Assembly: GCA_041586955.1 (NCBI GenBank) | Contig: JBFGZE010000029.1 | Location: 1-31,530, forward strand | Reading direction: 5' to 3' | DNA length: 31,530 nucleotides | DNA from: Bacteriovoracaceae bacterium | GTDB lineage: Bacteria; Bdellovibrionota; Bacteriovoracia; Bacteriovoracales; Bacteriovoracaceae | Shown here: positions 1 through 31,530 of the stretch, in pieces | Layout: each line of letters opens with the position of its first letter | Numbering within the stretch: the first letter of the stretch is position 1 | The notes under the pieces: model-generated | What the model saw: the letters and a program-made list of their open reading frames with translations, nothing else | Told to the model about the DNA's origin: nothing | The model's database searches: none | Position numbers and translations under genes: made by a program

Positions 1-127
1 ATATGAGTTCCAACGAAAAATGAGATCTTAATATCTAAAGCTTGGCCCAGACCGAATCATAATTTAAAATCAAACGAAATCGTATGGGACTTTGTCTAAA
101 AGGCAAGGTTTTCAACCGAAGAGCTCA

Positions 128-2995
128 TTAATCTCCTTTGGGAGCGAGGTCAGGTTCATGGCAATGGTCTAGGATCGTTTTTCTTGCAAGTTGTTTTAAT
201 TTGACTGCCTGTGACCAATGGTCTTTTCCTAAATCTTCTTTGCTCTTTTTGCAGATAAGTGGTTCGCCAATAGTGATAGAAATTGTACCTCTTCGCGGTA
301 TCGCTAATTCGCCCTCTCTTAAGATCGATCGTGTTCCATGGATTGTAATGGGAATGATAGGGAGGTTGAGCTCTGAGGCCATATGAAAAGCACCCATATG
401 AAATGGCATCAGACCTGGGACTCGAGAAAAGGTTCCTTCGGGAAAAAAAAACAAAGATATGGCCTTTTCTTTTAATTCATTTTTCAAGAATGATATTTGT
501 TGAATCGCCTTTTCGGGATTGTAGCGGTCAACAAAGAGTGTGTGAAGGGGAGCGAGAATCCATTTGATGATAAGGTTTTTTTGCAATTCTTTTTTGGCAA
601 TAAAGGTTACAGGCCTTTTGAGGACGCTACTAATAACGGGGCCATCAAGATAGCTTGAATGATTTGCGACAAAGACGCATGGACCAGGGTTTTTTTTCAA
701 AATATCTAAACCATTTATTCGAACAGAAATTCCGGCCAATTTTAAAAAGATGGGAACGCCTTTTTGAATAAGGAACCATTTCTTTTGGTAAGGGGCGATG
801 ATTATAGATAGGGCCAGTGGCGGTAGAAGTAAAAAGCTTAATGGATATATATAAATGAGGTAAAGCCAGTTTTTGGTAACTTGTAATATATGGCCGATGC
901 GGCCAATGACATATTTCCATAAAACTTCTACTTTTGGTAAGTGCCAGGAGAAGGGGCCCTTATTAAGGTTGGTTTTCAATTTCCCCATTTGGTAGAGTTG
1001 TTGGCAGGATGCACGACGAATTTTTCCACTAGAAGTTTTTAAAATGGTATGAGGGGGAACAAGGAGGATATCATCAGCACCAACATTGAGAAGGTCGACG
1101 GTCAGTGCTTGGATCTCCTTGATAATTGTTGATTGCTCCTGTTTGGTAAGTTCTCTTATTTCGGCCACAATAATTAGTTTTTCGGTTGCGTTAATGGAGT
1201 CCTTATCGGCAAAAACAACGACACAGCCCTTTCTAATCTGTGGAATATTGCCCACCATTTCCTCTAATTCTTGGGGCGCAATATTGCGCCCGGCCTTGAT
1301 GATGATATCTTTCATTCTTCCTGTGATATAGATTTCTCCATCGTGAATAAACCCCAGGTCGCCAGTTTCAAGCCACCCATCCCGATAGAGTTCCTTAGTT
1401 TTCTCTGGGTTATTAAAATAACCAGGAGTGGCGGAAGGCCCTTTGAACTGAATTTTTCCAACCTGATTAGATGGCAGCTCATGATCCCAAGGGTCCACGA
1501 TACGGACCTGGTGATCTATTATTGGATTGCCGCAGGAAATGACTTCCATACTTTGAGAAGACGATTGATTAATTTCTTTGAATAATCCCTTTTTCATAAG
1601 AGTATTGCGGTCAATATGGTGCAAGAGGGGGCCTCTGCCATGAGGTGGGAAGGTTAGGCCAACTGTATTCTCTGCCAGACCATAGGAGGGGGTGAATGCT
1701 GTCGGAGAAAAGTTATAGGATGAAAAAAAATGGCTAAAGCGCTTAATGGTACTTGGACTAACGGGTTCTGAACCATTAAGTGCTACGCGCCAAGTGCTCA
1801 GGTTAAGTCCTTCAATATATTCTTTTTTTATTCTTTTAAGGCATAACTCATAACCAAAATTGGGGGAGGCAGACAATGTTCCCCCAAAGCGATGAAAGGC
1901 CCATAACCAGCGTTCAGGCTTTGCTAGAAACTGCATCGGGGACATTAATACCACTAATAGGCCATAGTAAAAGGAGAGTAGCCAAGTTCCAATGAGACCC
2001 ATATCATGATAAAGAGGAAGCCAGCTTATGGTCACATCGTTTGTAGTAATTTTAACGGCCTTGGCAATACATCGGATATTAGACAAAATGTTTCTATGAG
2101 TTAGCGTGACACCTTTGGGATCACCTGTGCTACCTGAAGTATATTGCAAAAAGGCTATATCACTGGAGCTTAATTTTTTATTAGGTTTTAGTTGACGAGG
2201 TGACGCGAGATCCTTTGGAGTAAATATTGATCTCATCTCAGGAACGTGATCTTTGAGCAAGTGACCCAAACGGTGAATCTCTCTTGTTGTTATCATAAAA
2301 ACTGTCTGACAATTATTAAATATTTTCTCATGCCGCTTTAAATGTTCTTGTAGTTGTCCGGGCCTCGTAGGTGGGTAGACTGGAACTGGTATACCCCCTG
2401 CCATCATGATACCAAAAAAGGAAAAAAAATATTCCTGACAGGTCGGTAACATGATCGAGACTCGTTCCTTGTCCTTTAGTCCTCTCTCTTGTAGTGAAGA
2501 ACTAATTTTCTGTGCTTCATGATATAAATGTTGGTAAGTGATTCCTTCTTCTATTTCTTGATCACTGTAAAAACGTAAATGAACTTTTTGGGAATTATGT
2601 TGATGGTGCCACTCTAAGACATTTAAAAGAGTTTCGATATTTGCTGGAGGAAACCTTTTTATTGTGTTTTTTTTGCCAGGTATTTTTTCGTGATAACGAA
2701 GAAGTTGATCTGGCGCCGGAGATGCCTTAACTATTTCATTTAATAAATCATTGATTGTTTCGGCCTGTGAAAAAACGTCATCCGCTAGTTCGATTTTAAA
2801 ACTTCGTTCTAAGCGCGAAATTAGCTCAACTCGCCCCAAGCTATCGAGACCGAGATCTTTATCGATAAGGGAATTTTCATGCGCCTGGTTTAAAAGGTCT
2901 GCATTCATTTGCAACTCTCGCCCTAGCCCTTGAATAATGGAGATAATTTTTTCCAATATTCTTTTTTTCTTTAGTGGCGATTTCAATTGATCCAT
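128..2995 (-). CDS. Trifunctional acyl carrier protein / fatty acyl-AMP ligase (FAAL) / PlsC-type lysophospholipid acyltransferase fusion (Aas-like)
   Basis: N-terminal ACP motif DLGLDSLGRVEL. Adenylation motifs FLQYTSGSTGDPKGV, SWLPLYHDMGLIG, YGLAE, TGDLG, KTSSGK, with a FAAL-like insertion (HIDRNTLMKKG...EVISCG). A TM segment precedes the LPLAT motifs NHSSYLD, FVDR and FFPEGT. Confidence 0.9.
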   Translation of the reverse strand: MDQLKSPLKKKRILEKIISIIQGLGRELQMNADLLNQAHENSLIDKDLGLDSLGRVELISRLERSFKIELADDVFSQAETINDLLNEIVKASPAPDQLLRYHEKIPGKKNTIKRFPPANIETLLNVLEWHHQHNSQKVHLRFYSDQEIEEGITYQHLYHEAQKISSSLQERGLKDKERVSIMLPTCQEYFFSFFGIMMAGGIPVPVYPPTRPGQLQEHLKRHEKIFNNCQTVFMITTREIHRLGHLLKDHVPEMRSIFTPKDLASPRQLKPNKKLSSSDIAFLQYTSGSTGDPKGVTLTHRNILSNIRCIAKAVKITTNDVTISWLPLYHDMGLIGTWLLSFYYGLLVVLMSPMQFLAKPERWLWAFHRFGGTLSASPNFGYELCLKRIKKEYIEGLNLSTWRVALNGSEPVSPSTIKRFSHFFSSYNFSPTAFTPSYGLAENTVGLTFPPHGRGPLLHHIDRNTLMKKGLFKEINQSSSQSMEVISCGNPIIDHQVRIVDPWDHELPSNQVGKIQFKGPSATPGYFNNPEKTKELYRDGWLETGDLGFIHDGEIYITGRMKDIIIKAGRNIAPQELEEMVGNIPQIRKGCVVVFADKDSINATEKLIIVAEIRELTKQEQSTIIKEIQALTVDLLNVGADDILLVPPHTILKTSSGKIRRASCQQLYQMGKLKTNLNKGPFSWHLPKVEVLWKYVIGRIGHILQVTKNWLYLIYIYPLSFLLLPPLALSIIIAPYQKKWFLIQKGVPIFLKLAGISVRINGLDILKKNPGPCVFVANHSSYLDGPVISSVLKRPVTFIAKKELQKNLIIKWILAPLHTLFVDRYNPEKAIQQISFLKNELKEKAISLFFFPEGTFSRVPGLMPFHMGAFHMASELNLPIIPITIHGTRSILREGELAIPRRGTISITIGEPLICKKSKEDLGKDHWSQAVKLKQLARKTILDHCHEPDLAPKGD

Positions 2996-3155
2996 AAAGG
3001 AAAACCTTTTTTATTTCTGTAGGAAAAAAACATGCCAAAACCTAGTTCATTTTGCTTGATGTCGTTTCCTTTCTGGGTCCTTTTATCATTAGAAATAAGA
3101 TGGTTAAGAGAGGATTATCTGTTGCACATCAAGATTGCCTATCTTCGTTAAGATG

Positions 3156-3191
3156 GAGACCCCGCCGTCGTGAATGCGATAACGGGGTCTC
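3156..3191 (-). terminator. GC-rich stem-loop just 3' of the 179-aa gene (terminator or mRNA-stabilising hairpin)
   Basis: GAGACCCCG...CGGGGTCTC 9-bp perfect inverted repeat 7 nt past the stop codon; no clear U-tract. Confidence 0.45.
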
Positions 3192-3198
3192 GCTATTA

Positions 3199-3738
3199 TT
3201 ATTTAACGTTAATAATAAAAATACAGTCAAATTTAATTTCAGGGTACTCCTCGCTGTAGTTCGATAGATTAACAGCTCCGGCCACTCGAACACTTCCCTT
3301 GAGATCAAGGAATGAATCACTAGTCTCAATAATTCCGTTCATATCCATTTCTGAGGGATAGGAACCTGTGAAGTGGGTAATTAGATCAGAATCACCGGTT
3401 TGTGGCTGAACAGTCGTCTGGCCACGAGTGGTAAATTTACCTTTGAATATACCTTTTTCTACCATGAAATAAGATGTTCCTAATAGAGAGAAGCCTTTGT
3501 CTACTTCTTGCATATTAGAAATACAATCAGTCGCCTTGCCGACAACCTCATTCGTTTTCATATCTACTAATTCAAGATCAAAGCAAAGTGCTTCATCTTC
3601 GATACCGTCGCCGGTATAATCAGGAACCATACGTTTTTCACCCACCGCTGTACCTCTCATTTGGTAAATAAGAGTTTGATCCACAGCAAAGGCCCATGAA
3701 GTGCAAATGAAAAGGGCAGTAAAGAGTAAAGCTTTCAT
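3199..3738 (-). CDS. Exported beta-rich hypothetical protein (possible allene-oxide-cyclase/dirigent-like barrel)
   Basis: 179 aa, SD AAGGAG, Sec signal MKALLFTALFICTSWAFA, alternating beta-strand pattern (VVGKATDC, GSVRVAGAVNL, FDCIFIINV). The fold is an inference. Confidence 0.6.
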   Translation of the reverse strand: MKALLFTALFICTSWAFAVDQTLIYQMRGTAVGEKRMVPDYTGDGIEDEALCFDLELVDMKTNEVVGKATDCISNMQEVDKGFSLLGTSYFMVEKGIFKGKFTTRGQTTVQPQTGDSDLITHFTGSYPSEMDMNGIIETSDSFLDLKGSVRVAGAVNLSNYSEEYPEIKFDCIFIINVK

Positions 3739-3757
3739 AATGTCTCCTTTGGTTAAA

Positions 3758-4522
3758 TTATTTTAAATAATCGAGTTTTTTGAGGGTATCCTCTGTGGTC
3801 CATACGGCGTTGGATATATACTTGAAATTTGTCATTGCGGATTTATAACCATCGCCTTCAGGAATAATCGCGCCGGCAGTGGCATCAGAAACAACCGCAA
3901 CTTCAAATCCTTGCTCTAATAATTCTCTTAAATGACTTTCAACACAGAGATTAGCAGACATTCCGGCCAGTATAACTTGGTCGATTTTTTGTTTTCTTAA
4001 TTGCAGAACTAAGTCGTTAGTATCTGGGCCATAAATTTTATGTGGGGAGGTTATGATCGTTTGATCATCCAGGATATAGGGCTTGTAAAGGGGGAGGAAA
4101 TCTGCACCGGAACCTTCAAAACCAGCAAGGCTTAGCGCTGATGGACGGTCAAACATATTGATTTTGTGCATGAGCTTTTCCAAGGCACCTTCAAATTTCC
4201 ATGTTTTATCGGTTTTATAATAATAATGGGGGGACACAAAAACAGGAATATTTAATTCCTTCGCCTTTTTAAATAGACCTTCTATATGCTCGATCGTTTT
4301 ATTTTTCATAACGGATTCACTGACAACTCCCCAAGCGGCTCCATTGGGACTTAAAAAGTCTACTTGAGGATCGGTGACAACAAGTGCAACATTTTTTTTC
4401 TCGAGCTCCATGGTTGACGCGGGTAAAGCACTGCTATGATTATCCTTATGAATTAGGGATGCAGAGAGAGAAAGTGAAGCAAAGGCCAAGATGTTCGTTA
4501 AAAGAAACGTCATTACTTTCAT
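3758..4522 (-). CDS. Isochorismatase-family cysteine hydrolase with signal peptide
   Basis: Asp-Lys-Cys triad motifs ALVVTDPQVDF, SPHKIYG and LAGMSANLCVESHLR, plus VAVVSDA. N-terminal signal peptide and SD AAGGAG. Confidence 0.85.
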   Translation of the reverse strand: MKVMTFLLTNILAFASLSLSASLIHKDNHSSALPASTMELEKKNVALVVTDPQVDFLSPNGAAWGVVSESVMKNKTIEHIEGLFKKAKELNIPVFVSPHYYYKTDKTWKFEGALEKLMHKINMFDRPSALSLAGFEGSGADFLPLYKPYILDDQTIITSPHKIYGPDTNDLVLQLRKQKIDQVILAGMSANLCVESHLRELLEQGFEVAVVSDATAGAIIPEGDGYKSAMTNFKYISNAVWTTEDTLKKLDYLK

Positions 4523-4553
4523 TGGGTTCTCCTTGAGTTTAGAGTTAGTTCTA

Positions 4554-5771
4554 TCATCTGCTCTTTTTTAGCTTGAAGGCCATTTTCAAAAATTTTCTGT
4601 ACCACTTATGTTTTCTAAATCCGTAATGCCCACCATTTGGCAAAATTAAAGTATCCGGAGATCGCTTGACCTGACCCTTGTCGTTGAGAAAGTCATTCTT
4701 GGTCGTGAGTATTCTAAATTGGGAATGACCGGCCTTGTTCGCTAATTTTTTCCAATAATTGAGGTCACTGGCCTTTGAGTAAATTTTGGGAATAAGCGAT
4801 GGGGCATAATCTGTAAAATAGCGCCTGAAATTAAATCTCCTTTTCCATTGACGATATTTACTTGAAAACACCCCAAATCGTGGTATTTTGCCAAGGTTGT
4901 TATTTTTATCGTATAGGCGCACCGATCGGATGAACGGCTTATAAAAACCACCTTCCATGACTAATCCCTCTATAAGCCGAAAGTCAGAGCGCGATAGGGA
5001 ACGATCTGAACGGTATTTACAAAAGTTACGATAATGAGCAATCTGACTTAAGGGGTTTCGGTGCAAATATCTCCGGTTCCGTTTAATCAAGTGGTCAAAG
5101 CGTCTAAGGGTAATGGCCATATTGAAAGGCGGGGCAATAAGAGTGGTGTCCTTAAACTGAAATGGATTCCCATTGACTGCATTTTTCGCCGAAATGACTG
5201 CTGCTAAAAATGCACCATAACTGAGACCGATGATACGATTTTTTCCTTTAAGTAACCGGCGTTTTTTTAATACGGCCAATACTCTTTTAATCATATGAGA
5301 ATAGGCCTTGGCCTCATGCTGAATATCTCCAATCGGTTTAATTGGTTGAGAAGTTAGCATATCTTTTCCCCAAGGATTGGAAAAGGTAAAGACGTGATAA
5401 CCCATACGAGAAAAATCCCTCATATAACGTCGGTTTTGTGGATCGTCACTATTGCTGAAGGCCCCAGAGATATAAAAAAGTACCGGTGCTTTTTTAAAAT
5501 TTCCGCGACGGTCCTTGCTCATTGCACTTCGTAATTTTATGCTCTTTTTATAATAGGGATTACTTAAGTGCCAAGTTACGAGCTTACCCTTTATATCTTT
5601 ATCTTTAATCTTAGGGGGGTTGCAGCGACCTACTAATGAGGCGAGGAAGCTGTTTTTATAGGGCATCTTAAATTGGCGAAGATGTTTAGTGAAAGCTGTA
5701 TTCCAAGAAAAGGAATCAACCTGGGCGAAGATACTTAATTGACTCAAAAACAGAAATACGATGAGTTTCAT
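4554..5771 (-). CDS. Exported, strongly basic alpha/beta hydrolase (lipase/esterase-like)
   Basis: Signal peptide MKLIVFLFLSQLSIFA. Oxyanion-like YISGAFS, nucleophile elbow GLSYG, Asp in KNDFLN, His in GGHYG. Very K/R rich. Confidence 0.75.
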   Translation of the reverse strand: MKLIVFLFLSQLSIFAQVDSFSWNTAFTKHLRQFKMPYKNSFLASLVGRCNPPKIKDKDIKGKLVTWHLSNPYYKKSIKLRSAMSKDRRGNFKKAPVLFYISGAFSNSDDPQNRRYMRDFSRMGYHVFTFSNPWGKDMLTSQPIKPIGDIQHEAKAYSHMIKRVLAVLKKRRLLKGKNRIIGLSYGAFLAAVISAKNAVNGNPFQFKDTTLIAPPFNMAITLRRFDHLIKRNRRYLHRNPLSQIAHYRNFCKYRSDRSLSRSDFRLIEGLVMEGGFYKPFIRSVRLYDKNNNLGKIPRFGVFSSKYRQWKRRFNFRRYFTDYAPSLIPKIYSKASDLNYWKKLANKAGHSQFRILTTKNDFLNDKGQVKRSPDTLILPNGGHYGFRKHKWYRKFLKMAFKLKKSR

Positions 5772-5843
5772 ATGTCCCTCTTTGATTCAGATTTAAGAGT
5801 CTCTGAAGCCGGCGGGTCAGTCTAAATGATTTGAAAAAAAAAA

Positions 5844-6323
5844 TCAAAAAAAATAAAAAAGGATTAAGCCGATCTGAATGGTCGAATACTGTTTGGATAA
5901 AATGAGAATGCAGTAATTAAGGTAAAAACAGGTACCCTTAGTCTTCGTATCGGACACCTGTTTTATAATAGTGCATTTCCCTTGGTCATAAAGCGCCTCG
6001 CCATAAAAAATTTCATCTCCTGGCAATGCCATTGGAGTGAGTGGCTCTAAGTATGCTGTAAAGTGAACGGGAGTCGGCACAATTTCGAGTGCGTTAGGAA
6101 GGAATATATTGCGGGCAAACACCGCACGTCCGCGACGATAAGAGTCCATAATGGCCAATTGACGATTTAATTCGGTATTAAAAGGCTTGGCACACTTCTT
6201 TGATCTCTTGTTCACTTGTCGTGGCAATAGAGTGGAAGTGGAGTCTGATGGGACTTTATGTTCCTGTCAGCATGAAAAAAAACGATTTTGTTAGAACCAA
6301 CTGACAGAGAAATGGTTGTCCAT
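5844..6323 (-). pseudogene. Possible decayed hypothetical gene
   Basis: The 127-aa open frame (5844-6227) extends in frame to an ATG at 6323 through two stops (TAA 6291-6293, TGA 6267-6269), giving MDNHFSVSWF*QNRFFSC*QEHKVPS... No family recognised. Confidence 0.3.
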
Positions 6324-6521
6324 TTTAAGTATTTTCCTTTTTCATAGGCCTTATTTGCGCTCGATTCTTAAGCTTTTGACAAGTCTTTGGCCTAACATAT
6401 TAGTTGGAGTTTTATCGAAAACAATAAGTTAACTTTTTGCTTCTATTTTTGGGGCATCAGATTTTTAAAGCAATAACTCTCGAGTTTAGGTAGGATATGT
6501 CACCTTGGCCTTGGAGATTCT

Positions 6522-8369
6522 GTGAATAAGTCTATTGATATCGAAAAATATTTAGGTGCGTTTCCTTATTCAAGAGTATTCTTTACGAGAGATGGACATC
6601 TTTTGTTTTTAAAGTCCATTGGTGATGGACTTTTCCTGCATATGATAAATGAGGAACAAAGCTTTATTGAGGGTCAGCAAATCAGTGATCTCGACTTCTC
6701 AAAGCAAAGTTATTGGCCAATGGATTACGATTGCCAAAATAAGGTCTTTTATATTAAATCCGATAGTCACCATCTTGAAGATATGAACGTTTTTTCTTTT
6801 AACCTTAAAACTAAAGAATTTAATAAACTTACAAATAATACTTATACCTTCGCGGCAGATTTAACTCCCGATTTTAAAAAAATGGTTCATATTGACCGTT
6901 ACGGCAAAGATGGTAATGGCTATCTATCTCGAGTCTATATTCGTAATATGGAGACGGGAGAAGAAATCGTTTTATATGATGATAAAAATTCTCTCTATCG
7001 ATTGACTTGGGGTATGGTTCATTTTTCAAATGACCTTAGAAAGGTTATTTTAAGAGTCGATCATTTAAGTCGCAGGGAGCGTACTAACTTTCTGCTTCTT
7101 AATGTGCAGAGTATGGAGCACTCTTATCTTTTGGCAGAGGAAGTTGAAGGTGCCAATCTTTGGTCTACTGATGATAATCTATTTGACGATTATTTTTACT
7201 TTACCTCATCCCTTCAGGGCAAACTCAATATTTATGCATTGGAAATTGCCACAGGGCAAATGACACCTCTAACGGACAATAGCTTAAATCCACAGGGGAT
7301 TATTAGTTTGCCAGACCGGGGTCTGGGGCGCCAATTTTTACAAGTTTTAATCGATCCAAAAGCAGATCAGTCTTACTTTGAGGTCTTAACATTTAAGGCC
7401 AATAAAGTTCTAAATGTCAGTAAAAAGATAAAGCATGGCAACATGATTCCCTATTCGACTGAGCGAGGGATATGGGTGTGTAATATGGCAATCAATTGTC
7501 CAATGACGTTATTGCGCTATTCCTACGATCTTTTACATGAATTGGATGACAAGGCCTATTTCCAGGGACAGTATCAAGAACTTGTCCATAATCATTGCGA
7601 GTTTTTACATTATCCAAGCTTTGATGGCCATCATGTTCCGGCCTTTTTGTCCTTACCTTTTGGTGAGATCAAGGCGGCTATGATTATTTCTTTTTACGGC
7701 GGAAAAAATGAATATGACCTTTCCATGCAAATTTTTGCAGAAATGGGAATCGCAGTTTTTTCTCCTGCTGTTCGTGGAACTATGGGCTATGGCCAAAACT
7801 GGCGTGAACTTATTATGGGTGACTTAGGAGGTAATGAAATACTCGATGTCATCTGGGCCGCAAAGTTTCTTGCTAAAAAATTCTCCTTAAAAGAGGAGCA
7901 GGTCGGTGTTTATGGTGGAAGCCATGGAGGTTATGCGACGTTAAGGGCCCTCACTATGCCTACGGTTTTTAACGGTGTTGAATGCGCTTTTAATTTTGGT
8001 ATGGGGATATGTTCAGCAGGCTTTGCCGATCTTGAAGACTTTTATCATACTTCAAATATTCCCGATTGGTTGGTGCAGATGCTAGGTCCCTTTGAGGAGA
8101 ATAAAGAAAAATACAGAGAGCGCTCTCCGGTTTTTCATTTCGATAAATTAATAGCACCGCTTCTCGTTATTCATGGAACAAATGACCGCAGAGTTAGTCC
8201 CACTTCTATGGAAAGCTTCATTGATAAGCTTAGACAATCTGATAAAGTATATGATTTATTGATTAATGAAGGAGAAGGCCATGGTTGTCTTTCTCGCGGG
8301 AAAAGGATAGAGGTTTGGCAAAAGAAATTGGCCTTTATTGAAAAACATTTATTAAGGGTAACACCGTAG
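6522..8369 (+). CDS. S9 family peptidase (prolyl oligopeptidase / acylaminoacyl peptidase)
   Basis: GTG start with SD GGAG. N-terminal beta-propeller-like region, RGTMGYG, catalytic GGSHGG, HGTNDRRV (Asp) and EGHG (His). Confidence 0.9.
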   Translation: MNKSIDIEKYLGAFPYSRVFFTRDGHLLFLKSIGDGLFLHMINEEQSFIEGQQISDLDFSKQSYWPMDYDCQNKVFYIKSDSHHLEDMNVFSFNLKTKEFNKLTNNTYTFAADLTPDFKKMVHIDRYGKDGNGYLSRVYIRNMETGEEIVLYDDKNSLYRLTWGMVHFSNDLRKVILRVDHLSRRERTNFLLLNVQSMEHSYLLAEEVEGANLWSTDDNLFDDYFYFTSSLQGKLNIYALEIATGQMTPLTDNSLNPQGIISLPDRGLGRQFLQVLIDPKADQSYFEVLTFKANKVLNVSKKIKHGNMIPYSTERGIWVCNMAINCPMTLLRYSYDLLHELDDKAYFQGQYQELVHNHCEFLHYPSFDGHHVPAFLSLPFGEIKAAMIISFYGGKNEYDLSMQIFAEMGIAVFSPAVRGTMGYGQNWRELIMGDLGGNEILDVIWAAKFLAKKFSLKEEQVGVYGGSHGGYATLRALTMPTVFNGVECAFNFGMGICSAGFADLEDFYHTSNIPDWLVQMLGPFEENKEKYRERSPVFHFDKLIAPLLVIHGTNDRRVSPTSMESFIDKLRQSDKVYDLLINEGEGHGCLSRGKRIEVWQKKLAFIEKHLLRVTP

Positions 8370-8641
8370 TCGATTGTTTTCTGCCTCATAGGCCTAGATC
8401 TTGCGCCATTCATAATGCTAAGTGAAGAGCTCTACTCTATGGCCCACTTTAGGAATATCAACATTTTCTTGTATGCCCCACACCGTGGATGTCGACAGCA
8501 CGAAAAAACTAAGTAATTTCATTGTCTTAGAACATCAGCGTGAATGGTTGGATTTCTCGGTATGGAAAAATAATCTCCTTATCCATTAGTTCTGTGGTCG
8601 AAAATGCAATCAATGGAGCCTATCTAACTGTCGAAGTTTAT

Positions 8642-8668
8642 TAAGGCCCAATGCTAAAAATCCGAAAA
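8642..8668 (+). promoter_or_regulatory. Putative sigma28 (FliA)-type promoter
   Basis: TAAG-N15-TCCGAAAA versus consensus TAAA-N15-GCCGATAA, 8 nt upstream of ATG 8677. Confidence 0.4.
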
Positions 8669-8676
8669 GCTTGGTA

Positions 8677-10137
8677 ATGAAATCGTTGATTTTAATTATC
8701 ATACTTTTGACTTCTTGTGCCCAGCTGAGTTGGTCACCCCAAATTAATCGTTATCCATCGGCCTTGACCGGGGAGGGGGTGGTTGGTGTTCTTGGCGATT
8801 TAGAGGGGAATATCGCGCGCTTTGACGATTATATCAAAGGGAGTGATATTCTTTTTTATAACGATGAAGGAGAGGTCGATCTACGCCCAGGAAAGAAGTT
8901 TTTATTCCAAGGTGATGTGATGGATAGAGGGCCTGGTAGTATTCGTATTATGAAGGCGCTGATCCAATTGAAGGATAAATACCCCAATGACATTACTATC
9001 ATATTGGGAAATAGAGACATTAATAAGCTTAAGATTATATCCTTGGTCAAAGAGCATGAGAATGGTCCTATCCCGCAATTAATTTTTAAATGGTATAAAG
9101 CGCTCCTTAAAAATCAATATAAGGTTAAATTTTCAGATAATATTTCTTTTAGTAACTTTCAAGAGCTTGCTGCTCCCTATGATAATCCAGTTAATCGTTT
9201 AAAAGTATTTTTGGCCGGCATGAACGCACCCCAGGCGTTCGAATTCAGGCGCGAGGAATTAACAATTTTAAAACCATCTCAAGCGCCTTTTACAGATGAT
9301 ATGGTTTTTAAAAGTTTTATGGATGATTTTAAAAAAGAGGGGCTTTTGCATCGTTATTTGATAAGAGGTCAATTGGGGAAGGTCATTGATGGCAACCTTT
9401 TTGTTCACGGGGCGGTGACTCCCGATAATTATGGTTATGTCCCTGGAAAAACTCGGCGGATTAATGATGCTATCAAGTGGTTGGATGAATTAAATATATG
9501 GGCGAAAGAAGAAATCAATGCCTGGTGGTCTGACCCCTTCGCTGGCCAGGCGTTATTAAATTATCACGCTCCACGCTTAGGACGTATTTCCAATACATCG
9601 AGTGTTATTTATGCTCGTTTTTCTGATGGCACGGGCAATGCCCAAGCACCCACTCGTCGACTAATCAAGAAACTAAATAATAGTGGAATTCATCGAGTAG
9701 TTGTTGGCCATACTCCCGCAGGTGATTATGTCAGTTTGGTCAAATCCCCAGGGCTCGAAATCGTTTTAACCGATAATTCTTTTAGCACTATGCAGTCAGC
9801 ATCCCAGGTAACCATTAGTGGCGAGCAAGTGGTGATTCAATCAAAAACCCCTGATGGTGAACCAGTTTGGGTTCAGTCCAATTATAACTACCTAGATACA
9901 CCTTTTGGCCTGAAAACACATAAGGGTCAGAGAGTAATTGGTTACCTGCCAAAAACTAATGAATACCTCACACTTAAGGTGAAGGGGTCTGGTCGTCGTT
10001 TTACACCTGTTTATGGCCGTTTGAAAGGTGCTGAAATAGGCAAAGAGGGCCTTCTCCAATTACTTGTTCAAGAGGGGGCGATAGATTGTGAGGCCCTTAT
10101 AAAGAATTTGTTTCGCCAAGGTCAGAGGGCCAATTGA
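8677..10137 (+). CDS. Calcineurin-like metallophosphoesterase, predicted lipoprotein
   Basis: Lipobox LLTSC after MKSLILIIILL. Motifs GDLEG, GDVMDRG, LGNRD, FVHGA and VVGHTP. ATG 8677 preferred over TTG 8671. Confidence 0.8.
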   Translation: MKSLILIIILLTSCAQLSWSPQINRYPSALTGEGVVGVLGDLEGNIARFDDYIKGSDILFYNDEGEVDLRPGKKFLFQGDVMDRGPGSIRIMKALIQLKDKYPNDITIILGNRDINKLKIISLVKEHENGPIPQLIFKWYKALLKNQYKVKFSDNISFSNFQELAAPYDNPVNRLKVFLAGMNAPQAFEFRREELTILKPSQAPFTDDMVFKSFMDDFKKEGLLHRYLIRGQLGKVIDGNLFVHGAVTPDNYGYVPGKTRRINDAIKWLDELNIWAKEEINAWWSDPFAGQALLNYHAPRLGRISNTSSVIYARFSDGTGNAQAPTRRLIKKLNNSGIHRVVVGHTPAGDYVSLVKSPGLEIVLTDNSFSTMQSASQVTISGEQVVIQSKTPDGEPVWVQSNYNYLDTPFGLKTHKGQRVIGYLPKTNEYLTLKVKGSGRRFTPVYGRLKGAEIGKEGLLQLLVQEGAIDCEALIKNLFRQGQRAN

Positions 10138-10297
10138 GGATTTTAAGACGAATGGATTTACAAAGACTTGGCGCATCCAAAGAAGATTTGTTTGCAATTT
10201 TAACGGGTTTGAGGTAAAAAATTAGTATTATCCAATGTTTTGTCAGTCACTCAAGTTAAGGCAATAGCATTGTTTTTTTATTGAATAGGAGTATAGA

Positions 10298-10492
10298 GTG
10301 GAAAAAGGTACAGTTAAATTTTTTAATATGGAAAAAGGTTATGGATTCATTTCACCAGCTGATGGTAGCAAAGATATCTTTGTTCATGCTACTGGTATTG
10401 TAGGTGAGCCAATCGCTGAAGGTGATTCGGTTGAGTATGAAATTGGTGAAGGTCAAAAAGGACCTTGTGCTGTTCAGGTCATGAAAAAGTAA
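10298..10492 (+). CDS. Cold-shock protein (CspA family)
   Basis: GTVKFFN, RNP1 KGYGFI, RNP2 DIFVH, GQKGPCA; SD AGGAG before a GTG start. Confidence 0.97.
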
Positions 10493-10515
10493 AAAAGATA
10501 TATTCAATTATTGGG

Positions 10516-10542
10516 ACTGGCGTTTTTCTAGCGCCAGTTTTT
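10516..10542 (+). terminator. Rho-independent terminator of the csp gene
   Basis: ACTGGCG...CGCCAGT stem followed by a T-tract. Confidence 0.8.
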
Positions 10543-10927
10543 CTATCAAAAGGCCTAATTGAACAATCATCATAACTTGTTTGAACGCCCTCGTAAGTTA
10601 CTATTAAACTTACGTGTCAATACACTAGACGCTTCATACTAGTGAAATTTGAAGCGGGCTCGATCGATCTGTCTAGAGAATGATGTGAGTAGAGTGATCA
10701 GTATTGGGATTAGCATGAAGCTCTTTTCTAGGTGTTGAGAGTGGTAGTCTTCGTCAATAACTCCTACTAGACAGCGGCAATCTGTAATCTAAAAATACTC
10801 TAATATAATGAGCTTTATCTTCTAATTCTATTAACTAATTTCTCTGGCAAGTGATGGCCCTTACTTGAGGCCATGTCATTGCTCCCTCTTCAACAGTATA
10901 AAATCATTCAAAATCCGACAAAAAAAC

Positions 10928-10954
10928 TTAAGTTCTTTCGTCATTTGCCGATAG
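10928..10954 (+). promoter_or_regulatory. Putative sigma28 (FliA)-type promoter
   Basis: TTAAGTTC-N11-GCCGATAG, close to TAAAGTTT-N11-GCCGATAA; ATG 10962 lies 7 nt downstream. Confidence 0.65.
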
Positions 10955-10961
10955 GGTTAAT

Positions 10962-11162
10962 ATGATTAGATTAGAAACACCAAAGACACAGGTGCGTAGA
11001 CAAGTTCAAATGATAAAAGAGGGCGGCAAAAAGTCTGTTCAAGTCAAACGTATACTCGACGAAAACGAAAAAACTTACAAACGCGCTTATGAAGCTTTAA
11101 TGAATAATCGGCCAGCGGCCGGTGATGCTCGTATTGTCGCAAAAAAGCTCAATATCATTTAA
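10962..11162 (+). CDS. Small basic hypothetical protein (66 aa)
   Basis: Open frame directly behind a sigma28-like promoter and convergent with lysA (10-nt gap). Protein-like composition; no family recognised. Confidence 0.6.
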   Translation: MIRLETPKTQVRRQVQMIKEGGKKSVQVKRILDENEKTYKRAYEALMNNRPAAGDARIVAKKLNII

Positions 11163-11172
11163 TGTCATTACT

Positions 11173-12405
11173 TTAAATCGAAATATCCACCTGATTACGC
11201 AAGAGATCTTCATAGGTTTCACGCCTACGTATAAGATGATCTCTGTCCTGGTAAAGTAGAACTTCTGCCGGCCGAGGCCTTGAATTATAATTTGAGGCCA
11301 TGGAGAAACCATAAGCTCCAGCATTAAGAATTCCCAAGATATCCCCCGTTTTTACTTCCGGTAAGCGGCGGTTGAAGCCGAGAGTATCTGTCTCACAAAT
11401 ATAACCAACAACATTATAAATATGTTTTTCACCACTAGGGTTACTCAAGTTGACTATATGGTGGTAGGAATCATACATCATTGGTCGTAAGAGGTGATTA
11501 AGGCCAGAGTTCACGCCGACAAAGGTATTGGTCGGCGTCTTTTTTACCTGATTGGTCTTAACTAAAAGAAGGCCACTCTCTGAAACTAGGAATTTTCCAG
11601 GTTCAAACCAGACTTCTAAATCTCTTCCATATTTCTTACAAAACACCTTAAATTGTTCACCCAAGCTCTTACCAAGGTGAGCGATATTTGTTTCTTGGTC
11701 TTTATCGGAATATGGAACCTTAAAACCCGAGCCAAAGTCAATAAATTCCAAATTCTCAAATTGAGCAGCGACCTTAAAAATAATTTGAGCACCTTTTAGG
11801 AAAATTTCAGATTCAAGAATATCCGAACCGGTATGAACATGGATACCATTAATGGGAATTTCATATTGTTTTGCAATGGCCAGGATCTCGTCAATCTGAT
11901 GAACTGAGATACCAAACTTGCTGTCGATGTGGCCGGTGCTAATTTTCAAATTGCCACCTGCCATGAGGTGAGGGTTGATCCGTATACAACACTTTTTAGT
12001 CTTGCCATAAAGGCGCCCAAAGTCTTTTAAGATATCGAGACCGTCAATATTAATTTGAACTCCTAATTCAACTGCCTCCTGAATTTCTTCAAATGCCACA
12101 CAATTAGGAGTAAAAAGAATATGTTCGGCAGGATGACCTACTTGTATGGCCATTTTTACTTCATTGAGGGAGACAGCATCAATTTCAACGCCATACTTTT
12201 TCATAAGTTTTAAGATGGTGAGATTCGTTAGCGCCTTTGCTGCGTATTTGATGCGCAAGTTAAGGTCCCCAAATGCTTCTTTAAAAGCGTTTATTTTCTC
12301 TTCAATCGTTTCAGCGTGATAAAGGTAAATGGGATGGCCGTAGCGTTCTATTAATTCTTGTGGACTATGGTTTTTAAAAAACCGCTCTTGAATTTTTTGC
12401 TCCAT
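11173..12405 (-). CDS. lysA: Diaminopimelate decarboxylase
   Basis: PLP lysine in YAAKA, DAVS.NE, RINP, SKFG, HVHTGS, DFGSG, FEPGKFLV, VGYICETD, GAYGFSMASNYNSRPRPAEV. Confidence 0.95.
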   Translation of the reverse strand: MEQKIQERFFKNHSPQELIERYGHPIYLYHAETIEEKINAFKEAFGDLNLRIKYAAKALTNLTILKLMKKYGVEIDAVSLNEVKMAIQVGHPAEHILFTPNCVAFEEIQEAVELGVQINIDGLDILKDFGRLYGKTKKCCIRINPHLMAGGNLKISTGHIDSKFGISVHQIDEILAIAKQYEIPINGIHVHTGSDILESEIFLKGAQIIFKVAAQFENLEFIDFGSGFKVPYSDKDQETNIAHLGKSLGEQFKVFCKKYGRDLEVWFEPGKFLVSESGLLLVKTNQVKKTPTNTFVGVNSGLNHLLRPMMYDSYHHIVNLSNPSGEKHIYNVVGYICETDTLGFNRRLPEVKTGDILGILNAGAYGFSMASNYNSRPRPAEVLLYQDRDHLIRRRETYEDLLRNQVDISI

Positions 12406-12523
12406 TTCTTTCTCCCAAAAATTTTATTCTCTTTGAGAATAAACGATGAATGGTTTTTCTCAAAGAGTATTATAGGGATTCTCAGAGAACAAATATAAGA
12501 TTTAAAAAAGGAAGGTGAAAAGT

Positions 12524-12563
12524 AAAAAACCGATATCCTTTAAGTCCATTTATCAGATATCGG
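12524..12563 (-). terminator. Rho-independent terminator between the START gene and lysA
   Basis: On the minus strand CCGATATC-18 nt-GATATCGG followed by TTTTTT. Confidence 0.55.
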
Positions 12564-12691
12564 GCAGACGATGTATTTATTAAATGTCTCTGCGTTATTC
12601 ATTGTATTGACTGAAGATTAAGCCTTAAAGACTTTATTTCTTACAAATCGTTACCATTCTCTCAACGGGTTTTATCGATTGGGTAAGACGT

Positions 12692-13387
12692 TTATTTTTT
12701 GTTTACGTCCTTTTGCGGATAGGGGTATTCGCCCTTTAGCGCCATCGTTACTTTTTGGGTAAAATTCAATAATAATGATTTGTCGTGGTGATAGATGCGT
12801 TTTATTTCACCTTGAATGGCATGAATTGAGTCAGTGAGGTCCTTGACCATATTGCCTTTAAAAAGAGGCGCAAAAAATGACTTTGGGTGAATAAAACTAT
12901 GGTATTCAACCAGGCTCTGATTTGTGCTCTTGGGATAAGGTGAAAACTTTGCGAGTCCTTTAACATTCTTCGCTTGATTGCTTTGGACTAAAAACCAGCT
13001 GACTTGATAGGTATGTGACTTAAGCTGATGGAGGTGGTGTCCATGAGTATAGCGACCATCATTTAAAGGCCAAGGCATATCCATGATATAATCAACCCAA
13101 ATTTCTGTAGGGCCTACCAGTTTAGAAATCTTCGCTTTCCTTAATTTGGGTATATAGGTGGTCTGATGCTCGTATGCCGCAAATACTGCTACGGAGGAAA
13201 GGGGATCAGCTTGGGCCTTAAAAAAGCAGATAATCTTTGGCCATGGCGCGTTGTTAACCTTCTCTCTGCGCACAATAACCTCGCCTTCATTGAGCTTTTT
13301 CCACTCCTCAAGAGTGAAGTCTTGTTGAGCCCTTAGAGTAGGTAATGTGATGAATAGCAGGATGACAAAGCACTTAAAAAGTTTCAT
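12692..13387 (-). CDS. Exported START/SRPBCC-superfamily lipid-binding protein
   Basis: Signal peptide MKLFKCFVILLFITLPTLRA. START-like features YIPKL.KAKI and MPWPLNDGRY (compare PWPxxxRD/Y), G.AKFSP...LVEY....HP, and a C-terminal amphipathic helix. Confidence 0.7.
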   Translation of the reverse strand: MKLFKCFVILLFITLPTLRAQQDFTLEEWKKLNEGEVIVRREKVNNAPWPKIICFFKAQADPLSSVAVFAAYEHQTTYIPKLRKAKISKLVGPTEIWVDYIMDMPWPLNDGRYTHGHHLHQLKSHTYQVSWFLVQSNQAKNVKGLAKFSPYPKSTNQSLVEYHSFIHPKSFFAPLFKGNMVKDLTDSIHAIQGEIKRIYHHDKSLLLNFTQKVTMALKGEYPYPQKDVNKK

Positions 13388-13495
13388 TAATTCTATCTTA
13401 GCAGCAGATTGAAGAAATGCATGTTTTTTCTTTCTTTCATTGAAATTTGAAGGTAAGAGTTTTAGGATAGCTTACCGCATAAGGGGAATTTCGGT

Positions 13496-14107
13496 ATGGC
13501 CAGAAATCATCAATCTATTCGTGTTTTTGACAATTCAATTCTAGAAGCTTTGACGCATGTGCATCCAATCACACCTTTATTGATGTGGTCACCAATTGTT
13601 ATTTATCTTACTTATCTCGCGCTCTTTGTTCAGCAATTGTCTTTACTGGCGATGATTTCTTGGGCCTTTATTGGTGTTATCGTTTGGACTTTAATGGAGT
13701 ATGTCGTTCATCGCTATGCCTTTCATTTTCCTGCCAAAAGTAAATTGACGAAACGATTTGTCTTTTTATTTCATGGGATTCACCATGATGAGCCCAATGA
13801 TCCTACACGACTTGTCATGCCTCCAGTTCCTGGGCTTCTTATTATGGGGTTACTATATACTCTCTTCCAGATGATTATTCCGGGGCAATATATAAATATT
13901 TTTATGGCATCATTCATAATCTCTTATTTGGCCTATGATTATATACATTACGCAACTCACCACTTTCCTATGACTTCGAAAGTCGGGCGTTACCTTAAAA
14001 AATACCATCTCCAGCACCATTATACTGATGGCCCCTATAAATATGGGGTTAGTAATCCACTTTGGGATTATGTCTTTAATACTGTTGGACCAAAGAAAGG
14101 TCGTTAG
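13496..14107 (+). CDS. Fatty acid hydroxylase / sterol desaturase family (FA2H/Scs7-like, no cytochrome b5 domain)
   Basis: WTLMEYVVHRYAFH, HGIHHDEP..RLVMPP, YDYIHYATHH, KKYHLQHHY, YGVSNPLWDYVF. These are the four His boxes and flanking motifs of sphingolipid alpha-hydroxylases. Confidence 0.9.
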   Translation: MARNHQSIRVFDNSILEALTHVHPITPLLMWSPIVIYLTYLALFVQQLSLLAMISWAFIGVIVWTLMEYVVHRYAFHFPAKSKLTKRFVFLFHGIHHDEPNDPTRLVMPPVPGLLIMGLLYTLFQMIIPGQYINIFMASFIISYLAYDYIHYATHHFPMTSKVGRYLKKYHLQHHYTDGPYKYGVSNPLWDYVFNTVGPKKGR

Positions 14108-14908
14108 ATGACGGTTTGCCGGTGGTTTCTTTGCGCATGCCTTATTTTCTCTTCCGCTTTATTACCCCAGGAGAGAGGAGATATTAAAGAGGATACGAAA
14201 ACAACAATTGATTATTTCTTACATGCTTCTTATCAGCAATTTACGGTTAAAAATAATCTCTATTATTCCGGAGTGGCCATTCCTACTCTTTGGTATAGTT
14301 TTGAGCATGATGACCGAGTGACTGCTTATGCCATGTCTCGAGAGATAAAAAATAGTGTCGATCATGTCGGTGATGCAGGTATTATTTTTAATTTTCCCCT
14401 CGTGCCAATAGGGTTGTATTTATATGGCCGGCGTAAACAAAATACGAAACTAATGCAATTCTCGATGGAATATGCGGCTGCCATGTACCTGGCCTTAGCT
14501 GAGTCCGGACTTATAAGCTATATTCCTGTCCATGACCGACCGAGCTTAAATGGCATTTCTTTTTGGGAGACGGCCTTTCGCGCGGATTCGTCTTTTCCCT
14601 CTGGCCATATCATTCCTTACTCCACCCTCTTTTTTAAGACACTTCAGTTTTATGGCCCTTATTGGTCGATAATACCTCTTACAATGACAGTTATGTCCAG
14701 TATGCAGAGAGTTCAAGAAGGTAGGCATTACTTTTCGGATATTATTGGTAGCTTTTTTCTTTCGGCCTTTGCCAGTGAGGGAGTGCGGGCGCGCGCCAAT
14801 TACCAAGGGAACCACCCTTTTTACAAATGGATATTCGAGAATCAGGCCCAGGTGACATTTTGGAAGAATCAAGAAACTTGGCGCGTGGGTCTTCAGTTTT
14901 CTTATTAG
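14108..14908 (+). CDS. PAP2-superfamily phosphatase/phosphotransferase
   Basis: ATG directly follows the hydroxylase TAG. C1 ...VHDRP, C2 SFPSGH, C3 QRVQEGRHYFSD; hydrophobic segments; signal-like N-terminus. Confidence 0.85.
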   Translation: MTVCRWFLCACLIFSSALLPQERGDIKEDTKTTIDYFLHASYQQFTVKNNLYYSGVAIPTLWYSFEHDDRVTAYAMSREIKNSVDHVGDAGIIFNFPLVPIGLYLYGRRKQNTKLMQFSMEYAAAMYLALAESGLISYIPVHDRPSLNGISFWETAFRADSSFPSGHIIPYSTLFFKTLQFYGPYWSIIPLTMTVMSSMQRVQEGRHYFSDIIGSFFLSAFASEGVRARANYQGNHPFYKWIFENQAQVTFWKNQETWRVGLQFSY

Positions 14909-15285
14909 ATAAGCAATTCTTTGACCTTTTGCTCGAATTGATCGAGGTCATAGGGTTTGGGCATGAAATGGCATTCCCCATTATTAAATAGCGCCTCGAG
15001 AGGTTCAGGCCCCAGTTCACCAGAGCTTAAAATAACTCGGTCCAATGGGGTTTGGTAAACACTCGGATCCTTTTTCATCGCGAAGATAATATCAGAACCT
15101 TTCATCTTAGGAATATTGAGGTCGAGAATGATAAGTGACAATGGACGAGTTTTGATGAGGTCATTGGCCTCATCTCCGTTTTTCAGATGAAGGACTGGTT
15201 TATCGGGACAGATATCTTTTAATATATCGATAATAATATCCGCTAAATCCTGGTTATCTTCGACAATCAAAATCTCGTTGGCCAT
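14905..15285 (-). CDS. Single-domain response regulator (receiver)
   Basis: ILIVEDN, phosphoacceptor in ILDLNIP.M.G, ILSS, FMPKPYD; SD AAGGAG. Confidence 0.9.
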   Translation of the reverse strand: MANEILIVEDNQDLADIIIDILKDICPDKPVLHLKNGDEANDLIKTRPLSLIILDLNIPKMKGSDIIFAMKKDPSVYQTPLDRVILSSGELGPEPLEALFNNGECHFMPKPYDLDQFEQKVKELLI

Positions 15286-15371
15286 GATGGGTCTCCTTCA
15301 TCGTTTTTCTAGTATAACGGAGTTCGAAATTTTTGTCTTAGGTTTTGGGAAAATTAGCTTTTTAGATATTA

Positions 15372-16349
15372 TTAAATAGAGTTTGTCGACTGATAGTCCT
15401 GCACTGTGACTTTAATGGTTTTTTCTAAAGTCCAATTATATGAATAGGATAGGGCCTCGCTAATTGGTCCGCCATCGCAGGTCCATTTATTTTGAATAAT
15501 TTCATGATATTTATCAGGTGTTAGACGGATATTGAGGGGGAAAACTCTCGCTGCAAGGCCTATTAAGACAGTTGCCAATTTTAAGAGGGTCCGAGGGACT
15601 GGGAGTAATAGAGGTCGTTTGAGCCCCATGGTTTTTGCCATGGTATTAGTCAACTCAGTAAAGCTCACAACCTCATCCGAAGCGGTGAAATAAGGTGTCT
15701 TGCCTAGAGGCTTGTCCAGGCAATTGATGATGATTTCGACCAAATCAAACACACAAATAAAGTTATAAAGGGAATGTTTTCCCGCTTGGCCACAAACGGG
15801 AACCTTACCCTTTTGCACCATTTTAAAGACATCAAGCATTGCTTGGTCTTTGGGACCTATGACCATCGGTGGGCGTAGTATACTGAGTTGCCAATTGGGA
15901 GGGGCCCATTCTTGGAGGAAATTTTCCGCTTGTAATTTGGAGTACCCATAAGAGCTTACAGGGCCTAAATGGATCCCTCTCTGGGTTTCTGGTCCGGCAG
16001 CAGCAAGAGAAGAGAGAAAAATAAAATGGAGTTGGTCGTATTTCTTTTTGAGGGCCTGCGCCAAATTTTTTGTTCCTTGAAAATTAATGGCCGCAAAATC
16101 TTTTTTATGATGAGAATGAACAATACCTGCTGTGTGGATAATTGTTTTAGGGCCCTCTGGTAATTGAGGAAGGATGGTATCAATTGAGTGAGGAGATAAG
16201 TCCCCGATAATGGCCTGGCCAGGTAATTGGCATTGGTTAAACTTTTTTTGACTGCGAACCAATGAATAAACGTCATGCCCTTCTTCATCTAATCGCTGGA
16301 CCAAGTGACGACCAACAAATCCTGTCGCCCCTGTTACTAAAACTATCAT
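15372..16349 (-). CDS. cerR: NAD(P)-dependent extended SDR, probable ceramide (3-oxoceramide) reductase
   Basis: VTGATGFVG, IHTAG, LSSLAAAG, YGYSK (YxxxK), LRPPMVIGP. TAATG coupling to the upstream GNAT. The function is assigned from context next to spt and bcerS. Confidence 0.75.
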   Translation of the reverse strand: MIVLVTGATGFVGRHLVQRLDEEGHDVYSLVRSQKKFNQCQLPGQAIIGDLSPHSIDTILPQLPEGPKTIIHTAGIVHSHHKKDFAAINFQGTKNLAQALKKKYDQLHFIFLSSLAAAGPETQRGIHLGPVSSYGYSKLQAENFLQEWAPPNWQLSILRPPMVIGPKDQAMLDVFKMVQKGKVPVCGQAGKHSLYNFICVFDLVEIIINCLDKPLGKTPYFTASDEVVSFTELTNTMAKTMGLKRPLLLPVPRTLLKLATVLIGLAARVFPLNIRLTPDKYHEIIQNKWTCDGGPISEALSYSYNWTLEKTIKVTVQDYQSTNSI

Positions 16350-17467
16350 TATGAGATTTCCATTTCAAAGAGGCGATAGGTCTTATCTGGGCTGGCCCCC
16401 ATCCTCATAATGGGTTTGATCATATTGACATTATCTTCAAGGATCCAAGATAGTTCGGCATCTTGATAACGAAATTCACGGAGAGTCTTATGCATTTTGC
16501 TGTAGAGAAGCGTTTCTAGGCCATAGCGACGAAATTTTTGTTTCACGCCAAGAGTAATCACGCGGCAGCGGTTAATATATTTTTTAGGCCGTAGGAGTTT
16601 GAAAATACCAGTGGGGAGAAGCTTCCCGGAGGGAATCTCTTTCATGACTTGATTAAAGTCTGGTAGACATATGATAAAACCAGCGGGCTCATTATCAACA
16701 TAGACAATATTTATTAGGCGCTCATCGATGATCATTTTGAGATCTTGGGCGGTGTGCAGGAACTCTTCATCAGTCATAGGAACAAAGCCCCAATTCTTTT
16801 CCCAGGCATTATTATAAATTTCGTGCAGGATTTTAATCTCCTCTTCCCAATTCTTTTTAATGACATGGCGGTAAGTGATGTTTTTGGTTTTCTCTGTCCG
16901 CTCCGCAATTTTACGAATTATCTCGGGCATCTGAAAGTCCAAGTCTAAACGAAAGGCGATCAGATCTTTCGCTTTGGTAAACCCATAGGATTCCAAGAAA
17001 TCGCGGTGAAAAGGCTTATTATAAAGCATCATAATTTGGGGAGGATCATCATATCCATCAATGAGGGTACCCACTTCGTAATTAGTTGATGGATTGACCG
17101 GACCTAAAATCGTGGTCTTACCCTGGGCCTTTAAATAGGCCGAAACAGCATCGAAGAGTGCTTTGGCAACTATTTGGTCTTCAATACTTTCGAAGAAGCC
17201 AAAAAAGCCTGTTTGATCACTGTGAAACTGATTATATTTTTCATTGGTGATGGCGCTTATCCGGCCGACAGGTTTATTGTTCTGGTAGGCGAGGAAGGAA
17301 TGGATTTTCCCGGTTTGAAAAAAGGGATGACTCTTTTTAAAGAGATCTTTGACCGCCATTTTGAGAGGTGGTACCCAAGGACTATCTTGATCGTAGAGGC
17401 TCCAGGGAAGATCGATAAAGGTATTGAGGTCTTTCTTACTAATAACCGGACGAACTTCTACGGACAT
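16349..17467 (-). CDS. bcerS: Double-GNAT N-acyltransferase, probable bacterial ceramide synthase
   Basis: FIDLPWSLY..D..WVPPL, VGRISA, GFFGFFE, GPVNPSTN.E.G.L..G, YN.AWEKNWGFVP, LPDFNQ, ELSWILEDN: signature of the bCerS (YghO-like) family. Lies immediately downstream of spt. Confidence 0.85.
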   Translation of the reverse strand: MSVEVRPVISKKDLNTFIDLPWSLYDQDSPWVPPLKMAVKDLFKKSHPFFQTGKIHSFLAYQNNKPVGRISAITNEKYNQFHSDQTGFFGFFESIEDQIVAKALFDAVSAYLKAQGKTTILGPVNPSTNYEVGTLIDGYDDPPQIMMLYNKPFHRDFLESYGFTKAKDLIAFRLDLDFQMPEIIRKIAERTEKTKNITYRHVIKKNWEEEIKILHEIYNNAWEKNWGFVPMTDEEFLHTAQDLKMIIDERLINIVYVDNEPAGFIICLPDFNQVMKEIPSGKLLPTGIFKLLRPKKYINRCRVITLGVKQKFRRYGLETLLYSKMHKTLREFRYQDAELSWILEDNVNMIKPIMRMGASPDKTYRLFEMEIS

Positions 17468-17480
17468 ATTTGACTCTCAA

Positions 17481-18683
17481 TTAATTAACATTTCCTGGAA
17501 TATCAAATTTCTTTTTGGCCAAAGCGAATACTTCAAGAACTTTGGTCAGCTCTTCTTTTTGATGAGTGGCCATATAGCTGGTACGGATGAGTGCCTCACC
17601 TTTAGGAACAGCAGGACTGACAACTGGAGTGGCAAATATACCATTTTCAAAAAGAAATTGGGTGACCATCATCGATTTAATATCGTCACCAATAAAAATA
17701 GGGATTATTGGAGTTTTTGAATGATAGGTAAAAAAGCCAATTTCTTTAAAGCCTTGACGCATAAATTCGACGTTATCCCATAATCTTTGATGAATAGTTC
17801 CATCTTGGGCAATGACGTCAAGACAGGCCGAAACCGTCGCAACGGCCGATGGTGGCATCGCTGCTGAAAACATAAAACTTCTGGCCGAATGCTTAATATA
17901 ATCGATTAGATCTGAGTTACCACTGATGACGCCACCGATAGAGGCAAATGATTTTGAAAATGTTCCCATATTAATGGTGACATCTTTTGTAACATTGAAG
18001 TGATCCATAGTACCACGACCGCGATCACCCATTACGCCAATACCATGGGCATCGTCGACATAGAGATGGGCGCCATACTTTTTGGCCAAGGCCACGACCT
18101 CAGGTAATTTGGCAATATCTCCGGTCATAGAGAAGACACCATCAGTGACGATGGTAACATTGGTAAAACGGTTAACCGTTTGTTCCAATTGTTCTTCAAG
18201 GGATTCCATATCGTTATGCTTATATTTAAAAGTTGGTCCGAGTGCCAAGCGGCTGGCGTCGATAATCGAGGCGTGATTTTCAGAATCAAAAAGAAGGCAA
18301 TCTTTAGGCCCACAAATACAGGGAATGGCCCCTAAGTTGGACTGCATGCCAGTGGCAAATACGATGGCCTTTTCATGACCTAAATAATTGGCCAATTTTT
18401 CTTCTAATTCTTCGTGTAGGATAAGGTTACCGTTAAGAAAACGCGATCCTGTACATCCAGTGCCATAGGTATCAATCGCCTTTTTCGCTTGCTCAACCAC
18501 ATAAGGGTGATGAGTAAGGCCAAGGTAGTTATTGGAGCCAATCATAATTTGTGGTTTGCCGTCGACTTGAACGACTGTCCCTTCAGAGTTCTCAATGGCC
18601 CGGAAGAAAGGGTATAGGTCTTTCTGCTTAAGTAAATTGGCCCTTTGAATCATTTTATGGCCACGAAGCGTTTCTACCATCAT
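17481..18683 (-). CDS. spt: Serine palmitoyltransferase (alpha-oxoamine synthase family)
   Basis: YPFFRAI, GSNNYLGL, GTGCTGSRFLNG, NHASIIDA, DGVFSM, DDAH, PLP-Lys motif GTFSKS (SPT-type), SFMFSA. Recalled as very similar to B. stolpii SPT. Start placed at ATG 18683 behind GGTGA rather than TTG 18737. Confidence 0.93.
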   Translation of the reverse strand: MMVETLRGHKMIQRANLLKQKDLYPFFRAIENSEGTVVQVDGKPQIMIGSNNYLGLTHHPYVVEQAKKAIDTYGTGCTGSRFLNGNLILHEELEEKLANYLGHEKAIVFATGMQSNLGAIPCICGPKDCLLFDSENHASIIDASRLALGPTFKYKHNDMESLEEQLEQTVNRFTNVTIVTDGVFSMTGDIAKLPEVVALAKKYGAHLYVDDAHGIGVMGDRGRGTMDHFNVTKDVTINMGTFSKSFASIGGVISGNSDLIDYIKHSARSFMFSAAMPPSAVATVSACLDVIAQDGTIHQRLWDNVEFMRQGFKEIGFFTYHSKTPIIPIFIGDDIKSMMVTQFLFENGIFATPVVSPAVPKGEALIRTSYMATHQKEELTKVLEVFALAKKKFDIPGNVN

Positions 18684-18813
18684 GCGGGGTATCTCACCGT
18701 TAAAATTTAAAAAATATAATAGGAAATGAGATACCAAGGAGGGAAGTAACCAGTCAAGTTGATTGGGTATTTGATGACATTTTTATTATGGCTCTTGCTA
18801 TTAGCGTCATTAA

Positions 18814-19551
18814 CTAGGGAGAGGCGAATTTCTTCCGGATTTCCTCAGCGCGGGCCTCGGCATTAATCTGCTTAAAAAGCTCTTCCTCAGTGTCTTTGGG
18901 CATATTGATGAATGATAGGCCAACCTTCACCCTTTCGTAGGGATTTCCTTGTTCGTCGTTTTTTTCCCATGTCCGAACGACCTTGGCCTGAGTAATCGTG
19001 AATTTTTGCCGCATAAAGCGTAATACGCAATTTTCGAGAATGCGGCCTTTGGAGAATTCATCAAGCCGGTCATTGTCAACGAGGATAGAGGTCCCTCCGG
19101 CAGAGATATCTAAACCATCAAAAACCTCGCCTTCAATTTTTATTTGAATTTTAATGATATGAGACGCGCTTAGGCGGTAATTGGACCTTTGCTGGGAAAT
19201 ATAGACCATTTCGCCTAGTTTGAAAAGGTAAGTCCTTGTTTCTTTGTCAAAACGGAGAATTCCAGTAGTGAAGTAATTAATTTTTTGATTATCGAATTTG
19301 AGGCAGACATCCTTATTAATCAGGTTGCTCGACATGATCTTTTTGAGAAGGCCTCCCTTCGGCTTAAGAGCGAGTTCGCGCTCTTTGATACTTTGAATAT
19401 CAAAGGTTTCTACATCTTGTTCTGGCCGGCCTTTGGCCCAAAGATTAATCTCTGCGGCATGTGCGCTCAATTTATTGCAAAATGAATCGAACTCTTCAGG
19501 GTTACATTCCTTAAAATAATGTCTTTGATTGGGGTCATCACTAATGGCCAC
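18814..19551 (-). CDS. PilZ-domain (c-di-GMP receptor) protein, YcgR-like architecture
   Basis: QQRSNYR (RxxxR) and DISAGG (DxSxxG), C-terminal VGLSF; SD GAGGAG and GTG start. Confidence 0.88.
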   Translation of the reverse strand: MAISDDPNQRHYFKECNPEEFDSFCNKLSAHAAEINLWAKGRPEQDVETFDIQSIKERELALKPKGGLLKKIMSSNLINKDVCLKFDNQKINYFTTGILRFDKETRTYLFKLGEMVYISQQRSNYRLSASHIIKIQIKIEGEVFDGLDISAGGTSILVDNDRLDEFSKGRILENCVLRFMRQKFTITQAKVVRTWEKNDEQGNPYERVKVGLSFINMPKDTEEELFKQINAEARAEEIRKKFASP

Positions 19552-19740
19552 GCCGCACTCCTCTCTTCGCTAGATCATAATTATAGCAAAATCTAGAATT
19601 TAAAAGAAGAGTATTCTCCACAAAGATGAGCTAAGTTATGGAAAAGAGTTACGGCATGATGCAGGAAAAAGCCGCTTAAGCTTGCCTGAGTCCAACTTTT
19701 CTATTAGTTTGTTGACTTTCTAATTTATGAGGTAACGATA

Positions 19741-22383
19741 ATGAAAGATGCAACTCCCCAACCAATTTATTTAAAAGACTATGTGGCCCCTGACTATCTG
19801 ATCAAGACCATTGATTTAGTTTTTGAATTGGATGATACGCGGACTCAGGTCTATTCAACTATGAAGCTGATTCGTCAGGTCGATAATACCAATACCTCTT
19901 TAAAATTAAATGGTGAAAACCTGATTTTAAAATCCATCAAAATTGATGGCGAATTATTGGCCGAAGACCGCTATGAGGAAGAGGAAGAGTTTTTAACCCT
20001 CCATCATCTACCTCAAGAATTTACTCTTGAAATTCATAATGAAATTAATCCAGAGGAAAATAAGGCACTCGATGGCCTATATAAATCAGGTAATATTTTT
20101 TGCTCGCAAAATGAGCCTGAAGGTTTTCGTCGTATAACTTATTACCTTGATCGTCCTGATGTCATGGCAAAGTTTACGACAAAAATTATTGGCGATAAAA
20201 AACTTTACCCCATCCTTCTTTCCAATGGAAACCCTATCGACAGTGGCGATTTGGAAGGTGGTAAACATTTTGTGACGTGGGAAGATCCCTTTAAAAAACC
20301 GGCTTACCTTTACGCACTCGTGGCGGGTGACTTAGGTGAGGTGAAAGACACTTATACCACTATGAGTGGCCGTGAAATCGATTTACGTATTTATTGTGAT
20401 AAAGGTAATGAGGATAAATGCGGCCATGCCATGTTATCCCTCAAAAATTCAATGAAATGGGACGAAGATACTTTTGGCCTTGAGTATGATTTGGATATCT
20501 ATATGATTGTTGCTGTGGACTCGTTTAATATGGGCGCCATGGAAAATAAAGGTTTGAATATTTTTAACTCGGCCTATGTTTTGGCCAAACAAGATACTGC
20601 TAGTGATAATGATTATCTGGGAATTGAAGGTGTGGTTGGCCATGAGTATTTCCATAATTGGACAGGTAACCGAATTACTTGCCGTGATTGGTTTCAATTA
20701 ACTTTGAAGGAAGGGCTAACTGTTTATCGCGACCAAGAGTTTTCAGCAGATATGAATCAGAGAACCGTGAAGAGAATTGAAGATGTCGCAGGACTTCGTG
20801 GCCATCAATTTGTTGAGGATGCTGGACCGACAGGCCATCCAATTAAGCCCTCAAGCTATATTGAAATGAATAATTTTTATACTGCAACGGTTTATGAAAA
20901 AGGATCTGAAGTGATTCGCATGATCCGTACCTTTCTTGGTAAAGAAGGTTTCCGTAAGGGCATGGATAAATATTTTGAGTTATTTGATGGACAAGCGGTT
21001 ACTACCGAGGACTTCCTCCATGCTATGAGTGTCGCCAATAATAATTTTGATTTTACTCAATTTAAAAATTGGTATTCACAAGCAGGAACACCGGTTTTAA
21101 AGATTGAAAGTTCTTATCATTCCGAAAAGCAAGAACTAACACTTAAAGTATCTCAATCTTGTCCCGCTACGCCAGAGGCAGACATTAAAAAGCCTTTTCA
21201 TATGCCTTTGGGGCTAGGTCTTCTCGCAAGAGATGGCCAAGATATACCTTTGGTATTAAATGGTAATCATTCTCAACCTCAGCTGGAAGAGGGAATTTTA
21301 CATCTGACTAAAAAGAGTGAAGAGTTTGTTTTTAAAAATGTGAATGAGAGTCCTATCCTTTCTGTTAACCGTGGCTTTATGGCCCCAGTTAAAATTGAAA
21401 TGGAGCAAAGCTTTGCCAATTTGGCCTTCATTATGGCCAATGATAATGACGAATTTAATCGCTTTGAAGCAGGTCAAATCCTGGCCAAAGAGACGATTAA
21501 AGGGTTCGTTGAAACTGATAAAACCGAGTGGTCAATCGATGCCATATATCTTGAGGCCTATGGCTCCTTATTAAGTGATGAGACATTGGATGATTCTTTT
21601 AAGGCCCTCTGTATGGAAATCCCTGAAGAATCTATTCTCCACCAAATGTTTGATGTCATTGATTTTCAAAAGGTACATGATGCTCGTGAATTTTTGTTAA
21701 ACACCCTTTCCAGCAAGTATGAAAAGGCGTTTATTCATCTTTACGAAAGTAAAAAAGATGAAGGAGAGTTTAAAGTTGATGCTCCTTCCATCGGGAGGCG
21801 TTCATTAAAAAATACTTGTCTTAGGCGAATGTCTGCAACCCAAAAAGATGAGATATTGGCCATTTGTGAACAACAATTTAATAACGCCACTAATATGACC
21901 GATGAAATTTCGGCCTTAGGTAACATTATTTTTGATTTTCCACAAAAGGCAGCAACTGCTGTCAATAAATTTTACCAGAAGTGGAAGCACGAAACACTTG
22001 TTATGCAAAAATGGTTGGGGATTCAGGCGGCGGCGGCCGACGATAGTACTTATGAGCGGGTTCTCGAATTGGAAAAGACTGATGTCTATGACAAAACCGT
22101 TCCTAATCTTTTCCGTTCTCTATGGGGTGCTTTTTCCCGCAATTATGTGCAATTTCACCATCCTACTGGACGTGGTTATAAGCTTGTGGCGGATCGAGTG
22201 ATCGAATTAGATAAACTTAATCCACAAATTGCTTCCCGTATTGTAGGCGCCTATAGAGATTATAAGAAATTGATGCCTGGCCAAAAGACGTTAATGAAAA
22301 CGGAAATTGACCGTATTCTAGGCACTAAAGATCTCTCTAAAAATACTTACGAAATTATCAGTAAGATTGCTGGGGATCAGTAA
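19741..22383 (+). CDS. pepN: Aminopeptidase N (M1)
   Basis: IYLKDY, QNEPEGFRRITY, GAMENKGLN, HEYFHNWTGNRITCRDWFQL.LKEG, NNFYTATVYEKG, LDKLNPQIASR. Confidence 0.98.
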   Translation: MKDATPQPIYLKDYVAPDYLIKTIDLVFELDDTRTQVYSTMKLIRQVDNTNTSLKLNGENLILKSIKIDGELLAEDRYEEEEEFLTLHHLPQEFTLEIHNEINPEENKALDGLYKSGNIFCSQNEPEGFRRITYYLDRPDVMAKFTTKIIGDKKLYPILLSNGNPIDSGDLEGGKHFVTWEDPFKKPAYLYALVAGDLGEVKDTYTTMSGREIDLRIYCDKGNEDKCGHAMLSLKNSMKWDEDTFGLEYDLDIYMIVAVDSFNMGAMENKGLNIFNSAYVLAKQDTASDNDYLGIEGVVGHEYFHNWTGNRITCRDWFQLTLKEGLTVYRDQEFSADMNQRTVKRIEDVAGLRGHQFVEDAGPTGHPIKPSSYIEMNNFYTATVYEKGSEVIRMIRTFLGKEGFRKGMDKYFELFDGQAVTTEDFLHAMSVANNNFDFTQFKNWYSQAGTPVLKIESSYHSEKQELTLKVSQSCPATPEADIKKPFHMPLGLGLLARDGQDIPLVLNGNHSQPQLEEGILHLTKKSEEFVFKNVNESPILSVNRGFMAPVKIEMEQSFANLAFIMANDNDEFNRFEAGQILAKETIKGFVETDKTEWSIDAIYLEAYGSLLSDETLDDSFKALCMEIPEESILHQMFDVIDFQKVHDAREFLLNTLSSKYEKAFIHLYESKKDEGEFKVDAPSIGRRSLKNTCLRRMSATQKDEILAICEQQFNNATNMTDEISALGNIIFDFPQKAATAVNKFYQKWKHETLVMQKWLGIQAAAADDSTYERVLELEKTDVYDKTVPNLFRSLWGAFSRNYVQFHHPTGRGYKLVADRVIELDKLNPQIASRIVGAYRDYKKLMPGQKTLMKTEIDRILGTKDLSKNTYEIISKIAGDQ

Positions 22384-22389
22384 TGATTG

Positions 22390-22417
22390 AGCACTCCACT
22401 TTGAGGGGTGCTTTTTT
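22390..22417 (+). terminator. Rho-independent terminator of pepN
   Basis: AGCACTCC...GGGGTGCT stem followed by TTTTT. Confidence 0.8.
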
Positions 22418-22498
22418 AACTTCAATTGATCAGGATTAACTTTGGCCTGGCCAAAGAAATAGGGAATAATTATATTTTTAAATCAAGGAGGAGTCTTC

Positions 22499-22783
22499 GT
22501 GAAAAAAGCGATTATTGGCCTCATTGGAATAACTTCTCTTTTAACATTTGCAGCACCGAATCCCAATGATTGTGATGTCGCCGTCGACTTTCTCGTGCGC
22601 AATGCTAAAGTTTTGGCCACCGCAGAAATAGAACTTAAGGCATTGGAAGAAAAAAAGGAAAGGAAAAAAGAGGATATAGTCCTGCAAACCAAGAGAACTC
22701 AAAAATCCTTTGCTAAATTATTAATCGAATCGAAGGAGTTAGTGAAGGCCAAGTGCTCACTCCAAGAGTTTGGCCAACTCTAA
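22499..22783 (+). CDS. Small exported helical hypothetical protein
   Basis: SD AGGAGG and GTG start; signal MKKAIIGLIGITSLLTFA; two Cys flank a charged coiled-coil-like region. Confidence 0.7.
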   Translation: MKKAIIGLIGITSLLTFAAPNPNDCDVAVDFLVRNAKVLATAEIELKALEEKKERKKEDIVLQTKRTQKSFAKLLIESKELVKAKCSLQEFGQL

Positions 22784-23185
22784 TTGATAACTATACCGTA
22801 ATATTTTTAAAGTACCAAGGCCTTGTCGGTCTTGAACCATTATCAGGCAAGAGCCCTCGTCGGCCTCTATTGCGGTTAAAATGCGAATCAGATATTTGAC
22901 CATGCCTGAATACGTCTGCTCTTTTTCTGGAATATTGAGTGGATTAGGTGCAATGGGACGAATGGAATCAACACGGCAGTCAGCGCGATTATCGATAGGT
23001 GGAATGATTAATGTCGGTGGTAGGGCCTCTCTTAAGTCTCTTTGCCAATATTCTACGGTAAACTCAAAACCCTGCTCAATACCACTCCCTTTGATTTCTT
23101 CATAAAATTGATCTCCACCTTGGATGAAATAGGCCGGTAGAGACAGATTAAAGAACAAAAATAAAATAAAACAAAGGGACTTCAT
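22757..23185 (-). CDS. Exported hypothetical protein
   Basis: SD AAGGAG before ATG 23185 (MKSLCFILFLFFNLSLPA signal); two Cys in the mature part; 27-nt convergent overlap with the neighbour. Confidence 0.65.
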   Translation of the reverse strand: MKSLCFILFLFFNLSLPAYFIQGGDQFYEEIKGSGIEQGFEFTVEYWQRDLREALPPTLIIPPIDNRADCRVDSIRPIAPNPLNIPEKEQTYSGMVKYLIRILTAIEADEGSCLIMVQDRQGLGTLKILRYSYQLELAKLLE

Positions 23186-23234
23186 AAGGATCTCCTTTTG
23201 AGGGTGGGAACGTTCTACCATAAAAAGAGGTCAT

Positions 23235-23266
23235 AAAAAAAAAAAGGTGCCAGAGTCTGGCACCTT
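23235..23266 (-). terminator. Rho-independent terminator of fbaA
   Basis: AAGGTGCCAGA/TCTGGCACCTT inverted repeat with a long T-tract on the minus strand. Confidence 0.88.
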
Positions 23267-23274
23267 AAATAAGT

Positions 23275-24300
23275 TTAAAGAAGAATAGATTTACCATCGG
23301 ACTTAAGATCCTTAATGGATTTTATGACTCTCTCTGTCATGCTGTTTTCGGCCTTTTTTGACCAAACTCGTGGGTCATAATGCTTTTTGGATCCAACTTC
23401 ACCTTCCACCTTAAGGACTTGATCATAATTTTTGAGCATATGATCAACAACAGGGCGGCAATAAGCATATTGGGTATCGGTATCGACATTCATTTTGATA
23501 ACTCCATAACCTAGAGTTTCATGAATTTCATGCAGCTCAGAGCCTGAGCCTCCGTGAAAGACAAGGTAATGAGTGGCCTCTTTTCCTAATTCTTTTTCGA
23601 CTGCCTCTTGACCGAGTTTAAGGATTTCTGGTTTGAGTTTTACGTTTCCTGGTTTATAAACACCATGAACATTGCCGAATGTCGCGGCATACATGAATTT
23701 ACCTATCGGCCCCAATTCTCTAGCGATTTGAACCATTTCATCAGCAGTGGTGTAGAGCTTATCAGCTGGGGTGTCCTCATTATTAACACCATCTTCTTCA
23801 CCTCCAACAACACCAGTTTCTACTTCCAGGATAATTTCACTGGCGGCACAGCGGGTGAGAAGTTCTTTTGAAATCCGAATATTTTCGCTGAGAGGTAATT
23901 CTGAACCGTCGAACATATGAGAATTGAAGAGGTTTTTAAGGCCCATTTTACGGCGCTTTTCTGTTTCTTCGATGAGCGGAATCATGAAAGAATCAACGTA
24001 TTGAGGGTGACAATGGTCTGTGTGAAGAGCGATACAAACATCAAGCTTTTCAGCAATTAAATGGACGTGTTGGGCGAGGGAGATGGCCCCTGTTGCCATA
24101 TCATTCACTGTTTGGCCGGAAGCAAATTTACCACCACCTGTAGAGACTTGAATGATGCCATCAGACTTCATATCTGCAAAGGCCTTTAAGGCCGCATTGG
24201 CAGTTGAGGTACTTGTGACGTTAATGGCAGTATAGGCATAGCCGCCATTGCGTGCCGAGTCGAGCATTTGACAATATTGTTCATGAGTGGCAATTGGCAT
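23275..24300 (-). CDS. fbaA: Class II fructose-bisphosphate aldolase
   Basis: ALHTDHC, FNSHMFDGS, GVVGGEEDGV, TFGNVHGVYKPGNVKL, VFHGGSGS, KMNVDTD, YDPRVW. Confidence 0.96.
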   Translation of the reverse strand: MPIATHEQYCQMLDSARNGGYAYTAINVTSTSTANAALKAFADMKSDGIIQVSTGGGKFASGQTVNDMATGAISLAQHVHLIAEKLDVCIALHTDHCHPQYVDSFMIPLIEETEKRRKMGLKNLFNSHMFDGSELPLSENIRISKELLTRCAASEIILEVETGVVGGEEDGVNNEDTPADKLYTTADEMVQIARELGPIGKFMYAATFGNVHGVYKPGNVKLKPEILKLGQEAVEKELGKEATHYLVFHGGSGSELHEIHETLGYGVIKMNVDTDTQYAYCRPVVDHMLKNYDQVLKVEGEVGSKKHYDPRVWSKKAENSMTERVIKSIKDLKSDGKSILL

Positions 24301-24500
24301 CTTTTTTATCTCCTTACTTTAGTTCAAAACGTTGCTATTAAACCTTAAAAGTTCATTATTGACTAGATTTCAGTGGTCTTGCACGGTGCGTATTTTGTAA
24401 AAAATTACTTTTCTCATTAAAATAAGGATGCTTCAATTGTCGATTGGGGCGAAATATGATTAATTGTTCTTTCGGAGTAAATGAATAGATAGAGGTACTT

Positions 24501-26549
24501 ATGCTTATGAAAGTAGCGAAAAAATTCACATTAAAGAATACAGACAAGGCCACCTTAAGACAGTGGTATTCTCTTTTAACATTAGGCCGGCAGATCGATG
24601 AAAGGGCACCTAATTATTTAAAGCAGGCCATTGGTTGGTCCTATCACGCTCCTTACGCTGGTCATGACGGCATTCAATTGGCCATCGGACAAGCTTTTAC
24701 TCTAGGTGAAGATCATTTATTTCCTTACTATCGCGATATGCTCACTGCTTTGTCCAGTGGCCTAACCGCGGAAGAAATTATTCTTAATGGAATCTCAAAA
24801 GGTACTGATATCGCTAGTGGTGGCCGGCATATGTCCAATCATTTTGCCAAGCCAGAGTGGAATGTTCATAACGTTTCTTCTTGTACTGGGAATCATACTT
24901 TACACGCTGTGGGTGTCGCCCGCGCTATGAAAAAGTATGGCCATAAAGGTGTGGCCATTTCAAGTCAGGGCGAATCTTCAGTTTCAGAAGGTTATTGCTA
25001 TGAGGCGATCAATGGGGCGTCTCGGGAAAAGCTACCAGTCATTTTTGTATTCCAAGATAATGGATACGGTATTTCCGTTCCTAAATGGGTGCAAACGGCC
25101 AATGATCGCGTCTCTGACAACTTCAGTGGTTTTGCTAATTTGCGTATCATTCAATGTGATGGCAAAGATATTTTTGATTCCATGAATGCCATGGCCGAAG
25201 CACGTAAGCATGTTCTCCAAAAAGGAGAACCAGTTATCGTTGACGCTGAATGTGTACGTATTGGAAGTCATTCCAACTCTGACAAACATGAACTTTATAG
25301 AGATGAACAGGAGCGAGAAGAGGCCAAAAGCAAAGACCCTCTTATGCTTTTTAAAAAGCAAATGCTTGATCATAAATTATTAACGAAGAAGGAAATGGAA
25401 GAGCTTGATCAAGAAGCGCGTGCCATTCTACTCGATGCTCATACAAAGTCAGTAAAGGCACCAAATCCAGACCCTGCCTCTATCTTTGATTTTGTTATTC
25501 CAGCTCCCTATGTTTCCACAAAATACCCAGAGGGGACTCATAACAAAGCTGGCGAGCCGATGAAATTTATCGATGCTCTAAACTCCACCTTAAAAGCAGA
25601 GTTTCGCCATAACCCTGATACCTTTATTTGGGGTCAAGATATGGCCAATAAGGAAAAGGGGGGGATTTTTAACGTTTCTAAAGGCATGCAGCAAGAATTT
25701 GGTGAAGAACGTGTCTTCAATGCGCCTATTGCCGAAGATTTTATTATGGGGACGGCCAATGGCTTTTCTCGCTTTAATAAAGATATTCGCGTAGTGGTTG
25801 AAGGTGCTGAGTTTGCTGATTATTTCTGGCCGGCAATGGAGCAATTCATTGAAACAACTCACGAATATTGGCGAACCAATGGTCAATTTTCACCGAATAT
25901 TACCATTCGTTTAGCGAGTGGAGGTTATATTGGTGGCGGCCTTTATCACTCACAAAACCTTGAGGCGTCATTAACGCCAATTCCAGGTATTCGTATTGTT
26001 ACACCGGCCTTTGCTGACGACGCTGCTGGTCTTCTTAGAACCTGTATGCGCTCTGAAGGTCCAACACTTTTTCTTGAGCCCAAAGCTCTTTATAATGCCA
26101 AGCAGGCGATGACCGTGGTACCGGAGGATTTTGAAGTTCCTTTTGGTAAATGCCGTGTCCGTCGTGATGGAAGCGACCTGACCATCTTAACTTATGGTAA
26201 TACAGTTCATCACTGCTTAGAAGCTGCAGAGCTTATTGCAGAGGAAGATGGATCACAAATTGAAGTGGTAGACCTTCGCTCCTTAAGCCCCCTCGATGAA
26301 GAGGGAATTCTTCGTTCTGTGGCCAAAACTAACCGCTGTCTAGTAGTCCATGAGGATAAAGTCTTTGGTGGATTTGGTGGCGAGCTCGTGGCCCTTATTA
26401 ATGAAAAGGCCTTCGAGAAATTAGATGCTCCGGTTCGTCGGGTTGGATCAACATTTACCCCAGTTGGTTTTAATCGTATTCTTGAAAAGGCGATTCTCCC
26501 CAATACGGATAAAGTGGTCTCAGCCGCAAGAGATCTTTTAAGTTATTAA
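24501..26549 (+). CDS. Fused E1 alpha/beta 2-oxoacid dehydrogenase, probably branched-chain (2-oxoisovalerate) type
   Basis: PYYRD, GGRHMSNH, TPP-binding variant GESSVSEG...QDNGYGIS, R..SHS.SD in the alpha part. VFNAPIAE, EFADY, GGGLYHSQ, FLEPK.LY, VDLRSL.PLD, LDAPV.RV in the beta part. Confidence 0.9.
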   Translation: MLMKVAKKFTLKNTDKATLRQWYSLLTLGRQIDERAPNYLKQAIGWSYHAPYAGHDGIQLAIGQAFTLGEDHLFPYYRDMLTALSSGLTAEEIILNGISKGTDIASGGRHMSNHFAKPEWNVHNVSSCTGNHTLHAVGVARAMKKYGHKGVAISSQGESSVSEGYCYEAINGASREKLPVIFVFQDNGYGISVPKWVQTANDRVSDNFSGFANLRIIQCDGKDIFDSMNAMAEARKHVLQKGEPVIVDAECVRIGSHSNSDKHELYRDEQEREEAKSKDPLMLFKKQMLDHKLLTKKEMEELDQEARAILLDAHTKSVKAPNPDPASIFDFVIPAPYVSTKYPEGTHNKAGEPMKFIDALNSTLKAEFRHNPDTFIWGQDMANKEKGGIFNVSKGMQQEFGEERVFNAPIAEDFIMGTANGFSRFNKDIRVVVEGAEFADYFWPAMEQFIETTHEYWRTNGQFSPNITIRLASGGYIGGGLYHSQNLEASLTPIPGIRIVTPAFADDAAGLLRTCMRSEGPTLFLEPKALYNAKQAMTVVPEDFEVPFGKCRVRRDGSDLTILTYGNTVHHCLEAAELIAEEDGSQIEVVDLRSLSPLDEEGILRSVAKTNRCLVVHEDKVFGGFGGELVALINEKAFEKLDAPVRRVGSTFTPVGFNRILEKAILPNTDKVVSAARDLLSY

Positions 26550-26563
26550 ATAAAATTGAATTT

Positions 26564-26592
26564 AAAAAAAGACCACTTTCGTGGTCTTTTTT
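26564..26592. terminator. Bidirectional rho-independent terminator
   Basis: A7-GACCAC-TTTC-GTGGTC-T6 between the convergent E1 and cyclase genes. Confidence 0.9.
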
Positions 26593-26593
26593 A

Positions 26594-28831
26594 TTACTTT
26601 GAGGTCAGAGTATAAACCCCGTCCCATTCTGGAGGTGGTGGCAACTCTTTAAATTGTTTACAACGCTCTAAATATATCTCGGAGGGGTTTGTTTTTTTGC
26701 CCTTGAGTCCCGGAAAGCGTTGGTACTCCAACTCTAGAGTTTCTTCAAAAAGCGCAATGGCCTGATCCCATTGTTGGGATTTGTAGAGGTCTATTGCTTG
26801 TTTAAACTTTATCGATAAATCTTTGAGATATTGTGGGGCTGTTTCTTTGAGCCCTAATAAATCATAGGTCGTCACTGGTATGGATTTCCCGACCACCTTA
26901 ATGGTATCCAACTCTCGGTAGAGGAATTCATCACCGGCAGCTTCCATCGTGTCAGTTGAGATTTGAGTGAAGATACCATATTGCTTGGCGCCTTCTTCTA
27001 AACGAGCGGCGAGGTTCACAGAATCACCCATCATAGTATAATTCATTCTTGAGGCAGAACCCATATTTCCGGTCACGATTTCGCCGGTATTAATACCTAT
27101 TCTCATTCGCATCTCATGAACGATTTGGGGCCATTTATCTCCTTCACTGACCCATTTTTTTCTCAATTCTAATAATGATTCCTGCATACGGTGGGCGACC
27201 ATACAGGCGCGGCGGGCGTGATCTTCCAGTGGCATGGGGGCGCCGAAAAAAGCAATAATCGCATCCCCTTCGTATTTATCAAGTGTTCCATTTTCATCGA
27301 GTAGGATATCGGTCATAGCAGTTAGGTATTCATTGAGAAGTTCAACCAATTGGGTCGCTGATAATTTTTCGGAAAAAGTCGAAAAGCTTTGGATATCGGT
27401 GAAAAAAGCTGTTCGAATCCCGCAATCACCACCAAGCTCAGGGGCGACACCTGTCGAATACATTTCGTCAATAAGTTCAGGGGAAATATAGTTTCCAAAG
27501 GCATTTTTGAGGAAGGCCTTATCTTTATTGGCCAGATAAAAATTGAGAAAGGTGTTCCAGGAATAGCAAGCACCTACAGAAAAGAGGCAGAAAAATAATT
27601 TAATCTCATAACCTTTCGGTAAGAGGTAATAGGTGTCAATAAAGTAGAGGCCAACAGTTATGCCCAGAACAGATATTAAATCCAGAAGTGGATGAGCTAA
27701 AAATTGCACTAAAAGAATAATAATTGTTCCTACGATGAGAATAAGCCAAGAGAATTTGGTAGACTCGTCGAGATTTTTAAAGAATTTACCCTCGAGTAGC
27801 ATATGGGTCATATTCATATGAAAGTAAATTCCGGGCATCATTGAATCGACAGGTGTATGCCGGAGATCGTGGGCACCAAAAGCAGTAGAGCCAATAAAAA
27901 CTGCTCGGCCATCAAAAATTTGTTTCATTTCAGGATCATTATCATCTGCCGCAATAATTTTCCAAATCGGTACGCGCGGAAAGCTATTTTGGTTGCCGAG
28001 CCAGCGAACCTTGGCCTCTCCTCTTTGACTAAGGGTTAAGGTCCCTGTTTTTAATTTTAAAATTGGAGTACCATCACCGCCATATTCGAAGTGTGGCTTG
28101 TCACCTGTAAAATGCTCGTAGCTAGAGAGCGCAAATGAGGGAAAATAAAGGGTATCAACATTGCCTACAACAGGATAATGACGGAAGATCCCATCGTTAT
28201 CGGCGGTCGCCTCAATATGGGCAATGGCGGCTTCAGTCTCAGTTAAAATGGGAAGTGGAAAAACTTTGGTTTCAACAAAGCGGGGGTCGAGGTTATTCTC
28301 ACCCTCAATTTTGGAGTCCATGATAAAATTGTAAAGAGTTTCAGGCATCTCCTTAAAAGTATCTTCGTGCGGGTATTGACTTAAAGAATAGGGAAGGACA
28401 ACTTTATTTCCTGGGACAGATTGGAATCTTTTAATGGCATCGGCCATTTTTTGCTCAGGCGTCACACCACCACAAGAGTTCGATTCTTCACTAAAGAACA
28501 CATCGTAAGCGATAACTTTTGCGCCAAAAGTGTTTAATTTATCCATCATCTTGGCCCAATTGTCTCGAGGTAATGGCCATTTTCCAATTTTCTTTATACT
28601 TTCATCATCTATTTCTGCTAAGACTAAACGTTTATCGACGGCCTTGGGGTCTAGGGTTTTTAACATTCGAATATCATAAAAACGATCTTCAAAAAGGGAA
28701 GTATAAGAAAAAAGTTTACGGTAGGTATGCCCAGGAGGAAATTCACGTAAATTAATAGAAAAGAAAATACTAATCGCAGAAAAGATAAAAATAAGGGTCA
28801 GGCCAAAAACCTTTACGATTCGCTCAATCAT
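26594..28831 (-). CDS. CHASE2-domain class III adenylate/guanylate cyclase
   Basis: N-terminal TM. CHASE2 motifs IDDESI...GKWP.PR, GAKVIAYDVFF, D.DGIFR, VFIG.TA.G..D...TP...MPG. Three TMs, then catalytic FFTDIQSFS, DKYEGDA, RIGINTG, YTMMGDSVNLAARLE, VVGK. C-terminal TPR-like tail ending WDGV. Confidence 0.95.
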   Translation of the reverse strand: MIERIVKVFGLTLIFIFSAISIFFSINLREFPPGHTYRKLFSYTSLFEDRFYDIRMLKTLDPKAVDKRLVLAEIDDESIKKIGKWPLPRDNWAKMMDKLNTFGAKVIAYDVFFSEESNSCGGVTPEQKMADAIKRFQSVPGNKVVLPYSLSQYPHEDTFKEMPETLYNFIMDSKIEGENNLDPRFVETKVFPLPILTETEAAIAHIEATADNDGIFRHYPVVGNVDTLYFPSFALSSYEHFTGDKPHFEYGGDGTPILKLKTGTLTLSQRGEAKVRWLGNQNSFPRVPIWKIIAADDNDPEMKQIFDGRAVFIGSTAFGAHDLRHTPVDSMMPGIYFHMNMTHMLLEGKFFKNLDESTKFSWLILIVGTIIILLVQFLAHPLLDLISVLGITVGLYFIDTYYLLPKGYEIKLFFCLFSVGACYSWNTFLNFYLANKDKAFLKNAFGNYISPELIDEMYSTGVAPELGGDCGIRTAFFTDIQSFSTFSEKLSATQLVELLNEYLTAMTDILLDENGTLDKYEGDAIIAFFGAPMPLEDHARRACMVAHRMQESLLELRKKWVSEGDKWPQIVHEMRMRIGINTGEIVTGNMGSASRMNYTMMGDSVNLAARLEEGAKQYGIFTQISTDTMEAAGDEFLYRELDTIKVVGKSIPVTTYDLLGLKETAPQYLKDLSIKFKQAIDLYKSQQWDQAIALFEETLELEYQRFPGLKGKKTNPSEIYLERCKQFKELPPPPEWDGVYTLTSK

Positions 28832-28866
28832 GAAATATCCATTTGTAAAATAAATCTATGCTTAGC

Positions 28867-28893
28867 TTTTCGGCATTTGGGGGAGAGGATTAA
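28867..28893 (-). promoter_or_regulatory. Putative sigma28 (FliA)-type promoter of the cyclase
   Basis: Minus strand TTAA-N15-GCCGAAAA, 35 nt upstream of ATG 28831. Confidence 0.6.
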
Positions 28894-28961
28894 GGGAATT
28901 ATCCTGATATACTAGAGACACAACTAAATAGCATAGTCTGACATGACCATTTTAGTCAGAT

Positions 28962-30539
28962 TTAGAATGCTAAATTAAGCTTTAAGGCCGTGACATGCTT
29001 GGTATATGCATATGTGTCCTCATCTAAGGAAGTATTCTTGGTGTAATTATAAGAACCTGTTACCTTGAGGTTCTTATTAATCTTTTTCGTTAAGCTGATT
29101 GAGGGGTTAAAAGTTTTCTCCGTTCCTCTCGTTAAGCTTTGCTCTTTGGTGTCGAGTAAAATAACGGACATAGCAAGATTGAGTGAATAGCTCGGCCAAA
29201 TGTTTGAAATAATATAATCGCTTCGAAAAAGATAACTATCAGTGCTCGAAGTTGTGTTATTAAAGACGTCAACATAATCAGCTTGAAAAAAGAAAACGAT
29301 GATATGGCGATTGGGTCGCATAACAATTTGGTCGACAATAAAAGATTTGGAGCGGCTATCACTGTCGATATTGTGGTTATTATAATCTTTCCATTTAAAC
29401 TTAATAGAAGTTGGTCCCCATTTAAACAATTGAAACTTTTCACCTAAAGTGACAGTATGAGAGTAAGAATAAAATTTGCGGTCTTTTTGGGCCAGATGAT
29501 CTTGCTCTGAGTAATCATAACCATAATTAAAAATCAATGAGGCCTTTTGCTTAAAGGCGGTATGCTCAAAAGAGTTATTTAAGCTGGCGCCATGTCCGTA
29601 GCCATCATTTTGATAAACAGTCGTATTATCGCGCTCTCCATGAATGGTATTAGTGAGTGAAAGGCCAGTAGTCATGACCCAGCGATGGAAAAAAGAGGCC
29701 ATATAATTGGCATTAAATCTTGTATTGTGAATAAAGGAGTCGGCCTGGGTTGCTTGAGTTGATGTCTCCTCTGTTGAGAGAGTGATATTGGAATCATAGC
29801 TCATACTTTGGTTGGCCGAAAGAGTCCATCGTTTGGCCGGGAGAACACGGCCATTTTTCATAAAATTGGGGTCTAGATTATAGCGCCTCTCCAATTCGGT
29901 GATCCTATTTTTAATATCTAAGGCGAGAGGAGTGGTGGTATCAGTTCTGAAGGCCTTACGCATTTGTGGCAACACATATTTATCAACCATCTTTGGTACA
30001 TTTTTTCTTTTTTCTGCAAGGCCTAAAAGGCTTTCAGATAATTGGAAGCGGGCCACTTGCCTAAGTTTTTTATCTCTTTTTTCAATTTTTAAAACTTTAA
30101 GATAATAATTTTTAGCTCTTTTATGATCCTCGAGAATTTGGGAGATATGGGCCACATAATAAAGTGACATCGCACTTTTATGGGCCTTTTTATAAGAGCG
30201 AGCAAAACTTTTGCGGGCCTTTTCAAGGTCATTATTGGCGTATTGGGCCTGACCTAATTCGTAGTAAAGGTCTTTGGAGTCGTTTTTAAGGGCCAAGGCC
30301 TTTTCGAAATGACTGATGGATTGATCATATCGCTGTAGTCGGTTAAGGGATAGACCGCTTAGGTATTGGGCGACAGCGCGCTCTTTATCGCTTCCTTTGA
30401 TGGTGCTAAACTCATTATAGGCGTCCTGATAGGATCCCGTTTTAAAGTACTTTAGGCCTGCTGTCATCGATCCTGCGAAGGCCAATGGCGAGAGAGTGAA
30501 AAGAATGGTGGCAATCGTTAGCCATTTTTTACAGGTCAT
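28962..30539 (-). CDS. TPR-repeat outer-membrane beta-barrel protein (Slam/NsrA-like architecture)
   Basis: Signal peptide ending PLAFA and several TPR-like helical repeats (AQYLSGL, LYYELGQAQY, LYYVAHI). YDSNI marks the barrel start, followed by amphipathic beta strands and the C-terminal beta-signal ALKLNLAF. Confidence 0.8.
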   Translation of the reverse strand: MTCKKWLTIATILFTLSPLAFAGSMTAGLKYFKTGSYQDAYNEFSTIKGSDKERAVAQYLSGLSLNRLQRYDQSISHFEKALALKNDSKDLYYELGQAQYANNDLEKARKSFARSYKKAHKSAMSLYYVAHISQILEDHKRAKNYYLKVLKIEKRDKKLRQVARFQLSESLLGLAEKRKNVPKMVDKYVLPQMRKAFRTDTTTPLALDIKNRITELERRYNLDPNFMKNGRVLPAKRWTLSANQSMSYDSNITLSTEETSTQATQADSFIHNTRFNANYMASFFHRWVMTTGLSLTNTIHGERDNTTVYQNDGYGHGASLNNSFEHTAFKQKASLIFNYGYDYSEQDHLAQKDRKFYSYSHTVTLGEKFQLFKWGPTSIKFKWKDYNNHNIDSDSRSKSFIVDQIVMRPNRHIIVFFFQADYVDVFNNTTSSTDSYLFRSDYIISNIWPSYSLNLAMSVILLDTKEQSLTRGTEKTFNPSISLTKKINKNLKVTGSYNYTKNTSLDEDTYAYTKHVTALKLNLAF

Positions 30540-30560
30540 ATCCTTTAACCTTTTTTAATG

Positions 30561-30588
30561 AAAACACCCAAGCCTAGACTTGGGTGTT
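30561..30588 (-). terminator. Stem-loop (terminator or attenuating hairpin) upstream of the TPR-OMP gene
   Basis: AACACCCAAG...CTTGGGTGTT perfect 10-bp stem ending in TTTT on the minus strand. Confidence 0.55.
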
Positions 30589-30671
30589 CTTTGGACGTGT
30601 TCTCTTCATTATATTATGCGGGCAAAGTATTGGATATTAAAGCTAAAATTTTCCTTATCGTTCCAGGTTTT

Positions 30672-31529
30672 TTATTGAATCGTAAAGTTAAAATTGGCCT
30701 TCGTTGTCGTTCCACCACCAGATGCTTGGATATCAGGGTTATTATGGACCGGAGTGGCCGTTACTTCACTGTCCACGAGTTCTTCAGCGTTTGTCGCCGA
30801 TAACTCTTCTTCTACCGAAGTTCCTGACTGTCCTTCGATGCTTTGATACTCATATTCAATAGGAGTGATATTAGTTTCTGCCATTGTTGGCTCTGAACCA
30901 GCTATTGGAGGAGGCGGAGCAGCTCCATCGTCGACAAGGTTGGTCTCTCCGGTCGGAGCATCTGCCGGTTTTTCCTCTATACCATCTTCTTTCAATTGAT
31001 CGTTTGACTCGGTTGAAGAAATCTCACGTGCAACTTCTTCGTCTAGCCTTTTCTCAAAACTACCATCATCTTTTAGCTCATAATAAGCATTATGGTAATC
31101 CCCAGTTGTTGGATCGATAGTTCCGGACTCTGGAGGTGGCATATAGGTTTCCGTAATAGGATCAAAGGCCGAGCCTGGTGGTGGGGGAATGTATTGAGCG
31201 GTCGCAAGATCAATATAACCGCCAGCAGTTGGGGCAATTTCACCCGTTGCTCTATTGATCATCCCTTCTGGTGGGGCATTGCTTTCAGGAGCAAATTGAC
31301 CTTGATCTTGTTTAATCTCAATATCTACTTTTTTTACAGCTGCCATTCCCATCGTTTGGGCCACTTGCTTATCGACCTCTTTCCCTTCATTGGCAAAGGT
31401 TTTGGCCTCAACTCCAGGTGGAACGATACTTCTAAATTTTGGAGCAGGCTTGGCACTCGATTGATCATCGCTCGCTGGTTTTGGTCCACTACCTGGAGAT
31501 TCTGTATTTTTAAGGGTTTCCAATTGAAT
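30672..31529 (-). CDS. 3' part of an acidic, Pro-rich protein running off the window edge (possibly FecR-domain family)
   Basis: The frame is open to the window end. It contains repeated (I/F)DxxTxxY hairpin-like units and poly-Pro runs, and ends in a beta strand (ANFNFTIQ). FecR is inferred only from context. Confidence 0.6.
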   Translation of the reverse strand: MQLETLKNTESPGSGPKPASDDQSSAKPAPKFRSIVPPGVEAKTFANEGKEVDKQVAQTMGMAAVKKVDIEIKQDQGQFAPESNAPPEGMINRATGEIAPTAGGYIDLATAQYIPPPPGSAFDPITETYMPPPESGTIDPTTGDYHNAYYELKDDGSFEKRLDEEVAREISSTESNDQLKEDGIEEKPADAPTGETNLVDDGAAPPPPIAGSEPTMAETNITPIEYEYQSIEGQSGTSVEEELSATNAEELVDSEVTATPVHNNPDIQASGGGTTTKANFNFTIQ

Positions 31530-31530
31530 G

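Follow-up and report, generated by a model that had tools for sequence, protein, structure and literature searches.

A conserved sphingolipid locus with candidate ceramide-maturation and carrier genes in a Bacteriovoracaceae bacterium

Results

Organization of the locus

The window (the whole stretch of 31,530 nucleotides that was analyzed) holds a ceramide core, consisting of spt and the candidate genes bcerS and cerR, together with genes for an FA2H/Scs7-type hydroxylase (HYD), a PAP2 protein, and a START-like protein (Table 1). All six had been named in an earlier note made from the letters alone, and these identities hold at the family or fold level. The tight packing of the core, as claimed there, can be read directly in the sequence: the TAA stop of spt is followed by a 13-nt gap and the ATG of bcerS, and the end of bcerS and the start of cerR have TAATG in common. 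The same applies to the coupling of the hydroxylase to PAP2, where TAG is followed by ATG with no spacer, and to the placement of a divergent exported START-like gene within about 2.7 kb (2.68 kb between the ends of cerR and the START-like gene). An alternative start of spt, a TTG at 18737, would give a protein of 418 aa. The source is a marine predatory bacterium.

Two genes of the block were missing from the earlier note: one for a PilZ protein of the c-di-GMP type and one for a receiver-only response regulator. The PilZ protein has the motifs RSNYR (at 122) and DISAGG (at 148), and its gene lies upstream of spt in relatives, or of bcerS if spt is located elsewhere. The response regulator stands between PAP2 and cerR in this genome alone and has no counterpart in any related locus; in other genomes this gap is occupied by a histidine kinase, VTT/DedA plus AhpC, a GDSL lipase, or an unknown ORF.

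The divergent intergenic region contains TTGAAA-17-TAGGAT, a promoter-like site for the hydroxylase and PAP2 genes, and -35-like and -10-like blocks are co-located across 8 aligned orthologous spacers. Overall, the promoter scan did not rise above shuffled sequences (27 sites vs 18.3 +/- 5.4).

Table 1. Features of the block and their positions in the window
Feature	Position	Strand	Description
START-like gene	12692..13387	-	231 aa; secreted START/SRPBCC-fold protein, candidate periplasmic lipid carrier
Divergent intergenic region	13388..13495	.	Promoter-like site 13440-13468 (+) for hydroxylase-PAP2 pair
Hydroxylase	13496..14107	+	203 aa; FA2H/Scs7-type membrane fatty-acid hydroxylase, without cytochrome b5 domain
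PAP2	14108..14908	+	266 aa; secreted PAP2-superfamily phosphoesterase/phosphotransferase, sphingolipid-linked clade
Receiver-only response regulator	14905..15285	-	126 aa; PF00072, 6.1e-13; between PAP2 and cerR
cerR candidate, extended SDR	15372..16349	-	325 aa; PF01370, 2.9e-28
bcerS candidate, GNAT-type acyltransferase	16349..17467	-	372 aa; PF00583, E 1.1e-5
spt, serine palmitoyltransferase	17481..18683	-	400 aa from ATG
PilZ-domain protein	18814..19551	-	245 aa; PF07238, 2.6e-7; directly upstream of spt, same strand

The ceramide core and the hydroxylase

The best NCBIfam model for Spt was the serine palmitoyltransferase NF047600 (500 bits, under its cut-off of 640), and the top PDB matches were serine palmitoyltransferases (8guh/3a2b, 384 bits), the best BioF/Kbl-type chain reaching 286 bits. 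For bCerS, the weak GNAT match was the only one, while CerR was also matched by further NAD-binding SDR models. The position of cerR is syntenic in relatives, and full-length bcerS homologues were found in 106 of the 201 genomes of the phylum sample (E <= 1e-20).

The hydroxylase belongs to PF04116 (1.1e-20), and its residues 11-199 match yeast Scs7p (4zr1, E 6.2e-27). It has four His boxes (HRYAFH72, HGIHH93, HYATHH151, and HLQHH171) and hydrophobic stretches at 27-66 and 106-145. A search of solved structures returned no C4-hydroxylase (Sur2-type) chain among the matches. Functional FA2H orthologues have been tied to sphingolipids in myxobacteria (Ring et al. 2009, via the review PMC10002949).

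PAP2 and the START-like protein

PAP2 was recognized by PF01569 (4.5e-8). Across 10/10 sequences, the motifs H142-x-R144-P145, S165-G166-H167, and R201...H207...D211 are invariant, the position of the C1 lysine is an invariant Ser137, and the C-terminal residue is aromatic. The protein carries a signal peptide of the cleavable type, and its helices are weakly hydrophobic (family mean at most 1.29; GRAVY of the mature protein -0.21). Matches of its profile to solved PAP2 proteins were all weak, with YodM/PgpB as the best (E 0.012) and PhoN among them (E 0.22). The best NCBIfam match was the YbjG-type undecaprenyl-diphosphatase (E 9.6e-13), whose 48.5 bits are far below the cut-off of 229 bits, and no match to PF14360 or sphingomyelin-synthase models was reported. 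Together with the kept C1 and C3 arginines, these matches leave the suggested 'SMS-type' membership unsupported. In the PAP2 tree, 29 linked and 5 unlinked rows are parted by a single branch (support 99/97); judged by this tree, the linked genes form a clade of their own, apart from the unlinked paralogue.

The START-like protein has no Pfam or NCBIfam match of its own; Polyketide_cyc2 was matched by 18 of the 96 family members, and the Atlas neighbours are Polyketide_cyc/START clusters. An N-terminal hydrophobic segment (3-21) is followed by small-residue sites of the cleavage type in 7/7 orthologues. The AF2 model, built from the 96-sequence alignment (pLDDT 93.9), has a START/SRPBCC fold. 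Foldseek placed the bacterial START-related 3qsz first (E 7.6e-10), followed by STARD10, StarD13, and the CERT START domain.

Synteny and co-occurrence

Many Bacteriovoracaceae-type genomes share the order START / HYD-PAP2 / cerR-bcerS-spt-PilZ / pepN; the record titles of the relatives name predatory Halobacteriovorax, Bacteriovorax, and Bacteriovoracaceae. Of 11 loci from relatives, 6 have the complete block. Among 17 loci of the linked PAP2 clade, it reaches pepN in 11, most of the others being cut by contig ends, and the START-like, hydroxylase, and PAP2 genes lie together in 15. Since these 17 loci were reached through PAP2 itself and some of the genomes repeat those of the first set, the two counts are not independent. 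Beyond the START-like gene, lysA is syntenic in none of the related loci, which marks the START-like gene as the end of the block on this side. At the other end, the unrelated pepN is as syntenic as the accessory genes, and strong synteny is confined to one bacterial family.

Where the core is rearranged, PAP2 stays next to a core gene. One genome (G017) kept PilZ-bcerS/PAP2 with spt on another contig, and another (G024) kept PilZ-spt-cerR/PAP2 with bcerS elsewhere. None of the loci examined has the START-like gene without the linked PAP2, and in G168 these two stand without the hydroxylase; the hydroxylase without the other accessory genes adjoins cerR in G015, G050, G172, and G002.

Co-occurrence is nested. 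A strong START-like match was found in 27 genomes of the phylum sample, 23 of them with bCerS, and the close form was found in bCerS-positive genomes only. Two families have bCerS throughout (f6, 32/32 genomes; f15, 9/9) and no strong START-like match, so the pathway does not generally include the START-like protein. A divergent subfamily, 24-28% identical, occurs in 4/4 genomes of the genus g43, in which bCerS was not found; spt was not found in the two of them that were checked. Hydroxylase homologues are present in G004 (49% identity) and G021 (36%), and neither bCerS nor spt was found in either genome. These cases weaken the idea that the accessory genes are exclusive to spt genomes. Beyond the Bacteriovoracaceae-type family, the START-like gene lies apart from bCerS in 5/5 Bdellovibrionota genomes examined and in G227, the genome from a Verrucomicrobia-titled sample. 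The genes around it there tell little or have general envelope roles (PBP1, heptosyltransferase, DegP-like proteases). That sample, 151 genomes from the phylum of G218, was entered via a record titled Verrucomicrobia; the START-like family occurs in a single one of its genomes, which is among the 10 with a bCerS-like gene and also has an Spt-like gene (47% identical).

Phosphonate synthesis genes

Bacteriovorax stolpii reportedly makes sphingophosphonolipids, and the locus had been likened to it. PEP mutase was not found in the source genome (88% complete). In the 41-genome set, it was over the cut-off in 2/7 full-block genomes, and in none of G003, G009, G011, and G013, which have the full block and are 99-100% complete. 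Since, in addition, the distribution of PAP2 and the START-like gene is independent of PEP mutase, the analogy does not carry over, and the head group here is probably not a phosphonate.

Discussion

What the earlier note observed is confirmed, including, for the most part, the expected synteny and co-occurrence; its interpretation is supported in part, being weakened in the phosphonolipid analogy, the SMS-type membership of PAP2, and exclusivity. The locus carries a real, conserved accessory module added to a known ceramide pathway, with putative functions. We favour, at a probability of about 55%, a conserved sphingolipid locus of the Bacteriovoracaceae type, with three partners working alongside the ceramide core in maturation and then export. 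From gene context and fold, we infer the following substrates, sequence of steps, compartments, and role of the carrier. Spt would condense serine with an acyl thioester, bCerS would N-acylate the product, and CerR would reduce the keto group. The four-helix di-metal hydroxylase would then add a 2-hydroxyl to the amide-linked acyl chain at the inner membrane. On the periplasmic side, the exported PAP2 may act at the C1 head-group position, either by using a glycerophospholipid as donor of a phospho-head group for ceramide or by taking phosphate off. The finished lipid would finally enter the pocket of the START-fold protein and cross the periplasm towards the outer membrane.

The accessory genes might instead adjoin the ceramide operon through family-wide conservation of gene order and serve other envelope chemistry: PAP2 as a phosphatase of lipid A, undecaprenyl-diphosphate, or phosphatidylglycerol-phosphate, the hydroxylase on other acyl lipids, and the START-like protein as a periplasmic protein that binds hydrophobic molecules in general. 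We consider this unlikely, given that the linked PAP2 forms a separate clade and still adjoins a core gene after spt or bcerS has moved off, that synteny ends right past the START-like gene, and that the close START-like form keeps to bCerS-positive genomes. It would, however, account for the synteny of pepN, the YbjG-type match, the occurrence of hydroxylase homologues and of distant START-like ones in genomes in which no spt was found, and the envelope genes around START-like genes elsewhere. Two-component genes adjoin the paralogue of PAP2 and some of the linked copies, as is often the case for envelope-remodelling phosphatases.

Within the same module, PAP2 could also be a phosphomonoesterase of ceramide-1-phosphate or long-chain-base phosphate, to which the START-like protein delivers the substrate rather than exporting a product, with a role in outer-membrane turnover or charge control. 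The invariant, phosphatase-like Arg144 (C1) and Arg201 (C3), the likeness of a weakly hydrophobic protein with a signal peptide to soluble class A acid phosphatases such as PhoN, and the restriction of the START-like gene to loci with the linked PAP2 are consistent with this role. It fits poorly with the serine in place of the C1 lysine and the weakness of all matches to solved PAP2 proteins, and no clear DAGK_cat-type ceramide kinase was found in the 88%-complete genome (sole match 24.9 bits), so that we regard it as distinctly improbable. That PAP2 and the START-like protein, both with signal peptides and found in relatives titled as predators, act on prey lipids during invasion and are merely co-regulated with the predator's phospholipase-resistant sphingolipids is very improbable, as the block contains genes for neither a secretion system nor hydrolases, the START-like family extends to a genome of the Verrucomicrobia-titled sample, and nothing found ties either protein to prey.

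Comparison with known systems

The locus resembles the reported Spt/bCerS/CerR ceramide pathway of Caulobacter crescentus in its three enzyme types (a PLP-dependent SPT, a GNAT-type acyltransferase, and an NAD-binding extended SDR), in a co-directional, tightly packed unit; the likeness is one of enzyme type, and bCerS and CerR here are candidates. It differs in the PilZ gene heading the unit and in the attached hydroxylase, PAP2, and START-like genes. The block has no acyl carrier protein or ACP-synthetase gene, both of which are presumably present in the Caulobacter sphingolipid locus. The localization of the Caulobacter pathway is addressed in PMC11087976. Bacteriovorax stolpii belongs to a related predatory lineage that makes sphingolipids, and the genus name Bacteriovorax appears among the relatives' record titles; the difference lies in PEP mutase, not found in the source genome.

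Compared to FA2H/Scs7p, the hydroxylase matches the full length of the Scs7p hydroxylase domain, with the four His boxes and two hydrophobic helix pairs, but lacks the cytochrome b5 domain. PAP2 shares with its superfamily (PgpB/YodM, class A acid phosphatases, and sphingomyelin synthases) the invariant C2 SGH and C3 R-x5-H-x3-D and the C1 RP; it deviates in the invariant serine for the C1 lysine, the weak hydrophobicity, and the cleavable-type signal peptide.

The START-like protein has the helix-grip fold in common with the CERT START domain, STARD10, and the Xanthomonas START-related 3qsz (target-normalized TM 0.78 for 3qsz; E about 5e-8 to 1e-6 for CERT START entries), at 10-14% sequence identity to START lipid-transfer domains and with no PF01852 match; plant hormone receptors and polyketide cyclases of this fold score nearly as high as START lipid-transfer proteins. 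CERT is targeted by a PH domain and an FFAT motif. The START-like protein has neither of these; made up of a single domain behind a signal peptide, it would thus act in the periplasm. With its gene in a ceramide block, it is a candidate, open to testing, for the protein that carries bacterial sphingolipids to the outer membrane.

Organization of the locus

The putative ceramide genes spt, bcerS and cerR form a compact group, flanked on one side by genes for a hydroxylase, a PAP2 protein and a START-like protein. An earlier note had described this layout, and it was borne out, including the 13-nt gap and the TAATG overlap; the hydroxylase TAG was seen to run straight into the PAP2 ATG. Two genes absent from that description were found in addition, one for a receiver-only response regulator and one for a PilZ protein. 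The assembly comprises 3.46 Mb in 194 contigs and is 88% complete; the window is contig C29. Three sequencing runs contained the locus, all of them DNA and all from one marine metagenome study. Neither a promoter scan (27 found versus 18.3 +/- 5.4) nor a terminator scan (9 found versus 7.4 +/- 2.6) rose above shuffled sequences.

Genes of the locus, with positions in the window
Gene	Position	Strand	Remarks
START-like	12692-13387	-	231 aa; divergent from the hydroxylase gene, with a 108-bp spacer between them
Hydroxylase	13496-14107	+	203 aa; TAG stop directly abuts the PAP2 ATG
PAP2	14108-14908	+	266 aa
Response regulator	14905-15285	-	receiver only; between PAP2 and cerR
cerR	15372-16349	-	TAATG shared with bcerS
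bcerS	16349-17467	-	13 nt after spt
spt	17481-18683	-	counted from ATG; alternative TTG start at 18737
PilZ gene	18814-19551	-	directly upstream of spt

Further genes of the window were noted as well. A 955-aa protein encoded about 10 kb away (128-2995, -) fuses a phosphopantetheine-binding domain to an AMP-binding ligase and a PlsC-type acyltransferase and is a possible acyl-activation or acylation enzyme. A fused E1 alpha/beta component of a 2-oxoacid dehydrogenase (24501-26549, +) could supply branched-chain primers. A CHASE2-adenylate/guanylate cyclase is encoded at 26594-28831 (-).

PAP2 stays with the ceramide genes through rearrangement

When the window proteins were searched with tblastn, the whole block, running from pepN through PilZ-spt-bcerS-cerR and PAP2-hydroxylase to the START-like gene, was recovered in 6 of 11 loci of same-family relatives. 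A PAP2-guided scan with one genome per species gave 21 loci with family-level matches, from Halobacteriovorax, Bacteriovorax, Bacteriovoracaceae and a few MAGs under other taxon titles. In this set, which was found via PAP2 itself and overlaps the first because some named loci duplicate genomes already counted, 17 of the 21 loci had a PAP2 at least 42% identical to ours and placed within the block. START-like, hydroxylase and PAP2 genes occurred together in 15 of these 17. The block continued to pepN in 11 of the 17, one of them without cerR, and four others were cut by contig ends. The remaining four of the 21 (36-40% identical) were unlinked, like a paralogue on another contig (C16) of this genome. 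In a maximum-likelihood tree of all 34 PAP2 rows, a single branch split 29 linked from 5 unlinked sequences (support 99/97).

The conserved block stops exactly at the START-like gene; lysA, which lies next to it in the window, was found in none of the related loci. Because these loci come from one family and pepN is equally syntenic, synteny alone is weak evidence. Two rearranged genomes add to it. One (G017) retains PilZ-bcerS and PAP2, with spt (64% identical) on another contig; the other (G024) retains PilZ-spt-cerR and PAP2, with bcerS elsewhere. The adjacency of PAP2 to the core genes thus outlasts rearrangement and goes beyond inherited order.

The linkage is also nested. The hydroxylase gene alone lies beside cerR in four genomes (G015, G050, G172 and G002), and PAP2 is present without the START-like gene in two (G007 and G017). 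In every locus examined the START-like gene adjoins the linked PAP2, including one locus without the hydroxylase (G168); in G024 both genes are present on separate contigs.

The PilZ gene keeps its place upstream of spt in relatives and stays next to bcerS in G017 after spt moved away. Its product carries canonical c-di-GMP motifs (RSNYR at 122, DISAGG at 148) and may couple sphingolipid synthesis to c-di-GMP.

Two-component genes recur beside the PAP2 family, both in the window (the receiver-only regulator) and in related loci (L018:7499-8950, L100:10544-12019 and L024:3624-5966); two related genomes have a HAMP-HisKA-HATPase kinase after PAP2. On C16, the unlinked paralogue comes after a hybrid kinase, with an OmpR-type regulator and a further PAP2 gene nearby. 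In one locus, a VTT/DedA-family membrane protein and an AhpC-type peroxiredoxin are encoded between PAP2 and cerR (L017:7890-8450 and L017:8459-8932); DedA proteins have been linked to lipid flipping. In one clade, PAP2 is followed on the same strand by an ORF of 511-567 aa (L013:8636-10171, L029:10838-12382 and L031:7284-8987) without a significant Pfam family (no match for two, one below cut-off at E 4.5e-4).

The ceramide core

The closest solved relatives of the spt product were the serine palmitoyltransferases 8guh and 3a2b (384 bits), compared to 286 bits for the best BioF/Kbl-type chain. Its best NCBIfam model was likewise a serine palmitoyltransferase (NF047600), at 500 bits and under the cut-off of 640. 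Spt is thus a PLP-dependent alpha-oxoamine synthase nearest to characterized serine palmitoyltransferases. The bcerS product gave a weak GNAT match (PF00583, E 1.1e-5) and matched no NCBIfam model; the place of its gene between spt and cerR is kept in relatives' loci. The cerR product is an extended SDR (PF01370, 2.9e-28) with a GATGFVG motif at the N terminus. No signal peptide was visible in its sequence, whereas Caulobacter CerR, an NDUFA9-like protein, is reported to be periplasmic (PMC11087976). We treat bcerS and cerR as candidates, named from family type and from their kept place beside spt.

The hydroxylase resembles ceramide fatty-acid 2-hydroxylases

Residues 11-199 of the hydroxylase aligned to the yeast ceramide fatty-acid 2-hydroxylase Scs7p (E 6.2e-27). 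Four His boxes (HRYAFH72, HGIHH93, HYATHH151 and HLQHH171) each aligned to an Scs7p box, and a hydropathy scan gave two hydrophobic stretches (27-66 and 106-145), each with room for two helices, so that four transmembrane segments can be accommodated. The 203-aa protein has no cytochrome b5 domain, and the alignment spans the hydroxylase domain of Scs7p only. An N-terminal cytochrome b5 domain is a trait of animal, fungal and protist FA2H/Scs7p enzymes; plant enzymes have none (PMC10002949). On this family assignment the hydroxylase is predicted to 2-hydroxylate the amide-linked acyl chain. Since Scs7p was the sole match returned, the match by itself is compatible with a C4-hydroxylase-type activity, too. 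Homologues also occur in two genomes, G004 (49% identity) and G021 (36%), in neither of which bCerS or spt was found. A link of bacterial FA2H to sphingolipids is already known from myxobacteria (Ring 2009, via the review PMC10002949).

PAP2 and the head group

Across ten family sequences, the C2 motif (S165-G166-H167) and the C3 motif (R201, H207 and D211; R-x5-H-x3-D) of PAP2 were invariant. The C1 motif K-x6-RP was incomplete: R144-P145 was invariant, but the lysine position was taken by an invariant Ser137. An invariant His142 lies two residues before the C1 arginine. Pfam reported PF01569, as well as PF14378 at E 0.0018, below its cut-off; the best NCBIfam match was a YbjG-type phosphatase, far below cut-off. 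A PDB sequence search with PAP2 alone gave no match, and a PDB profile search gave weak matches at the motif level only.

The protein has a signal peptide and weakly hydrophobic helices (family mean at most 1.29 in a 19-residue Kyte-Doolittle window), and the mature form has a GRAVY of -0.21; this hydropathy would fit an integral, a peripheral or a soluble placement alike. In all ten sequences an aromatic C-terminal residue follows an alternating hydrophobic stretch, which to us is reminiscent of the C-terminal signal of outer-membrane proteins.

The earlier note had compared PAP2 with LPP/SMS-type head-group chemistry. Membership of the sphingomyelin synthase family (SMS/SMSr) was not supported, as no match to the SMS model PF14360 was reported and both phosphate-binding arginines are retained. 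The result weakens the case for an SMS and would leave intact the possibility that PAP2 transfers a head group. The retained arginines themselves would favor a phosphatase.

A phosphonate link was rejected. The analogy with Bacteriovorax stolpii, whose phosphonolipid head group is cited in PMC8942020, had been drawn from the species' lipids. No PEP mutase was detected in this genome (88% complete). Of 41 related genomes, five had one over cut-off; only two of these five are among the seven full-block genomes, and two of the five had no full-length bCerS match. Given this distribution, a phosphonolipid head group cannot explain PAP2 or the START-like gene. In another genome, a distant bCerS-like gene (24%, E 6.4e-18) adjoins a PEP mutase gene over cut-off (G014:C53:9331-10146 and 10452-11282) and may encode an N-acyltransferase tied to phosphonate lipid chemistry.

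Other head-group partners were also looked for. CDP-alcohol transferases gave two matches, which we take to be housekeeping enzymes. A ceramide kinase of the DAGK_cat type, such as Caulobacter CpgB (PMC10331486), was not evident in this genome, where the sole match was marginal (24.9 bits).

The START-like protein is predicted to be an exported START-fold protein

The START-like protein of the window had no Pfam or NCBIfam match of its own, including PF01852, PF10604 and PF03364, and a word-based homologue search returned only the protein itself. A profile built from seven orthologues retrieved 607 cluster representatives at E <= 0.001, 157 of them at <= 1e-30. From the best 150 members, 96 were aligned after short or partial ones had been dropped; 18 of the 96 matched Polyketide_cyc2 (PF10604) and 8 matched Polyketide_cyc (PF03364). 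Against the PDB, the best matches of the profile were 3qsz (E 0.021), a START-related protein from a bacterium, and phosphatidylcholine transfer protein (E 0.13).

With the 96-sequence alignment, AF2 gave a model with a pLDDT of 93.9 and a pTM of 0.88; a single-sequence model (pLDDT 44.9) was discarded. The model shows a helix-grip fold, with strands within residues 38-168 and a C-terminal helix at 173-201. In Foldseek, 3qsz ranked top (E 7.6e-10, target TM 0.78), followed by STARD10, StarD13 and many CERT START entries, with plant hormone receptors and cyclases that share the fold close behind. Each of the seven orthologues starts with a hydrophobic leader and then a small-residue site, and none has a lipobox, indicating that the protein is most likely exported and soluble. 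The leaders and the modeled fold support the exported START-like gene of the earlier note. Ceramide would be its putative ligand.

Co-occurrence across genomes

In a phylum sample of 201 genomes, bCerS was detected at E <= 1e-20 in 106 and a strong START-like match (E <= 1e-25) in 27, of which 23 also had bCerS. The four START-like-positive genomes without detected bCerS are members of a single genus. Their START-like proteins (24-28% identical, about 200 aa) are encoded in a different context, and two genomes of that genus were checked for spt, with none found. bCerS occurred without a strong START-like match in all 32 genomes of one family and all 9 of another. In a second phylum, that of G218 (reached through a record titled Verrucomicrobia), a sample of 151 genomes was searched; the START-like family was found in one and a bCerS-like gene in 10, including that one, a co-occurrence that amounts to one case at a base rate near 7%; the same genome also has a 47%-identical Spt-like gene.

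Outside the Bacteriovoracaceae-type family, the START-like gene was unlinked to bCerS in 5 of 5 Bdellovibrionota genomes examined and in the one from the sample of the second phylum, and its neighbors there were uninformative or general envelope genes that gave no lipid clue. The support for a module consists of context within one family and a fold. Short START-like fragments, one with internal stops, were seen in a genome in which bCerS was not found (G180:C1:2719237-2719506 and 2280291-2280500); they may be decaying remnants.

A possible route for ceramide maturation and export

Families, folds, gene packing and a conserved, nested linkage are established; beyond these we propose the following mechanism. 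Spt and bCerS, which are cytoplasmic in Caulobacter (PMC11087976), would by analogy work in the cytoplasm. At the inner membrane, the N-acyl chain would receive its 2-hydroxyl from the Scs7-type hydroxylase. Flipping by a protein that we leave unnamed would follow, and on the periplasmic side CerR would act alongside two exported proteins, PAP2 and the START-fold protein. There, PAP2 could move a head group from a glycerophospholipid onto ceramide. We place this reading slightly ahead of phosphate removal because the block contains no other head-group candidate and because PAP2 is distributed independently of phosphonate synthesis. Transport of the lipid towards the outer membrane would then fall to the START-like protein.

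A bolder reading is tentative, with a probability of roughly 0.3. It holds that the exported START-fold protein serves as the missing sphingolipid shuttle in the periplasm, between inner and outer membrane, and is a functional counterpart of eukaryotic CERT; that it is paired with an unusual, weakly hydrophobic exported PAP2, which adds or trims the head group of ceramide outside the cytoplasm; and that a PilZ protein at the head of the unit binds c-di-GMP and ties sphingolipid output to the second messenger.

All three core steps in bacterial ceramide synthesis have been described, and we know of no head-group enzymes in Bdellovibrionota. For the route of the Caulobacter sphingolipid from the inner to the outer membrane, PMC11087976 states that no flippase or transporter has been identified. 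In a full-text literature search whose scope included neither Stankeviciute 2022 nor Ikushiro 2007, both of possible relevance, no paper connected a START-like gene or a PAP2 gene with spt in bacteria. What appears to be new here is the tie of both genes to spt, the core pathway and the bacterial FA2H link being known already. The locus supplies three small, easily expressed candidates that are cheap to test. A secreted START-fold carrier, if confirmed, would be a bacterial parallel to CERT and would offer a handle on how predators form an outer membrane unlike that of the prey.
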